A stretch of DNA of 64,000 nucleotides from Acidobacteriota bacterium (GCA_016184105.1 JACPDI010000037.1:25031-89030); one strand, 5' to 3'. Numbered from the stretch's first letter, positions 1-64,000 are shown. The notes: generated from the letters alone by a model not told the origin. Numbers and translations are program-made.

Positions 1-574
1 GCGGCGCGAAGCCGTCGCAGTTCTTCCCGCGGAACCACTGCGAGTGCTGGATCTGCAGGTCGCGGGCCGTGACGTCGTTCAGGATCGTATAGCCCGCGAT
101 GCACTCCCTGGCCGCCGCTTCACTCGCGTGCCGGACGCGCCGTCCGATCATCACGGCCAGCTCCGCCTCGTAGTCCACCTGCTGCGAGCAGGCGGGCAGT
201 GGGATCGCCCGCCCGGCTGGCACGACGCCCGAGGCCAGCTTCGTGAAGAAGACCGGCGCATCCGGAATCGGCAGATTGTTCTCGGCCGCGTGATCCGCGT
301 AGTTGAGCCCCACCGCAAAGACGCGCTGTGCCGAGCCGATGAGCGGCGCGTGCTCGCAGCCGTCGAGCGCGGCCCACCGCGCGGCGTCCGAGCGGTGCCG
401 ATCGGCGAGCGCGCGCGCGCGTTCGAGCGCCGGCGGACCATCAGCGATCAGGCTCACAACGGACCGGAATCGCTCGTCCGCGCCCGCGAGCGCCGTGAGA
501 TCGAGCACGACACCGTTCTCGACCAGGCCGAGCCGCGCGCGTCCGGGAGCCGTGTGAAAGTTGAGGAGCCTCAT
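1..574 (-). CDS. Fumarylacetoacetate hydrolase (FAH) family protein, 3' end outside window
   Basis: Not in the ORF track. Manual translation: MRLLNFHTAPG...VFAVGLNYADHAAE...PVFFTKL...VDYEAELAVMIG...GYTILNDVTARDLQ...QWFRGKNCDGFAP. The start overlaps the upstream stop (ATGA). Confidence 0.93.
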   Translation of the reverse strand, partial: MRLLNFHTAPGRARLGLVENGVVLDLTALAGADERFRSVVSLIADGPPALERARALADRHRSDAARWAALDGCEHAPLIGSAQRVFAVGLNYADHAAENNLPIPDAPVFFTKLASGVVPAGRAIPLPACSQQVDYEAELAVMIGRRVRHASEAAARECIAGYTILNDVTARDLQIQHSQWFRGKNCDGFAP

Positions 575-1821
575 GCGATCGGCGCGGAGCCCGATGCGCG
601 AGCCAGCACGCCGCTGGACCGCTGGATCTTCTGGAAGGCCGCGACGATATCGTCCATGTCACGGTGATCGCCGAGGAACACCTGGTGCTCGAGCCAGATC
701 CCGTCGCGGCACGCGCGCTCGCTTTCCGGCAGGCAGAGCGACGCGTAATTCTGCGCCTGCGGGCACGGGCACGACGGCACGCGGCCGAATTGGACGAGGC
801 GAGGCTGGAAGACCGGGTTGCGGTACAGCGGATACGGATAGGTGCGCTGCGCCGGGATGCCCTCGGCCTGCAGCGCCGAGACCAGCAGGTCGCGCTCGAC
901 ATCCGCAAACTGCGACTTGTCGTAGCGCAGCGTCACGATGTAGTGCGGGTGCGCCTCGACGCGCGCATCGTCCTCGGGGAGTGAGACGCCGGGAACGGAT
1001 TGCAGCTGCCGCCGGAGGTAGCAGACGTTGTCGTGGCGGCGCCGGCTCTGTTCCGGCAGCCGCCGCAATTGCTCCAGGAGCACGGCGGCCTGGAATCCCG
1101 TCATCCGGCCGTTGGTGCCGAGGGTGAAGTGTTCGTACCAGCCGCCGTTCTTGCGGCGCCCCTGATTGCAGTACGCCCAGAGCGCGTCCGCCATCGCCGT
1201 CGAGCGCGTGACGATCATGCCCCCTTCGCCGGCGGTCAGCAGCTTGAACGACTGGAAGCTGAAGGTCCCGGCCACGCCGAACGTGCCGACCGGGGTCCCT
1301 CGCCAGCGGGCGCCGTGCGCGTGTGCGGCGTCCTCGATGAGCGCGAGCCCGCGCCGCTCGGCAAGCGCCGTGAAGGCATCCATGTCCGCAGGATGCCCCC
1401 CGAAGTGGACGACGATGATCGCGCGCGTGCGCGGCGTGATGGCGGCCTCGACCGCCTGCGGCGCGAGGTTCAGCGTGCGCGGATCGATGTCGGCGAACAC
1501 CGGGTACCCCTGGCACAGCCCGACGGCCGTGGCGGTGGCGGCGAACGTGAACGGCGGGACGATCACCTCGTCGCCGCACGTCAATCCGACCGCGCGGAGC
1601 ACGGCCTCGAGGGCCACGGTTCCATTCGCGCACGAGATCGCGTGCGCCGCGCCCTGCGATCGGGCGAACGCCTCCTCGCACTCGCGCACCTTGGGGCTGT
1701 AACCGCCCCACTGGGTGCTGTGCAACACGTCCAGCAGCGCGCGCGCCTCTTCGTCTCCGTGCACGGGCCATGCAGGAAAACAACGTGCGCGAACCGGGGT
1801 TCCGCCGTGCAGTCCCAGCAT
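571..1821 (-). CDS. DegT/DnrJ/EryC1/StrS family PLP-dependent (amino)sugar aminotransferase, AHBA-synthase-like
   Basis: Motifs NGTVAL, GDEVIVPPFTFAATA, EDAAHAHGA, SFQSFKLLTAGEGG (PLP Lys). Start is ATG 1821 or TTG 1854. Confidence 0.9.
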   Translation of the reverse strand: MLGLHGGTPVRARCFPAWPVHGDEEARALLDVLHSTQWGGYSPKVRECEEAFARSQGAAHAISCANGTVALEAVLRAVGLTCGDEVIVPPFTFAATATAVGLCQGYPVFADIDPRTLNLAPQAVEAAITPRTRAIIVVHFGGHPADMDAFTALAERRGLALIEDAAHAHGARWRGTPVGTFGVAGTFSFQSFKLLTAGEGGMIVTRSTAMADALWAYCNQGRRKNGGWYEHFTLGTNGRMTGFQAAVLLEQLRRLPEQSRRRHDNVCYLRRQLQSVPGVSLPEDDARVEAHPHYIVTLRYDKSQFADVERDLLVSALQAEGIPAQRTYPYPLYRNPVFQPRLVQFGRVPSCPCPQAQNYASLCLPESERACRDGIWLEHQVFLGDHRDMDDIVAAFQKIQRSSGVLARASGSAPIA

Positions 1822-1899
1822 CACGTTCCGCTCCGTTCCCGCATCGTCGCTCAACGGTCGGTGCGATGTAAAGCGGAATGTGCACGCGCCCCGCCGTGC

Positions 1900-2014
1900 G
1901 TTCTGCTGTAAAGAATACACCGGATTGGCTGCTGTGTCCCAGTTTTCGCTTGACAACAGCTGGCGCTCGTCCGAGCATGATGCGGTCATTCGAGTCGGTT
2001 CTACTGAATAGAAC
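1900..2014. promoter_or_regulatory. Pair of palindromic operators (putative IclR sites) in the divergent promoter region
   Basis: GTTCTG-CTGTA-AAGAAT at 1900-1916 and GTTCTA-CTGAA-TAGAAC at 1998-2014, with a TTGACA between them. Confidence 0.7.
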
Positions 2015-2063
2015 AGTCCTGTTTGGGGGATCTCATACGACACGGATGCAAGAGGAGGTAGCC

Positions 2064-5000
2064 GTGAACAAGCTTGGTCGACGACGTTTCGCGCTCGCGC
2101 ATCTACTGGGCGGCATCCTGCTGTGCCCGGTGCTTGCGCCCGAGGCGCTGGCCCAGCGATCTGCGGGGACGATCGGCGGGACGGTGCAGGACTCGAGCGG
2201 CGCCTTCGTGCCGGGCGCCACGGTCACGCTCACCAACGAAGCGACGAACGCCCGGCGCGTCTTCGTCACCGACGGCGCCGGAAACTTTTCCTTCCCGTCC
2301 ATCGACCCCGGCACCTACCAGTGCAAGGTGGAACTCACAGGATTCCGAACAGCAACCGTCACCGGGATCGTGCTGGGAGTCGAGCAGACCCGCCGCATTG
2401 ACGTGAAGCTCGCGGTGGGCAGCCTGGAGGACGCCGTCGAGGTCCGGGGGGAGGCGCTCCAGGTGGATACGCAGACGCCGGACGTGAGCACGGTGCTCTC
2501 GGGACGCCAGGCGGCCGAGTTGCCGACGATCAACCGCAATTTCACCGAGCTGATCGCGCTCGTCCCCGGTGCGCTTCCCAGCTTCGGCTCCACCCAGGAC
2601 TTCGTGCAGGGCTGGACCCAGGGTATCGCCGTGACGGTCGGCGGCGGGCGCGTGAGCAGCAACGCCTTCACCGTCGACGGCGTCACCACGAACAACACGG
2701 CGTACGGGACGACCGGCGTCACGCCGTCGGTCGACGCCGTGCAGGAGATCAAGGTTCAGACGAGCTTCTACTCGGCCGAGTCGCGCGGCAGCTCGCTCAT
2801 CAACCTGGCCGTCAAGTCGGGCACCAACGCGCTGCACGGCTCGGCCTACGAGTTCTTCCGCGGCAACGCGCTGCAGCCGACCAACCCCAACTTCCTGAAC
2901 CCCGCGACCCGCCAGCCGGAGGAGCGCCCGTATCGCTACGATCAGTTCGGCGGCACGCTCGGCGGGCCGGTCTACATCCCACACCTGTACGACGGCCGCG
3001 ATCGCACGTTCTTCTTCGCCAGCCACGAAAGCCTGCGCTACCGCTTCACCAGCCCGATGCAGCTGGTGTTCATCGACGATGCCTGGCGCACGGGCGACTT
3101 TTCGAACTACCGCGACAGCGCCGGCAATCTGATCCCCATTTACGATCCGCTGACGACGCGCCCCAATCCGGCCTTCGACCCGGCCAAGCCGCTCAGCACC
3201 GGCAACTCCCGCTACCTGCGCACGCCTTTCGCGGGCAACGTCATCCCGTCAGATCGGATTGCAGCGCTGGCCGCCAAGTACCTCGAGATGTTCGTGCCGC
3301 GGCTCAATCCCAACGAGCTGGTGGGACTGACCACCCACAACGACACCACGAACCTGACCGTGCGGGTCGACCACACGCTGTCGAACAAGGACCGGCTCAC
3401 GGGACGCTACACCCAGCAGGCCCAGGAAAACGTCAGTCCCGGCTGGATGCCGCTGACGGGGCGCGCGATGAACAGCCCCGGCAAGAACGTGGCGCTGGTG
3501 CACACACGGGTGTTCAGCCCGCGCGTGGTGAACGAGGTGCGCGCCGCGTTCAACCGCACGATCATGGAGTACATGCTCGAGACGTCGGGCGGGGACCGTG
3601 ACTACGCCCGGGAAATGGGCTTCCAGAACACCTCGACGGACCCTCTGGACTTCGGCCTGCCCCGGATGCTCTTTGCCGGCGGCCTGCGCAACTTCGGTCC
3701 CGGCGGCAGCTCGGCGGAAATCAACACGACGAACACCTACCAGCTCTACGATGTGATGACGGTCGTGCGCGGCAGGCACAACCTGAAGATCGGCGCCGAC
3801 ATTCGGCGCGATCTCAACACGGTGCACGCCAATGGCGTCGCCGCCCAGCCGCTGCTGCGTTTCCTGAACGGCTACACGTCGCTGCCGTTTCTGCCGGTCG
3901 CGGCGGGCCAGTCGTTCGCGGATTTCCTGCTCGGCTACCCGTCGCAGGCGGCGATCTCGCCGATTCCCGCGCGGAGCCACCCCCGAAACTGGCAGATGGC
4001 CTTCTTCACCCAGAACGACTGGGCGGTGAGCGACAAGGCCACCCTCAACCTCGGCCTCCGTTACGAGTACACGAGCTCGACGCGTGACCGCCAGCCAGGC
4101 GGCTACGAGCTGGACCTGTCGTATCCAGGCGGCCGCGTCCTGTCGCCGAACGAGGAGTTCGCCAACCGCACGACGACGCCGGTGATTGCGTTTGGATCGA
4201 GGCCGGGCATCATCAAGCCGGATCGCAACGACTTTGCGCCCCGGGTTGGGATCGCGTTCCGTCCTTTCAACAGCGACGACACGGTGGTTCGCGCGGGCTA
4301 CGGTCTGTTCTATACGAGCGGCGCCGACTGGTATTTCTGGCAGCGCATCAAGGCGCCCGACCTGCTCGTCGCCCCCTTCATCCCGCTGGGCAATCGCGTG
4401 ACTCCGACGATCGACATGCGAGACCTCTTCCCGCCGCCCGTCGACCTGTCTGTTGGCGGTTCCGGCGTGTTAGCGGTCAGCGCTCTGCCGGCCGACTCCC
4501 GTCACGCCTATTCGCACCAGGCGAGCGTGGGGATCCAGCACATGCTGATGAGGAACCTGCTGCTGGAGGTGGTGGTGCAGGCCAAGGAGGGGCGCCAGTT
4601 GCCGGTGTTCCTCTACTTCAACCAGGCATTCCCCGCCGAAGATCCTCTGAGTCCGACGCCGGTGCAGAGTCGTGTGCCGTACGCGAACTTCACGTCGAAC
4701 TCGGCGATCATCTGCAACTGCGTTTCCTCCAACTACCGCAGCGCGCAGGTCAAGCTCGAGCGTCAGATGCAGGGCGGCCTTGGCGCGACGCTCGCCTACA
4801 CGTGGTCGAGGAGCCGCGATCAGGGATCCGACATCAACTGGGTCGGGGCGAGCAGCAACACACCCGACAACAGCCGCGACCTTGAGGCGGAGTGGGGCTA
4901 TTCCTCGTTCGACGTGCGCCACCGGCTCGTGGGCACGTATCTTTTCGAGCTGCCGTTCGGGTCCGGACGGCGCTGGCTGAACCGGACCGGGTTCCTCAAC

Positions 5001-5468
5001 GCGCTCGCCGGCGGCTGGCAGGCGAACGGCGTCGTCACGCTCATGTCGGGCCGCCCCTGGACGCCGAGTCTCTACGAGGATGTCAGCAACACCGGCGCGA
5101 ACGCGGTTGCCGCGCGCCCCAATCTGGTCGGGGATCCGACGCCGGATGGGTTCAAGCAGACGCCGCTGCTGTGGGTGGACCCCGCGGCGTTTGCCAAGCC
5201 GGCGCCCGGGACGTTCGGAGACCTGGAGCGAAACGCGCTGCGCGGTCCGCGCTTCTTCCGGTGGGACATGTCAATCTTCAAGGACTTCCAGGTCGGGAAG
5301 GGGGCGCGGCTGCAGTTGCGGGGCGAGTTCTACAACCTGACGCGGTACTTCTACGGGGGCACACCCTATGACCAGGTGGGCAGCCCCTACTTCGGCAAGA
5401 TCGTGTTCGACAAGAAGCAGATGTGGACCGCGATCGACAAACAGATCGCATTGAAGCTGATCTTCTGA
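2064..5468 (+). CDS. TonB-dependent receptor (carboxypeptidase regulatory-like N-domain, Oar-like)
   Basis: GGAGG RBS then GTG 2064; signal peptide; GTVQDSSGAFVPGATVT; KSGTNALHGSAYEF; NDFAPRVGIAF; C-terminal LKLIF beta-signal. Confidence 0.93.
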   Translation: MNKLGRRRFALAHLLGGILLCPVLAPEALAQRSAGTIGGTVQDSSGAFVPGATVTLTNEATNARRVFVTDGAGNFSFPSIDPGTYQCKVELTGFRTATVTGIVLGVEQTRRIDVKLAVGSLEDAVEVRGEALQVDTQTPDVSTVLSGRQAAELPTINRNFTELIALVPGALPSFGSTQDFVQGWTQGIAVTVGGGRVSSNAFTVDGVTTNNTAYGTTGVTPSVDAVQEIKVQTSFYSAESRGSSLINLAVKSGTNALHGSAYEFFRGNALQPTNPNFLNPATRQPEERPYRYDQFGGTLGGPVYIPHLYDGRDRTFFFASHESLRYRFTSPMQLVFIDDAWRTGDFSNYRDSAGNLIPIYDPLTTRPNPAFDPAKPLSTGNSRYLRTPFAGNVIPSDRIAALAAKYLEMFVPRLNPNELVGLTTHNDTTNLTVRVDHTLSNKDRLTGRYTQQAQENVSPGWMPLTGRAMNSPGKNVALVHTRVFSPRVVNEVRAAFNRTIMEYMLETSGGDRDYAREMGFQNTSTDPLDFGLPRMLFAGGLRNFGPGGSSAEINTTNTYQLYDVMTVVRGRHNLKIGADIRRDLNTVHANGVAAQPLLRFLNGYTSLPFLPVAAGQSFADFLLGYPSQAAISPIPARSHPRNWQMAFFTQNDWAVSDKATLNLGLRYEYTSSTRDRQPGGYELDLSYPGGRVLSPNEEFANRTTTPVIAFGSRPGIIKPDRNDFAPRVGIAFRPFNSDDTVVRAGYGLFYTSGADWYFWQRIKAPDLLVAPFIPLGNRVTPTIDMRDLFPPPVDLSVGGSGVLAVSALPADSRHAYSHQASVGIQHMLMRNLLLEVVVQAKEGRQLPVFLYFNQAFPAEDPLSPTPVQSRVPYANFTSNSAIICNCVSSNYRSAQVKLERQMQGGLGATLAYTWSRSRDQGSDINWVGASSNTPDNSRDLEAEWGYSSFDVRHRLVGTYLFELPFGSGRRWLNRTGFLNALAGGWQANGVVTLMSGRPWTPSLYEDVSNTGANAVAARPNLVGDPTPDGFKQTPLLWVDPAAFAKPAPGTFGDLERNALRGPRFFRWDMSIFKDFQVGKGARLQLRGEFYNLTRYFYGGTPYDQVGSPYFGKIVFDKKQMWTAIDKQIALKLIF

Positions 5469-5654
5469 GGGCCGAGCCGCGAGGAGGCGACCGAGACGTT
5501 CGGCGTGAGACCGGGCCTGCCGATCACGTACCAGACCGAGTTCCAGGTGCTGAACGGGTCGACCCGGTATCTCGCGAGGCTGATCGTCAAGATGGTCCAG
5601 AACCTGTCGGCCGCCGAGGTCAAAGCGATCAGCGATGTCGCCGGGAGCTGACAC

Positions 5655-8447
5655 GTGAACTGGAGAGAAGTCTCGCTCGTGGGAGCCGTCGTGCTCTGGA
5701 CGGCGTTCCCCGCCCGGAACGCCGGCACGCAACACGCGCCTCAGGGCGCCTTCCCGCATCCCTTCCAGGCGACCGCGAAGGTCGACGTCGAGGCCCTGAA
5801 GGCGTCGGTGACCGAGGTGATGGCCACCGACGATCGACGTCTCGCGGGCCTCATCTCGACGACCGCGCCCATTCACCTGGTCGGCTGCCCGGACTTCGCC
5901 GGAGGTGTACAGGACACGGGCGCCGACCGATGGTCGATCGACGACCCCGACCACGTGAGATGCCGGCACACGGGCGAACGCTACCCGAGCGAGCGGTACC
6001 CGCTGAACGGGGAGCTGAAGATCCCCAACGCACGTGGCGAGGTGCAGGTTTATCGGTACTACGACGGCGGCGGCGAAAAACACCGGTACTTCTTCGAGGG
6101 GGCCGCCCACGCGCAGGCCGCGCGGTATCTCGCCGCGCGTGCGTACGACATGGCGCGCGTGTACGGAGTCACGAAAGACGAGCGCTACGCGCACAAGGCG
6201 GCCGTCATCCTGGACCGGTTCGCCCAGGTGTATCCAGGCTGGCCGGTCAACGGCCTCATCGGGAACTACGCCAACTGGAAGGTCTTCTATCCGTCGCCTC
6301 CGTACCCCGTTCAGAGCGGCAGGTGGGGTCGCTGGATCCACGACGAGCTGCCGACGGAGCTGGCGCTGACATACGACCTGATCCACGACAGCCCCGCGTT
6401 CGATCGACTCAGCGTCCGAGACGGAGCCGACGTCCGCCAGCGAATCGAGCGCGACCTGTTCCGCGCGTCAGTGGAGCTCGTCCGCCTCTACCCCCGGTAC
6501 GTCGGGCCGTCCGGCATGAACGGCACGGCAGCCGGCCTCATCGCCATCGGTCGCGCCATCGGCGAGCCCGACTACGTCCACGACGGCGTCAACCGGTTCA
6601 GGGATGCCTTTCGAGCGTGGTTCTTCCGCGACGGAATGCTGAACTCCGGATCGACGGCCTACTTGTTCCAGATGCTCGACGCGCTGTCCTACCCGATCGA
6701 TCTCGCGCGCGGCTACTCCGATCCCCCGGGCTACAACCATCCGGCGGACGGCGAACGCTACCGGGACTTGAACCTCGACGACGCGCATCCGTTGTTGCAG
6801 AAATCCCGGGCAACGCTTCGCAGCCTCCGTCTTCCCGACGGCCGTTACACCCCGGTCCACGATGCGCAGGGGCGTTCGCGCTTCATGCAGGATGAACCCC
6901 TCGAGCGTTCGATACCGGTGTTGCTGCCGGCGTACGGTCATGCCCTGCTCGGACGGGGTGCTGGCGAACACCAAATCCAGGCGCAGTTGCACTTCGGCTA
7001 TCACGCCGGCCATGCGCACGCCGACCAGTTGAATCTCCTGCTCTTCGCTCGCGGCAAGGAAATGCTCTCGGACATCGGATACACGCACACCAAGCTGCGT
7101 CCGTGGGCGGCGAGCACGCTGGCCCACAACACGGTGGTGGTGGACACGTCGAACCAGAGGATGACTGAGGGCTGGGTCCCGGCATCCTGGACGCGCCTCG
7201 ATCGATTCGAGGTCGAGAAGGCCCACAGCGCCGAGCCGGTGTTCGGCAACCTGCTGCTCTACGACGCCCGGGACGAGCACGTCCAGGTGGTGGAAGCCGA
7301 GGGATCGCGGGGCTATCTCGGGCTGGTCCCCGGCCTGAAGGAGTATCGCCGGCTCGTCGCCCTGGTCGGCGTGTCTCCGTCCGACGCCTACGTCGTTGAC
7401 GTCTTCCGCGTGCGTGGAGGCCGCCGCCACCTGTGGGCCGTACACGGCAGCGCCGACGATGAACAGGGCATCGAGACGAGCTTCCCGCTCGGTCCCCGCG
7501 AGGGAACGCTTTTGGGTCCCGGCACGCGATACAGCGCCGACACCGATCCGGAGCTTGACGGCGAGAGCTTCAAGGGAGCGATCTTCGGCTTGATCGACGG
7601 ACTTTCGAGCGCGACGACAGACAAGCCCTGGAGCGCCACCTGGCGCTTCCACGAGCGCCCGGACCTGGGGCTGAAGCTGACCATGCTGGGGGGGCCGGCA
7701 CGGACGGTCACCCGGGCGCAGGCCCCGTCGATACGCCGGGCAGGTGAAGACAACCTGAAGGTCGACCGCTTCAAGATGCCGCTCCTGCTGGTTGAAGCGG
7801 CGGGTGAGGATCTGGACAGCACGTTCGTGGCGGTGTGGGAGCCGTTTTCCGGACGTCCGTTCATCTCGCAGGTCAGGAGGCTCGAACTCGAAGGTGACTT
7901 CGGTGCGGCTCTTGCCCTGGCGATCAGCGTGGGAGACCGTACGGACTACGTCCTCGTGGATCCGGATGGCGTCAGGCTTCAGAAAGTCAGGGAGACAGAC
8001 TTGTCGTTCCGCGGTCGTTTTGCGCTGGTGTCCGAAGCGAACAGTGCTCTCGGGTTCATGCATCTCTCTGACGGCGCCCTCGTCAAACGGAACGCGCACC
8101 GCCTCGACGGCAAAATGAGGCTTCACGGAAGGATCGCGGGCGTGTATCGCGAAGGCGACCAGCACGGCTTCGACGTCGAAGGCGATCTGCCGCTCGGAGA
8201 TGCCCTGAAAGGCCGGCTGCTGCTGGCTCGCCACTCCGACGATTGGGTCCAGGGGTACACGATCGCCAGCGTCAGAGCGCGGGGATCGCGCAAGGTGATC
8301 CTCATCGACGGCGAATCGGGCCTTGCGGCTGCCGGCGCCGGTGACGCCTACCGCTACGCGTACTTCCCACACGGAAATCTGAAGTCGGAACTGGGGACTT
8401 TCATCGTGCAGGACGCGTCCTGCACCGCCGCGGGACACACGAAATGA
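5655..8447 (+). CDS. Heparinase II/III-like polysaccharide lyase family protein
   Basis: Signal peptide; GHAHADQLNLLLFA, SDIGYTHT, STLAHNTVVVD. Paralogue of 30732-33455. Confidence 0.8.
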   Translation: MNWREVSLVGAVVLWTAFPARNAGTQHAPQGAFPHPFQATAKVDVEALKASVTEVMATDDRRLAGLISTTAPIHLVGCPDFAGGVQDTGADRWSIDDPDHVRCRHTGERYPSERYPLNGELKIPNARGEVQVYRYYDGGGEKHRYFFEGAAHAQAARYLAARAYDMARVYGVTKDERYAHKAAVILDRFAQVYPGWPVNGLIGNYANWKVFYPSPPYPVQSGRWGRWIHDELPTELALTYDLIHDSPAFDRLSVRDGADVRQRIERDLFRASVELVRLYPRYVGPSGMNGTAAGLIAIGRAIGEPDYVHDGVNRFRDAFRAWFFRDGMLNSGSTAYLFQMLDALSYPIDLARGYSDPPGYNHPADGERYRDLNLDDAHPLLQKSRATLRSLRLPDGRYTPVHDAQGRSRFMQDEPLERSIPVLLPAYGHALLGRGAGEHQIQAQLHFGYHAGHAHADQLNLLLFARGKEMLSDIGYTHTKLRPWAASTLAHNTVVVDTSNQRMTEGWVPASWTRLDRFEVEKAHSAEPVFGNLLLYDARDEHVQVVEAEGSRGYLGLVPGLKEYRRLVALVGVSPSDAYVVDVFRVRGGRRHLWAVHGSADDEQGIETSFPLGPREGTLLGPGTRYSADTDPELDGESFKGAIFGLIDGLSSATTDKPWSATWRFHERPDLGLKLTMLGGPARTVTRAQAPSIRRAGEDNLKVDRFKMPLLLVEAAGEDLDSTFVAVWEPFSGRPFISQVRRLELEGDFGAALALAISVGDRTDYVLVDPDGVRLQKVRETDLSFRGRFALVSEANSALGFMHLSDGALVKRNAHRLDGKMRLHGRIAGVYREGDQHGFDVEGDLPLGDALKGRLLLARHSDDWVQGYTIASVRARGSRKVILIDGESGLAAAGAGDAYRYAYFPHGNLKSELGTFIVQDASCTAAGHTK

Positions 8448-10690
8448 GCGCCTGGGCGCTCGGGTTGGTGGCGATCCTGCTGAGACCCGGTACCGTCCCG
8501 CCGGACATCAGCCACCTGCGGCTGGCGGTGGCTGTCGACGATCGCGCCCGGTCGGTCGAGGGCGTGGCTGAATTCCACTATGTGGCTACCGGCGCGGAAA
8601 CCGATGCCTTGACCCTGGGCCAGCGTGGTCTGCGCATTCTGAAGGTGGAGGCCCAACCCCAGGCGCTGCGTGGATATCAGGTCGAGGAGAATCGCCTCGA
8701 AGTCCGCATCGCCGGGGCCCCCGCCGGCCAGAAGGGCCTGTTGCGCGTGCACTACCGGGCGGAGCCGCGGCAAGGTCTCTTCTTCCACGCGACGACGACG
8801 GAGACCGGGACGGCCGTCCAGCAGGCGTGGCAGTTTCAGTCCTGGGAAGACTGGATGCCGCGGCCCTTCGATCCGAACCAGCGGATGACGTGGGATCTGG
8901 AGGCCACGGTGCGCTCCGACTGGCAGGTTGTCAGCAATGGTGAGCTGGTGGGCGTCCGCCCCGCCGGATCCCATCGCGTCTTCCACTGGCAGCAACCCCT
9001 TGCCGTCCGATTCGAGGGCTTCACCTTCGTTGCGGGGGCCTTCGATGTCTTCGAGCAGCGCGCCGGCCGACACGTGCTGGTCCACTACGTGCCGGCCGAG
9101 GTGGCCGACGCCGCGACGGTCGAGCGTTCTTTCGGCCGCCTCCCGCAGATGCTCGAGCTGTTTTCCAACCAGTTCGGCGCCTATCCGTTCGGCCGCTTCT
9201 ACCGGCAAGCGGTTGTCTGGGACTACCATCCGGGCGGAACGGAGCAGGTCGGTATGGCGTGCCTTGGCGAGAACAAGCTTATCGATGAGCGCTCGCGCCT
9301 GCACGCCGACGACTATATCGTTGCCCACGAACTGAGCCACATCTGGTGGGCGATGCTGGTGGCGGCGAGAGGCCGGGCGCACGTGTGGCTGACCGAAGGT
9401 TTCGCGGTCTACTTCGGCAACCAGTTCTTCGAGGTCGCAGAAGGGCGCGATGTCTTCGAGTATCGTCTGCGCCAGCGCCTTCACCTGTACCTCGAAGAGG
9501 ACCGGAAGTATCAGCGCGCGCTGGTCAGCGACGAGCCCGTGCCGGGAGGGCTGGACGAGCACATCTACTCCAAGGGGGCGTACGTCCTCCACATGCTGCG
9601 CCGCTGGCTGGGTGACGCGGTCTTCTTCGCTGGACTGCGCCGATATGCGGAACGCCACGCCTACGGCGAGGCCGACTCGGTCGATCTGCAACGAGCGATG
9701 GAGGAGGTGTCAGGTCAGCAGCTTGACTGGTACTTTGGCCAGTGGCTCCATCGGAAGGGCTACCCCGCATTTCGAGTCGCGCGCCGCTGGGATGAACGGA
9801 CCGCGACGCTCGCCCTCTCCATCGAGCAGACGCAGCCGGACCAGGCAGGGCTGTACCGCGTCCCCGTTCGCATCCAGATCGTGACCGATCAGGGTGCGGA
9901 GGTGCACTCGGAATTGTTGAGCGAGCGGCGTGAGGAACGCGCGTACCGGGTAGCGGGGAAGCTTCTCTACGTCCGCTTCGATGCCGACAACAGCCTGCTT
10001 GGAACCGTGGAGTTCCCGCGCCCGGTGGAAGAGCTGCGGCGACAGTGGGAGAGCGCACGCGACGCCGTCGGGCGGATCGAAGCCGTCGAAGCGCTGGCTC
10101 CGTCGCCGGGGGAGGAAGCGGGAGAGACGCTTCGCCGGGCCCTGTCCTTCGATCTGTTTCACGGAGTACGGTCAGCTGCCGCGGCGGCGCTGGCCAGGCG
10201 GGGCACCGAGTCCGTGCCGATTCTGCTCGGCGCCCTGCGCCGCGAGACTGACTCGCGAGTGCAGCAGAGCCTCGTCGGCGCGCTCGAACGGTTTGCCGAG
10301 CGGGAGGACGTTCAAGAGGCGTTGAGGAGCGCGGCCGGTCCCCAAGCCACGCCGCCTCTGCGGGCGCGCGCGTTGCTGGCCCTGGCGCGCGCGCGAGCCA
10401 GCGGAAGCTTCGAGCTTCTGCTGCAGGCAAGCGGGGAGTCCGCCCACCGTGACGTGCTGCGTGCCGCGGTGTTCGAGGGGCTCGCGGCACTGGGAGATTC
10501 CCGGGGTGTGCCGGAACTCGTTCGCTACCTCGAATCGGATCGCACGACTCGCTGGGCCCGCGAGCCCGCCGTCGAAGCCCTGGGCCGGCTGGCGGGTCAT
10601 GACCCGGCGGTGCGACGTCTCCTCGAGCGCATCCGGACGACCGATTTCTGGCCCGGCGTTCGAGAGGCTGCTCGACAGGCTCTCCAGTGA
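8444..10690 (+). CDS. M1 family zinc aminopeptidase with C-terminal HEAT repeats
   Basis: GGTEQ (GAMEN-like), HELSH...WLTEGFAVY, IYSKGAYVLHMLR; helical repeat C-terminus. Confidence 0.9.
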   Translation: MSAWALGLVAILLRPGTVPPDISHLRLAVAVDDRARSVEGVAEFHYVATGAETDALTLGQRGLRILKVEAQPQALRGYQVEENRLEVRIAGAPAGQKGLLRVHYRAEPRQGLFFHATTTETGTAVQQAWQFQSWEDWMPRPFDPNQRMTWDLEATVRSDWQVVSNGELVGVRPAGSHRVFHWQQPLAVRFEGFTFVAGAFDVFEQRAGRHVLVHYVPAEVADAATVERSFGRLPQMLELFSNQFGAYPFGRFYRQAVVWDYHPGGTEQVGMACLGENKLIDERSRLHADDYIVAHELSHIWWAMLVAARGRAHVWLTEGFAVYFGNQFFEVAEGRDVFEYRLRQRLHLYLEEDRKYQRALVSDEPVPGGLDEHIYSKGAYVLHMLRRWLGDAVFFAGLRRYAERHAYGEADSVDLQRAMEEVSGQQLDWYFGQWLHRKGYPAFRVARRWDERTATLALSIEQTQPDQAGLYRVPVRIQIVTDQGAEVHSELLSERREERAYRVAGKLLYVRFDADNSLLGTVEFPRPVEELRRQWESARDAVGRIEAVEALAPSPGEEAGETLRRALSFDLFHGVRSAAAAALARRGTESVPILLGALRRETDSRVQQSLVGALERFAEREDVQEALRSAAGPQATPPLRARALLALARARASGSFELLLQASGESAHRDVLRAAVFEGLAALGDSRGVPELVRYLESDRTTRWAREPAVEALGRLAGHDPAVRRLLERIRTTDFWPGVREAARQALQ

Positions 10691-11970
10691 GGATCATGGG
10701 GTTTTACGAGTCCCTCCGGCATGCCGTTTCGTTGGTCGCGGGCGGTGCGATTGTCGCCGCGTGCGGGGTGGCGTACGCCGGGGAATCCATCGCCGTCACA
10801 AACGCGAGGATCTACACGGTCACCGGCGCTGTCATCGACCCGGGTGTGTTGGTCTGCGAGAACGGCAAGATCAGCGCCCTTGGGCCCGTGGGGCGCGTGC
10901 GCATTCCCCCCGGCGCCCGCCTCATCGACGGGTCTGGGAAGGCGGTCATGCCGGGACTGATCGAGACGCACTCGCACATGGGTATGAAGCGCCTCTGGGT
11001 CCCCGCCGATTTGGATAACAACGAGACTTCCGGACCGATCAACGCGCGACTCCGCGCCTTGGAATCGATCGACACGCGCGATCGCGCCTTCCGGCTGGCG
11101 CTTGCGGCGGGCGTGACGACGATGGTCGTGTCGCCGGGAGCCCAGACCCCGATCGGCGGCCAGGCGGTGGTTCTGAAGCTGCGGGGAGGAACGGCCGACG
11201 ACATGTATCTGGCGCCCGGCGGCATGAAGTTCGCGATGAGTTCAACATTCTTCCCCGACGGTGGGGGCGGCGCTCATCCCAGCTCGCTCATGGGCGTCGC
11301 CTCGATCCTGAGGGAGAATCTGCTCGCGGCACGTGCGTATCGGGAGCGCTGGGAGGCCCACGTGGCCGCTGGACGGCAGGAACCGGCGCCGTCGCGCGAC
11401 CCACAGCTCGAAGCGCTGGGCAAGGTCCTGACGCGGGAATGGGTGGTGGGGGTCCACGCGCAGTGGCCGGCCCAGATCGTGAACGTGCTGCGGCTCGCCA
11501 GGGAGTTCGATCTCGACCTCTATATCGTCCATGGAACAACCCTCGTCGATCTGGTCGACGAGGTCGCCCGCGCGGGTGTGGCGGTCAGCTTCGGGCCCGT
11601 GTTGCCGTTCCAGAGCCGTGAGGCGCGGATGCTCGACGGACCTGCGCAGCTCGTACGGCGTGGAGGACGCGTCGCGTTCCAGCAGGATCACCCGGATGGC
11701 CCGCAGCTCTACCTTCGTCACGTTGCGGCGCTCTGCGTGCGCCACGGCCTGCCGGAGGCGGAGGCGCTCAAAGCGCTGACGATTAACGGCGCCGCGCTGT
11801 TCCGGCTGGAGAAGCGCCTCGGCAGCCTGGAGGCGGGCAAGGATGCAGACTTCCTGATCTTGAGCGGCGCGCCGCTCGAGATCGACAGCCACGTGGAACA
11901 GGTGTTCGTGGAAGGCCACGAGGTGTACAACCGGGCGGCGAACCGTTCAGTGTTCGATGTCCGGCGGTGA
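10687..11970 (+). CDS. Amidohydrolase family protein (metal ligands intact)
   Basis: PGLIETHSH, VGVHA, IVHG, QDHP, GSLEAGKDADF. Confidence 0.88.
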   Translation: MRIMGFYESLRHAVSLVAGGAIVAACGVAYAGESIAVTNARIYTVTGAVIDPGVLVCENGKISALGPVGRVRIPPGARLIDGSGKAVMPGLIETHSHMGMKRLWVPADLDNNETSGPINARLRALESIDTRDRAFRLALAAGVTTMVVSPGAQTPIGGQAVVLKLRGGTADDMYLAPGGMKFAMSSTFFPDGGGGAHPSSLMGVASILRENLLAARAYRERWEAHVAAGRQEPAPSRDPQLEALGKVLTREWVVGVHAQWPAQIVNVLRLAREFDLDLYIVHGTTLVDLVDEVARAGVAVSFGPVLPFQSREARMLDGPAQLVRRGGRVAFQQDHPDGPQLYLRHVAALCVRHGLPEAEALKALTINGAALFRLEKRLGSLEAGKDADFLILSGAPLEIDSHVEQVFVEGHEVYNRAANRSVFDVRR

Positions 11971-13189
11971 CGATCGGAGACGCATGCACAGGGCAGGCTG
12001 GTGGCGGCTGTTCGTGACGCTCATGGCGGCCGGTGAGCTTGTGATGGGCGCCGGCGGGGACGACGTGTACGCCCTTCGCGGAGGCCGGATCTACACGATC
12101 TCGCACGGCGTGATCGAGGATGGCGTGGTCTTGATAGGCGGCGGGAAGATCCTGGACGCCGGCCTCTCCGTGAAGGTTCCGGAGGGTGCGAGAGTGATCG
12201 ACGCGCGTGGCGCCGTCGTGACGCCGGGCCTCATCGACGCGCGCACGTCGTTCGGAATCGGTCCGGACGATTCGTGGGAGCGCATGGACCCGGTTGTGCC
12301 GCAGGTCCGGATTGTCGACTCGTTCAGCCTGCCCGGGGACCACGACTGGATCAAGGAAGGCGTGACGGCGGTCTACGTCTCGCCCGGTCCCCAGAACGTC
12401 ATCGGCGGCATGGGCGCGGTCGTCAAGCTCGCCGGCCGGCCCGACGCCATCGTCGTCAGCAACACCGCGGGCATGAGCCTGTCACTGGGCGAGGTGCCCA
12501 AGGCCTCGTTCCGTGAACGTGCGCCGCGCACGCGTATGGGAGCGGCGGCCCTGATCCGGGAGGCGTTCAGCCGGGCGCGACAGCGGCTGGAGGATGCGGG
12601 AGCCCCGCCGGGTGCAGATCCCGGCTTCGCGGCGCTGGGCCGCGTTCTTCGCCGCGAAGTGTCCGCCCGCGTCCAGGCGAATACGCCCGACGATATCGCT
12701 ACGGCTCTGCGGCTGGGAGAGGAGTTCGGCTTCCGCGTCGTGATCGACATTGGCGTGGGCGCCCATCTTGTCGCGGACAGGCTTGCCAGGGCCGGCGTTT
12801 CGGTTGTCGTCGGGCCCAACATGATTGCGGCTGGCAGGGGCGGGCGCTACGAATTCAGCGCGCACACCGAGGAGAACGCCGCCCGACTGCATGAGGCTGG
12901 CGTCAAGATCGCGATCTGTACGGATCGCGCCGAGGGAGCGCCGGTGGCCATGGAGGCGGCGATCTCCCGGGCGCATGGACTGCCGGAAGCCGAAGCGCTC
13001 AGGGCGATCACGATGAGCGCCGCCGAGATCCTCGGCGTCGCGGATCGGATGGGGAGCATCGACAAGGGGAAGGACGCGGACCTCGTCGTGTGGACCGACC
13101 ATCCTCTGCGAACGTGGAGCCGGGTCGAGAAGGTCTTCATCGACGGGCGGCTGGCGTTCGACCGGTCGGCGGCAAAGCGAAAAGCATGA
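11957..13189 (+). CDS. Amidohydrolase family protein lacking canonical metal-binding His residues
   Basis: PGLIDARTS in place of HxH; GSIDKGKDADLVVW. Start may be 11984. Confidence 0.82.
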   Translation: MSGGDDRRRMHRAGWWRLFVTLMAAGELVMGAGGDDVYALRGGRIYTISHGVIEDGVVLIGGGKILDAGLSVKVPEGARVIDARGAVVTPGLIDARTSFGIGPDDSWERMDPVVPQVRIVDSFSLPGDHDWIKEGVTAVYVSPGPQNVIGGMGAVVKLAGRPDAIVVSNTAGMSLSLGEVPKASFRERAPRTRMGAAALIREAFSRARQRLEDAGAPPGADPGFAALGRVLRREVSARVQANTPDDIATALRLGEEFGFRVVIDIGVGAHLVADRLARAGVSVVVGPNMIAAGRGGRYEFSAHTEENAARLHEAGVKIAICTDRAEGAPVAMEAAISRAHGLPEAEALRAITMSAAEILGVADRMGSIDKGKDADLVVWTDHPLRTWSRVEKVFIDGRLAFDRSAAKRKA

Positions 13190-14631
13190 ATCGAAGGCAG
13201 TTCAACGGCGTTCTGTTCGGCGCCGCGTTCGCCGCCACGCAGACAGACCCGGCGGAAGCCGGCCGTCGTCGGCCGCAGGCGGCAGCGGCAGGCGCCCAGC
13301 CGCCCGTGCACGACGTCGTCGAGCTCCTGCGCTGGATGGTGCGCATCGACACGCAGAATCCCCCGCCGGATGGCCAATGGCGGGAAACCGCGATGAACGC
13401 GGCGCTGGGGAACGCGCTGGCGCACGAGGGCATTCAAGCGCGCGTGATCGAGTCCGCGCCCGGACGGGGCCAATTGGTGGCCCGCCTGAAGGGCAACGGT
13501 TCGCGCCCGCCGCTGCTGCTCTCCACCCATATCGACGTCGTCGGCGCTGACGCCCGGCAGTGGCGTCATCCCCCCTTTTCCGGGCACAGCGACGGCGAAT
13601 TCATCCACGGCCGAGGGACCCTGGACAACAAGGCCATGGCGGCCGCACTCGTTCACGTGTTCCATCGCCTGGCGCGTGAGAAGGCGACCCGCTCGCGCGA
13701 CCTGATCCTCTGCCTGGTGGGAGACGAGGAGTCCGGTGGCGCGCAGGGCATGAGATTCCTGCTCGAGAAGCACTGGGGCGAAATCGACAGCCAGGTGGCT
13801 CTGGCTGAGGGGGACCCGCCGCTGCTCAACGGCGGTGGTCAGGTCGACTACATTCCGATCCAGTGCGCGGAGAAGAAGAGCTACACGGTGCGGCTGCGCT
13901 GTCGAGGCACGGCCGGGCACGCCTCGACTCCCCTGGCGGACAATCCCGTCGTGGCGCTCGCCCGCGCGGTGGCGCCGTTGCATCCCTTTTCGACGCGGGT
14001 GCACACCACGGATCTTGCGCGTGAATACCTTCGTCGCATGGCGCGCTTCGAGCCCCAGGACCTCGCGCGCCATCTCACCGACGTCGCCAATCTTGGCGAG
14101 GCGGCCCACCCGGACGCTCTCGACGCGGTGACTCGAGCCAACCCCGTTTACAATGCGCTGCTACGGGCCACGGTGTGCCCGACCATTCTCAAAGCAGGCA
14201 CGAGGAGCAACGTCATTCCAGTGGAAGCCGAATGCGTCATCAACTGCCGCCTGCTCCCGGACCAGCAGATCGAGTCGCTGATCGCCGAACTGGGCGAGCT
14301 CACGGGATGCGATCCCGGCAGCTTCAGCGCCGATCCGCCGTCGCCGTATGACGGGCCGGCGACCCCCCACGACACCCCCGAATTCAGGGCCCTCGAGGAG
14401 ATCTCCACAAGACTCTGGCCCGCGTGCGCGACCGTGCCTTACATGGCGCCGGCCGCGTCTGATGCGCGGTATCTCCGCTCGCGGGGCGTTTCTGTGTACG
14501 GCGTCTTTCCTTTCCCGGCAACCCGGAAGGAGTTCGAGGCGATTCACGCGCCCGATGAGCGCATCCGGATTGCGAGCCTGCGCCAGGGAACCCAATGGTT
14601 GTACGAGGTCACAACCGCGCTGTCAGTCTAA
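13186..14631 (+). CDS. M20/M25/M40 family metallopeptidase, Tat-exported
   Basis: MNRRQF Tat signal; [33 protein letters not shown] overlap with the upstream gene. Confidence 0.9.
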
Positions 14632-14653
14632 TCAGTCGAGGAGATCGGCCGCT

Positions 14654-16636
14654 ATGAGGAATTCCTTTCGCCGTGCAATCGTCGTCGCCGTCGCGCTGTT
14701 CTCTGGTGCTGCCGCGATCGTGCAGGCGCAGCAGGGAACGCTGACGGGCGAAGAGAAAGAGCGCCGTTGGCAGACCGAGAAGGAGCTTCAGTCGATCGCC
14801 ATCATCGACCGCAAAGTGATGATGCCGATGCGCGACGGCATCCGCCTGGCGACCGACATCTATCGACCCAGGAACGCGGACGGGAAAGTCCCGGCAATCT
14901 GGGTGCGCACCCCCTACAACTTCAACTTCTGGGATGTGCGCAACAGCGTGCCGGCCGACATGACGGAGGCCCTGACCGCTGTCAAGCGCGGCTACGCGTT
15001 CATCGTCCAGAACGAGCGGGGCCATTTCTTCTCTGAAGGCAACTACGACCTTCTGGGCGCGCCGCGCACGGACGGCCACGATGCGCTCTCCTGGATCGCC
15101 TCGCAGCCCTGGTCCAACGGCAAAGTGGGAACGACGGGGTGTTCGTCCACGGCGGAATACCAGATGGCAATCGCCGCGATGGGGCACCCGGCGTTCGCGG
15201 CGATGAACGTGCAGGGGTTCGGCGCGGGCGTCGGACGCGTCGGCCCGTACTACGAGCAGGGCAACTGGTATCGCGGCGGCGCGTTCCAGATGCTCTTCGC
15301 GGCCTGGATCTCCCGGCAGCAGAACCAGGTGCGTCCGATGTTCCCGTCCGGCACCCCGCAGGAGGATCTGATCCGGGCCTCGAGGTCCTTCGACCTCGCG
15401 CAGCAGCTCCCGCCGGTCGATTGGTCGAAGGCCTTCTGGCACCTTCCGCTGCAGGACATGCTGAAGGCGGTCGATGCGCCGCGCGGCATCTTTGCCGATG
15501 CGATGCCGGTCGAGACCGGCGGGCGCATGATTCAGCGCGCCCCGAACGATCCCGCCTGGTACAAGGGAGGGCTGTATCACGACGATATGCCGCTCGACGT
15601 ACCAGGCCTGTGGTTCATGTCCTGGTACGACGTCTCGGTTGGCCCCAACCTGGCGCTCTACAACCACGCTCGCAAGGTCGCCTCGCGCGGGGTTGCGGAC
15701 CAGCAGTGGGCGATCATCGCGCCGGTCGCGCACTGCTCCTATACGCGCGCCACGGCAGACACCATCGTCGGGGAACGCAGCATGGGCGATGCGCGGCTGG
15801 ACTACGACGAGATTGTGTACAGCTTCTTCGACCGGTTCCTGAAAGGTGAAACGAGCGCCCGGCTCGACGCCCTCCCGAAGGTCACGTACTACACCATGGG
15901 GATCAACAAGTGGCAGACATCGGACACGTGGCCCCCTGCCGGCGCACGGCCGATGACCTGGTACCTGTCGAGCGCGGGCAGGGCCAACTCGCTCGCCGGC
16001 GACGGCGTCCTTGCAACGTCGCCACCCGACACAGATATACCCGACGCGTTTACGTACGATCCGATGAACCCCGTACCCTCGTACGGCGGGAACGTGTGCT
16101 GCACCGGCAACGCGATCCAGGGCGGCTCGTTCGACCAGCGCAAGATGGAAGCCCGCGCCGACGTCCTCGTCTACACGACGGAGCCGCTGAAGAAGGGGAT
16201 TGAGGTCTCCGGCCCCATCGAGGTGGCGCTCCATGTATCGTCGGACGCCAGGGATACCGATTTCACCGTCAAGGTGCTCGACGTCTACCCGGACGGGCGC
16301 GCCTACAACCTCGACGAATCGATCCAGCGCATGCGCTATCGAAACGGGTACGACAAGCCGCTCACCTGGATGGAGCCCGGGAACGTGTACAAGGTCGCGT
16401 TTCAGCCGCTCACGACCAGCAATTACTTCGACGCCGGTCACCGTCTCCGAATCGAGGTTTCCAGCAGCAACTTCCCGCGCTTCGACCGCAACCTCAATAC
16501 GGGCGGCAACAACTATGACGAGGCGACGGGCGTGGTGGCGCACAATGCCGTCCACCACTCGAAGCAGTATCCCTCACAGGTGACGGTGATGGTCGTCGAG
16601 CGCGCGACGGCATCCTCGGCACGGGACCGGCGATAG
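14654..16636 (+). CDS. CocE/NonD (peptidase S15) family hydrolase
   Basis: [48 protein letters not shown]; signal peptide. Confidence 0.92.
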
Positions 16637-16664
16637 CCGCCTGGTCCCGCGCCAGCCGCAATCG

Positions 16665-18125
16665 TCAGGCGTATTTGACGCAGACGTTCTTGACCTGCGT
16701 GTAGCTGGCCAGCGCCTCGAGGCCTTTCTCACGGCCGTAGCCGCTCTTCCTGTACCCGCCGAATGGCAGCTCGACACCGCCCCCTGCGCCGTACGTGTTG
16801 ACGTAGACCTGACCCCTCCTGATCCGGCCGGCGAGCGAGAGTGCCTTGTTGATGTCACGGGTCCAGATACCCGCGACGAGGCCGTATTGACTTCGGTTGG
16901 CGATCGCCGCCGCCTCCTCGATGTCGTCGAAGGAGATGATCGCCAGCACGGGCCCAAAGATCTCCTCCTGTGCGACGCGCATGTCGGACTGGACGCGGTC
17001 GAGCAGCGTCGGCTCGTAGAAGTTGCCGCCGTGGAGGCGGGCATCGTCCGGCCGGCGGCCGCCGGCCACGACCGAGGCGCCTTCCTGCCGGCCGATCGTG
17101 ACGTAGCTCTCGATCGTCTCGAGCTGGCGGCGGGAAATGATCGGGCCCATGTCCGGATCCTCGATGCCCGGCCCGAGTGTCATGGCCCCGGCGCGCGTGA
17201 CCAGCCGGTCCACCACTTCGTCGTGAGCTTTTCGTTCAACCAGGAGGCGCGACCCCGCCGAACAGGTCTGCCCGGCGTTCTGGAAGATCGCGTTCGCCAC
17301 GCCTGGAAGCGCGAGATCCATGTCGGCATCGGCGAATACGATGTTGGGTGACTTGCCGCCCAGCTCCATCACGACCGGAACGACGTTCCCGGCCGCCAGC
17401 TTCGCCACCTGCACGCCGACATCGACCGATCCGGTGAACGTGAGCTGGTTGATGTCGGGGTGCGACGCGAGCGCGGCGCCGGCCTCCGATCCCGTGCCCG
17501 GGACGACGTTCAGCACGCCGGCTGGCAGGCCGCACTCGAGTCCGATCTCGCCCAACTTCAGTGCCGTCATCGGCGCTTCGCTCGAGGGCTTGAGCACAAC
17601 CGTGCATCCGGCGGCGACCGCGGGGGCGATGCCGCGGCTTCCGATTTGGATCGGATAGTTCCACGGCACGATGTGCGCGGATACGCCAATCGGCTCCCGG
17701 ACCGTGAAGTCGAGGATGCCCGGGCCGACGGGAATCGTGTTTCCCATGATCTTGTCGGCGATGCCGGCGTAGAACTCGAAGTAGCGCGCCGCCACCTGGA
17801 CGTCGGTGCGCGCCTGCCGCAGCGGCTTGCCGTTGTCCCGGCTCTCGAGCGCGGCCAGCTCCTCGGCGCGGTCGCGGATGCGATGCGCCATTCGCATCAG
17901 GATGCGGCCGCGCTCGGCCGGCGCCAGTCCGCCCCAGGCGCCGGATTCGAGCGCGCGGCGCGCCGCCTGGACCGCGGCATCCACGTCGGCCGTCGTCGCT
18001 TTCGCCAGCACGGCGAGCAGTTCGCCGCTTGACGGGTCGTGCACGTCAAGCGTGCCGCGGTCGGCGGCTTCCGCCCGCTGCCCATCGATGATCAAGCCCT
18101 GGACTGTTCGTTCTGAAGTCGCCAT
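16665..18125 (-). CDS. NAD(P)-dependent aldehyde dehydrogenase
   Basis: PWNYP, FTGS, MELGGKSP, NAGQTCSAGSR, EEIFGPV. Confidence 0.95.
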   Translation of the reverse strand: MATSERTVQGLIIDGQRAEAADRGTLDVHDPSSGELLAVLAKATTADVDAAVQAARRALESGAWGGLAPAERGRILMRMAHRIRDRAEELAALESRDNGKPLRQARTDVQVAARYFEFYAGIADKIMGNTIPVGPGILDFTVREPIGVSAHIVPWNYPIQIGSRGIAPAVAAGCTVVLKPSSEAPMTALKLGEIGLECGLPAGVLNVVPGTGSEAGAALASHPDINQLTFTGSVDVGVQVAKLAAGNVVPVVMELGGKSPNIVFADADMDLALPGVANAIFQNAGQTCSAGSRLLVERKAHDEVVDRLVTRAGAMTLGPGIEDPDMGPIISRRQLETIESYVTIGRQEGASVVAGGRRPDDARLHGGNFYEPTLLDRVQSDMRVAQEEIFGPVLAIISFDDIEEAAAIANRSQYGLVAGIWTRDINKALSLAGRIRRGQVYVNTYGAGGGVELPFGGYRKSGYGREKGLEALASYTQVKNVCVKYA

Positions 18126-18134
18126 GACGGTCTC

Positions 18135-19259
18135 TCATGAGCTGATGAGTTCGGTGATTGCGAGGCTGGCTGCCTCGATGTCTGCAACGGGCACGCACTC
18201 GCGGGCGCCGTGCGCAACCTCAACAGAGCCGGGTCCAAAAACGAGCGTGGCCATGCCGGCAGTCGAGAGGATCGATGCGTCGGTCGCGTAGTGCGCGGTC
18301 GCGAACGTTGGCTCAAAGCCGGCGCCGCGGCATGCCGCCAGGAGCTGCCGACAGGGCGTTGCCGTCGGGTCCGTGTACACCGCGGGGACATCGAGGTAGG
18401 CGTCCTCTATCGTGACGTCGGTGCGCGAAGCGAGAAGTTCCGCGAGGCCCTGCCTGACATCGCTGAAGCTCTCGCCCGGGAGGAGCCGGCGATCGACTTC
18501 GATCCGGCACCAGGAGGGCACCGTATTGACCGTGTCCCCGCCAAGAATCCTGCCGACATTCAGCGTCGCGGGCCCGAGGTGGGGATGCGGGCGCAGGGCC
18601 AATGCATCGGCACACGCCGCGAGCGATGACAGGACCTCACTCATCCGATGGATCGCGTTCGACCCGAGCCATGGTACGGCCGCGTGCGCCGCTGCGCCCC
18701 TGGTGGTGACAAAGAAACGGCAGACACCTTTGTGGGCGTACACGATGTCGAGGCCGGTTGGCTCGCCGGCAACAGCGAAGTCGGCGGCCACGCCTCGCCG
18801 GAGCAGTTCGCGCGCGCCTCCGAAGGTGTACTCCTCGTCGTGAACCGCCGCCAGGATGACGTTGAGGCTCGGCCTTCTGGAGCCGGTGCAAACCTGGTGA
18901 AGCGCGTACAGATAGGCCGCGAGAGAAGCCTTCGTGTCGCAAGAACCGCGTCCATAGAGCCGCCCATCGAGAATCACAGGATCGAACGGATCGATCGACA
19001 TGTTCTCGTGGGACACGGTGTCCATGTGGGCCTCCAGCAACACCGTTGCGGGCGACCCGCACTGCAACTCCGCGGTCAGATTCGGGTGCGTCTCGTCTTC
19101 ACCCCAAATCTCGCTGTCCATGCCCAGCGTGCGGAGAAAGGCCTGGACGTACTCGGCGACCGCGCGTTCCGAGTACAACGGGCCTGACGCGCCGGTGCCC
19201 ATCGGATTTACCGAGGGAATCGCCACCAGGTCGCGGGTTAGCCGGGTTGCCAGGTGCAT
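18135..19259 (-). CDS. M20A ArgE/DapE-like deacylase
   Basis: EAHMDTV, GRGSCDTKA, DEEY, GEPT, AHKG, AHGARE. Confidence 0.88.
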   Translation of the reverse strand: MHLATRLTRDLVAIPSVNPMGTGASGPLYSERAVAEYVQAFLRTLGMDSEIWGEDETHPNLTAELQCGSPATVLLEAHMDTVSHENMSIDPFDPVILDGRLYGRGSCDTKASLAAYLYALHQVCTGSRRPSLNVILAAVHDEEYTFGGARELLRRGVAADFAVAGEPTGLDIVYAHKGVCRFFVTTRGAAAHAAVPWLGSNAIHRMSEVLSSLAACADALALRPHPHLGPATLNVGRILGGDTVNTVPSWCRIEVDRRLLPGESFSDVRQGLAELLASRTDVTIEDAYLDVPAVYTDPTATPCRQLLAACRGAGFEPTFATAHYATDASILSTAGMATLVFGPGSVEVAHGARECVPVADIEAASLAITELISS

Positions 19260-19280
19260 GAGAATCCGGCGGCGGCGCCC

Positions 19281-21056
19281 CTACGGGCGGGCGCTCTCGA
19301 CGGGATCGCCGACAGCGACGTCAGGCCTCGCGGCCGGAAGCGTGAGCCGGCGGGACAGCCACACCATCCCCAGCCCGAGCAGACACAGGACGGCGCCTAC
19401 GCCCACGTTGATGACCCTCCCCCAGCCAGCCGCCTGCACCGCGGCGGCAGCGAAGAGCAGGAGGCCGGTTCCGGCGCTCGCCCAGCCAACCACCGCCAGC
19501 GGCGAGAAGACGGTCGCGCCGTTCGCAGCGGGAGCCACGCCTGGCTCGATCGGGAGCGCCAGCCTCGCGAAAAACGCGTCGACGCGTGCCTGTTCTTCAG
19601 CGGATCGACGGTCGAAGATGGAGGTCACGATCATCGTCGTGGTGGTCAGCGCGAAATTGACCAGGATCGTCAGGGCCTCGAAGTCGTAGTGGAGCCAGGT
19701 TGGGTCCGCGTCGGGACGGGCGGCGATCACGAGCGTCTTGTAGAGGTACATCGCCAGGCCGGACGCGAAGCCCGCCGCGATGCCGGCGGCGGCGCCGCGC
19801 GCGGTGATTCGAGGTGTCAGGAGCCCGCCCAGAAGAGGGATGATCATCGGACCGACGAAGAGAGCGAACAGCGCGACCATCACCTCGAAGAGTCCCTGCC
19901 GGGCGGCCGCGACGAGGCCGACGCCGATCACGATCGTGACCGCGCCTATCGCCAGCGTGGCCAGCCGGCCGACGATCATCAGGCGGCGCTCGCTGGCATG
20001 ACGGTCGATGAGGCGGTGGTAGATGTCCTCGGTCACCACGCTCGCCATCACGTTGTAATCGCTGCTGAGCGTCGACATCGTCGCGGCGAACATCGCGGCG
20101 ATCATCAGGCCGACGAGACCCGCCGGGAGAAACCGGATCGCCAGCATGGCGTAGGCGTACTGCGGCGAGTTGGGCGGGTCCATCAGCTCGGGCAGCAGAC
20201 TCCGCGCGGCAACGGCGGGCAGGATGAAGAGCGGCGGCCCCACCGTCATGAGCGCCACGGCCAGGAAGCCCGCCTTACGCGCGGCGCGTTCATCGGGCAC
20301 ACTGTAGAAGCGCTGCGCGAGGGCCCAGTTGCCGTTGTAGCCCAGCAGGACGAGCAGGTAAAAGGCGGCGACATACAGCGGGGAAAACGGGGCGTTGATC
20401 GGCGAAAGGAAGCCGGGCTGCCCCGCGGCCGCCAGCGTGCCCAGGTCCACACGCGCGATCGCGAGGGGAAAGAGCACGACGACCGCGAGCGTGAGGACGA
20501 GAAACTGGACGTAGTCGGTCACCAGGACGGCCCAGAGGCCCCCGAGGAACGTGTATCCCAGCATGATGACTCCGCTCGCCACGATGCTCGTCTCGAGGTC
20601 GTAGCCGAGCCCAACGGAGACGAACACGCCGGTGGCGTATATCTTCAGTCCGTCGTCGACGACCTTGAGCGGAAGGCCCGACCAGGCGAGCGCCTGCCGG
20701 ATGTGGGTGCTGTACCGCATCTCGAGGAACTGAACGTGGCTGATGATGCGCGCGCGCCTCCACCGGGGCGCCAGCGCCAGGGTGCCGACGAGCACCGCGA
20801 CCGGAGCCGAGAAGGCGAGCGTCACCGCGATCAGGCCGTAGCGGTACGCCATCTCGGAGTACGCCACGAACATGAACGCGCTGTAGCTGGTCATGTAAAA
20901 GGAAATCCCGGCCAGCCACCACGGCACGCGGTTGTTGCCGACGAACAAGTCCCGGACGTGGCGTACCCGCTTCCAGAAGTACAAACCAACGATGGTCAGC
21001 AGCGCGAAGTAGCCGACGATGACCGTGTGGTCTGCCAGCTCGAGTTGTCCGGGCAT
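19281..21056 (-). CDS. Sodium:solute symporter (SSS) family transporter
   Basis: About 13 TM segments; PWWLAGISFY, GGLWAVLVTDYVQF, GLMIAAMFAATMSTLSS. Confidence 0.9.
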   Translation of the reverse strand: MPGQLELADHTVIVGYFALLTIVGLYFWKRVRHVRDLFVGNNRVPWWLAGISFYMTSYSAFMFVAYSEMAYRYGLIAVTLAFSAPVAVLVGTLALAPRWRRARIISHVQFLEMRYSTHIRQALAWSGLPLKVVDDGLKIYATGVFVSVGLGYDLETSIVASGVIMLGYTFLGGLWAVLVTDYVQFLVLTLAVVVLFPLAIARVDLGTLAAAGQPGFLSPINAPFSPLYVAAFYLLVLLGYNGNWALAQRFYSVPDERAARKAGFLAVALMTVGPPLFILPAVAARSLLPELMDPPNSPQYAYAMLAIRFLPAGLVGLMIAAMFAATMSTLSSDYNVMASVVTEDIYHRLIDRHASERRLMIVGRLATLAIGAVTIVIGVGLVAAARQGLFEVMVALFALFVGPMIIPLLGGLLTPRITARGAAAGIAAGFASGLAMYLYKTLVIAARPDADPTWLHYDFEALTILVNFALTTTTMIVTSIFDRRSAEEQARVDAFFARLALPIEPGVAPAANGATVFSPLAVVGWASAGTGLLLFAAAAVQAAGWGRVINVGVGAVLCLLGLGMVWLSRRLTLPAARPDVAVGDPVESARP

Positions 21057-21081
21057 GAAATGACCTCGTTCTCAGCGGGGC

Positions 21082-21683
21082 TTACTCTAGAATTCCTTCG
21101 ATCGGTTTGCCTTCCGCATTCGCAAGACCCACATTCAAATAGCGCGCAATCGTCGGGGCAATCCGCACCATTTCGATTTCGGACAGCGCCTCGCCGGATC
21201 TGATGCCATAGCCCGAGGCTATGAAGGTGGCCTTAAGCGAGCTCATTCTCGGGTCATGGCCGTGCACCCCGCTGCCGAAAGCATGACTGCGGCCCGCGTG
21301 TCGCCTCCTCGTTGCCCGATCTCCGCCTCATCGAACACGAGCGCAATTCCATTGGCTGGGTCCGCTGCGAGTCGGGCGAACAACAGCTTGACCTTCGCCG
21401 CAGAGCCCTCATCGCCCTTCGAGCGCAGGACAATCGAAGCGGCTCCCCCAAACGCCTGCGCGCAGGCGTTCCAACGCACAATCTTGCCTTTTGCGTCTGC
21501 TTCAATGGCAAGGTGGGGAATCTCCAGGCCGTACTCGTCACGGTTGAGGATGTAATCCATCGGCAATCCATCGATGGAGATCACCACCACGTGCTTTGCA
21601 GGGGCTTGGGCGAACACGAGCGCTGACACCAGCAGCGCAAGTGCGGCGGTCAGCCAGAGAAAGGGCCGGCGTGGCTGCTTCAT
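21082..21683 (-). pseudogene. Degraded nucleotide pyrophosphatase/phosphodiesterase (alkaline phosphatase superfamily)
   Basis: Signal peptide and HVVVISIDGL...EIPHL are fused directly to a late segment, so the catalytic core is missing. Frame change near 21270 precedes GVHGHDP...FIASGYGI...IAPTIARYL. Confidence 0.75.
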
Positions 21684-21728
21684 TCCATTCAGGGTCCGTT
21701 GCGGTCGGCGGTCTGAGGTCACGTTTCG

Positions 21729-23054
21729 TTACCGGCAGCCGAACAGACGCCTCTCGAGATCGAGCGCGGCCTCCACCAGCACGTCTCCCGCGCCCTCTCC
21801 GCACTTGGACGCCACCACTTCGTAGCCCCCGGCCGCGTGGGCCTCGCGCGTGGGCAGATATCCGATATAGCCGTTGGCAATGCCGGCCACCAACGTCGGG
21901 CGACCGGCCCGGCGCTTGATCGTCAGGCCCAGCTCGACGAACGCTTCGGCGGGGACTGCGACAATCATCGCGTCGCCGATGCGCAGCGCCTGCAGGGTGA
22001 TCGGCAGCCGCTTCCCGCCGAGCGCCTCGGCTTCGCGTGCGTAGAAGTCGTGAATCGCGGCGTACATCCGCGCCGTGCGTGCGCCGGAGGTGTCCTCGAG
22101 CGCCACGCCCGCCGTTTCGAGCGCGGCGAGCCTCGCCTCGGCCGCGCGCCACGCGGCCGCCGTGGCATCGCTGGAGGGGTACCGTTTCAGCGGCAGGTCC
22201 ACGCGCGCGGTCGCAAAACCGAGCTCGAGGTCGCCGCGGGCCGGGATGCCGGCGAGCGCGCCGAGGCTCGCCTCGGCGAGCCGCTCCCCCAGTTCCCGCG
22301 CACGTTCAAACGTGCGGCCCCCCTCGATGATGCCGATGGCGCTCTTCTCGGACGAGTGGCCGGGCCCCACGTTGCCCTGCGCGCCGTTGACGAACATGGC
22401 GAACCCATCTGGAGCGAGCGCGCGCTCCAGCCGCTCGATCGTGAAGGCGGGAAAATCGGCGGTCGCCAGCAGGTTGTCCGGTCCCAGCACGGTTGGGTGG
22501 CAGGCGTAGTTCACCAGGACCGCCCGCGCCCGGCCGCTCGCGCCGGCCACCGTGATGAGACCGATCTCTTCGTCGACCGGCGTGCCATCGGAGGTACGGC
22601 GGTTGACGCCGAATCCGCTGATGCGGCCCGACCCGACGCCGGCCGCTGCCGGACCGCGGTTCTCCCAGGCAAGGGCTACGCAGTCTTCGACCGCCTGGGC
22701 CAGCGACTGCATGTAGGCCGGATCGGGACGCTCGGACGCGTCGACAAACGTCGTGAACGTGAGGGGGGCCGCGTGGGTGTGGGTCGCGGCGATGAGGATC
22801 GCGTCGCCCGCCAGACCGATCCGCCGCTCGATGGCGGCGCGCACCCGATCGACAAATGCCGCCTGCAGTGCCAGCAGGTCCGCGGCGGCCAGAGCCAGCG
22901 CCACACCGTCGCGCTCGAGCACGAGCGCGCGGACGTAGAGTTCATCGTGAGCGCCACGCGACACCCCCTGGCGCGCCCCGAACCCGGCGAGCGGCGTGCC
23001 GGGACGCGGCGAGATGCAGATCCGGGCGCAGCCGGCGGTCAACCCCTCACTCAT
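21729..23054 (-). CDS. Neutral/alkaline ceramidase N-terminal-domain family deacylase
   Basis: LAGFGAR...HDELYVRAL, AATHTHAAP, NYACHPT, ADFP, NGAQGN, NGYIGYLPT. Confidence 0.85.
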   Translation of the reverse strand: MSEGLTAGCARICISPRPGTPLAGFGARQGVSRGAHDELYVRALVLERDGVALALAAADLLALQAAFVDRVRAAIERRIGLAGDAILIAATHTHAAPLTFTTFVDASERPDPAYMQSLAQAVEDCVALAWENRGPAAAGVGSGRISGFGVNRRTSDGTPVDEEIGLITVAGASGRARAVLVNYACHPTVLGPDNLLATADFPAFTIERLERALAPDGFAMFVNGAQGNVGPGHSSEKSAIGIIEGGRTFERARELGERLAEASLGALAGIPARGDLELGFATARVDLPLKRYPSSDATAAAWRAAEARLAALETAGVALEDTSGARTARMYAAIHDFYAREAEALGGKRLPITLQALRIGDAMIVAVPAEAFVELGLTIKRRAGRPTLVAGIANGYIGYLPTREAHAAGGYEVVASKCGEGAGDVLVEAALDLERRLFGCR

Positions 23055-23832
23055 TCGCGGCGCGCGCCGCATCGGGCTTGTAGCCGAGCACGGCGGAAAT
23101 GCGACGGCAGGACTCCATGACCGCCGCGGCAAACTCACGATCGCGGTCCGGGCGAATCCGCGTGGCCGGACCGGAGATGCTGACGGCCGCGACGACGCGG
23201 CCGGCCGCGTTGAGGATGGGGGCTGCAATGCAGCGAGCGCCGCGGGAATCCTCTTCGTTGTCGACGGCATAGCCGCGCGCTCGCACCCGCTCCAGCTCCG
23301 CGTACAGAGCGGTCCGGCTTCGAATGGTGCGCTCGGTTCGTGCAAACAGGGGCCGGCCCTTGAAAATCCTGTCGAGTTCCGTGCGGGAGAGACGGGACAG
23401 CAGGCACTTGCCCAGCGACGTCGAGTGCACGGGGCTCCGCATGCCCGCGTGCGCGGCGAGGCGCAGGGCATGAGGGCTTTCGATCACCCGGATGTAGGAC
23501 ACCTCACCGTCATCCAGCACGCCGACGTTGACGGTTTCCTGGAATTGCCGCGCCAGCGGCGTGACGAGCGGCATCGCCAGCTCGCCCAGGTCGAGGGCAG
23601 CGCCGACGTCGCCGCCCGTCCGCTGCAACCGCCGCGTGAGCGAGTAGCGGCCGTCAGGGGTGCGTTCCACGTACCCCAGCCGCTGAAGGGTGAAGAGAAT
23701 CCTGAAGACGGAACTCTTGACCAGCTTCGTGCGCGCCACCAGCTCCCGCAGCGGCAGCTCGCGCTGCCCCTGGAACGCCTCGAGGACCTGCATCGCGCGC
23801 TCGATCGCTTCGATGTAGTTGTTTGTGGGCAT
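23047..23832 (-). CDS. IclR family transcriptional regulator
   Basis: N-terminal HTH (KSSVFRILFTL); HSTSLGKCLL; GYAVDNEE...CIAAPI; AVSISGP. Confidence 0.95.
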   Translation of the reverse strand: MPTNNYIEAIERAMQVLEAFQGQRELPLRELVARTKLVKSSVFRILFTLQRLGYVERTPDGRYSLTRRLQRTGGDVGAALDLGELAMPLVTPLARQFQETVNVGVLDDGEVSYIRVIESPHALRLAAHAGMRSPVHSTSLGKCLLSRLSRTELDRIFKGRPLFARTERTIRSRTALYAELERVRARGYAVDNEEDSRGARCIAAPILNAAGRVVAAVSISGPATRIRPDRDREFAAAVMESCRRISAVLGYKPDAARAANE

Positions 23833-23901
23833 GATCGGTTCACGGGCAGTGTACCCGTTCCAGCGCGGTTCACAAGAGAAATCTCAGTGTTGGGCGCGAA
23901 G

Positions 23902-24033
23902 TCGTTCTATAACGTAGAACGAGGCAGGCGAGGCGGCCGCTCCGCCCCGCCTCCTTGACAACGGACCCCGGCGCGCGCAGAATCGCGGGACGTTCCCACC
24001 CGGCAATGACATCGTCGTTCTGATTGGCAGAAT
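23902..24033. promoter_or_regulatory. Two putative IclR operators flanking a sigma70-like promoter
   Basis: TCGTTCTA-TAACG-TAGAACGA at 23902-23922; TTGACA-17 nt-CAGAAT at about 23955-23983; GTTCTG-ATTGG-CAGAAT at 24017-24033. Confidence 0.72.
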
Positions 24034-24073
24034 GGGGGCGCGCCGGGGTTTCGCGTCGGACGTGGGGCTGGAC

Positions 24074-27001
24074 ATGAATCGATTGCCCGGTGCGGGCGGG
24101 CTCGCAGTCGCGTGGCTGGCGTCGATGCTGGTGTCCGGTGCCGGGCTGGCCACCGAGCCGTTTGCGTATCGCGAGGACTTCGAATCGGGCGAGCTGAAAC
24201 GCTGGGCCAGCTATCCGCCCGCGCAGGACGTCGCGTGGGATCCCAGCCTGCTGCCTTCGCCCGTCCCGGCCCTGGGCCGCTTCGCGCTGATGCGCCGCAT
24301 TCGGCCCGTGCAGCCCGGGCCGGTGAGCTTCGGCGCGATTAAGCGGATTGAGCTCGTCGTGTCCTCCGGGTCCCGCGTCCGGTTCTCGTACTTCATTCGA
24401 TCGTACGTGCCGCCAGGCGAGCTCCGCATCGTGCTGTGCGGCAGCGACGGCGTGCGGTACGCGCACGCGATCCCGCGCCCCGCGCGGGACGAGTGGCAGC
24501 ACGCCAGCGTTCCGCTTCAACGGTTCCTCGACGGCGATCGCGCGCCTGCTGACGGCCTGTCGATTCAGGCGATGTACTGGGAAATCGATGTGCCCGAGGC
24601 GAATCCCGCAAATCAGTACTCGCTGCACCTCGACGAGATTGAAGTCGAAGGCGCCCGTCGTGCGCCGCCCGACGTTGTCGAGCCACAGAGCACTGAGCGC
24701 CCGGTCAGCGGGCCGTGGCCGTCGCAAACCCACCCGCGCCTGTACTTCGGCGAGGCAGACCGGCGCAGCTTGCTCGAGCGCACTCGGCTACCCGGTACGG
24801 ACGCGTGGTGGAAAGCGATCGAGGCGCACGCGCGCCAACTCCGCGAGACGGCAGGGCTGGAGGCCGGGCGGGACATTGGGGCCCTGGAGAGCAATCCGAG
24901 CTTCGCCGGCATGTATCCATATCTCGCGATCCTGAGACATGCGGGCGGGCTGATTCAAACCAACGCGTTCGTGTACTGGCTGACCGGCGACGCGGAGGCC
25001 GGCCGGGCGGCGCGCGCGGCGCTCGTCGAGACCACCCGGTGGAAGACGTGGACGCATCCGTGGTTCACGCAGCACGGCCAGCACACGTACTATCCCGTCG
25101 GCATCTTCGCGGCGGGCGTGGCGTTCGGCTACGACCTCCTGTACGACAGCCTGACCGCGGAGGAGCGCGCGCAGGTGCGCCGGGCGCTGTTCGAGAAGGC
25201 GATCGTGCCGGCGTTCCGCGAGTACTACGCGAACGACCGCATCCCATTCCACACGAGCAACTGGATCGCGCACGCGGCGGGCGGCTCGCTGGTCGCGCTG
25301 CTGGCGGCGGCGGAGAGCCGGGACGAGGCCGAGCCGTACTTGTCGGGGCTCCTGCAGAAGTTGCGCAGCCACTGGAGGGCGACCTACCTCGCCGACGGCA
25401 GCTACGGTGAGGGCATCGACTATCACGAATTCGACCTGGAGGGATCCGCGCGTGCGCTCGCGGCGCTCAACAATGTCCTCGGCGTCGATCTCTCCCGCGA
25501 GTACGACGTGGCCGGCTCACACCTCTACCCCCTCTACGCCCTGCAGTTGCCCTACCGGCAGCTCGATTTCGGTGACACCGCGCCGCGGCCTGGAGTCTTG
25601 ACCCCGTGGGCCTGGCTCGCGTCACACACAGGCGACGGGAGAGCGCAGTGGTACTACGAACAATATCTGAAGCAGCGTGCCGCCCTTGCCGCCGAGCGAC
25701 GGCCGGCGTCCGACGTCTTCGACTTCGTCTGGTACGACCCGCGGGTCGCTCCAACGCCGCCCGACGACCTGCCTCTTTCCCGCTACTTCGACAAGAAGGG
25801 GGGCGTGGTCTTTCGGACCGGCTGGGACGAGGACGCGCTCATCCTGAACTTCACGGCCGGCCCCTTCTTCAACCACAATCACCTGGACCAGGGCTCGTTT
25901 CAGCTCGCGGGGTTCGGCGAGACGCTGCTCGCCGAGGCGGGGCCGACGGAGTTCTACGCGGACGAGCTCTACCAGCCGTACTTCATCCAGAGCGCGGGAC
26001 ACAACGTCGTGCTCGTCGACGGCAACCCGGCGAGCCAGCGCATCGCCGACCATCGCAGTGACGTGGCGGCGCTCGACCAGTACCCGCGCATCGCGACCGT
26101 GCTGCTCAGCGACGTGCACGACCAGGTGCGGGCAGACCTGCGCCCTGTGTATCGTCCGGCGTTGACGAGGTTCGATCGAACCATCATGTTCGTGAAACCG
26201 GGATATTTCGTGCTGTTCGACCGGCTCGAATCACCCGGCCGCCACCGCTACAGCCAGGTGTTCCACCCGGAGTTCGCGCGCGACCTCGAGGTGGCCGGCC
26301 GGCAGGCATGGATCCGGAAGCCGAACGCGAGCCTGTGGATGAACGTGCTCGCGCCGCAGGACGCGCGGCTCGAGAAACGCGCGGGGCACATCCCGATGTC
26401 GGACATTGCCCGGATGAACGCGCAGCGGCTCGAGGAGCGCGCGTACCTGGAAGTGAGCGCAACAGGCACCGGCAGGGACGCCTTCCTCGTGCTGCTGTTT
26501 CCGCAGCCGGCGGCCGCCCACGACCGGCCCGCCGTCGACACGATCGAGGAGACGGATCTGCTCGGGCTGCGTGTCAGGCTCGGCGCACGCGAGGATCGGG
26601 TGGGCTTCGCGCTGCGCGACGGCGCGCGCCTTCGCGTCGCGGACATCGACACCGACGCCCGAAGCTTTCGCGTCACCCGTGTCGAGGGCAGAACCACGAC
26701 CGTGAGCGTCGAGGAGGGGACGTGGCTCGAGGCGGGCAGGCAGATGTGGCTGCGATCGGACCGCGCGGTGTCCGGCGCCGGCAGCGTCGAGAGCGGCCGG
26801 GCGCGCTGGACGGTGATGGTCGGCCCGGAGGGAGCCACGGTCGATTGCTACTCCGGCGAACGGCCGAACGCGGTTCGCGTCGACGGCCGCCAGGTCACCG
26901 CGCGCGAGCTGACCTACGACGGGCCGCGCCGTTCCGTGCGGTTGGTATTGCCGCCCGGCACTCACGCGATCGATTTCGAACGCCGCCGCCAGAGGAAATA
27001 G
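24074..27001 (+). CDS. Heparinase II/III / DUF4962-like polysaccharide lyase family protein
   Basis: Signal peptide; HPRLYF, SNW, DGSYGEGIDY, FRTGW, NHNHLDQGSF, SAGHNVVLVDG. Confidence 0.82.
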   Translation: MNRLPGAGGLAVAWLASMLVSGAGLATEPFAYREDFESGELKRWASYPPAQDVAWDPSLLPSPVPALGRFALMRRIRPVQPGPVSFGAIKRIELVVSSGSRVRFSYFIRSYVPPGELRIVLCGSDGVRYAHAIPRPARDEWQHASVPLQRFLDGDRAPADGLSIQAMYWEIDVPEANPANQYSLHLDEIEVEGARRAPPDVVEPQSTERPVSGPWPSQTHPRLYFGEADRRSLLERTRLPGTDAWWKAIEAHARQLRETAGLEAGRDIGALESNPSFAGMYPYLAILRHAGGLIQTNAFVYWLTGDAEAGRAARAALVETTRWKTWTHPWFTQHGQHTYYPVGIFAAGVAFGYDLLYDSLTAEERAQVRRALFEKAIVPAFREYYANDRIPFHTSNWIAHAAGGSLVALLAAAESRDEAEPYLSGLLQKLRSHWRATYLADGSYGEGIDYHEFDLEGSARALAALNNVLGVDLSREYDVAGSHLYPLYALQLPYRQLDFGDTAPRPGVLTPWAWLASHTGDGRAQWYYEQYLKQRAALAAERRPASDVFDFVWYDPRVAPTPPDDLPLSRYFDKKGGVVFRTGWDEDALILNFTAGPFFNHNHLDQGSFQLAGFGETLLAEAGPTEFYADELYQPYFIQSAGHNVVLVDGNPASQRIADHRSDVAALDQYPRIATVLLSDVHDQVRADLRPVYRPALTRFDRTIMFVKPGYFVLFDRLESPGRHRYSQVFHPEFARDLEVAGRQAWIRKPNASLWMNVLAPQDARLEKRAGHIPMSDIARMNAQRLEERAYLEVSATGTGRDAFLVLLFPQPAAAHDRPAVDTIEETDLLGLRVRLGAREDRVGFALRDGARLRVADIDTDARSFRVTRVEGRTTTVSVEEGTWLEAGRQMWLRSDRAVSGAGSVESGRARWTVMVGPEGATVDCYSGERPNAVRVDGRQVTARELTYDGPRRSVRLVLPPGTHAIDFERRRQRK

Positions 27002-28296
27002 GCCGGCACGCCGAGCAGCACGATTCCAGCGCCCCACGCGGACTCGCGCGGACGGCTCACCAGCGTGTTGAGCACGAACGCGCCGGCCGCGATCACGAAC
27101 AGCGCCGGCAGCACCGGATACCCCCACACGAGGTACGGCCGCCGCCACTCCGGGTGCCTGCGGCGCAGCACGATCACGGCGGCAACGGTCATCGCATAGA
27201 AGATCCACGCGGCGAAGATCACGTAGGTGAAGAGCTGATCGTATCGCCCGCTCGCGGCCAGCACGGACGCCCATACACCCTGCGCGACGATGGCGGGCAC
27301 CGGCGTGCCGAAGCGGCGGTCAACGCGCTGGAGACCCGGAAAGAACAGCCCGTCCCGCGCCATGGCGTAGTAGGCGCGCGGCCCGGCCAGGGTCATGCCG
27401 TTCACGGCGCCCGTGACCGACAGAAGAATCAGCAGCGAGATGAGAGTGCCTCCCGCGGGTCCCACCGCGACCCGCATCGCGTCGGCGGCGACATGCGTCG
27501 ACCGCGAAAGAGCGTCGAACGGAAGCACGTACAAATACGCCAGCGTGGCCGCCAGGTAGAGCGCCATCACCACGGCCACCCCGCAGACGAGCGCCAGCGG
27601 AACGTTGCGCTCCGGGTTCACCGTCTCGCCGGCCACGAACGCGAAGTTGTGCCACCCCTCGTAAGCCCACAGCGCCCCCACCATCGCCGCGCCCACACCG
27701 GCGGCCCATCCGCCGGGTGGAGTTCCGTCCCCCCACAACGGTACGAAGTGCGTAACAGATCCCTCCGTCGCGGCAAAGCAGACGAACACGATGGCCGCAA
27801 CACCCACGACCTTCACCGCCGTGAGCACGTTCTGCACGCGCGCCCCCAGCCGCACGCCGAGACAGTTCACCACCACGAGAACGACGATCAGTCCAACCGA
27901 GGCGAGTCTCGCCTCGACCACGGTCAGCGGGACAAAGTAACCGAGGTAGATCGCGAACGCGGCCCCCAGCGCCGCCATGCCGCCCGCATGGATGACCAGG
28001 AACAGCGTCCAGCCGTAGAGGAACGCGGGCATGCGGCCGTACGCCTCGCGGAGATACACGTACTGACCGCCCGCCGCCGGCAGACTCGCCCCCAGCTCGG
28101 CGTAGGCGAGCGCGCCGCAGAGGCTGAGCGCGCCTGCGACGATCCACACCAGGAGGACGAGCCCCGTTGACCCGACCTGCGAGGCGGTCAGCGCCGGCAC
28201 GATGAAGATCCCCGATCCGATGACGCAGCCGATGACGATGCTGGCGCTGTCGAAGGCGTCGAGCTGGCGTTTGAGTTCGAGGGTGGCCGGCTGCAT
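26962..28296 (-). CDS. APC family amino acid permease
   Basis: IGSGIF, YAELGASLPAAGGQYVYL, AYEGW, GETVNPERNVP, PRAYYAMARDG; AAGGAG RBS. Confidence 0.93.
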   Translation of the reverse strand: MQPATLELKRQLDAFDSASIVIGCVIGSGIFIVPALTASQVGSTGLVLLVWIVAGALSLCGALAYAELGASLPAAGGQYVYLREAYGRMPAFLYGWTLFLVIHAGGMAALGAAFAIYLGYFVPLTVVEARLASVGLIVVLVVVNCLGVRLGARVQNVLTAVKVVGVAAIVFVCFAATEGSVTHFVPLWGDGTPPGGWAAGVGAAMVGALWAYEGWHNFAFVAGETVNPERNVPLALVCGVAVVMALYLAATLAYLYVLPFDALSRSTHVAADAMRVAVGPAGGTLISLLILLSVTGAVNGMTLAGPRAYYAMARDGLFFPGLQRVDRRFGTPVPAIVAQGVWASVLAASGRYDQLFTYVIFAAWIFYAMTVAAVIVLRRRHPEWRRPYLVWGYPVLPALFVIAAGAFVLNTLVSRPRESAWGAGIVLLGVPAYFLWRRRSKSIA

Positions 28297-28387
28297 CGGG
28301 CTCGCTCCTTGAAACGTGGGAAAACTGGCCGCCGGTCGTTTCGCCCTCGGCTCGGCTCGATGGCCGCCGCGAATCAACCCCGGCCGG

Positions 28388-29572
28388 TCAGGGACGCGGC
28401 TCGGCGCTCCCGGCGAGCTTCGCCAGCTCGCCTGCCACGCGGCGGTTGTGCTCCACCAGCTCCGCGACGCTCGCGAACCGGCGCCACTCCAGGATTCGCT
28501 CGATCCCGTAAAAGTCCCGCTCCAGCACCGCAAAGCGGTCACCTTTGCCGGCCAGGCGCGCCGCGTCCGTCCGGAATCGCTTGATCAGCGCGTCCCCCTC
28601 GCGGAGCACGCCGTTCAGATCTTTCAGGTCCTGACGCCGGGGTGGCACGTCACGCGGGGGATCGATCAGCGCCTCGGCCAGGATCCGGCCATCGGCGTTC
28701 GCGGGTGGCGGCACCTTCATCAAATGACAGAGGGTCGGGACGATGTCCGTCTGTTCGGAGTACTCGAGTCGCTGGCCCGTCTTCACGCCAGGGCCGGCGA
28801 TGACGAGCGGCATCGTCCATCCATCCTCGTCATCGTACGGATGCCAGCCCGCGTCCGACTGCCCGTGGTCGGCTGTGACGAACAGCACGGTGCTGTCGCT
28901 CAATCCGAGCGACTGGAGTTCCGCCATGAACGCCCCAAGGTGCTCGTCCGCTCTCGCCGCTGCACGGCGATACGGCGAGCCTTCGGCCCAGATGTCGCGA
29001 AACCACGGGACGGATCGGTTCGTCTCGTCGTAGCTGCGCGCGCCCGCGTTGCCGGTGTCCTGCAGGTGCACGCGCATGAAGGCCGGGCGCGCGCGTCGCA
29101 GGAACTCGATCGCCCAGTGCATCGTCTCGTCGTCGTGCACGGGACTGTCGTCGCTGCCGGCCATGAACGTCAGATTGAAGCCGACGTTGAGCGCCGAGTA
29201 ATCGACGTCGTTGGCGGCGTGGGCGGTGAGGCGGGCGGGGAAGAACGACTGCTGGACGTACCGCTGATCGCGTCGGAGGAGGACCGTGCCGGCGAGGATG
29301 ACCGGATTGGGAATCGACGACCGGTGGAGCGTGCTCCAGTCGCCCGTCTTCGGGTGCGCCGGCATCACGTTGTAGGAGCGCGCGCAGTATGTGCCGCGCG
29401 CGACGAGCGATTGCAGGTGGGGGAGTGCGATCCGATCCAGCGCCTTGAAGCTCAGGCCGTCGATGATGAAGAGGACCGCGTGGAGAGGCTGCTTCGCGGG
29501 GGCGGCGATCGCGACGACCGCGAGCACGGGCGCGAGCCACACGAGCGCGCTTGCCGCGAGACGTATCTTCAT
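28388..29572 (-). CDS. Secreted alkaline phosphatase superfamily protein
   Basis: Signal peptide; LFIIDGL, HLQDTG, VTADHG, PLVIAGPG, DIVPTL. Confidence 0.78.
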   Translation of the reverse strand: MKIRLAASALVWLAPVLAVVAIAAPAKQPLHAVLFIIDGLSFKALDRIALPHLQSLVARGTYCARSYNVMPAHPKTGDWSTLHRSSIPNPVILAGTVLLRRDQRYVQQSFFPARLTAHAANDVDYSALNVGFNLTFMAGSDDSPVHDDETMHWAIEFLRRARPAFMRVHLQDTGNAGARSYDETNRSVPWFRDIWAEGSPYRRAAARADEHLGAFMAELQSLGLSDSTVLFVTADHGQSDAGWHPYDDEDGWTMPLVIAGPGVKTGQRLEYSEQTDIVPTLCHLMKVPPPANADGRILAEALIDPPRDVPPRRQDLKDLNGVLREGDALIKRFRTDAARLAGKGDRFAVLERDFYGIERILEWRRFASVAELVEHNRRVAGELAKLAGSAEPRP

Positions 29573-29577
29573 CACGG

Positions 29578-30735
29578 TCACCCGCGTCCCCGGGCCTCGA
29601 CCGTCCACACTGCCTCGACGCGCTCGCCGCGCGTGCAGAACATCTGCTCGAAGAGGTTCACGTTCGGATCGCAGTGGGTCACCATCAGCTCGAGCCGATC
29701 GCCGAGTTCGACCTCGCGGCTCGGGTGCTCCAGAAAGAGCCGCCCGTGCTCGTCTCCGCCGAACCCGTAGCGCACACCCGAGAGCCCCTTCACCTCGGGC
29801 ACGTACGGCCGATCGGTGGCAAACGCCTTCAGGCCCGCGTCGACCGTCGCCTGCTCCGAATAAGTCCGGCTGACCACCGTCGTCAGCACCCAGAGCGCCG
29901 GCTGGAAGTCGTCGAACACCGGACGGTCGCGACCGCCGATGGCCCGGTAGTCCACGTCCATGAAGACGTAGGAGCCGACCTGTTGTTCGGTCACGCCGGC
30001 AAGCTCGGAGTCGATGTTGTACGTGCCGGTGCTGCCGCCGCTCAGCATGGGTACTTCGATGCCGCGGCTTTCCAGCAGCTCGCGCGTCCTCACGGCCTTG
30101 CCCATCATGTCCAGCGAGACGCCGCGCCGTTTCTCAAATCCCTGCACGTGAGTGCAGCCGGCGAATGCCTGCAGGCCGGAGAACCGAAGGCTCTTCCGCT
30201 TGAGGAGTGATTCGGTGAGTTCCGCCGCCCCCTCGCCCGGCAGAGCACCCGTGCGTTTCAGCCCCACGTCGAGATCGACAACGACGTTGAGCACCACACC
30301 GGCCACCTCCGCCGCGTCAGCCAGATCGGCCGCTCCCCGGGGATGATCGATGACGACCATCAAGTCGGGCCGGGTCTTCACCAGACGAATCAGCCGTCCG
30401 ACGGCATTCCTGCCGATCACGGGGCTGCTGATCAGGATCCCCGGAATGCCCGCGCGCACCATCGCTTCCGCTTCCACGATTCTCGCGACACAGATGCCGG
30501 ACGCCCCTGCCGCGATCTGCCGCTTCGCGACTTCCGGGCACTTGTGTGTCTTGGCGTGGGGGCGAATCCCCTGGCCCGCGGCCGTCAGAAACCCGTGCAT
30601 CCTGCGCACGTTCGACTCGAACGCGTCCAGATCGAGAAGGAGGCACGGCGTCGGCAGGTCCTCCTTGTAAAGCTCGCGGGTTGGCACGCCGCCTTCGACG
30701 CTGCCGAGGATTTCCGCTGTCGAGTAACCGGTCAT
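29578..30735 (-). CDS. DSD1 / D-threonine aldolase family PLP-dependent enzyme (alanine racemase fold)
   Basis: LPTPCLLLD, RPHAKTHK, SGGSTGT, GSYVFMD, DAGLKA, DEHG, HCDPNVNL. Confidence 0.9.
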   Translation of the reverse strand: MTGYSTAEILGSVEGGVPTRELYKEDLPTPCLLLDLDAFESNVRRMHGFLTAAGQGIRPHAKTHKCPEVAKRQIAAGASGICVARIVEAEAMVRAGIPGILISSPVIGRNAVGRLIRLVKTRPDLMVVIDHPRGAADLADAAEVAGVVLNVVVDLDVGLKRTGALPGEGAAELTESLLKRKSLRFSGLQAFAGCTHVQGFEKRRGVSLDMMGKAVRTRELLESRGIEVPMLSGGSTGTYNIDSELAGVTEQQVGSYVFMDVDYRAIGGRDRPVFDDFQPALWVLTTVVSRTYSEQATVDAGLKAFATDRPYVPEVKGLSGVRYGFGGDEHGRLFLEHPSREVELGDRLELMVTHCDPNVNLFEQMFCTRGERVEAVWTVEARGRG

Positions 30736-33455
30736 ACGTGTCCTCGTGTTTCAGTGCTGGCCAGAGCCTCCACAGCGCAGGTCACCGGGCCGCGTATCTC
30801 CCTGCGCGGGAAGAAGAGAAACCGTGCGGCGGCGCCTGCCGCATCGAGCTCGAATCCGGGCTCGCCGTCAAGCAGCAGCAACGTGCGGCCGTTGTGCCGC
30901 CGCAGCCCGGCCACGGTGTGGCCGTACGTGCTGCCGTCGCCGTAGCGCACGATCGCCGTGCGGCCTGCCACGTCCACCTGCGCCGGGAACGACCCCAGCA
31001 CTTCAAGCGCGTCGACTTCATCGCCGGCCGATTTGCGCAATACGCGCGACACCCGGCCGGAGACGCGGCCGAAGGATCGCAACGTGTCCCGGCCGGTGCT
31101 GAGCTCGGTGCCGCCGATCAGACACATCTCGGCCGCGTGTCCTTCACGCTGCCGCACCCACGCGATCCGGCCATCGGTGCGCAGGGCGTGCGACGGCACC
31201 CGGGCGGGCGTGCGAGCCTCCGCGATATTTCGAAAGAGGATGAGATCGGTCCAATCGCGACCTTCGACGTGCAGCGCAATGCCTTCGCCTTCGACCGGCA
31301 GGGGACGGACCTGACGGATGAGCGCCTCGCCTGAGAACGGCTCCAGGATCGACAGAAACGTACTCGACACTCGCGCCCCCTCGCGCCTGAACAGCAGCCA
31401 CGGCATCGACACGCGATCCACACGCGCATCGTCCTCGTCGGCGAGGCGGATTGAAGGAGCACGGCCGGTGAAGACCTGCGTGTCGTTCGGCGCCAGCGCA
31501 TGCACGCCGAGCGACGCGCCGCTCCCATCGCCTGACCGAAAGGTGGCAGCGAGGACCGGAGGTGCCGGCCCCGAGCGCACGTCCCGCAGGAAGCCGTACG
31601 CCGGATTGTGTCCTTCTGCGGCCCCGCTCTCCTCTTCGCTCGTGGGTGGCGTCAGGCGGACGCCGGCGGGAAGCAGGGTCTCGCCACGGCGGGTGAGTGG
31701 ACTGTCCACGGCGAGCGACTGATCGCGGTCGGCGCTCCCGTGCAGGACCCATTCATGCCGGCGCCCCCCGACGACGCGGAACACATCCACGACGTAGGCA
31801 TGGTCGTCGTCGATTCCCACGAGCACGAGCGCGCGCCGGTATGTCTCGACACGGCCTGGATACGCCCGTTCACCCGACGCTTCGACGAGCTGGAAACGGT
31901 CACCGGCCGCGTGAAACGCCAGCAGGTTGCCGTCCGATGGCTGCGCCTCGGATCCCGTGTGCTGTTCCTCGCCGTCGACGGCGACCGTGTTGTGCGCAAG
32001 GGTGCTGCGCGTCCAGGAGCGATAGCGCGTGTGGGTGTAGCCGAGATCGGGAAGCAGCTCCTCTCCGTGAGCGAACAGGGCCAGGTTCAGGCTGTCGTTG
32101 TGCGCGTGGCCGTAGCCGCCGCCGAAGTGCAGGTGCACCTGCACCTGTGCGTCGCCGCGACCACGACCGAGATAGGCATGCCCCATGGCAGGCCAGAGCG
32201 CGGGGGCGGAGGACTCGAGGGGGTCCGCCTTCAGATACGCGCCTCGGAGCCGGCCCCAGGAATCGTGGACGGGGAGATACCGGCCGTCGGGATATCGCAG
32301 TTTGCCGGTCGCGCGCGCGGCCCGTGCGAACATCGGGATTTCGCGTTCGGGCTGCAGCCGGTCGTACCGGCGGCCATCGGTGGGGTCGCGATAGCCTGGG
32401 GGATCCGAGTACCCGGCGAGCGCTGCAACCGCGCGCTGCGCGCCTCGCATCGTCATGTCGTGGTACCCGAACGTGCCCTCCCTCCACATCCCGTCAAAGA
32501 AGAAGGCTGTCGCGAACAGCCCCTGCAGGCGCCGCATTGCTTCATGAACAGCGCGGGGATCGCCAAGCACGCGGCCGAGCACGGCCAGGCCTTCGTAGAT
32601 CCTCGGGCTCGGATTCGCGTACGGCTCAGGGTAGGCGCGAACGTGCGCGGCCGCGGCCTGGAAGAAGCCATCCTCGATCCGCGCGCGCACGTTCATGCCG
32701 CGCTCGCGCCCGAGCCTCTCGATCTCCCCGCTGTCGTAGATCAGGTCGTACGCGCGAATCAGGGGCGTCGGCAGCTCATCGTAGTACCACCGTCCCCACT
32801 TGCCGCCTTGCGTGTCGTAGGGCGGCGCGTGCTGAAAACCCTTGTCCCAGACCGAGGGCTCGCGCGTCACGAGAAAACCGGGATAGAACTCTGCGAATCG
32901 ATCCAGGATGAGGGCCGCCCTGCGGGCGCATGCGGCGTCGCGGGTGAAATGGAAAACCTGCGCGAGGTCGTAGGCGGCCAGCATGAAGTAGTCGCGGGCG
33001 ATCCGCCATCCGCGCGCCTGGAAGAAGTATTTCCGGCCTGACGAGTCCTCGTAGTACGGATAGGCCTGTAGCCGTCCCAGCGGATCGCGGATCTCCAGCA
33101 CCCGGTCGTCGGGGTACTGCCGGCTGGGGTACCGGTGTCCGCAGTAGCGGCACACCACGACCGAGGGATCCTCTATCCGCCACTGCAGCTGCGCGCCTTG
33201 TGCGCCCTCGTCGCAGTTCGGGCAGTCGACGGCCGTGAACCCGCTGCGAGCGGGGATGGCCGCGAGGAGCTGATCCTCCTTCAGCTCGATCAGGCTTCTC
33301 AGGTGCGCCTGCAGGCGGGGGACCTGCGCGCTCGCCGACTCCGGCTGGAAGACCGGGTGCGCGCTCGCGCGCGCCGGTGGGAGCCGGCGCAGCAACGCCG
33401 GCCAGGGCGCCGCGACGACCCCGCAGAACAATGCGGCGAACTGCCGGCGATGCAT
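30732..33455 (-). CDS. Heparinase II/III-like lyase family protein, Tat-exported
   Basis: MHRRQF signal; CPNC...CRYC; GHAHNDSLNL, PDLGYTHT, TLAHNTVAVD; AGGAGGAG RBS. Confidence 0.82.
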   Translation of the reverse strand: MHRRQFAALFCGVVAAPWPALLRRLPPARASAHPVFQPESASAQVPRLQAHLRSLIELKEDQLLAAIPARSGFTAVDCPNCDEGAQGAQLQWRIEDPSVVVCRYCGHRYPSRQYPDDRVLEIRDPLGRLQAYPYYEDSSGRKYFFQARGWRIARDYFMLAAYDLAQVFHFTRDAACARRAALILDRFAEFYPGFLVTREPSVWDKGFQHAPPYDTQGGKWGRWYYDELPTPLIRAYDLIYDSGEIERLGRERGMNVRARIEDGFFQAAAAHVRAYPEPYANPSPRIYEGLAVLGRVLGDPRAVHEAMRRLQGLFATAFFFDGMWREGTFGYHDMTMRGAQRAVAALAGYSDPPGYRDPTDGRRYDRLQPEREIPMFARAARATGKLRYPDGRYLPVHDSWGRLRGAYLKADPLESSAPALWPAMGHAYLGRGRGDAQVQVHLHFGGGYGHAHNDSLNLALFAHGEELLPDLGYTHTRYRSWTRSTLAHNTVAVDGEEQHTGSEAQPSDGNLLAFHAAGDRFQLVEASGERAYPGRVETYRRALVLVGIDDDHAYVVDVFRVVGGRRHEWVLHGSADRDQSLAVDSPLTRRGETLLPAGVRLTPPTSEEESGAAEGHNPAYGFLRDVRSGPAPPVLAATFRSGDGSGASLGVHALAPNDTQVFTGRAPSIRLADEDDARVDRVSMPWLLFRREGARVSSTFLSILEPFSGEALIRQVRPLPVEGEGIALHVEGRDWTDLILFRNIAEARTPARVPSHALRTDGRIAWVRQREGHAAEMCLIGGTELSTGRDTLRSFGRVSGRVSRVLRKSAGDEVDALEVLGSFPAQVDVAGRTAIVRYGDGSTYGHTVAGLRRHNGRTLLLLDGEPGFELDAAGAAARFLFFPRREIRGPVTCAVEALASTETRGHV

Positions 33456-33466
33456 CCAGGCTCCTC

Positions 33467-34249
33467 CTAGGCTCCCGCGAACACCAGCTCCCGCGCGCGC
33501 GCGACCTTTCGCGCGTCCACGGTCCCGTGCGGAAAAGACTCCTCCGGAGTCCGGACCGCGCTGCCAAAGTGAAACTCGCGGATGCCCGTCGCGTCGCGGA
33601 TCGCCTGCACGACGTCGAGGGTGAGACTGCCGGCGATCAGCTCGCACCCGGCGCGCAGTCGCATCCGATACGTCTGCAAGCGCGCGATCCGCTCGGCGAG
33701 CGGACGCCATGAGCCGCCGCTGACGAGTGCGCGATCCACGCCGCTCAGCGAGGCGAGCGCCTCGATGGCACCGGGAGGATCTGCCGTGCGCTCGATCGCG
33801 TTGTGGATGGTCAGGTGCAGCGACGGGGCCGCGCGTGAGATCGCCCGAAGCATGTCGAGGTCCAGGCGCCCCTCACGCACGTACCCGGTCACGAGGCCCT
33901 CGACCCGCAACGCCGCAAGCTGCCGCGCCTTCTCGAGCACGAGGCCTCGTTCGTCCCGCCCCGCCAGCTCGAGCGCGTCCTGTTCTCGAAGCATGACCCT
34001 GGCGGGAATGGACACCGCCGCGACGATCTCTCCCACGAGCGCAAGCGGCGGCGTGAGCCCGCCGCGATCCAGCTGCACGGCGATCTCCAGGCGCGTCGCG
34101 CCTCCCGCTTCGGCTGCGCGCGCATCTTCGACCGACGAGACGATCACTTCGACGTGCCGGGAGGTCGCGGACGGGCCGCGGTCCGACGATTCCGCCCAGG
34201 CCAGGAAAGGCGCCCAGGCGAGGCATCGCGCGAAGTCGCGTCGGTTCAT
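33467..34249 (-). CDS. cutC: CutC family TIM-barrel protein with Tat-like signal
   Basis: EVIVSSVEDARAAEAGGATRLE...GGLTP, RVMLR, EFHFGSAVR; N-terminal MNRRDF. Confidence 0.8.
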   Translation of the reverse strand: MNRRDFARCLAWAPFLAWAESSDRGPSATSRHVEVIVSSVEDARAAEAGGATRLEIAVQLDRGGLTPPLALVGEIVAAVSIPARVMLREQDALELAGRDERGLVLEKARQLAALRVEGLVTGYVREGRLDLDMLRAISRAAPSLHLTIHNAIERTADPPGAIEALASLSGVDRALVSGGSWRPLAERIARLQTYRMRLRAGCELIAGSLTLDVVQAIRDATGIREFHFGSAVRTPEESFPHGTVDARKVARARELVFAGA

Positions 34250-34307
34250 CGGGTCGAGAACACTCTAGCCGCCGCGACATTCCGTGTCGACCACAAAAAC
34301 GCGGTGA

Positions 34308-34419
34308 GTTCTGTTGAGAAGAACACGGCGCCGGGTTCCGCCCGCACGCGCCGCAGCGGCGTCAGCTACCTGGAGAGATCGCCTGATTGATGGCCGGCGT
34401 GAGTTCTGTTACGCAGAAC
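34308..34419. promoter_or_regulatory. Two putative IclR operators upstream of the cutC operon
   Basis: GTTCTG-TTGAG-AAGAAC at 34308-34324; perfect GTTCTG-TTACG-CAGAAC at 34403-34419. Confidence 0.72.
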
Positions 34420-34428
34420 AGCAGGGGC

Positions 34429-35373
34429 TTAGATCCCCGACCCGGCGTCGAAGACTTCGATGCGCGCCAGCGCCTGTGTGAGGTGGCTCCCGGGCGCAAC
34501 GCTCCTCGTGACCCAGACGTTGCCGCCGATCGTCGATCCGCGGCCGATCGTGATCCGGCCCAGGATCGTCGCGCCGGCGTAGATCACGACGTCGTCTTCG
34601 ACGATCGGATGGCGCGGCGTGCCCTTGACGAGCGCCCCGTCCTCGTCCACCTCGAAGCGCTTGGCGCCAAGCGTGACCGCCTGGTACAGGCGCACGCGGT
34701 CCCCGATCACGGCCGTCTCGCCGATGACGACACCGGTCCCGTGATCGATGAAGAAGCTGCCGCCGATGCGCGCGCCCGGATGGATGTCGACCCCCGTGGC
34801 GGAATGCGCCACCTCCGCGATGAGCCGCGCGATGAGCGGCGTGCCCAGCTCGTACAGGGCGTGCGCCAGCCGGTGGTGCATGATCGCCTTCACGCCGGGA
34901 TAGCAAATCAGCACCTCGTCGATGCTCTTCGCGGCCGGGTCGCCGCGGTACGCGGCGTTCACGTCGCTCTCGAGCCGCGAGCGCACGCCCGGCAGCGACG
35001 CCGCGAACTGCCGCACGATACCGCCGGCGTGCTCGTCGATGCCGCCCCCGTCGAGGCTGCCCCGGCGGGCCGTCCACCGCAGCTCGCGGCACACCTGGTC
35101 GAGCAGGGTCTGGAGCGCCCGCTCGAGCGTGTCGCGAACGAAGCGGTCCACCCCGCTGGTCCCCATGTCCGGCGGGCCGAAGTGGTTCGGGAACAGCGCC
35201 GCCACGATCGCCTCGACAACCCCGGCGAGCGCGCGCGCGGACGGCAGCGTGTCGCCCGTGCCGCGATCCGGATCGCGGGCGCCGTCGCGGGCGACGCGCA
35301 GCGCGGCGACGAGGCGCTCCACGTGGCCGTGGGCGCGCTCGCCCTGCGCGCTGCCGCCGGTTCCGTGCGTCAT
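34429..35373 (-). CDS. cysE: Serine O-acetyltransferase (EpsC/CysE type)
   Basis: [36 protein letters not shown] hexapeptide repeats. Confidence 0.93.
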
Positions 35374-36347
35374 ATGGCGATCCCCGCCTCGTCGAACACC
35401 CCCTGGAAGAGGATGGTGCTCAGGTACCGCTCGCCCGAGTCGGGAAGGACCACGACGATGGTCTTGCCGGCGTACTGCGGGCGCCGGGCCAGGCGAACGG
35501 CGACGGCGGCCGCGGCGCCGCTGGAGATGCCGCTGAGGATGCCTTCGTCGCGGGTCAGCCGGCGCGCGCAGTCGACCGCTTCGTCGTTGGTGACCTGCTC
35601 GATCGCATCGACGAGCGAGAGATCGAGCACGTCGGGGACGAACCCCGCCCCGATGCCCTGGATCTTGTGCGGCGCCGGCTGGATCGGCCGGCCGTCGCGG
35701 TTCTGCGTCAGCACCGGGCTGTCGCTCGGCTCGACCGCCACCGACACGATCCGCTTCCCGCGCGTGTGCTTGATGTAGCGCGAGACGCCGGTGATCGTGC
35801 CGCCGGTGCCGACGCCCGACACGAGAACGTCGACGGCGCCGTCGGTGTCATCCCAGATTTCCGGCCCGGTGGTCTGCTCGTGAATCGCCGGGTTCGCCGG
35901 GTTCTTGAACTGCTGCAGCAGGACGTACCGCTTGGGATCGGACGCGGCGATCTCTTCCGCCTTCTTGATGGCGCCCGGCATGCCGCGCGCCCCCTCGGTC
36001 AACACCAGCGTGGCGCCGTAGGCCGCCAGCAGCTTCCGCCGCTCGATGCTCATCGTCTCGGGCATGGTGAGCGTGATCGGGATGTTGCGCGCGGCCGCGA
36101 CGAAGGCGAGCGCGACACCCGTATTGCCGCTCGTCGGCTCGACGATTTCCGTGCCCGGTCCCAGGAGGCCGCGCTGTTCGGCGTCCCAGACCATCGCCGC
36201 CCCAATCCGGCACTTGACGGAGTAGGCGGGGTTGCGTCCCTCGATCTTGGCAAGAATCGTCGCCGGGGCGCCGTCGGCGATCCGGTTGAGACGAACGAGA
36301 GGGGTCCGTCCGATCGATCGCGAGTTGTCTTCGAACCAAACTGCCAT
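35370..36347 (-). CDS. cysK: Cysteine synthase A
   Basis: [50 protein letters not shown]; GGAGG RBS. Confidence 0.96.
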
Positions 36348-36363
36348 GATGGCCTCCGCACGA

Positions 36364-36391
36364 GGAAAAGAAAAAAGGCCTTCCGGGCCTT
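36364..36391 (-). terminator. Intrinsic terminator-like hairpin in the cysK leader (attenuator)
   Basis: AAGGCC-CGGAA-GGCCTT followed by TTTTCTTTT on the minus strand, just before the cysK RBS. Confidence 0.65.
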
Positions 36392-36421
36392 GGACCGGCT
36401 GCGATTTCGGGGATGAGGTCG

Positions 36422-36502
36422 TTACGGTTGCACGACCCGCGTGCACGCAGCGCGTACCGGACCGGAGGGCCGGCGACAACACGCGCAGGTGCACGTCATC
36501 AT
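36422..36502 (-). CDS. Cys-rich leader peptide [26 protein letters not shown]
   Basis: 26-aa ORF with 5 Cys, lying between a promoter and the terminator hairpin upstream of cysK. Confidence 0.75.
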
Positions 36503-36512
36503 GATGGTCTCG

Positions 36513-36541
36513 ACTATGCCGGACGCGGCGCGCCAAGTCAA
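36513..36541 (-). promoter_or_regulatory. sigma70-like promoter of the cysK leader
   Basis: TTGACT-17 nt-CATAGT, ending 10 nt before the leader ATG. Confidence 0.65.
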
Positions 36542-36624
36542 GGCGGCGCGCGGACGTTCATCGCGTCATATCAATGGGATCAATCGGCGATCTCCCTTCA
36601 ATGGGCGATCTCCCTGCCGGTCCG

Positions 36625-36653
36625 TTGATCAATATGACGAGAAACGCTAATAT
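36625..36653 (+). promoter_or_regulatory. sigma70-like promoter producing a leaderless transcript
   Basis: TTGATC-17 nt-TAATAT, ending 7 nt before ATG 36661. Confidence 0.6.
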
Positions 36654-36660
36654 CCGGTCC

Positions 36661-36702
36661 ATGCGACGGGTTTCTTCCGGCCTTCGCTGTATCTGTCGGT
36701 AG
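36661..36702 (+). CDS. Putative leaderless leader peptide MRRVSSGLRCICR
   Basis: 13-aa ORF with CIC at the predicted +1, followed by an AGAGGCG/CGCCTCT hairpin. Confidence 0.55.
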   Translation: MRRVSSGLRCICR

Positions 36703-36824
36703 AGGCGCTCCGCGCGGCGGACCGCCTCTCTGCCCCCGTTATTTCTCCTCGACACACGAACGCGAACTGATCCGGCCCGCCACGTGCAGCAGGCAGCAGG
36801 CGAGGCCGTTTTCCGGAGACCGCC

Positions 36825-37787
36825 ATGAGCATTGGTGTCCTGTACGAACATCCCGAGTGGTTCGCGCCGCTGTTCCGCGCGCTCGACCGCCGCGGCCTGG
36901 CCTACGAGCGACTCGACGCGGCGAATCTCTCCTGGGATCCCGCGGCGGCGCCCGGTTTCTCGCTGCTCGTCAACCGCATGAGCCCGTCCGCGTACTTGCG
37001 CGGGCACGGACACGCGATCCACGCGACCCTGGCGTACCTGGACTACCTCGCGGCCCGCGGCATTTCGATCGTGAACGGCCCGGGCGCGTACGCGCTCGAG
37101 ATCTCGAAATCGCGCCAGCTCGACCTGCTCGAGCAGCTCGGGCTGCGGTACCCGGCGAGCCGCGTGATCAATCACGCGGACGCTGCGCCCGCGGCGGCCG
37201 CCGGGCTCCGGTTCCCGGTGGTGGTGAAACCCAACATCGGCGGGAGCGGCGCCCGCATCCGCCGGTTCGATTCGCCCGAGGCGCTCCAGGACGCCGTCGC
37301 GGACGGATCGCTGGATCTCGGCGTGGACCGCGTCGCGCTCGTGCAGGAGTTTCTCCCCGCGCGCGGATCGTCGATCGTGCGCGTGGAGATCCTGGATGGA
37401 GAAGTGCTGTACGCCATCCGGCTCACGCCTCCCGCCGGCCACGGCTTCAACCTGTGCCCGGCCGACGTGTGCCAGACGCCCGCCGAGACGCTGGAAGGGT
37501 TCTGCCCGGTGAAGCCGGCGATGGACATCGAGGCCGTGCAGGTGCCGGCCCGCGTGAGCGACGAGGCGCGCGCGATTGCCGCCGCGGCAGGCCTGGATGT
37601 CTGCGGCATCGAATACCTGGTCGACGACCGGGATGGCGAGGTGTACTTCTACGACGTCAACGCGCTCTCGAATTTCGTGACCGACGCCGTGTCGATCGTC
37701 GGGTTCGATCCGTTCGAGCGCTTCGTCGATTACCTGGAGATGCGGCTCGCTCCCGCAGGTGCGGCGACCTCCGCGCGCGGGGCGTGA
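36825..37787 (+). CDS. ATP-grasp (RimK/glutathione synthase-like) ligase
   Basis: NRMSPS, SKSRQ, PVVVKPNIGGSGA, LVQEF, FNLCPAD, GIEY, YDVNALSNF. Confidence 0.85.
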   Translation: MSIGVLYEHPEWFAPLFRALDRRGLAYERLDAANLSWDPAAAPGFSLLVNRMSPSAYLRGHGHAIHATLAYLDYLAARGISIVNGPGAYALEISKSRQLDLLEQLGLRYPASRVINHADAAPAAAAGLRFPVVVKPNIGGSGARIRRFDSPEALQDAVADGSLDLGVDRVALVQEFLPARGSSIVRVEILDGEVLYAIRLTPPAGHGFNLCPADVCQTPAETLEGFCPVKPAMDIEAVQVPARVSDEARAIAAAAGLDVCGIEYLVDDRDGEVYFYDVNALSNFVTDAVSIVGFDPFERFVDYLEMRLAPAGAATSARGA

Positions 37788-37799
37788 GCCTCGCTTGCC

Positions 37800-37905
37800 G
37801 GGTCGCGCGGACTGGCGCACGACCAGCTCGCCGTGGAGCAGGATGTCGCGCGTGGGCGGCGGGCGATCGGCCTGACCGACGCGGTCGAGCGATCGCGGCG
37901 ATCGC
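37800..37905 (-). pseudogene. C-terminal remnant of a LacI/GntR-type sugar-binding regulator
   Basis: AIAA[frameshift]LDRVGQADRPPPTRDILLHGELVVRQS resembles the LacI-family C-terminal LVVRxS; no start or N-terminus. Confidence 0.5.
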
Positions 37906-37986
37906 CGCCGCGCCTCATGCAGGCGCCGCCCGTGGTCGCGGCCAACCTGCTGTACTCTCCGCCGCGGCCCGGGCCGCAAAACGCGC

Positions 37987-38018
37987 TTGACTCTGGAGTC
38001 CACTCCAGACCTGACAAT
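37987..38018 (+). promoter_or_regulatory. MerR-family (ZntR-type) operator/promoter
   Basis: TTGACT-20 nt-GACAAT with dyad TCTGGAGT-CC-ACTCCAGA at 37992-38009. Confidence 0.88.
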
Positions 38019-38039
38019 GGATCCAGCAAGGGAGGATCC

Positions 38040-38525
38040 ATGTCGAGCTGCTGCCAGTCCAACGCGTGCGAGACGGCGTCCCGTCCGCCCGAGGCATGCC
38101 CGAGCAGCGGCTCCAAGGGGGCTCCGGTCGAACTGGAGACCGTCAAGGCGCTGCTGACCGAAGCGGCGCTGGCCCGCCTGGAGCCCGCATCCTACCGCCT
38201 GTGCCTCGATTCGGCCTGTGACGTCGTGTACTTTGCCGGCGCGGGCCGTACCTTCGCGCGGGCCGACGTGCGCGTCCCCGTCTGGCAGAAGGAGCCGGCG
38301 GGCGCGCGGACGATATGCTACTGCTTCGGCGAGAACGAAGCGGACATCCGCACGGAGATCGCGCGCGGCGGAGGCTCGCACGCCGTCGCGCGCGTGACGG
38401 ATCACATTCGCGCGGGCCGCTGCGCCTGCGAGGTTCGCAACCCGAAAGGCACGTGCTGCCTCGGCGACCTGGCCGCCGCGGTCACCCGCATGGCGGCGGC
38501 GGTGGAGCCTGGGACTGGAGTGTAA
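38040..38525 (+). CDS. CopZ-NT-like Zn/(2Fe-2S) BFD-like metal-binding protein
   Basis: GGAGG RBS; CPSSG...TVKALL, CLDSACDVVYF, ICYCF, CACEVRNPKGTCC. Confidence 0.82.
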   Translation: MSSCCQSNACETASRPPEACPSSGSKGAPVELETVKALLTEAALARLEPASYRLCLDSACDVVYFAGAGRTFARADVRVPVWQKEPAGARTICYCFGENEADIRTEIARGGGSHAVARVTDHIRAGRCACEVRNPKGTCCLGDLAAAVTRMAAAVEPGTGV

Positions 38526-38527
38526 CG

Positions 38528-38971
38528 GTGACGGGCAAGTCGAGACCATCGAACGGCGCGCTCCGGATCGGCGCCGTTGCCGCGGCTAGCGGGCTGACGC
38601 CCGACGCCGTCCGTTATTACGAGCGGCTGGGCCTGCTGCCGCCGCCGCCGCGCACGGCGAGCCGGTACCGCGTCTATCCGCCCGACACCGTCGCGCGCCT
38701 GTGGTTCATCCGGCAGGCCAAGGGGTTCGGGCTGGAGCTGCGGGAGATCCGCGAACTGCTCACGCCAGGCGCCGGCCGCGGGCGCGAGCACTGCCGGGCC
38801 GTGCGGGCGGTGCTGGCGCACCACCTGGACGGCGTCGAGGCGAAGCTGAAGGAACTCGCGTCGTTCCGGCGCACGCTCCGGGGAGCGCTCGATGACTGCG
38901 ACCGCGCGCTGGAGCGGAAAGAGAACATTGACTGCCCGGTCGTCGACCGGTTGAGGAGGAATCGCAAGTGA
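38528..38971 (+). CDS. MerR family heavy-metal-responsive regulator
   Basis: RIGAVA...DAVRYYERLGLL...YRVY, FIRQAKGFGLELREI; three Cys (EHC, DDC, DCPVV). Confidence 0.92.
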   Translation: MTGKSRPSNGALRIGAVAAASGLTPDAVRYYERLGLLPPPPRTASRYRVYPPDTVARLWFIRQAKGFGLELREIRELLTPGAGRGREHCRAVRAVLAHHLDGVEAKLKELASFRRTLRGALDDCDRALERKENIDCPVVDRLRRNRK

Positions 38972-39291
38972 AAGCCAGCATCGGCGCCATCGTCGCGGCG
39001 GTCGTCGCCTCCGCGTGTTGCATCGGCCCGGTCGCGTTCGCGGCCCTCGGCTCCGGGGCGCTCGCCGCGGCGAGCACGAAGCTCGACGCCGTTCGCCCGG
39101 TGTTCCTCCTTCTGACGACGGCGCTGCTGGGCGCGGCGTTCTATCGGACGTACGGCCGCCGCGCGGACACGTGCGAGGACGGCACGTGCGCGCCGGGCGC
39201 GAACCGCAAGGCGCGCATCCTGCTGTGGATTGCGACAGCGGTCGTGGCGCTGATCGCCGCATTTCCCTACTACGCGGAGCACTTGTTCTGA
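38968..39291 (+). CDS. merT: MerT-like mercuric ion transporter
   Basis: ASACCIGP in TM1; CEDGTC loop; three TM helices. Confidence 0.85.
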   Translation: MKASIGAIVAAVVASACCIGPVAFAALGSGALAAASTKLDAVRPVFLLLTTALLGAAFYRTYGRRADTCEDGTCAPGANRKARILLWIATAVVALIAAFPYYAEHLF

Positions 39292-39311
39292 GGAGAGAGA
39301 GGAGACACGTC

Positions 39312-39623
39312 ATGCGTTTCTGGACACTCGCGTTCGTCGTTGCCGCACTGTCGCTCGCCCCGCATGCCCTCGCAGAGAGCCGCGACGAGGGCAAGGCGGC
39401 CGTCTGCCAGCTCAAGATCACGGGGATGACCTGCGGCGGCTGCGAGGGGGCCGTGAAGATGGCGGCCAAGCGCATCGACGGCGTGAAATCGGTGACCGCG
39501 TCGTACAAGACGGGGAGCGCCGAGGTCACCTACGATCCGGCGAAGACCTCGCCGGACGCGATCGCGAAGGCCGTCAGCGAGAAATCCGGCTTCAAGGCGG
39601 AAGTCGTGAAGAAGAAGCCGTAA
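39312..39623 (+). CDS. merP: MerP-like periplasmic HMA protein
   Basis: Signal peptide; GMTCGGC. Confidence 0.82.
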   Translation: MRFWTLAFVVAALSLAPHALAESRDEGKAAVCQLKITGMTCGGCEGAVKMAAKRIDGVKSVTASYKTGSAEVTYDPAKTSPDAIAKAVSEKSGFKAEVVKKKP

Positions 39624-39631
39624 CGGGCCCC

Positions 39632-41038
39632 ATGATGGCCACCTACGACCTCGTGATTGTCGGCGGAGGCGCCGGCGCCTTCGCCGCGGCGATTCGTGCC
39701 GACGAACTGGGCGCGAAGACGGCCCTCGTCAACAGCGGCCTGCCACTGGGCGGCACCTGCGTCAACGTCGGGTGCGTGCCGTCGAAGGCGCTCCTCTGGG
39801 CCGGGGAGATCGCGCACGCCGCGCGCCACCACGGCGTGCCGGGCATCGAGATCGACTCGCCGCGCGTCGACTTCGCCACCCTCGTCCGTGACGAGCTGGC
39901 GCTGGTAGACCGGCTCCGTGCCGAGAAGTACGAGCACGTGCTCGCGGGGCTCCGCCGCGTCACGCACATCGAGGGCAAGGGACGCTTCGTCTCGCCGCGC
40001 GAGATCGAGGTGAACGGCGGCCGGGTGAAGGGGGCAAAGTTCATCATCGCCACCGGCTCGACGGCGACCGTGCCGCCGATCGATGGCCTCGCCACGGCGG
40101 GGTTCATCACGCACATCGAGGCGCTGCGCCTGGAGCGCCCGCCCGCCACCCTGCTCGTCATCGGCGCCGGCGCGCTCGGACTGGAGTTCGCGCAGTTGTT
40201 CGCGCGGTTCGGCACCCAGGTGACGGTCCTCCAGCGCGGCGCGACGATCTTTCCACGGACCGAGCCCCGGCTCGCACGGCGGCTGATGGAAGTGCTCGCG
40301 CGCGAGAACATCACGGTCGTGACCGATGCCGCCGTGCGGTCGGTCGAGTGCGGGGGTGGACGCAAGCGCGCCAGCTACGAGGCGGACGGCGCAACGCGGG
40401 GGATCGTGGTCGACGAGATCCTGCTGGCCGCAGGCAAGACGCCCAACACGTCCGGCCTTGGCCTGCGGAGCGCCGGGGTGCGGAGCGACGGCCGGGGCGC
40501 GATCCGCGTCGACAGCACGTTCCGCACGAGCGAGCCCGACATCTTCGCCGTGGGCGACGTCGCGGCGCTGCCGATGCGCCTGGAGATCACGGCCGCGCGG
40601 GAGGGCACGCTCGCGGCCGAGAACGCGCTCCAGCGATCCGCCCGGACCCTCGACTACGACACGGTGCCGTACACGGTATTCACGGATCCGCAATTGGCCG
40701 GCGCCGGCCTCACGGAAGACGCGCAGCTGCAGCGGCTCGGCGCGTGCGAATGCCGGACGCTCTCGTTCGAGGCGGTGCCGAAGGCGATCATCATGCGGCG
40801 CACCGAGGGGCTGATCAAGATGACCGTACACCCGCAGACCAAGCAGGTGATGGGCGTGCACATCCTCGCGCCGCAGGCGGGCGAGCTTGCCGCGCAGGCG
40901 GCGCTCATCGTCGGCCGGGGGCTGACGCTGCACGAGGTCGCCGACTCGCTTCCGATGTTCCCGACGCTCTCGGAGGCGATCAAGCTGGTCGCGATGTCGT
41001 TCACGCATGACGTGTCGAAGATGAGCTGCTGCGTCTGA
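39632..41038 (+). CDS. merA: Mercuric reductase (no N-terminal NmerA domain)
   Basis: GGGAG, GGTCVNVGCVPSK, FPTLSEAIKL, C-terminal vicinal SCCV; lies in a merR-T-P context. Confidence 0.9.
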   Translation: MMATYDLVIVGGGAGAFAAAIRADELGAKTALVNSGLPLGGTCVNVGCVPSKALLWAGEIAHAARHHGVPGIEIDSPRVDFATLVRDELALVDRLRAEKYEHVLAGLRRVTHIEGKGRFVSPREIEVNGGRVKGAKFIIATGSTATVPPIDGLATAGFITHIEALRLERPPATLLVIGAGALGLEFAQLFARFGTQVTVLQRGATIFPRTEPRLARRLMEVLARENITVVTDAAVRSVECGGGRKRASYEADGATRGIVVDEILLAAGKTPNTSGLGLRSAGVRSDGRGAIRVDSTFRTSEPDIFAVGDVAALPMRLEITAAREGTLAAENALQRSARTLDYDTVPYTVFTDPQLAGAGLTEDAQLQRLGACECRTLSFEAVPKAIIMRRTEGLIKMTVHPQTKQVMGVHILAPQAGELAAQAALIVGRGLTLHEVADSLPMFPTLSEAIKLVAMSFTHDVSKMSCCV

Positions 41039-41181
41039 GTCGAGCTGTGAGCCGGGTCACAGGCGACGCGAATGACGTGGCCGCCCCGTAACGCCTCTCC
41101 AGCCGCACGGACTGTTCAGCAGATACCGCTGGCGGGCCGCGTGAGGCGGCAGGCTGGCGACAGCCTCGAGGAGTGACCGTC

Positions 41182-41466
41182 ATGCGCAGACATCTGGCGT
41201 CCATCGGGATCGCCACCGCCTTGCTCGCCACCACCGCCGCCGCGTCGTTCGCGCCGGCCAGGTACCTGCCGGCTTATGACGGCTTCTCCGCCACGGGAGT
41301 GTCGATGGGCGTGAAGCTCCGGTCGAATCCCAGGGTGTTCGCGCTCCGGAACGGGCGCACGTACTTGTTTTCGGATGCCCAGGCGAAAGCAGCGTTCGAG
41401 GAGGACGCGGCCGGCGTCATCGCGAAGGCCGACGCCAACTGGCCGGCCGTCAAGCGACGGAAGTGA
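41182..41466 (+). CDS. Small secreted YHS-domain-like protein (half-length)
   Basis: YLPAYDGFSATGVSMG.K...NGRTYLF...ADANWP matches the second half of YHS (seleno)proteins. Confidence 0.65.
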   Translation: MRRHLASIGIATALLATTAAASFAPARYLPAYDGFSATGVSMGVKLRSNPRVFALRNGRTYLFSDAQAKAAFEEDAAGVIAKADANWPAVKRRK

Positions 41467-42776
41467 CGCGGCTGCCGGCCAGCGCGGCGCGCGGCCCCGC
41501 GTGGACTGGGCTGGTGGCGCCGGCCGCGACGATCGCTGCAGCGTTCTGGGCTCTCGCGTGGCTGGCGCCGCAGTCCGGCGAGCCGCTGTTCATGGCGGCC
41601 GTCGCGGTTGCGGTCGCCGGCTACGTGTGGGCGGCCGTTCGGCTCGTCGCGAACGGCGCCCTGGAGACGCGCGCGCTCGTCATCTGCTGCGCGCTCGCGC
41701 TGTCCTGGCGCGCGCCGATGCTGGCGCTGCCCGACGCGACGGCGCACGATGCCGTGCGGTACCTGTGGGATGCGCGTGTCTCGTCGGCCGGCCTGAGCCC
41801 GTACGAAACCCGTCCTGACGACGAGGCGCTCGCGGCGCTGCATTCCGAGGTGACGCGCGGCGTGGATGCTGCGTGGCTGCCGACGATCTATCCGCCGGCG
41901 GCGCAGGTCTACTTTCGCCTGGTGACCGCCGTACGCGAATCGATCACGGGGTTCCGGGTGGCCGCGCTGGTGAGCGACGCGGCGATCGTGCTGGTCCTCG
42001 TCCTGATTCTCCGCGCGACGGGGCGGCCGGTGGGATGGGCGCTCCTCTACGCCTGGCATCCACTCGTGCCGCTCGAAGGCGCCTCCGGCGCCCATTTGGA
42101 TTTTGCCGGCGCGCTCGCGCTGGTCGTGTCGTGGCTGGCGCTCCTGCACAGACGGCCGACCCTCGCCGCCCTCGCGTTCGCCGCGGCCGTGATGGTCAAG
42201 CCGCTGCCGATCGTGCTCGCGCCGCTGTACTGGCGCAGGATTCGCCTGCGCGACGCGGCGCTGGCCGCCGCCGCCGCCCTGGCCGTCACGGCCTGGATCG
42301 CGCGCGGAGACGTGCCGCTCGGATCGATGGGGACCTTCGTGGACGTCTTCCGCTTCAACGGCCCGCTGTTCGAGGCGATGCGCGGCATCGCGCCACCCAG
42401 GGCCATCGCCGCCGTTGCGGTGAGCACCGGACTTATCGTCGCGATCTGGCTGCGGAAGACCCGCGAGGTCGGCGCGCCAGAGGCCTGGGCCTGGCCGATG
42501 TCGCTCGCGCTGCTCGCGTCCCCCGTCATTTATCCGTGGTACCTGGTCTGGTTGATTCCGTTCGCCACCAGCCGGACGGCGCTCCCCGTGTGGGCCTGGA
42601 CGCTCAGCGTGCTCGCGGTCTATCCGGTGTGGTACCTGCGGCGGCTGGGCGCGCCGTTCGCGGTCCCGCCCCTGCTGCTGCTCGTGGAGTTCGCCCTGCC
42701 TGCGGCCGCGGTGCTGTACGTGCTCGCGAACCGGGCGGTGGCTGCTCCCCGCGCGGCGGGTGCCGCCCATGGATAA
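41463..42776 (+). CDS. GT-C fold membrane glycosyltransferase (GT87/DUF2029-like)
   Basis: DAVRYLWD, SPY, PTIYPP, YAWHPL...GAHLD, FNGP, PWYLVW; multi-TM. Confidence 0.8.
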   Translation: MTRLPASAARGPAWTGLVAPAATIAAAFWALAWLAPQSGEPLFMAAVAVAVAGYVWAAVRLVANGALETRALVICCALALSWRAPMLALPDATAHDAVRYLWDARVSSAGLSPYETRPDDEALAALHSEVTRGVDAAWLPTIYPPAAQVYFRLVTAVRESITGFRVAALVSDAAIVLVLVLILRATGRPVGWALLYAWHPLVPLEGASGAHLDFAGALALVVSWLALLHRRPTLAALAFAAAVMVKPLPIVLAPLYWRRIRLRDAALAAAAALAVTAWIARGDVPLGSMGTFVDVFRFNGPLFEAMRGIAPPRAIAAVAVSTGLIVAIWLRKTREVGAPEAWAWPMSLALLASPVIYPWYLVWLIPFATSRTALPVWAWTLSVLAVYPVWYLRRLGAPFAVPPLLLLVEFALPAAAVLYVLANRAVAAPRAAGAAHG

Positions 42777-43467
42777 CGGTCTCCGCGTGCGCGTCGTCGT
42801 GCCGGCCCTGAACGAGGCCGGCTCGATCGTGGCGCTGATCCGGCGCGTGCCGTGCCCGCCGGGCGCGGTGATTGTCGCGGACAACGGCTCGACGGACGGC
42901 ACCGCGGCGCTCGCCGAAGAAGCGGGGGCGCGGGTGGTTCGGGTTCCGCGGCGGGGGTACGGCCGCGCATGCCTCGCGGGCATCGCAGCCGACCCGGGCG
43001 CGGACGTGTTCGTGTTCGTTGACGCCGATCTCAGCGAGGATCCGGCGGAGATGCCACGCCTCGTCGATCCCATCGCGAGCGGGGAGGCGGACCTCGTGCT
43101 CGGAGCGCGCGGCGGGCGCGGCCGGCCCTGGCACGCGCGGCTCGGCACGACGCTCTGCGTCTGGCTGATCAACCGCCTGTGGCGGACCCGCTATACGGAC
43201 CTCGGGCCGTTCCGCGCGATCCGCGGCTCGTCGCTGCGGGCGTTGGACATGCGCGACGAGACGTGGGGCTGGACGATCGAGATGCAGGTGAAGGCGGCCG
43301 AGCGCGCCTTTCGCACGGTGGAAGTGCCGGTGGCGTCCGGCCCACGCGCGGCCGGACGCTCCAAGATCTCGGGTTCGCTCACGGGCAGCGTGCGAGCCGC
43401 GGCGCGGATGCTCGAGATCATCGCGCGCCTGCGGCTGACACGGCGCTATCGCGGCCGCACGGGCTGA
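42769..43467 (+). CDS. GT2 family glycosyltransferase (DPM/DPG synthase-like)
   Basis: VVPALNE, DNGSTDGT, GYGRAC, FVDAD, TDLGPFRAI, GWTIEMQ, GRSKISG. Confidence 0.9.
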   Translation: MDNGLRVRVVVPALNEAGSIVALIRRVPCPPGAVIVADNGSTDGTAALAEEAGARVVRVPRRGYGRACLAGIAADPGADVFVFVDADLSEDPAEMPRLVDPIASGEADLVLGARGGRGRPWHARLGTTLCVWLINRLWRTRYTDLGPFRAIRGSSLRALDMRDETWGWTIEMQVKAAERAFRTVEVPVASGPRAAGRSKISGSLTGSVRAAARMLEIIARLRLTRRYRGRTG

Positions 43468-43474
43468 GCGCGAA

Positions 43475-44557
43475 CTATCGCTTCACCCGCTCGCGGTCGA
43501 GCGGCCTGAGGGCGACGGTCCAGGTCAGTGGCACCGACTGCGGCATGTAGCAGATCTTGTCATCGCACGCCTGGTAGTTGAGCGTGGCGGCGATGGTGAG
43601 GCCGGTCTTCCCGGCGAGCGCGGCTTGCGCCTCGCGCGACGGGTCCACCATGACGTCCTGCACGATCCGGAACGGCCGCTGGAACACCTGCACGCGTTCG
43701 TTGAGCGGCTCGAACACGTACTCCTCTGAGGGCGGGAAGTGGCTGTCGCGCACCACGAGGCCCGGCTGCGGCTGCACGCTGAGCGCGATCGGTTTGTACC
43801 CCGTCACCCCCGGGGCGTACACATGGATCTTCGGCAGCGGCACGATGTCGAGCACGAGTGAAAAGCGCGTCCCCGGCGCGGCGACCGCGTCGGTGGCATA
43901 CGACGTGATTGCAAGGTGCGGCGCCGTGATCTTCGTCGCGGTCGCGTTCACCTGGCCGCCGAGCCGGACGAGCACGCTGCTGATCGTGTTGCGCTCCTCG
44001 TAGCTCCGCTCGAAGAATCGCGCCGTGACGACTCCCGCCCGGTCGATCACGAACGTGCCCGGGAACGGGTAGCCGTAAGCGGGATTTGTTTCGGGGACCG
44101 TCGTGTTCAGGATGCCGTACCGCTTGATCGTTGCGGATCCCTCGTCAGACAAGAGAGGGAAGGTGATACCGCGACGCGCGGCGAACTCCGCGAGGACCGG
44201 CACGGGGTCGTAGGTGACCACGGTGAGCCCCATGCCGCTCTTCCGAACGTCATCCAGCCGTCCTTGCAGCTCCACGAGCTGCGTCTTGCAGTAGGGTCAC
44301 CAGTCGGCGGAGCGGGAGAAGACCAGGACGAGCCCCTGTTCGCCCATCAGCGACGACAGGCTGCGCCGGCGCCCCGCCTGATCCGGCAGCGTGAAGTCCG
44401 GCACCTTCTCGCCGACCTGAGGGCCCAACCGCGTCACATCGATCACAGGACCAGTCCTCGCGGGTCCGGGCTGTTGCGGATCGCTCCACGCCACGCTCCC
44501 GTTCACATGAATCCAGAACACAACAGCGGCGGCCAGCAGTCTCGAGCGCGTGTGCAT
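43475..44557 (-). CDS. Selenoprotein: AhpC/TSA peroxiredoxin-like domain (UxxC) plus DsbD N-terminal-like domain, 360 aa
   Basis: ORFs 44297-44557 and 43475-44275 are in frame across TGA 44297-44299: FSRSADW-U-PYCKTQLVEL; SECIS-like hairpin follows. Confidence 0.88.
44266..44282 (-). promoter_or_regulatory. Putative bacterial SECIS element
   Basis: GCAGCT-CGTGG-AGCTGC; the loop starts 20 nt after UGA. Confidence 0.75.
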
Positions 44558-44596
44558 TGGCCGTCACAGTGTATCCAACCTGACCGCGCGGCGCGA

Positions 44597-44622
44597 GGGC
44601 GGACCTGAAAGGTCCGCCCCAC
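44597..44622. repeat. REP-like palindrome
   Basis: 10-bp stem GGGCGGACCT-GAA-AGGTCCGCCC with a GTGG foot on the minus strand. Confidence 0.6.
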
Positions 44623-44857
44623 AGGCGCCGGTCCGTTGACGGCACCTGTGAACAGGCTCACAGTCGCTCGCATCCTGGCGCCCGAGCGCGTAAGATGAAG
44701 GAATGGAACTGCTCGCACGCATCTGGCGCGGAGCCGCGGCGTTCGTGCGGGCTCTCTACGCCAACCCGCCCGGCTGTTGAGCCATGAGCGTGCGGTCTCT
44801 GGATCGAGACCGGCATCCGTTCCTGTCCGCTCGCCGGTAGCGGGCGAGCCGAGCGAC

Positions 44858-45388
44858 CTAAAACTCCTGTACCCGGTCCCCGCACGCCGCGCCGGCGTGG
44901 CAGCCGTACGCGAGCGCCACCGCGACGCCATATGCCAGGTGCGCGAGCAGGCTCGCGACGGCGGCGCTTGCGCCCAGATTCAACGCCAGGAAGCCCGGCC
45001 CGTCGCCGGTTCCGCCGGCCGCCGCGATCGCGCCCAGCAGAGGCACCGCGACCGCCTGCGCGAACGCCCATAACCCAAGACCCAGCATGAGGCCGCCGTA
45101 GGCCGCTCTCACTTTCAGGCGCGGCTCGATCCGGAATGCATAGAGGAGAGCGTAGGCCGATCCCACGAGGACGTGGAGCGCGAGACCGAGGGCCGCCGCG
45201 TGCGCCGCATCGCGGACAAACAGGCGGGCCACCCAGATCGGCAGCTCCACCTGGCTGATTCCCAGCGCCGGCAGGACGTACATGATGATCGTCATCGCCA
45301 GCGTCCCGAGAAACCCACTTGCCAGGGCGACGGCGACGTCCACGTGCGCTCGAGCGGCCACGCGCGCGGCGATTCGCTGTGTATGCAT
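44858..45388 (-). CDS. Four-helix membrane protein (DUF6789/DUF1440-like)
   Basis: GFLGTLAMT, GLALHVLVG, SLLAHLAYG with intramembrane His residues. Confidence 0.65.
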   Translation of the reverse strand: MHTQRIAARVAARAHVDVAVALASGFLGTLAMTIIMYVLPALGISQVELPIWVARLFVRDAAHAAALGLALHVLVGSAYALLYAFRIEPRLKVRAAYGGLMLGLGLWAFAQAVAVPLLGAIAAAGGTGDGPGFLALNLGASAAVASLLAHLAYGVAVALAYGCHAGAACGDRVQEF

Positions 45389-45656
45389 GGGCACCGGTGT
45401 GTCCTTTCCGCGGTCGCGCTCCCAGCGACAGCTCTCAATCGTGAAGTCCCGCGGCCGCCGCCGTGCGTTACCGCGGCGGCGTGATGGAACGCCAAGACCG
45501 TGAGCCTTCTCACACCAGGCGGCTCGCGCGGCGGACGCCTGCGCCCGCTGGCGACGGGCGATGTAACGCATCGGGCGGCGCCGGGACTCTCAATACAGGG
45601 CGCACGAGGGGTATTTGCATCTTCCAGCGGATTCCGGGACGGGCCGCGACAGCGGC

Positions 45657-46925
45657 ATGGCGCACGCCGTTCTCCGGCTGTTCAGCCACGTGAAGCCGGG
45701 GGAGGCGCCGATCGCCCTGCTGATGCTGCTCAACCTGTTCCTGCTGCTCGTCGGCTACTACGTGCTGAAAACGCTGCGCGAGCCGCTCGTCCTGGCCAGC
45801 GGTGGCGCGGAGATGAAGGCGTACGCGGCCGCCGTGCAGGCGGTCGCGCTCATGGCATTCGTCCCGCTTTACAGCTGGGTGGCCGCCCGCGTCTCCCGCG
45901 CCCGGCTCATCGCCGGGCTGCTGCTGATGTTCCTCGCCAGCTTCCAGCTCTTTGCAGCCGGCGTCGCCGCCGGCTGGCCGTACGTGGGCTTCATCTTCTT
46001 CGTGTGGGTCGGCATCTTCAGCCTCGCGAGCATCGCGCAGTTCTGGTCCTACGCCAACGACCTCTACGACGTCGAGGCGGGCCAGCGGCTGTTTCCGCTC
46101 GTCGCCATCGGCGCCACGGCCGGCAGTCCCGTCGGGGCCAAGCTCGCCCAGGTGCTGTTCGACCGCGGCGCGTCGCCGCAGGTCCTCCTCCACGTCGCGA
46201 GCCTCATCATCGCCGCGCACATCGGGCTGTACTGGTTGATCGAGCGCCGCGAGCGCCACCGCGGCAGGACGCCGGCGGCGCCGATGCCTGGAGCGGGCGG
46301 GTTCCAGCTCGTGCTGCACAATCCGTATCTGCGGTGGGTGGCCTTGATTCTGCTCCTGCTGAATCTCGTGAACACGACCGGTGAGTACATCCTGGGCCGC
46401 ATGGTCCTCGGCGCGGCGGCCGGCGCCCCCGGGAGCCGCGAGGCCTTTATCGGCAGCTTCTACGGCCAGTACTTCTTCGGCGTCAACGTGGCGGCGGTCC
46501 TGCTGCAGGCATTCGCGGTGTCGCGGATCGTGAAGCACGCCGGCACGGTTGGCGCCGTGCTGATGCTGCCGCTCGTGGCGCTCGGCGCGTATGCCGCGAT
46601 CGGCGCGGGCGCGGGGTTCGCCCTCATGCGCTGGATCAAGACCGCCGAGAACGCGACCGACTACTCGGTGATGAACACGGGGCGGCAGCTGCTCTGGCTG
46701 CCGACCTCGCGCGAGGAGAAGTACAAGGCGAAGCAGGCGCTCGACACCTTCATCGTGCGGACGGGCGATCTGGTTGCCGCCGCGCTCATCTTCGCGGCCA
46801 CAACCTGGCTGGGGCTCGAGCTGCGCGGGTTTGCCTGGGTCAATGTCGGCCTGGCCGGCCTCTGGATCCTCGCATCGATTCCGCTGCTACGCAGCTTTCG
46901 CCGCCTGTGCGCGGATTGTCCGTGA
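45657..46925 (+). CDS. Npt1/Npt2 (TLC ATP/ADP translocase-like) MFS transporter
   Basis: YYVLKTLRE, QFWSYANDLY, RLFPLV, ENATDYS, EEKYKAKQALDT. Confidence 0.82.
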   Translation: MAHAVLRLFSHVKPGEAPIALLMLLNLFLLLVGYYVLKTLREPLVLASGGAEMKAYAAAVQAVALMAFVPLYSWVAARVSRARLIAGLLLMFLASFQLFAAGVAAGWPYVGFIFFVWVGIFSLASIAQFWSYANDLYDVEAGQRLFPLVAIGATAGSPVGAKLAQVLFDRGASPQVLLHVASLIIAAHIGLYWLIERRERHRGRTPAAPMPGAGGFQLVLHNPYLRWVALILLLLNLVNTTGEYILGRMVLGAAAGAPGSREAFIGSFYGQYFFGVNVAAVLLQAFAVSRIVKHAGTVGAVLMLPLVALGAYAAIGAGAGFALMRWIKTAENATDYSVMNTGRQLLWLPTSREEKYKAKQALDTFIVRTGDLVAAALIFAATTWLGLELRGFAWVNVGLAGLWILASIPLLRSFRRLCADCP

Positions 46926-46995
46926 CACGCCCCGATCGTCAGCGGCGGCCGCACGGTCAGGCCTGAATACCCTCACCGAGGGTGGCGACGATCGG

Positions 46996-48279
46996 TCAGG
47001 AGTCTGGCACACGGAGGTCCGAGAACGCGCCCGGCTCTCCCGGAGTCCGGCGACACGCCCTGGAGGCGGCGATGACGGCCATCATTCGCGTGGCCAGCAC
47101 CCACAGAACGGCGGCCGCCACCAACGCGTACGCGAGCCAGGAGACATCCACCCGCGCGGCCGCATCCGGCCGTCCCCGCAGCGAGACAAACAAGAAGAGC
47201 GCGGCCGTCCCCTCGGTCATCCGCGACACCGCCCCGTCGATGACCAGCTTTGCCGCCCCGCGGTAGGCCGGCTCGACGGGCAGGTACGCCTGTTCCCAAC
47301 TGACGCGATGGATGGACGCCTTCAGTCCCCCTTCCGCCATGCGGATGCCGGCCCGGAGCATCATCGACGCGCTGAGGATTGCCGCGGGACTGACGAGCGC
47401 CAGCGTGCCGGGCAGCACGAGCAGCGTGGCGCCGAGGCCGGCCCGCTGCTGCACCCGCGCGGTCAGAGTCAGCTGCACGGCGAAGGCTGCGAGGCTGAGC
47501 ACGAGATAGAGGTTGGCGAACAGGGCGATGCCGTGCCCGGCCGGTTCCTGCGCCGCGGCAGCGAGGTAGAACTGGAACTCCACCAGGACGCCCGCCAGCG
47601 CCCCGCACGCGCCGACGACCGCCAACAACCGGACGTAGCGATCCTTGAAAAGCTCTGCGAGGGTGTGTGGCCCGACGCGGACGAGCGCCGCTGGAGCGCG
47701 GCGGGCCGGCAAGTGCCGCCGCTGCGTCAGTGCCACGATGCACGCCGCCGCCGCGAGCGTGCCGGCCGCGATGATGAAGAGCGTGGGAGGCGCGACCGAG
47801 GAGGCGAGAAGCCGTGCGGTCGCGGCCCCCGCCAGGCTGCCTGCGAGCGACGCGGCGCCGGCGCGGCTGTACGCGCGCGCGCGCGGGGCGGGTTCGCGCG
47901 CCGCGAGGATCTCGGCGCCGAGCAGCCATGTCATCGAGAAGAGGACGCCGTAGGCGAGCGGCACGAAGAGGAAGAAGGTCGTCATCAGCGGGCCGGCGCC
48001 CGGCCGCGCGACCGACGCGTACACGAGGAGGATCGCGGCCATCGCCACCGGCGCGATCAGCCGCGCCCGCCTCGCGCCGGCCAGCCGCATCAATCCCAGC
48101 GTGGCGCCGGCAACCGGCAGCGACAGCGCCGCCATGCCCAGGTAGGCCAGCGGAAGGTCGTCGATGCCGCCCGCCTGGAAATAGAGGGCGTCGCGGCCCG
48201 TTCGCGCGAGCACGAAGCTCGCGGTCGTCAGGAACAGCGCCGCCGCCAGGCCGTTCATGCCGGACGCGCGGGTGGACAA
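46996..48279 (-). CDS. Divergent Npt1/TLC-like MFS transporter
   Basis: RDALYF, VEFQFY, EQAYLPV...AKLVIDG; about 12 TM. Start uncertain (48258 possible). Confidence 0.7.
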   Translation of the reverse strand: MSTRASGMNGLAAALFLTTASFVLARTGRDALYFQAGGIDDLPLAYLGMAALSLPVAGATLGLMRLAGARRARLIAPVAMAAILLVYASVARPGAGPLMTTFFLFVPLAYGVLFSMTWLLGAEILAAREPAPRARAYSRAGAASLAGSLAGAATARLLASSVAPPTLFIIAAGTLAAAACIVALTQRRHLPARRAPAALVRVGPHTLAELFKDRYVRLLAVVGACGALAGVLVEFQFYLAAAAQEPAGHGIALFANLYLVLSLAAFAVQLTLTARVQQRAGLGATLLVLPGTLALVSPAAILSASMMLRAGIRMAEGGLKASIHRVSWEQAYLPVEPAYRGAAKLVIDGAVSRMTEGTAALFLFVSLRGRPDAAARVDVSWLAYALVAAAVLWVLATRMMAVIAASRACRRTPGEPGAFSDLRVPDS

Positions 48280-48343
48280 CGTCTCAGTGCCGGACGGCCG
48301 CGGGACCTCGATAGTCCCGCGGCCGTTGCCAGCGCTGTCTGGC

Positions 48344-51300
48344 TCAGAACAGGTAGCGCACGGTGAACCGCGCTTCGATCGGCGCCTGGAAGGCGGACGG
48401 CAGCAGGAACCTGGGATCCTGCCGCAGCCCCTGCGCCGCGATGAGCGCGCGCGTGTCCACGCCCGAGAAGAACTGTGTCTCGGTGACGTTGACCGACTGG
48501 CCCGAGGCGAGCTCGGTGCGGAACTTCTCGGTCTCGTTCTCTTCGTCGAAGAGGTTCAGGATGTTGAAGCCAACCTGCAGCTTCTGACCGTTCCCGACGC
48601 CGAAATCGTGCTGCACCGTCAGGTCGGTCTGGGAGAAGACCGACGTGCGGCCGTCGCTCTTTCTCCCGAGATACATCACGGGGAAGGCGTTGCCTGCGAT
48701 AAACGCCGCCTCGCGGGTGACGGGCACGCCGCTCGACACGAACTGGCTCACGCCGACGGTCGTGCCGAACGGCAGGTCGTAGATGAAATGCGCCTTGAAC
48801 TGGTGCGGGCGATCGGTGGCCAGCCGGCCGAGGATCGACTCGCCGCGCTCGTTGAACGACATCACCGGGCTGTCGAAGTTCCGGCCGACGTTCGGGCTGA
48901 GGCGTCCCGGCTCGTCGGACTGCGCCAGGCCCGAGTAGTTGCCGTACAGGCGGCTCCACAGGTAGCTCGCCCGCAGCGCCCACCGGTCCGACAGGTTCCT
49001 GTTGACCGAGAACTCAAGGCTGTCGTAATCGCGCACCGCCTCGGGGAACGGAATGGGGGTCGTGCCTCCCTCAGGCACGAAGCTCGCCGACTGGCTGAAC
49101 CCCGGGTTGCCGATCTTGAAGATCTCGTTCTGGTTCTCGTCGAGGAAGCCGATGTCTTCGACCGCCTTGTCGATCTGCTTGTGCACGTACCGCACGCCGA
49201 CCGAGATCGTCGGTGTCAGCGCGTGATCCAGGCCGAAGACCGCCTCCTGCGAGCGCGTCGGATCGATGCCCGGATCGATCGTCTCGTCGCCCGGTGAGTT
49301 GGACGGGCTCCGGAAGTTCACGGGCCCGAGGAGCAGGCGGCCCGGGCAGGCTGGCGGGCAGCTCGCCGGATTGAGCGCGTTGAAGTCCGGGGTGTCGAGC
49401 GTGTACCAGTACTCGAGCCAGTGCTCGCCGCCGAACGACCCGCGCGGCAGCTCGAGCTTCATGATGTCGTAGAAGATCCCCCACGAGCCGTACGCCTTCC
49501 AGCGCCCGTCGCCGTTGATGTCGTACGCGAAGCCGACGCGCGGCGCCAGCTTGTCGGCGAAATCCCACTCGACGGCGGACGACGCGATGCCCCCTTCCGT
49601 GGTGAACGACGGCACGTTCTCGTTCTCGGTCCTCAGGCCGAGATTGAGCGTCAGCCGGTCGTTCGGCGTCCACGCGTCCTGGATGAACAGCCCGACGTTG
49701 TTGCTGTCGATGTCGCCGCCCCGCAGGAATCCCAGCTCGGGACGAAGGCCGTTGCTGCGGATCCGGTAGTAGCCGAACTGGCCCCGCTGGCCGCGGAAGC
49801 TCTCGTTCCAGAAGATCTGCGTCCGATGGCCCGTTTCTCCGGCATCGACGTTGTTGCCGATGCGGTCCACCTGCACGCCCCCCTTGAAGGTGTGCTGGCC
49901 GCCGAAGCTGGCGTAGTAGGTCGTGTCGGCCTGGAAGTTCAGCCTCGTCTTCTCGTCCTTCCGTGTCTCGAAGTTCGTCGAGACGTTCCGGAACCCGGTC
50001 GCCCGCTGGAACGCCGCCGGTACTCCCGGCATCCCGATGTTCGACGTGATGAACGAAATCCCCGGTGCTTGAGGAATCCCGTCGTCTTCGATGTCGCTGA
50101 AGAAGTAGCCGCCCCTCACGCCGAAGTACAACCGGTCGTTCGCGACGTAGTCGAGGTGGCCGGAGAGCGACCAGTTCGGGAAGGTGGTGTCGATGTCGAA
50201 CAGGGTGTCGGGGGCATCGGTGCCGCTCAAAGACGGCAGGAGCCCTTCACGTTTCGAGCGGCTGAGGTTGTAGGCAATGCGGCCGACCAGCCGGTCGGTG
50301 ATCTGGCTGCGCACGTTGGCCGCCGCGTTGTGGGCCGTCACGTCCTGCTCGCGCGTCAGCGCCTGGCCGGTCGCCCTCAGCGTCACGGTGCGCTCGGTGT
50401 TGGTGATTGCCGGCAGGTAGCCGCCGAAGAACCAGACGCGGTCCTTCACGATCGGCCCGCCGATGCTGAACCCCGGCTCGATGCGCGTCTCGTCGTCTTC
50501 GGGGAACGTCACGAACTCGGCGATGCGCGAATTCTCGAGGCCGAGCCGCAGCGTCGGCCGCCGGCTGCCGGTCAAGGCATCCCCTGAAAAGTGGAACGTC
50601 CCCTCGCCGTGGAACGCGTTGCTGCCGCTCTTGCTGACGACGTTGAGCACGCCGCCCGTCGAGCCGCCGAACTCGGCGGTGTACCCGCTCGACCGGACCT
50701 CGACGTCATCGATGAACTCGGTGACCACGCCCTTGCCCTGGCTGCCGTTGACCATCTGCGTGGTGTCGACACCGTCCACGTAGAAGCGGTTCTCACCGGC
50801 GCTGGCGCCGTCGATCGAGATGCCGCCGCCGAAGCGCCCCTCCGTGTTGACGCCCGGCGCCTGGGCCACGATCGTCGAGAAGTCCCGCCCCTTGGGCAGC
50901 TTCTCGAGGAACTCGGCGCGGATGTGGGTCGACTTCTCGCTCTGTTTCACGTCGACGATCGCCGACTCCGCGGACACCTGGACCGACTCGGCCACGCCCG
51001 CCACGCCGAGGCTGAAATCCACTTTCTTGATCTGTCCGACGGCCGCCTGCACGCCGGTGGCTGACGCCGGTGTGAATCCCGAGAGTTGCGCCGCGACGTG
51101 GTAGGTCCCGGGTGCCAGCGAGGGGAACCGGTACGCTCCGCTGTTGTCGGTCGTCGCCGACTGGACGACGCCGCCCGCGCTGCGCGCTTCCACCGTCACT
51201 CCCGGCAGCACGGCGCCGGATGTGTCTTTGACCACGCCTTCAATCGCCGCCCGCTGCTCCTGCGCGGCGCCGGGCATCGCCAGCCACAGCAGGGACAGCA

Positions 51301-51373
51301 GCACGGCGGAGCCCCTGTACACGTTCCGCCGCGTGTTTCTCTCGCTTGAAATCTCGTCTTGCGTGCGCGACAT
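48344..51373 (-). CDS. TonB-dependent receptor (Oar-like)
   Basis: GVVKDTSGAVLPGVTV, LPKGRDF, SGYTAEFGGSTGGV, APRVGFAYD, C-terminal VRYLF. Confidence 0.93.
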   Translation of the reverse strand: MSRTQDEISSERNTRRNVYRGSAVLLSLLWLAMPGAAQEQRAAIEGVVKDTSGAVLPGVTVEARSAGGVVQSATTDNSGAYRFPSLAPGTYHVAAQLSGFTPASATGVQAAVGQIKKVDFSLGVAGVAESVQVSAESAIVDVKQSEKSTHIRAEFLEKLPKGRDFSTIVAQAPGVNTEGRFGGGISIDGASAGENRFYVDGVDTTQMVNGSQGKGVVTEFIDDVEVRSSGYTAEFGGSTGGVLNVVSKSGSNAFHGEGTFHFSGDALTGSRRPTLRLGLENSRIAEFVTFPEDDETRIEPGFSIGGPIVKDRVWFFGGYLPAITNTERTVTLRATGQALTREQDVTAHNAAANVRSQITDRLVGRIAYNLSRSKREGLLPSLSGTDAPDTLFDIDTTFPNWSLSGHLDYVANDRLYFGVRGGYFFSDIEDDGIPQAPGISFITSNIGMPGVPAAFQRATGFRNVSTNFETRKDEKTRLNFQADTTYYASFGGQHTFKGGVQVDRIGNNVDAGETGHRTQIFWNESFRGQRGQFGYYRIRSNGLRPELGFLRGGDIDSNNVGLFIQDAWTPNDRLTLNLGLRTENENVPSFTTEGGIASSAVEWDFADKLAPRVGFAYDINGDGRWKAYGSWGIFYDIMKLELPRGSFGGEHWLEYWYTLDTPDFNALNPASCPPACPGRLLLGPVNFRSPSNSPGDETIDPGIDPTRSQEAVFGLDHALTPTISVGVRYVHKQIDKAVEDIGFLDENQNEIFKIGNPGFSQSASFVPEGGTTPIPFPEAVRDYDSLEFSVNRNLSDRWALRASYLWSRLYGNYSGLAQSDEPGRLSPNVGRNFDSPVMSFNERGESILGRLATDRPHQFKAHFIYDLPFGTTVGVSQFVSSGVPVTREAAFIAGNAFPVMYLGRKSDGRTSVFSQTDLTVQHDFGVGNGQKLQVGFNILNLFDEENETEKFRTELASGQSVNVTETQFFSGVDTRALIAAQGLRQDPRFLLPSAFQAPIEARFTVRYLF

Positions 51374-51621
51374 GGATCGCCTCCTCTTGTATTTCCAGTC
51401 CTATTTCCAGTCCGTGACGGAGGAGTGGCGTTACGTGAGGCGATTCACACACGCGCCCTGTTTCGGACGGCTCCGCGTCCGTGCCGCGCCGGCGGCTGTG
51501 AGGAACCTCACTGCAACGCGGCCTGGCCGTAACGCGCGGCCGATGCGCCGGACCACACCGTTGCGACGCGTGCGTGGTGGGGGCCGAGCGAACCAGTCAG
51601 GCGCGTCGGTGTGAGGCTTCG

Positions 51622-54600
51622 ATGGAACCGAATCGGCTGTCGTCCAGCTTGTCCGCCCGGATCCTGTCAGTCACCTGTGCCGCCGTGGTTGCCGCCACGG
51701 TCGCGGCTCACGCGCAGACGCCGTTCTTCCCGTACCACGGCAAGAACCGGATCCAGTACGACTCGTTCGAGTGGCACGTCTACACGACCGACCACTTCGA
51801 AATCTATTACTACCCCGAGACCGAGGTGCATCTCGAGCGCGTCGCGAGCTACGCCGAGAGCGCGTACCAGCAGATCAGCGCCGATTTGAAGCACGACCTG
51901 GGGCACAAGGTGCCGCTGGTGCTGTTCAAGACCCAGAGCGAGTTCCAGCAGCAGAACATCGAGCCGGCCGAGCTTCCGGAAGGCGTGCTGGCGTTCGCCG
52001 AGCCGTTCCGCCACCGCATCGTCCTGCCGATCGACGAGCCGTCGGACGCGCTCTACCGGCTGATCACCCACGAGCTGACGCACCAGTTCGAGTTCGACAT
52101 CATCCCGCGCTCGCTGGTGCGGCGCTCGCTGCCGTTGTGGGTGGATGAAGGACTGGCCGATTACCTGACCGGGTACTGGAACGCGTTCGACCTGATGACG
52201 GTGCGCGATGCGGCGCTGGCCGACGGCATTCCGCGGATGAGCGATTTCCAGGGGGCGGCGTTCGTCGACGGGCGGCTGCCGTACAACCTCGGGCACGCGG
52301 CGTTCGAGTTCATCGAGTCGCGCTGGGGCAAGGAGGGGATCCGCCGCTTCCTGTTCTCGCTGCGCAAGACCGTCATCGGCGGGGGGGAGAGCCCGTACGA
52401 GGAGGCGCTCCGCCTGAAGTCCGAGGAATTCGACGAGCAGTTCCGGAAGTACCTCAGGGACCGGTTCAAGCCGTTCCGCGACCGCGAAATTGCCGGCGAT
52501 TACGGCCGCAACCTGGCGCCGGATCGCGAGAAGACGCCGTACCCCGTCGCGCTCTCGATTGCCGCCTCCCCCTCGAGTGAGATGCTGGCCGTCGCCGCCG
52601 GGAACCGGAAGGACCAGGAACTGGACATCCTGCTCATCTCCGCCGCCGACGGCCGCGTGATCCGCAACATGACGAGCGGCTTCAACAAGGACCGCGGGTT
52701 CGAATACATCGCGTCCCCCGGCGGCTTCCGCAACAACGCGGTGCCCTGGATGTCGTGGAGCCCCGCCGGGGACGTCATCGCGTACTTCGCGCGGACCGAG
52801 AAGCACAAGACGCTGATCCTCCAGAACGTCGCGACGGGCAAGATCGACAGGCGCGTCCCGCTGAAGACCGTGGACATGCCGGAGTCGCCGAGCGTCAGCC
52901 CGGACGGCCGGACGGTGGCGTTCTCGGCGCTGAGCGGCGCGGTCGGCGACATCTTCCTCGTCGACGTGCAGACCGGGGATGTCCGCAACCTGACCGGTGA
53001 CGCCTTCGGCGACTTCGCCCCGGTGTTCTCGCCCGACGGCACGTCGCTCGTCTACCTGGCGCGCGTCAGCGGCAGCAACAAGCTGTTCCGCCTGGACCTG
53101 TCGAGCGGGAAGAAAGTCCAGGTCAGCTTCGGCACCCACGACGATGGGGGGGCGCAGTTCCTCGACCGGGACACGATCGTGTTTCCCTCGACGGCCGTGG
53201 ACCCGCGGCTGGTCGTCGCTCCGGACATCGCGCGCAACGGCCAGATCTACAACCTCTGGACGCTGAACCTCGCCAACGGCGAGCTGCGCCAGCTCACCGA
53301 CACGCTGACGGCGAACGTCTCGCCCGTCGTGCTCCGCGACGGGGCGCAGCGGCGCATCGCGTTTGTCACGTACCACAAGGGGGAGTACAGCATCCACACG
53401 CTGACGCGCGGCGAGCCGGTCGCGACAATCGCGAGCGCGGATTTCGGCACGCCGGGGCCGATCGTCGACTTCCAGCCGCCGCTCGAGCACACGCTCATCG
53501 AGAGCAACCGGCGGAAGAAGGGCGCCTTCGAGAAGATGCTCCTCGAGGGACGGCCGCCGGTGAACGTCGGCGTGACGAGCGGCGGCGACCTGTTCGGCGG
53601 CACGCAGCTCACCTTCACCGACGTGCTCGGGAACCAGCAGCTCAACCTGTTCGCCGCCTCCGTCTCGCAGTTCCAGTCGGCGGCCGTGTCGTACGTGAAC
53701 ATCGGGCGGCGGCTGCAATACGCGCTGCAGGGCTTCTCGCAGACGCAGTTCTTCTTCGGCAACCAGCCCGGCGTGCTGTTCGACCAGCAGCTCGCCTTTC
53801 TCGACCGCGACACCGCGCGCGCGACGCAGACCGCGCGCGGCATCACGGCGTTCGGCATCTACCCCTTGAACCGCTACGCCCGCGTGGAGTTCTCCGGCGG
53901 CTTCATGAGCTTCAAGCAGGAGTTCGAGGAGCCGGCGCTCCAGGAGCTCGCCGACCAGTTCCAGCGCGAGCGGCTGGGGCGGACCGTGTTCTCGGATGGC
54001 AACCTGATGCCCCTCGGAGTGGCGTACGTGCGGGAGACGACGGTCTTCCGCGAATACGGGCCGCTGGCGGGTGACACCCTCCGCGTCGGATACGAGTACG
54101 CGCCGTCGTTCGGCGGCCTGCTGTCGCGGCAGACCGCCGACCTCGACGCGCGCTACTACTTGCGGCTCGCCACCAACGGCGTGCTCGCCCTTCGCCTGCG
54201 CGGCTACCGGAGCTGGGGAGACGTCCCCGGCTTCCTGTACTTCGGCGGCAACTCCGAGCTGCGCGGCTACGACTACCTGGAGTTTCTCGGGAACAAGGCG
54301 CTCTTCGCGAACGCGGAGCTGAGATTCCCGCTCATCGAAGCGGCGCTCACCCCGCTCGGCGTCATCGGCGGCCTGCGCGGCGTGATGTTCGCGAACTTCG
54401 GCGGCGCCGGCCTGAACGGCCGGTCGTTCAAGCTCTGGACCGGCAAGACGGTCGAGCACACGCCGCTCCTCGGCTTCGCGCCGGATCCGCTGTCGCCGAC
54501 CGGAGCGCAGCTGGTGTTCGGCCCGGCCGAGAGCATTCCGGGATTCAAGCTGGTGGACGGGCGCGCCTCCTACGGCCTCGGGCTCGAGACCTTCGCGCTG

Positions 54601-54756
54601 GGATTCCCGATACACTTCGACTGGTCGTGGCGGACGCTGTTCAACCGCCGGTGGGAGGACGCCGTGTTCGCCCTCCAGGGACGGCAGGCAGGGAAGAGCG
54701 GCAGCGAATGGTTCAGAGAGCCACGCTTCTCCGTGTGGATCGGGTACGACTTCTAG
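51622..54756 (+). CDS. BamA/Omp85-family outer membrane protein with N-terminal peptidase MA-like (HExxH) and TolB/PD40 beta-propeller domains
   Basis: HELTH...WVDEGLA; SWSPAG/SPDG repeats; GGNSELRGY; NAELRFP; C-terminal GYDF. Confidence 0.85.
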   Translation: MEPNRLSSSLSARILSVTCAAVVAATVAAHAQTPFFPYHGKNRIQYDSFEWHVYTTDHFEIYYYPETEVHLERVASYAESAYQQISADLKHDLGHKVPLVLFKTQSEFQQQNIEPAELPEGVLAFAEPFRHRIVLPIDEPSDALYRLITHELTHQFEFDIIPRSLVRRSLPLWVDEGLADYLTGYWNAFDLMTVRDAALADGIPRMSDFQGAAFVDGRLPYNLGHAAFEFIESRWGKEGIRRFLFSLRKTVIGGGESPYEEALRLKSEEFDEQFRKYLRDRFKPFRDREIAGDYGRNLAPDREKTPYPVALSIAASPSSEMLAVAAGNRKDQELDILLISAADGRVIRNMTSGFNKDRGFEYIASPGGFRNNAVPWMSWSPAGDVIAYFARTEKHKTLILQNVATGKIDRRVPLKTVDMPESPSVSPDGRTVAFSALSGAVGDIFLVDVQTGDVRNLTGDAFGDFAPVFSPDGTSLVYLARVSGSNKLFRLDLSSGKKVQVSFGTHDDGGAQFLDRDTIVFPSTAVDPRLVVAPDIARNGQIYNLWTLNLANGELRQLTDTLTANVSPVVLRDGAQRRIAFVTYHKGEYSIHTLTRGEPVATIASADFGTPGPIVDFQPPLEHTLIESNRRKKGAFEKMLLEGRPPVNVGVTSGGDLFGGTQLTFTDVLGNQQLNLFAASVSQFQSAAVSYVNIGRRLQYALQGFSQTQFFFGNQPGVLFDQQLAFLDRDTARATQTARGITAFGIYPLNRYARVEFSGGFMSFKQEFEEPALQELADQFQRERLGRTVFSDGNLMPLGVAYVRETTVFREYGPLAGDTLRVGYEYAPSFGGLLSRQTADLDARYYLRLATNGVLALRLRGYRSWGDVPGFLYFGGNSELRGYDYLEFLGNKALFANAELRFPLIEAALTPLGVIGGLRGVMFANFGGAGLNGRSFKLWTGKTVEHTPLLGFAPDPLSPTGAQLVFGPAESIPGFKLVDGRASYGLGLETFALGFPIHFDWSWRTLFNRRWEDAVFALQGRQAGKSGSEWFREPRFSVWIGYDF

Positions 54757-55646
54757 CGGCGCTGGGGATCGCGCTGCTCTGTCCGCCGCGCGCCGCCCTC
54801 GCCGGGCCGATCACGTTTCTCACGGCGCTGCCGGTCGCGCAGGGGCAGGCCGTGATCCGCGGCCAGTACCTGCTCGTCCGCGCGTCCGGCGATCCGACGC
54901 CGGCGGACCGCGAGCTGACCGTGCAGGGCGTGCCGCTGGCCGTGGCGGTCGGCGCGACGCCGCGGCTGGCGATCTTCGGCGTCGTGCCGATCGCGCGCAA
55001 ATCGATGACGGCCACCACCCCCATGGGCCGCGTGACCCGCGACAGCACGGGGCTCGGCGACGTCGCCGCCTTTGCCAGGTACACGCTGTACTCCGTCGAC
55101 ACGACGGCGTCGACGCTCCGGATTGCGCCGTTCGGCGGGCTGAAGCTCCCGACGGGCGAGAGCGACGAGTCGGACGCGCTCGGCCGGCTGCCGCGACCGC
55201 TGCAGCCGGGCTCGGGCTCCTGGGACGTGCTCGGCGGCGCCGCCGTCACGTTCCAGACCAAACAGTGGGAGATCGATGCCGACGCCGGGGTGAGGAGAAC
55301 CACCGCAGCGGACGGCTTCGAGTTCGGCGACGAGTCGTTCGCCGACGTGTCGTTTCAATATCGCGTGTGGCCGCGACGGCTCGGCGGCGGCGTCCCCGCT
55401 TTCCTTTTCGCCGTCGTCGAGTCCAATCTGGTGGTGCAGGGCAGGCATCGCAGCGCGGGCGTCCCCGATCCAGATTCCGGCGGCACCCGGTGGGACGTGG
55501 ACCTCGGCCTGCAGCACGTCACGACGCGCGTCATCGTCGAGGGGATCGTGCAGATACCCGTCGTGGACGATCCCCGGGGCGCGGGACTGCGGAGCGATTT
55601 CCGTGTGATGGCCGGCGTCCGCTGGAACGTGACGCTGCCATTCTGA
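54735..55646 (+). CDS. Outer-membrane beta-barrel transporter (MetA-pathway/SphA-like)
   Basis: GLGDV, GLKLPTG, LQPGSGSWD; C-terminal Phe. Start uncertain. Confidence 0.7.
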   Translation: MDRVRLLAALGIALLCPPRAALAGPITFLTALPVAQGQAVIRGQYLLVRASGDPTPADRELTVQGVPLAVAVGATPRLAIFGVVPIARKSMTATTPMGRVTRDSTGLGDVAAFARYTLYSVDTTASTLRIAPFGGLKLPTGESDESDALGRLPRPLQPGSGSWDVLGGAAVTFQTKQWEIDADAGVRRTTAADGFEFGDESFADVSFQYRVWPRRLGGGVPAFLFAVVESNLVVQGRHRSAGVPDPDSGGTRWDVDLGLQHVTTRVIVEGIVQIPVVDDPRGAGLRSDFRVMAGVRWNVTLPF

Positions 55647-55667
55647 ACGGAGAAGGGTGAATTCACC

Positions 55668-56018
55668 ATGCGCACATCTCTCTCTCTGCGCGCGCGGCGG
55701 CTGCAAACGCCGATTGCGGTCCTGGCGGCCGTGTGGCTGTTCGCCGGCCCGTCGCGGGCAATCGCTCAGCAGCCGGAGGCCGCCCCGAAGCAGGCCGTCG
55801 TCACCGTGCGGGGCATGCAGTGTCCTTTCTGCGCGTACGGGATCCAGAAGCAGCTCAAGAAGCTCGCCGGCGTCGCGCGCGTACACGTCGAACTGGAAAA
55901 AAACCAGGCCGTCGTGACGCTTGCGCCCGGCGCCACGGTGACCGGCGCGGACATTCAGCGGGCGATCCGGAAGGCGGGCTTCACGCCCGGCAAGATCGAG
56001 TGGAAGACGGCGCCCTGA
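55668..56018 (+). CDS. Secreted heavy-metal-associated (HMA) domain protein
   Basis: Signal peptide; VRGMQCPFC; AGFTP. Confidence 0.85.
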   Translation: MRTSLSLRARRLQTPIAVLAAVWLFAGPSRAIAQQPEAAPKQAVVTVRGMQCPFCAYGIQKQLKKLAGVARVHVELEKNQAVVTLAPGATVTGADIQRAIRKAGFTPGKIEWKTAP

Positions 56019-57031
56019 TGCCTGCGCGCCCGCCATGTCTTGCGGCCCGCGTGGCCGGCTTCCTCGCCGTGATGGCGGTTGCCGCGGTCGCCTCCGCCAT
56101 CGCCGCATGGGGAACCCGATGGACGATTCCGCAAGCGCGGCCCGACGCCGCGCGGTACGCGCTGCGGGCGCAGTGGAATGGGATCGCGGCGCCGGCCGGC
56201 AGGCTCCTCCGGCCGATCGGTGTCGCGGCTGCGCCCACCGGCGACGTGTACGTGACCGACGCGCGGCTGCGCGTCGTCCGCTTCAGCGCGTCCGGCGACG
56301 TCCTGGGCGCGTGGGGAACGGAGGGGGACGGCCCGGGAGAGTTCAGGAATCCCGTGGGGATCGCGGCCGGACCGGACGGCTCGGTGTACGTCTCCGACTA
56401 CGAGCAGGATCGCGTTCAGAAATTCACCCCGAACGGCACGTTCATCGTCGCGTTCGGTCGCTCGGGATCGGGCCCCGGAGAGTTCAACGCGCCCGCCGGC
56501 GTGGCTGTCGATGGGGCCGGTGGGGTCTACGTCGCGGATTTCTACAACCATCGGATACAGAAGTGGCACTCGAACGGGTCGTTCGCGCAGGTGATCGGCC
56601 GGCCGGGGCGCATCGGCCCTGGCGCGCTGCACTATCCGACCGCCGTCGCGGTGACCGGGGGTGGCGAGCTGATCGTCGCCGACGCGTACAACTACCAGGT
56701 GCAGTGGTTCGACACGGAGGGCAGACCGCTGCGGCGAGCCGGGTACCACCTGTTCTGGGTCTGGCCGCGACCAGCCGGCTCGACGAGCGGGTTCTTCGTT
56801 CCGAGCGGCGTTGCGGTCGATCGGCGCGGCGTGCTCCACCTCGCCGACAGCGGCAACCACCGGGTGGTCATGCTGTCGCCGGAAGGCGAGTACGTCACCG
56901 AATGGCGCGTTCCGAACGCTGATCCGAAGGTGTATTCCCCCGAGCACGTCGCCGTGTCGCCGGACGGGCGCACGCTGTATGCGGCCGATGCGGCGCGCAA
57001 CCGTGTGCTCGTTCTCGCCGTCGGCCGCTGA
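56018..57031 (+). CDS. NHL-repeat beta-propeller protein
   Basis: Repeats GPGEFxxPxGIA...VYVxD...NHRIQK. Confidence 0.88.
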   Translation: MPARPPCLAARVAGFLAVMAVAAVASAIAAWGTRWTIPQARPDAARYALRAQWNGIAAPAGRLLRPIGVAAAPTGDVYVTDARLRVVRFSASGDVLGAWGTEGDGPGEFRNPVGIAAGPDGSVYVSDYEQDRVQKFTPNGTFIVAFGRSGSGPGEFNAPAGVAVDGAGGVYVADFYNHRIQKWHSNGSFAQVIGRPGRIGPGALHYPTAVAVTGGGELIVADAYNYQVQWFDTEGRPLRRAGYHLFWVWPRPAGSTSGFFVPSGVAVDRRGVLHLADSGNHRVVMLSPEGEYVTEWRVPNADPKVYSPEHVAVSPDGRTLYAADAARNRVLVLAVGR

Positions 57032-57062
57032 ACAGGCGCGCACGACGATGTCGAGCGGCGCG

Positions 57063-58091
57063 TCAGCGCTTCCAGAGATCCGTTCCGGGAAAGTACCCCA
57101 GCCACCCGAACCAGAACGCCGGATAGGCGGGCGCCCGCTCGAGCTGCGCGCCTTTGAGCGGACCTGATACCGCGCGGCCGTCGGCAATCGACCAGCGGCT
57201 GCCGGTCTCGCGATCTTCGAGCGCCGCGGGCGTGCCTTCGATGAGGCGGAACGAGAGCACGCGGCCCGACACGCGCCGGCCGAACGCGACGATCGGGTGA
57301 TCGTCTCCTGCGGCGACCAGGACGACGGGCAGCGATCCCGCCGTCGCCTCCGCGAGGCGCGCGTCGCGCACGTCCCGCTCGACGAACGCGATTGCCCCCT
57401 CGCCGGCTCGCACGCCGATGATGCGCTCCTTGGGCGGCAGCCGCTTGTCGCGGACCCGCCGGTTCAGGATGCCGATGCGGCCGGGGTCCCTGTTGTACGT
57501 CTCGTACGCCGAATTCCGGACGCCGCGCTGCCTCAGCACCAGGCTGTTCGGATAGAGCTGCTTCCACTGCTTCCACGTCGCGTGCACGGACGGGACGACC
57601 TCGAGCGCGCGTCCCATCAAGGGGCCCTTCACGCCCCGGCCATCCACGTGCGTCCACAGCGTGCCGGTCTCGCGGTCGTACATCACGAGCCCGTCGCGAA
57701 ACAACATGCCGGACACGCCGAAAGAAAGCACCCGCCCGCCCGTCTCTCTGGCATACACGATGCCAGTGCCGCAGAGCGGTCACCAGGTCGCCGCGATCGG
57801 CCGCCCCTCGAAGACGTCGTTCACGATCTCGTGCCGATCGAGCAGCCAGGTGGAGTACGCGCGCTGCTCGCGCTCGCCGACGACGCCGAGCACCAGCTCG
57901 TTGTCACGCAGCGGCGCCTTCGACGCCGGCTCGAACTCCGGGTTGAAGATCGCCGGGATCGCATCGCGCGGCAGGATGACGTGCAGCCGGTCGTCGTCCC
58001 CCTCGCTTTGCCCGGCCGCGGTGACCGCCACCAGGGTCGCCGCCGCGACCGCCAGGCACGCTGTGAGCGCGGGAAGTGATCCGAATCGCAT
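57063..58091 (-). CDS. DUF3179 family selenoprotein (UxxC), 342 aa
   Basis: In-frame TGA 57780-57782: HEIVND...AATW-U-PLCGTGIVY...FGVSGML...MYDRETGTLW...FWFGW. Confidence 0.9.
57748..57766 (-). promoter_or_regulatory. Putative bacterial SECIS element
   Basis: CTGGCAT-CGTGT-ATGCCAG; the loop starts 20 nt after UGA; lower stem CCGCTCT/AGAGACGG. Confidence 0.78.
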
Positions 58092-58102
58092 GGGGAGCTC
58101 CG

Positions 58103-58930
58103 TCAACGCTGGATGTCGTTGAGCGACCAGTCGTAAGAGAGATACCTGATGGAGGGGCGGCCGCTCCGTGCCAGATCTGCCGCCGCCGGCGGGCCGTACT
58201 TCACGACCGCGCCGAGAATCGCCCGCTCGTGCGCGTCCCCGGTGCCGGGCACCAGGCGCGCGTGCTGCCCGATGAAATCGCCGCCGTACCACTTGAAGAT
58301 GCTCGACACCCGGAAGGCGTCGCCGTCGATCTGCAGGCCTTCCTCGCTCGCGAGGTACCGCCGCCCCGCCTGGTCCAACTGCGCGCTCAGGGTCTTCGGC
58401 CGGTACGGCTCGCCCGCCAGGGGCGGGCACGAGACCGAGGCGCAGTTCACCGCGAAGTGAATGCGTGCGTCCTTGAACGTCGGGCGCAGGATGCCGTGCT
58501 CGATCTCGTCGAGCGAGACGGTTCGGCCCGCCGCCTGCCATTTCATCTCGGTCCACACGCCGTCGATCTGCCGGATGCTGTTGCGCGGGTACACCGTCAA
58601 CCAGGCCGAACGAATCGGGTAGTGATCGACGATGGCGCGGAGCGTGAACGCGTTGTACGCGTTGATCCAGAAGGCCATCCGCTGTTCGCGCGACCAGCCG
58701 CGCTCGCCCGCGGCCGCGGGCGAGGCGAACTCGGCGACGGCGCGATCGAGCCGCGCGCGGTCTGCCTTGAGCGCGGCGTAGTCGACGCGTGGATAGCGGA
58801 CGTGCCTCTTGAGGACATCCGCGTACGCGACGTACTCGTGATCGAACGCGCGGGCGCCCGGCGCAGGTCCGGCGTGTGAAACAGCGGCGATGCCGATCGC
58901 AAGGCCGAACGCGCTGAGGGCCCTCTTCAT
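58103..58930 (-). CDS. DUF547 domain secreted protein
   Basis: VDYAAL, AFWINAYNA, SLDEIEH.ILR, RIHFAVNCASVSCPPL, SSIFKWY, YDWSLN. Confidence 0.9.
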   Translation of the reverse strand: MKRALSAFGLAIGIAAVSHAGPAPGARAFDHEYVAYADVLKRHVRYPRVDYAALKADRARLDRAVAEFASPAAAGERGWSREQRMAFWINAYNAFTLRAIVDHYPIRSAWLTVYPRNSIRQIDGVWTEMKWQAAGRTVSLDEIEHGILRPTFKDARIHFAVNCASVSCPPLAGEPYRPKTLSAQLDQAGRRYLASEEGLQIDGDAFRVSSIFKWYGGDFIGQHARLVPGTGDAHERAILGAVVKYGPPAAADLARSGRPSIRYLSYDWSLNDIQR

Positions 58931-58931
58931 C

Positions 58932-59624
58932 TCACGCGGTCTCCTGCAGCGATGCCTTGAGCGCCGCGCGCGCGGCGCGCGCGGCGATCGTGGCGGCGGC
59001 CGCCGTCGCGGCCAGGCCGCCAACATACAGGACCATCCGCGCGCTTCCTCCTCCGCCGCCGGCCGACGACAACTCGGCGGCGGCCGGCGCCAGCGCGCCG
59101 AGGTACACGTACAGCGCCGTCCCCGGAAGCATCCCGAGAAACGACGCCAGAACGTACGTGCGGAGACGGACCTGCGTCAGGCTGAGCGCATAGTTCAAGA
59201 CGTTGAAGGGGAAGAGCGGCGAGAGGCGCAGCAGCACGACGATCTTGAACGCCTCTCGCCCGATTGCGCCGTCGACCGCCTTCAGCCGCGGAGACCGGCC
59301 GACGCGGGCGGCCGCCCAGTCCCGAAGCAGCGTGCGGCCGAGAAGGAACGCGCACGTCGCGCCGCAGACGCTGGCGGGCGAGGCGACCGCCAGCCCCCAG
59401 AACGGACCGAAGGCGAAGCCGGCCGCGAGCGTCAGGATCGATCCCGGCAGGAACGCCACGGTGCTGATGACATACGCCGCGAAGAACATCGCGACGCCGA
59501 GCGGGCCCGTGTTCCGCGCGCGCGCGGCGATGGCCGTGATCCAGCCGGCGACAGGCAGGGCGTACGCCGCGGTCGCCGCACCGGCGACGAGCAGCCCGAC
59601 GAGTGCGATCCGTCTCTTCGTCAT
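58932..59624 (-). CDS. TVP38/TMEM64 (VTT/DedA superfamily) membrane protein
   Basis: LPGSILTLAAGFAFG, LLRLSPLFPFNVLNY, GMLPGT. Confidence 0.92.
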   Translation of the reverse strand: MTKRRIALVGLLVAGAATAAYALPVAGWITAIAARARNTGPLGVAMFFAAYVISTVAFLPGSILTLAAGFAFGPFWGLAVASPASVCGATCAFLLGRTLLRDWAAARVGRSPRLKAVDGAIGREAFKIVVLLRLSPLFPFNVLNYALSLTQVRLRTYVLASFLGMLPGTALYVYLGALAPAAAELSSAGGGGGSARMVLYVGGLAATAAAATIAARAARAALKASLQETA

Positions 59625-60747
59625 GCCGCGAATCCCAGCGCCCACAGGGTGGCCGCGGCGAGCGCGGCGGAGACCGGCAGGGTCACCACCCACGCGCTCA
59701 CCAGCCCGCCCACCCGCCCCCACCGCACCGCGGCGACATCCTGCCGAAGACCGGCGCCGACGATGGCGCCGGTGGCCACGTGGGTGGTGGACACGGGCAG
59801 CGCGTAGAACGACGCAGAGAGCACCAGCGCCGCGCTGACGATCGACGCGGCCAGCCCCGTGCTCTGGTCCATGTCGACGACGCGCGCGCCGAGCGTGCGC
59901 GTCACGCGAAGGCCGCCGGCGTAGCTGCCGATGGTCATCGCCGCCCCGTGACCGCGAACGCCACCCGGAGATCCGCGTGCAGCGCGGTCAGTCCCAACGC
60001 GCCGATCGCCGCGATCTTCGCGTTGTCGTTCACGCCGCGCGCGAAGCTCAACGCCGCTGACGCGCCCCAGTGCAGCGCCTGCGCCGGGAAGAGGCGCCAG
60101 CCTCCGCCCGTGCCGCCGGCCGGCAGGCCGCCGCCGCCCTCAGCGCATCGGCACGTGCGGACGACGACGCCCGGCGCGAACACGGCCGAGGCGGCGCCAT
60201 CGGCGCCAGTCAGACCGGCCGCGACGCCGCTTTCTTCGACGCACACGCACGCCGGCGCGACGCGCGCGCCGAAACCCTGGACGGCGTAGCCAATCGCGGC
60301 GGAAGCCAGCGGGCTCACCGCAAGCGGCGCCGCTATGCCGGACAGCAGAACCCACCACCTGACCGAGCCGGCACCGCCCGCCGCCAGCGCGACGCCCACG
60401 ATCCCGCCGGTCACGGCGTGCGTCGTCGAGACCGGGAGGCCGGTCAGCGACGCGAAGATGACCCACGCGGCCGCTCCCGTGGCGACGGCCAGCGGAAAGG
60501 TGGGCAGCGCGAGCACCTCCGGTCCGACAATCGCCGACGTGAACGCGTTGACGAGCCCGGCGGAAATCGCGAAGGACGCCAGCGCGCCGGCCAACGTCCA
60601 TAGCGTGCCCCAGGCGATCGCCGTTCGATACGAGGCGCGTCCCGTGCCGGCGAGCGTGGCCACGCCCTTCGACACGTCGTTCGCGCCATTGGCAAACCCG
60701 AGCACCGCCGCTCCGGCGGCAGTCAGGATGGCGAGCGTCACCGGCAT
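59621..60747 (-). CDS. Inorganic phosphate transporter (PiT) family, split by a 1-nt frameshift at about 59945-59948
   Basis: FANGANDV, GLPVSTTH, ARGVND, PVSTTHV, WVVTLP. One base is missing at a G run. Confidence 0.82.
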
Positions 60748-63230
60748 CAGCAGCAGCTCCCGTCCGCGCCGCAGCGGGCGCCGCCGCCGTCGATCGCCGC
60801 CGTCGACGCGATCCCGTCGAGCACCGCGAAGCCGCCGGCATACGGCGGCGCCCCGAGTTTGGCCGCCGTGTCCGTGCACACCTCCACGGGAACACCGCGC
60901 GGGAAGAGATGTCCCTCCTCGTCGGTCACGCTTTTCATCGGCCCGAGATAGACGGCGTACTGGCCGATATAGCGGCAGCCGGCCTTCTTCTCGAACTTGA
61001 ATCCGCGCACGGTCACCGAGTAGAAGTGCGTGCCTTCGACCTCGCGCCAGAACATCTTCTTCAGCACCGTGATGCCGTAAAAGCCGGCGCGCTCGAGCGC
61101 GGCGAGAAACGCGTCCTCCGAGAGGGCGCCGCTGATGCACTCGCCCCAGAGCTGGCCGTCGGCGCGCATCGGTGGGGGCACCTCGGTGTCCGAGACGATG
61201 TCGGCCAGAACCGCGCGGCCACCGTCGCGCAGCACGCGCCAGATCTCGCGGAACACCGCGGGCTTGTCGGGCGACAGGTTGATGACGCAGTTCGACGTCA
61301 CGATGTCGGCCGAGAGGTTGTCCAGGGGAATCCGTTCGAGGATCCCCTTGCGGAACTCCACGTTGTCGTACCCCAGGGCCGCGGCGACGCGCGGCTTCGA
61401 CTCGTGCGCCACCGCGAGCATCTGGTCGGTCATGTCGACGCCGAACACGTGCCCGCCCGGTCCCACGCGCCGGGCGGCGATGAAGCAGTCGATCCCCGCG
61501 CCGGAGCCGAGATCGACGAGCGTCTCTCCCGGCTGCGGCGCGGCCGCCGACACCGGGCTGCCGCATCCGTAGAACCGTTCAACGACCTCAGGCGGGATGT
61601 GCGCCAGGTCTTCTGCGTCCGGGCGCACCGGGCAGCACAACTCCGCCTGAGGTTCTTCCGCCGCGTGGCCGTAGAACTCGCGGACGGCTGCACGCGACCG
61701 ATCCGCGACCTCCTCCGACAACACGCAGGCAGAATGCGTCGTACGCACGATCTCCGGCTCGTCGTGGAGCGTGCGCTCACCCATGCCGCGCAGGACGACC
61801 GGCCGATCGAAGCCGGACCGCGGCTGGACCGTCGCGCGCCCCTCGACGACGAGCTGCTTCAAGGCATCGCGCGCCAGGCCCTGGTACAGCTCGCAGTAGG
61901 GATCGTGGCCGGCGAAGCTGCCGCGTCCCGACGAGCCGCCCGAAGCCCAGTAGCCGTGCTCGAGATCCCCGCCGCCGCAGAGAAACTTGAGGTGGCAGCT
62001 CCGGCACTGCGCCTTCTGATCGACGGTCACGCCGCGCAGGTCGTTCAGGACAGGGCTGTTCTTCCAGATGCTCTCGAGCGCGGCGTCGAGCACGCTGCCG
62101 CACCGCAGGTCCGGAACCCCGGCCATCGACGCCGAAGGGTAGATGCCGCCGTCCGGCGCCAGGCACAGGCTCGTCCATCCAGCCCCCGCGAGGTCGTTTT
62201 TCACGCGCGGCGTGCCGTCGAAGCGCAGCCTCAGCTCCTCGACGTTGTCGATCGTCACGCCCTTTGCGGCAGCCGCGTCACGCGCGCGGCGCACGGTCTC
62301 GAGGATCTCGGACGCGGAGGGAAGGTTGGCGAACGGCCCCGCGAGCACGCGGCCGCGGCGATGCGGCCACAGCAGGTGGACGTTTCGGACGCCGAGCTCC
62401 GCCGCGAGTTCGACGAGTGCCGGCGCGTCCGACAGGTTGCGCCGCAGCAGCACCATCGTGATCGTCGTGCGCAGGCCGGCATCGACCGCCGCGCGGATGC
62501 CGGCGCGGATGCGCCCGAACGTCCCGGCGCCGCGAATCGGATCGTTGACCTCCGGCGACGCGCCGTCGAGGCTGATCTGCACGCGCAGCCGGTCGGACGG
62601 CAGCGCCGCCAGGGCGCGAAGCCGGGCGCCCTTGAACAAGGTGCCGTTGGTCATCAGCACCAGCTCGCGCTGCCGCGTCCCGACGATGTCCTCGATCAAC
62701 TCGATCGCGTCGGCGCGCGCGAGCGGCTCGCCGCCCGTGAGATAAAAACGTTCGGCGCCGAGCGCTTCCGCCTGGTCGATGGCCGAGCGCAGCGCGGGCG
62801 CCGGCAGTCCCTTCGCGCCGTCCGGTCCCGACGACACGAGGCAATGCTCGCAGGCGAGGTTGCAGAAGTCGTTGACCTGGATCCAGAACTCGCGGAGCCG
62901 CTCGGTCCGCAGGTAAGCGGCGCGGCCGAGATAGGGCAGCGGCACCGCGCCGTCGGTCGAGATGAACTGCTGCCGCAGGGCGTCGCGCGTGAACGTGTCG
63001 ACGTGCAGCCACGCCCGCGCGGCGTCCAGGCCGGATTCGGCGGCGTAGGCCCGCACGACCTCGCCGAGAGGAGTACGGCCGTCCAGGTGCCGGAGAATGC
63101 GCAGGCCGCGCTCGTCGGTCGCGATCCAGTTCGGGCCCGCCGGATCGATGGCGATGGCGGCCCCCTCGGCACGCTCGACGACGGTCGCCGGCGCGCGCAG
63201 CACGGTCTGATCGGTCACTATCTTGTCCAT
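60747..63230 (-). CDS. Fusion: PqqD/RRE-like + radical SAM + degenerate SPASM + ArsM/AS3MT-type arsenite methyltransferase, 827 aa
   Basis: CNLACEHC, TGGEP, MTNG, QISLDG; CRSCHLKFLCGGG...DPYC; LCCP, YGCGSP, DLGSGAGID, SNCVINL, WGECISGAL; C-terminal CC. Confidence 0.88.
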   Translation of the reverse strand: MDKIVTDQTVLRAPATVVERAEGAAIAIDPAGPNWIATDERGLRILRHLDGRTPLGEVVRAYAAESGLDAARAWLHVDTFTRDALRQQFISTDGAVPLPYLGRAAYLRTERLREFWIQVNDFCNLACEHCLVSSGPDGAKGLPAPALRSAIDQAEALGAERFYLTGGEPLARADAIELIEDIVGTRQRELVLMTNGTLFKGARLRALAALPSDRLRVQISLDGASPEVNDPIRGAGTFGRIRAGIRAAVDAGLRTTITMVLLRRNLSDAPALVELAAELGVRNVHLLWPHRRGRVLAGPFANLPSASEILETVRRARDAAAAKGVTIDNVEELRLRFDGTPRVKNDLAGAGWTSLCLAPDGGIYPSASMAGVPDLRCGSVLDAALESIWKNSPVLNDLRGVTVDQKAQCRSCHLKFLCGGGDLEHGYWASGGSSGRGSFAGHDPYCELYQGLARDALKQLVVEGRATVQPRSGFDRPVVLRGMGERTLHDEPEIVRTTHSACVLSEEVADRSRAAVREFYGHAAEEPQAELCCPVRPDAEDLAHIPPEVVERFYGCGSPVSAAAPQPGETLVDLGSGAGIDCFIAARRVGPGGHVFGVDMTDQMLAVAHESKPRVAAALGYDNVEFRKGILERIPLDNLSADIVTSNCVINLSPDKPAVFREIWRVLRDGGRAVLADIVSDTEVPPPMRADGQLWGECISGALSEDAFLAALERAGFYGITVLKKMFWREVEGTHFYSVTVRGFKFEKKAGCRYIGQYAVYLGPMKSVTDEEGHLFPRGVPVEVCTDTAAKLGAPPYAGGFAVLDGIASTAAIDGGGARCGADGSCC

Positions 63231-64000
63231 GAAAAATATCGTTCGAGCCACCGGCGAACGCCCGGTGTGAGCGACTGGCGGCGGTACATGTCCCCCGCCT
63301 TCCGAAGCGCCTCGGCCTGCGTCGGGTACGGGTGGACGGTCGAGGAGAGCGCCCCGAGCGTTCCGCGATGCGTCATCGCGTACGCCACCTCGCCGATCAT
63401 TTCTCCGGCGTGCGGCGCCACGATCGTGCACCCGCGCAGGCGCCCGCGCTCGTGGTGCACCCGCACGAAGCCGTCGGTCTCATCGTCAACGACCGCGCGA
63501 TCGACGTCCGCGAGCGGCACGGCGATCGTCTGCAGGCGCCCGCCGCTGTTCGCCACTTCCGCCTCGGACACGCCGAGGTGGGCGACCTCGGGATCCGTGT
63601 ACGTGACCCACGGGATGACCAGGGCACTTGCCGTGCGCCTGCCGAAGAACAGCGCGTTCTGGATGACGATGCGCGACATGGCATCGGCGGCGTGGGTGAA
63701 CTTGTAGTCGGAGCACACGTCGCCCGACGCGTACACGCGCGGGTTCGACGTCTGCAGCCGATCGTTGACGCTGACGCCCCGCGGGGTGGCCTTGATGCCG
63801 GCCAGGTCCAGGCGGAGCCCCTCGATGTTGGGCGCGCGGCCGGCAGCGACCAGGAGCACCTCGCCGGTGACGCTCGCGCGTCCCTGGCGCTCTCCGTCGC
63901 GGAAGTAGTGCAAACGGACTTCACCCGGCAGCGCGTCGGCGCGATCGAGCCTGATGCCCGTTTCGAATCGCACGCCGTCGCTTTCCATCCGGCGCCGGAC
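63218..64000 (-). CDS. FAD-dependent pyridine nucleotide-disulfide oxidoreductase (MerA/LpdA-like, no C-terminal CC), 5' end outside window
   Basis: LVAAGRAPN, TSNPRVYASGDV, FTHAAD, PWVTYTDPE, VHPYPTQAE. Confidence 0.9.
   Translation of the reverse strand, partial: VRRRMESDGVRFETGIRLDRADALPGEVRLHYFRDGERQGRASVTGEVLLVAAGRAPNIEGLRLDLAGIKATPRGVSVNDRLQTSNPRVYASGDVCSDYKFTHAADAMSRIVIQNALFFGRRTASALVIPWVTYTDPEVAHLGVSEAEVANSGGRLQTIAVPLADVDRAVVDDETDGFVRVHHERGRLRGCTIVAPHAGEMIGEVAYAMTHRGTLGALSSTVHPYPTQAEALRKAGDMYRRQSLTPGVRRWLERYFSWTR

Follow-up and report, generated by a model that had tools for sequence, protein, structure and literature searches.

A candidate one-chain counterpart of ArsM and ArsS: an ArsM-type methyltransferase fused to a degenerate-SPASM radical SAM enzyme in uncultured bacteria

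Introduction

What does a protein make when an RRE-like domain, a radical SAM domain, a SPASM-like domain and an ArsM-type methyltransferase are joined in one chain? Such a fusion is encoded near the end of a 64,000-nucleotide stretch of DNA (the window) from an Acidobacteriota bacterium (GCA_016184105.1), and the original prediction for this locus placed it at the centre of a new organoarsenic pathway with a selenoprotein partner. Two radical SAM routes to C–As bonds, those of ArsS and ArsL, are named in a review, and ArsS (TIGR04167, with a DUF3641 domain) is reported to make DDMAA (adenosyl-dimethylarsenic, an arsenosugar precursor) from DMAs(III). The C-terminal cysteines of ArsL have been shown to bind arsenic. 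No description of the fusion was found in the literature searched, which consisted mainly of openly accessible main texts.

Results

Organization of the locus

As predicted, six minus-strand genes are tightly packed in the order flavin disulfide reductase, fusion, PiT, VTT, DUF547, and DUF3179(Sec), with junctions of -13, -1, -4, +1, and +11 nt, counted from the reductase (Table 1). Profile searches agreed with the families assigned to them (PRK06370-type reductase, radical SAM + SPASM + methyltransferase fusion, PHO4/PiT, VTT, DUF547, and DUF3179), the reductase scoring 692 bits against NF004991 (cut-off 620). The PiT gene was found where it had been placed, but not in an intact frame: a previously unmentioned frameshift near 59943-59945 splits it in the GCA_016184105.1 assembly. 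Because the related runs X2, X3, and X7 each carry one extra base at this site (X1 has no contig across it), the frameshift is probably an assembly error or a minor allele; with the extra base in three of the four related runs, a fixed pseudogene is unsupported.

About 4 kb past the end of the window lies a glycosyltransferase pair, TIGR04283+TIGR04282, whose halves score 226 and 174.6 bits (cut-offs 182 and 134, respectively). The "arsenosugar" label of these two families is NCBIfam's own, and no paper testing it was found in the literature. The same genome also encodes a stand-alone ArsM on contig C39, adjoining an ORF that we take, from its motif, to be ArsC-like.

The in-frame TGA of the DUF3179 gene falls at the first Cys column of the family, and selA, selB, and tRNA-Sec are present in the host genome; together with the Cys homologs, these findings uphold the predicted selenoprotein. 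TGA occurs at two loci (L001 and L093) and TGC in five other aligned DUF3179 copies, and among the related runs TGA is found in X3 and X7 and TGC in X2, so that Sec and Cys vary inside the population. A hairpin downstream of the TGA is a SECIS candidate with the right spacing at both L001 and L093, although shuffled versions of the 68-nt stretch fold just as well (z 0.45), position being the one argument for it. DUF3179 proteins with a UxxC/T motif are already listed among predicted selenoproteins (PMC9312934, PMC13188914); the family and motif are the same here, and only the operon link is new. The Sec of DUF3179 is thus a known, Sec/Cys-variable accessory feature.

Table 1. Features of the fusion locus (coordinates in the window unless a contig is named)
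Feature	Coordinates	Strand	Remarks
PRK06370-type flavin disulfide reductase, 507 aa	63218..64000, runs beyond window to 64741	-	full ORF from genome
Fusion, 827 aa: predicted RRE, radical SAM, degenerate SPASM, Cys linker, ArsM	60747..63230	-	
RRE/PqqD-like domain, about residues 10-92	62955..63203	-	PF05402 E 4e-4, below cut-off
CxxxCxxC motif (C123, C127, C130), radical SAM core	62841..62864	-	invariant in 119/119 close homologs
SPASM-like domain	61836..62201	-	second-cluster Cys 409/412/418/446 present; first-cluster positions are A348, S366, D422
Linker, residues 474-505: predicted pseudo-leader strand (477-483), then THSAC arm with conserved C502	61716..61811	-	
ArsM/AS3MT-type methyltransferase, with C-terminal domain and terminal CC	60750..61715	-	PDB matches, fold, tree
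PiT/PHO4 transporter, frameshifted in assembly	59621..60747	-	two frames match profile 1-233 and 252-350
VTT/TVP38 (DedA-like) membrane protein	58932..59624	-	PF09335 E 9e-29
DUF547 protein, hydrophobic N-terminus and CxxxxC motif	58103..58930	-	profile match
DUF3179 selenoprotein, UxxC motif	57063..58091	-	in-frame TGA at 57780-57782
Hairpin, SECIS candidate	57748..57766	-	begins 16 nt after first base of TGA
TIGR04283+TIGR04282 "arsenosugar biosynthesis glycosyltransferase" fusion	G000:C54:92947-94329, outside window	+	profile scores over cut-off

The methyltransferase half

Judged from its sequence, the methyltransferase half is of the ArsM type. Its best PDB matches were all ArsM/AS3MT (E 8e-42 to 2e-35; next methyltransferase, 1.5e-7), as were its top fold matches. 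In a quick tree built without bootstrapping, for which 80 ArsM loci had been picked by likeness to the query, the fusion grouped within a clade (99% support) made up of 81 ArsM rows, to the exclusion of 13 other methyltransferases; grouping with non-arsenic enzymes, which would have counted against the original prediction, was thus seen in neither PDB, fold, nor tree comparisons. The domain scored under every NCBIfam ArsM cut-off (NF008823, 229.5 against 263; NF038099, 130 against 400; NF040538, 199 against 500). The four Cys positions typical of ArsM and the terminal CC are present as predicted: C556, C648, and C698 align to residues 72, 174, and 224 of 4fr0_A, C532/C533 align to the N-terminal Cys of 5evj_A, and each of these is found in all 119 close homologs. 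Among fusion rows, the N-terminal pair was missing in 9 of 18, and the three core As-binding Cys were kept in all 18.

The radical SAM half

The radical SAM half of the fusion is not ArsS, as had been claimed. It scored 49.8 bits against TIGR04167 (cut-off 300), gave no match to DUF3641, which is present in true ArsS controls, and shared 29% identity with ArsS over 145 aa, separated by a branch of 2.6 in a quick radical SAM tree without bootstrapping. The RCCLKC motif of ArsL is likewise absent from its sequence, and no ArsL family was among its best 25 NCBIfam matches. The fusion fell under every NCBIfam cut-off among the matches listed, with the named families of RRE-SPASM maturases far below. 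In model comparison, the nearest folds of the N-terminal half were peptide maturases and anSME.

The SPASM domain that had been recognized is there, but its cluster set is not intact. Cysteines were assigned to clusters by the ligand pattern that we take to be that of anSME. By this assignment, the full Cys set for two auxiliary clusters is absent, those of the first cluster having been lost across 52 clade rows: Cys occurs at positions 348, 366, and 422 in 0, 1, and 0 of these rows, compared with 20, 21, and 19 of 22 sister rows. All four second-cluster Cys were retained in just 8 of the 52. The altered pocket residues, in turn, are conserved (D422 in 51/52, N329 in 52/52, and H285 in 51/52 clade rows).

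A search for the family gave 398 proteins, and it is widespread in uncultured lineages; fusion loci among the matches listed came from Acidobacteriota, Planctomycetota, Gemmatimonadota, Thermodesulfobacteriota, Pseudomonadota, Fibrobacterota, and Nitrospirota. Fusions of related radical SAM domains to TIGR04282 (P0216 over the cut-off, P0245 slightly under) or, in reverse order, to ArsM (P0174, P0180, and P0185) also occur, and some sister enzymes are fused to TusA (one) or to non-ArsM methyltransferases (three). The sister enzymes carry an HCxC tail at their end, whatever the partner domain.

The predicted RRE and the linker arm

The predicted RRE was supported by the structure model (pTM 0.84 for the fusion), in which three strands and three helices fit the fold and topology, but the Pfam score lay under the cut-off (PF05402, 21.1 against 23.4 bits). 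In the model, the protein's own linker docks on the RRE as a leader peptide would, directing the arm to the barrel, with C502 outside the confidently placed residues. The docking scored 0.79 (best control 0.00), with runs sharing at least 74% of contacts and partner pLDDT of at least 70. Of solved complexes, 116 of 157 attained this mark, compared with 2 of 215 mismatched pairs. The docked pieces belong to the same chain and RRE–peptide complexes have already been solved, so this pass may reflect likeness. The RRE is thus predicted, from modelling, to bind the protein's own linker in cis.

Of the 47 clade members that extend over the position, 44 retain C502; the exceptions are an unfused protein and two in which the ArsM cysteines are degenerate as well. 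L096 was set aside as an unfused family member without the arm cysteine. Comparison of 850 small same-strand ORFs across loci, which would miss a fast-evolving or distant precursor, revealed no precursor-peptide gene, the only matches being shadow frames of close kin.

Gene neighbourhoods and genomic distribution

The six genes do not recur as a unit. All six occurred together at none of the 37 other loci among the matches listed, so a conserved six-gene operon was rejected, and the anticipated co-occurrence was not borne out, roughly four in ten of the listed loci being without any accessory family. Also among the matches listed, an accessory family was found at 21 of 39 fusion loci versus 10 of 21 ArsS loci, and at just 1 of 71 other radical SAM/SPASM loci; ArsS occurred in none of the 39 fusion-type loci, a glycosyltransferase within the fetched DNA at just 8 of the 37 other loci, and DUF3179, often in its Cys version, adjoined the fusion in just 4 of the 37. 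Fusion and ArsS loci draw at similar rates on a common pool of neighbours (TIGR04282/04283, PRK06370 reductase, VTT, DUF547, and PiT). Because the same accessories flank ordinary ArsM + ArsS loci, the context suggests an arsenosugar-like product, not a new pathway.

Two further candidates were discarded. A betaine-type ABC transporter as a recurrent partner proved to be a cluster of eight loci with mixed ABC ATPases, OpuAC occurring once among the 79 neighbours scanned of 196 called; and L112, a supposed family locus, was a three-radical-SAM + TldD cluster.

ArsS was not found in the host genome (96% complete). Across 401 genomes of the phylum, in which kinship means that the tallies are overstated, TIGR04282 was present in 73 of 77 genomes with ArsS, 41 of 42 with the "short" radical SAM, 10 of 13 with the fusion family, and 44 of 275 with none. 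When TIGR04282 was present, 2 of 10 fusion-family carriers also had ArsS or the short type, versus 109 of 153 other genomes; of the 90 genomes with TIGR04282 but without ArsS, 46 carried the fusion family or the short type. In the phylum sample, the genomes with the glycosyltransferase are thus nearly divided among ArsS, the short type, and the fusion family. Another 14 fusion genomes, from several phyla, included 11 with TIGR04282 and 1 with ArsS. Strict genome-level exclusion was rejected, since 3/13 and 1/14 carry both (4 of 27 genomes in total), and the phylum sample showed no overall depletion of ArsS in fusion-family genomes (3/13 versus 74/388, p 0.72).

The short radical SAM is a third, uncharacterised radical SAM type.

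Discussion

A proposed route to DDMAA

We favour, with a probability of roughly 0.55, the reading that the fusion is an ArsS equivalent, in which the work of ArsM and ArsS is done in one chain: arsenite would be methylated to dimethylarsenite, and the 5'-deoxyadenosyl radical of SAM would then be added to arsenic, yielding DDMAA. By homology, the ArsM domain would hold As(III) on C556, C648, and C698 through two methylations. According to the model, the linker strand 477-483 would fill the protein's own RRE like a leader peptide, and residues 492-501 would be laid along the barrel mouth by H285, N329, and D422, at the site vacated by the first auxiliary cluster. C502 may then receive the methylarsenic, much as arsenic is bound by the Cys tail of ArsL, and offer it to the radical. 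Finally, the gene context suggests that a TIGR04283/TIGR04282 protein could turn the product into an arsenosugar or arsenolipid precursor, with the reductase, DUF547, DUF3179(Sec), VTT, and PiT as exchangeable helpers from the gene pool common with ArsS loci.

The arsenic link of the original prediction is independently supported, TIGR04282/TIGR04283 adjoining the locus, occurring in the genomes of relatives, and being fused to related radical SAM domains, but its claim of a new pathway is weakened by the accessories common to ArsS loci. The roles that it suggested for PiT, VTT, the reductase, and the Cys/Sec proteins are conjectural. Like ArsM + ArsS, the system pairs an ArsM-type methyltransferase with a radical SAM enzyme and occurs with TIGR04282/TIGR04283; unlike them, it is a single chain that also contains a predicted RRE, a degenerate SPASM domain, and a linker arm with one Cys. 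With ArsL + ArsM (arsinothricin) it shares a Cys-bearing segment C-terminal to the barrel, although the arm has one Cys rather than three and no arsQML-like context was seen. The N-terminal half resembles the maturases CteB, SkfB, SuiB, and PqqE and anSME in fold and, by prediction, in the use of the RRE leader site, but differs in that no precursor gene was found and the RRE is predicted to be occupied by the protein's own linker. New here are the loss of the first auxiliary-cluster Cys, the retention of C502, and the modelled docking of the linker on its own RRE.

Alternative readings

An undescribed organoarsenical, essentially the idea of the original prediction, would result if the chemistry were unchanged up to the methylated As(III) and the radical step then led to another product, by ArsL-like aminocarboxypropyl transfer, an As-methyl radical, or sugar or lipid coupling. 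The distance of the radical domain from ArsS and the rebuilt, conserved pocket point in this direction, and the genomes that also carry ArsS fit a separate job; the accessory genes common with ArsS loci and the near-partition, a pattern expected of interchangeable enzymes, make this unlikely. It is also possible, if doubtful, that the fusion represents a third class of radical C–As bond-forming enzyme that arose when a peptide maturase captured its own leader peptide. Its RRE would grip an internal strand and swing the Cys arm from the ArsM site into the cluster-vacated pocket, channelling methylarsenite to an undescribed organoarsenical in uncultured bacteria of many phyla.

The maturase-like folds, the docking of the linker at the leader site with its modelled extension to the barrel mouth, the lack of a conserved small precursor ORF beyond shadow frames, and the partner-independent HCxC tails of sister enzymes would also suit a cis-acting maturase, in which the linker is a built-in precursor and the enzyme alters its own THSAC (by a thioether cross-link or formylglycine-like oxidation), thereby activating or equipping the methyltransferase. 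Single-turnover self-modification accounts neither for the partition with ArsS nor for the TIGR04282 fusions of relatives, and we consider it improbable. Still less probable is a substrate other than arsenic (Se, S, Sb, or a thiol), the ArsM-like domain merely looking arsenic-specific: the selenoprotein neighbour and Sec machinery, the sister fusions to TusA and non-ArsM methyltransferases, and the existing stand-alone ArsM beside the presumed ArsC-like ORF would fit it, but the core As-binding Cys persist throughout the fusion rows and close homologs, and DUF3179 is near few other fusions among the matches listed, often with Cys. If the protein were simply a detoxifying ArsM whose radical domain is a passenger, and the metal/redox island had come together by chance, the many loci without accessory genes and the SPASM Cys decay would be explained, but this is very improbable given that CxxxCxxC, the pocket residues, and C502 remain conserved between phyla, at identities of 30-85%, and that accessory families are so rare at the other radical SAM/SPASM loci listed.

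The favoured reading, a one-chain ArsS equivalent, concerns a single soluble protein and is therefore directly testable. If true, the reuse of an RRE in cis to place a substrate-carrying Cys would be a new use of this domain, and it would caution against reading each RRE-SPASM gene as a peptide pathway.

Methyltransferase half of the fusion

The methyltransferase half of the 827-aa fusion protein (RRE, radical SAM (rSAM), degenerate SPASM domain, cysteine linker, and ArsM) proved to be as ArsM/AS3MT-like as originally predicted. ArsM or AS3MT proteins filled the first five places of the PDB sequence search, with E values between 8e-42 and 2e-35 (1.5e-7 for the following methyltransferase), and the first 12 of the fold search; the sequence search aligned residues 72, 174, and 224 of 4fr0_A with C556, C648, and C698 of the fusion. 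In a 94-row quick tree, for which the 80 loci had been chosen for similarity to the query, it fell within an 81-row ArsM clade (99% support) that included cyanobacterial ArsS-linked rows, with 13 other methyltransferases outside. By homology, this half would work like ArsM; it is not filed under ArsM by NCBIfam, scoring under all curated ArsM cut-offs. An ordinary ArsM is also encoded in the source genome, on contig C39.

Radical SAM half and its relatives

The rSAM half is indeed unlike ArsS: it scored 49.8 bits against the ArsS model TIGR04167 (cut-off, 300), shared 29% identity with ArsS over 145 aa, and, across the 25 best NCBIfam matches listed, cleared none of the cut-offs of named families. 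That the fusion makes a new product, as the original prediction had proposed from this difference, nevertheless seems unlikely. The known bacterial C–As routes are reviewed in PMC12159101. Of 7995 candidates scored, 398 proved to be relatives. The 150 best 50%-cluster representatives, filtered to those of at least 425 aa with a recognisable motif, were combined with the query, four close homologs, and eight controls in a quick tree of 108 rows. The fusion lies in a 52-row clade (96% support) composed mostly of ArsM fusions; other rows formed a 22-row sister set, two small groups (nine rows), and a 17-row outgroup.

Other fusions occur in this family. P0216 and P0245, from the two small groups, are fused to the glycosyltransferase TIGR04282 (which in P0245 scores just under its cut-off); it occupies the N-terminus where the RRE would be; they and their relatives are rSAM/SPASM proteins with a PF[DE]C[IT]-like tail end. 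Among sister rSAMs with an HCxC-like tail, P0156 is fused to two TusA domains, and P0147, P0148, and P0169 to a non-ArsM methyltransferase. Forms of about 1000–1080 aa were also found (P0141, P0158, and proteins at loci L020, L021, L027, and L100), and in many of them both the second-cluster cysteines and the Cys pair at the ArsM N-terminus are missing. The P-numbered long forms scanned add a C-terminal DUF5714 domain, and P0141 also matches the metal-binding selenoprotein MbdU model, under its cut-off.

Degenerate SPASM domain and the cysteine arm

SPASM cluster positions were assigned by the anSME ligand pattern. In the sister set, Cys occurred at positions 348, 366, and 422 in 20, 21, and 19 of the 22 rows, amounting to a full SPASM domain; in the fusion clade it occurred in 0, 1, and 0 of 52 rows, with Asp at 422 in 51. 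Only eight clade rows, the present fusion included, keep all four second-cluster cysteines. Linker residue C502 is kept in 44 of the 52 rows, and five others stop short of it; the three true losses are one unfused protein and two with degenerate ArsM cysteines too. P0205 and P0240 are natural variants in which the arm Cys was lost together with the ArsM cysteines, whereas P0134 and L096:9308–10843 (downstream of a TauE/SafE gene) are unfused proteins without it. Because an HCxC-like tail ends the radical module in most sister enzymes, fused or free, the arm is assigned to that module; no such tail was seen in the outgroup rows shown. The C-terminal cysteines of ArsL bind arsenic and are required for its product, according to two preprints (bioRxiv 10.1101/2024.02.01.577332; 10.64898/2026.04.29.721666).

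The full-length fusion was modelled with a pLDDT of 89 and a pTM of 0.84. When residues 1–468 and 474–505 were folded as separate chains, the linker was predicted to dock on the RRE, with a score of 0.79 (best control, 0.00), at least 74% of contacts agreeing between runs, and a partner pLDDT of at least 70. Solved complexes reached this mark in 116 of 157 cases, mismatched pairs in 2 of 215. A pass is expected in itself, because the pieces share one chain and RRE–peptide complexes have been solved; the informative part of the model is the interface. In it, linker residues 477–483 contact RRE residues 33–39 and helix 75–87, the two elements (one strand, one helix) to which leader peptides bind, and linker residues 492–501 also take part, as do, outside the linker, H285, N329, 336–353, and 419–422; C502 lies outside the confidently placed residues. 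W35, M483, and G484 are conserved together in the clade (51, 48, and 49 of 52 rows). The fusion may carry its own pseudo-leader, which would bring the arm with its cysteine to the vacated cluster site. A conserved small ORF that could encode a precursor peptide was looked for among 850 candidates around the loci, without result. Self-maturation by the rSAM domain is an unlikely reading.

Operon and gene neighbourhood

The window corresponds to G000:C54:25031–89030, and the labels of homologs point to Acidobacteriota as the host. The six packed minus-strand genes are present in the order claimed, with junctions of −13, −1, −4, +1, and +11 nt. The PiT gene is among them, but its two-frame state (profile positions 1–233 and 252–350) had been overlooked. 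Of four related sequencing runs compared, X2, X3, and X7 have one extra base at 59943–59945, which makes an intact gene probable at the population level; X1 had no contig there. The best-matching runs were groundwater and sediment metagenomes. Convergent with the operon end, MetA-like, heavy-metal-associated (HMA), and NHL-repeat proteins (window 54699–57028, +) form a metal-handling neighbourhood.

Coordinates of the genes and clusters discussed
Feature	Location	Strand	Remarks
PRK06370-type flavin disulfide reductase, 507 aa	63218..64741	-	First of six genes; extends beyond window end
RRE-rSAM-ArsM fusion	60747..63230	-	Second of six genes, then PiT, VTT, DUF547, DUF3179
Divergent cluster	G000:C54:89907-95359 = L001:11908-17360	+	Past window end
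TIGR04283+TIGR04282 fusion	G000:C54:92947-94329	+	Both halves over cut-offs; NCBIfam label, arsenosugar biosynthesis glycosyltransferases
Short rSAM type, about 290 aa	L028:3464-4327; L040:2291-3190; L046:11172-12161		Beside ArsM
Short rSAM type fused to ArsM	L018:601-2463		

In DUF3179, an in-frame TGA occupies the first Cys position of CxxC. Locus L093 also reads TGA at this codon, and five further aligned copies read TGC; among the runs it is TGA in X3 and X7 and TGC in X2. The source genome has selA, selB, and tRNA-Sec, and DUF3179 UxxC/T is already listed among predicted selenoproteins in PMC9312934 and PMC13188914. The selenoprotein would be an optional helper, since DUF3179 adjoins the fusion in only 4 of 37 other loci.

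The divergent cluster includes an ORF that is, by its motif, zinc-finger anti-sigma-like, and also encodes an ECF sigma factor, a Crp/Fnr regulator, an AhpD-like protein (TIGR01926), a 155-aa membrane protein, the TIGR04283–TIGR04282 fusion, and a Zn-dehydrogenase. It is possibly a thiol- or arsenite-sensing switch. ECF genes also flank L094, L095, L102, and L046.

A locus survey took the window's own genes as queries, which biases it in favour of fusion loci. One or more accessory families (such as the PRK06370 reductase, VTT, DUF547, PiT, or the glycosyltransferases) occurred at loci of the fusion type (21 of 39), with ArsM+ArsS (10 of 21), with ArsM only (9 of 41), and with other rSAMs (1 of 71). 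ArsS was found at none of the 39 fusion-type loci (nine under 10 kb; two genomes contributing two each). With the own locus and the false member L112 removed, and with the VTT that Pfam detected in L014 included, the counts became 21 of 37 for any accessory family and 8 of 37 for glycosyltransferases. L112:5531–11106, with three tandem rSAM genes, a PmbA/TldD peptidase, and an ABC exporter, is probably a peptide (RiPP) cluster. The six-gene set did not hold up as a conserved unit: no other fusion locus surveyed had all six, and L093 and L107 hold five accessory genes each. At the closely related L090, L091, and L106, msrPQ-like genes precede the fusion, and the DNA fetched there contains no accessory of the arsenosugar type. 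At L046, the accessory set of the fusion loci surrounds ArsM and an rSAM of about 290 aa that belongs to neither ArsS nor the fusion family. This short type, whose nearest model (the Rv1681 family) scores far under its cut-off, is a candidate for another ArsS substitute.

Distribution among genomes and proposed role

Among 401 genomes of the phylum, 13 carried the fusion family, 77 ArsS, 42 the short type (41 of these with TIGR04282), and 163 TIGR04282. Of the 126 genomes holding at least one of the three rSAMs, 119 had TIGR04282, as did 44 of the 275 holding none. Overlaps were few (ArsS and short type, 3; ArsS and fusion family, 3; short type and fusion family, 0); ArsS was not rarer overall among family carriers (3/13 versus 74/388, kin not being independent). 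Substitution for ArsS is seen locus by locus, but across genomes it is only loose. The three family genomes without TIGR04282 all had TIGR04283 over its cut-off, a count with no background rate alongside. Other searches supplied 14 fusion genomes of unstated completeness, 11 with TIGR04282 and 1 with ArsS. The unpublished genomes G085, G181, G062, and G435 (L012) each contribute one row to the genome tallies, and L012 is also part of alignment A3 and was counted among the loci. None of the conclusions depends on these genomes alone. Action on a non-arsenic substrate appears improbable, and a passenger role for the rSAM domain very improbable.

Our literature search, which mostly lay outside subscription journals, found no published description of an RRE–rSAM–ArsM fusion. 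ArsS adenosylation converts DMAs(III) to DDMAA, according to PMC13598754. For the fusion, the sequence data show the domains, the cysteine patterns, and the co-occurrences; the docking is a prediction, and the whole of the chemistry is inferred. The fusion is a real, widespread, and unnamed enzyme, and we put at roughly 0.55 the probability that it would be the equivalent of ArsM plus ArsS, built on the scaffold of a peptide maturase whose RRE is filled by the protein's own linker and which carries a cysteine-bearing arm.
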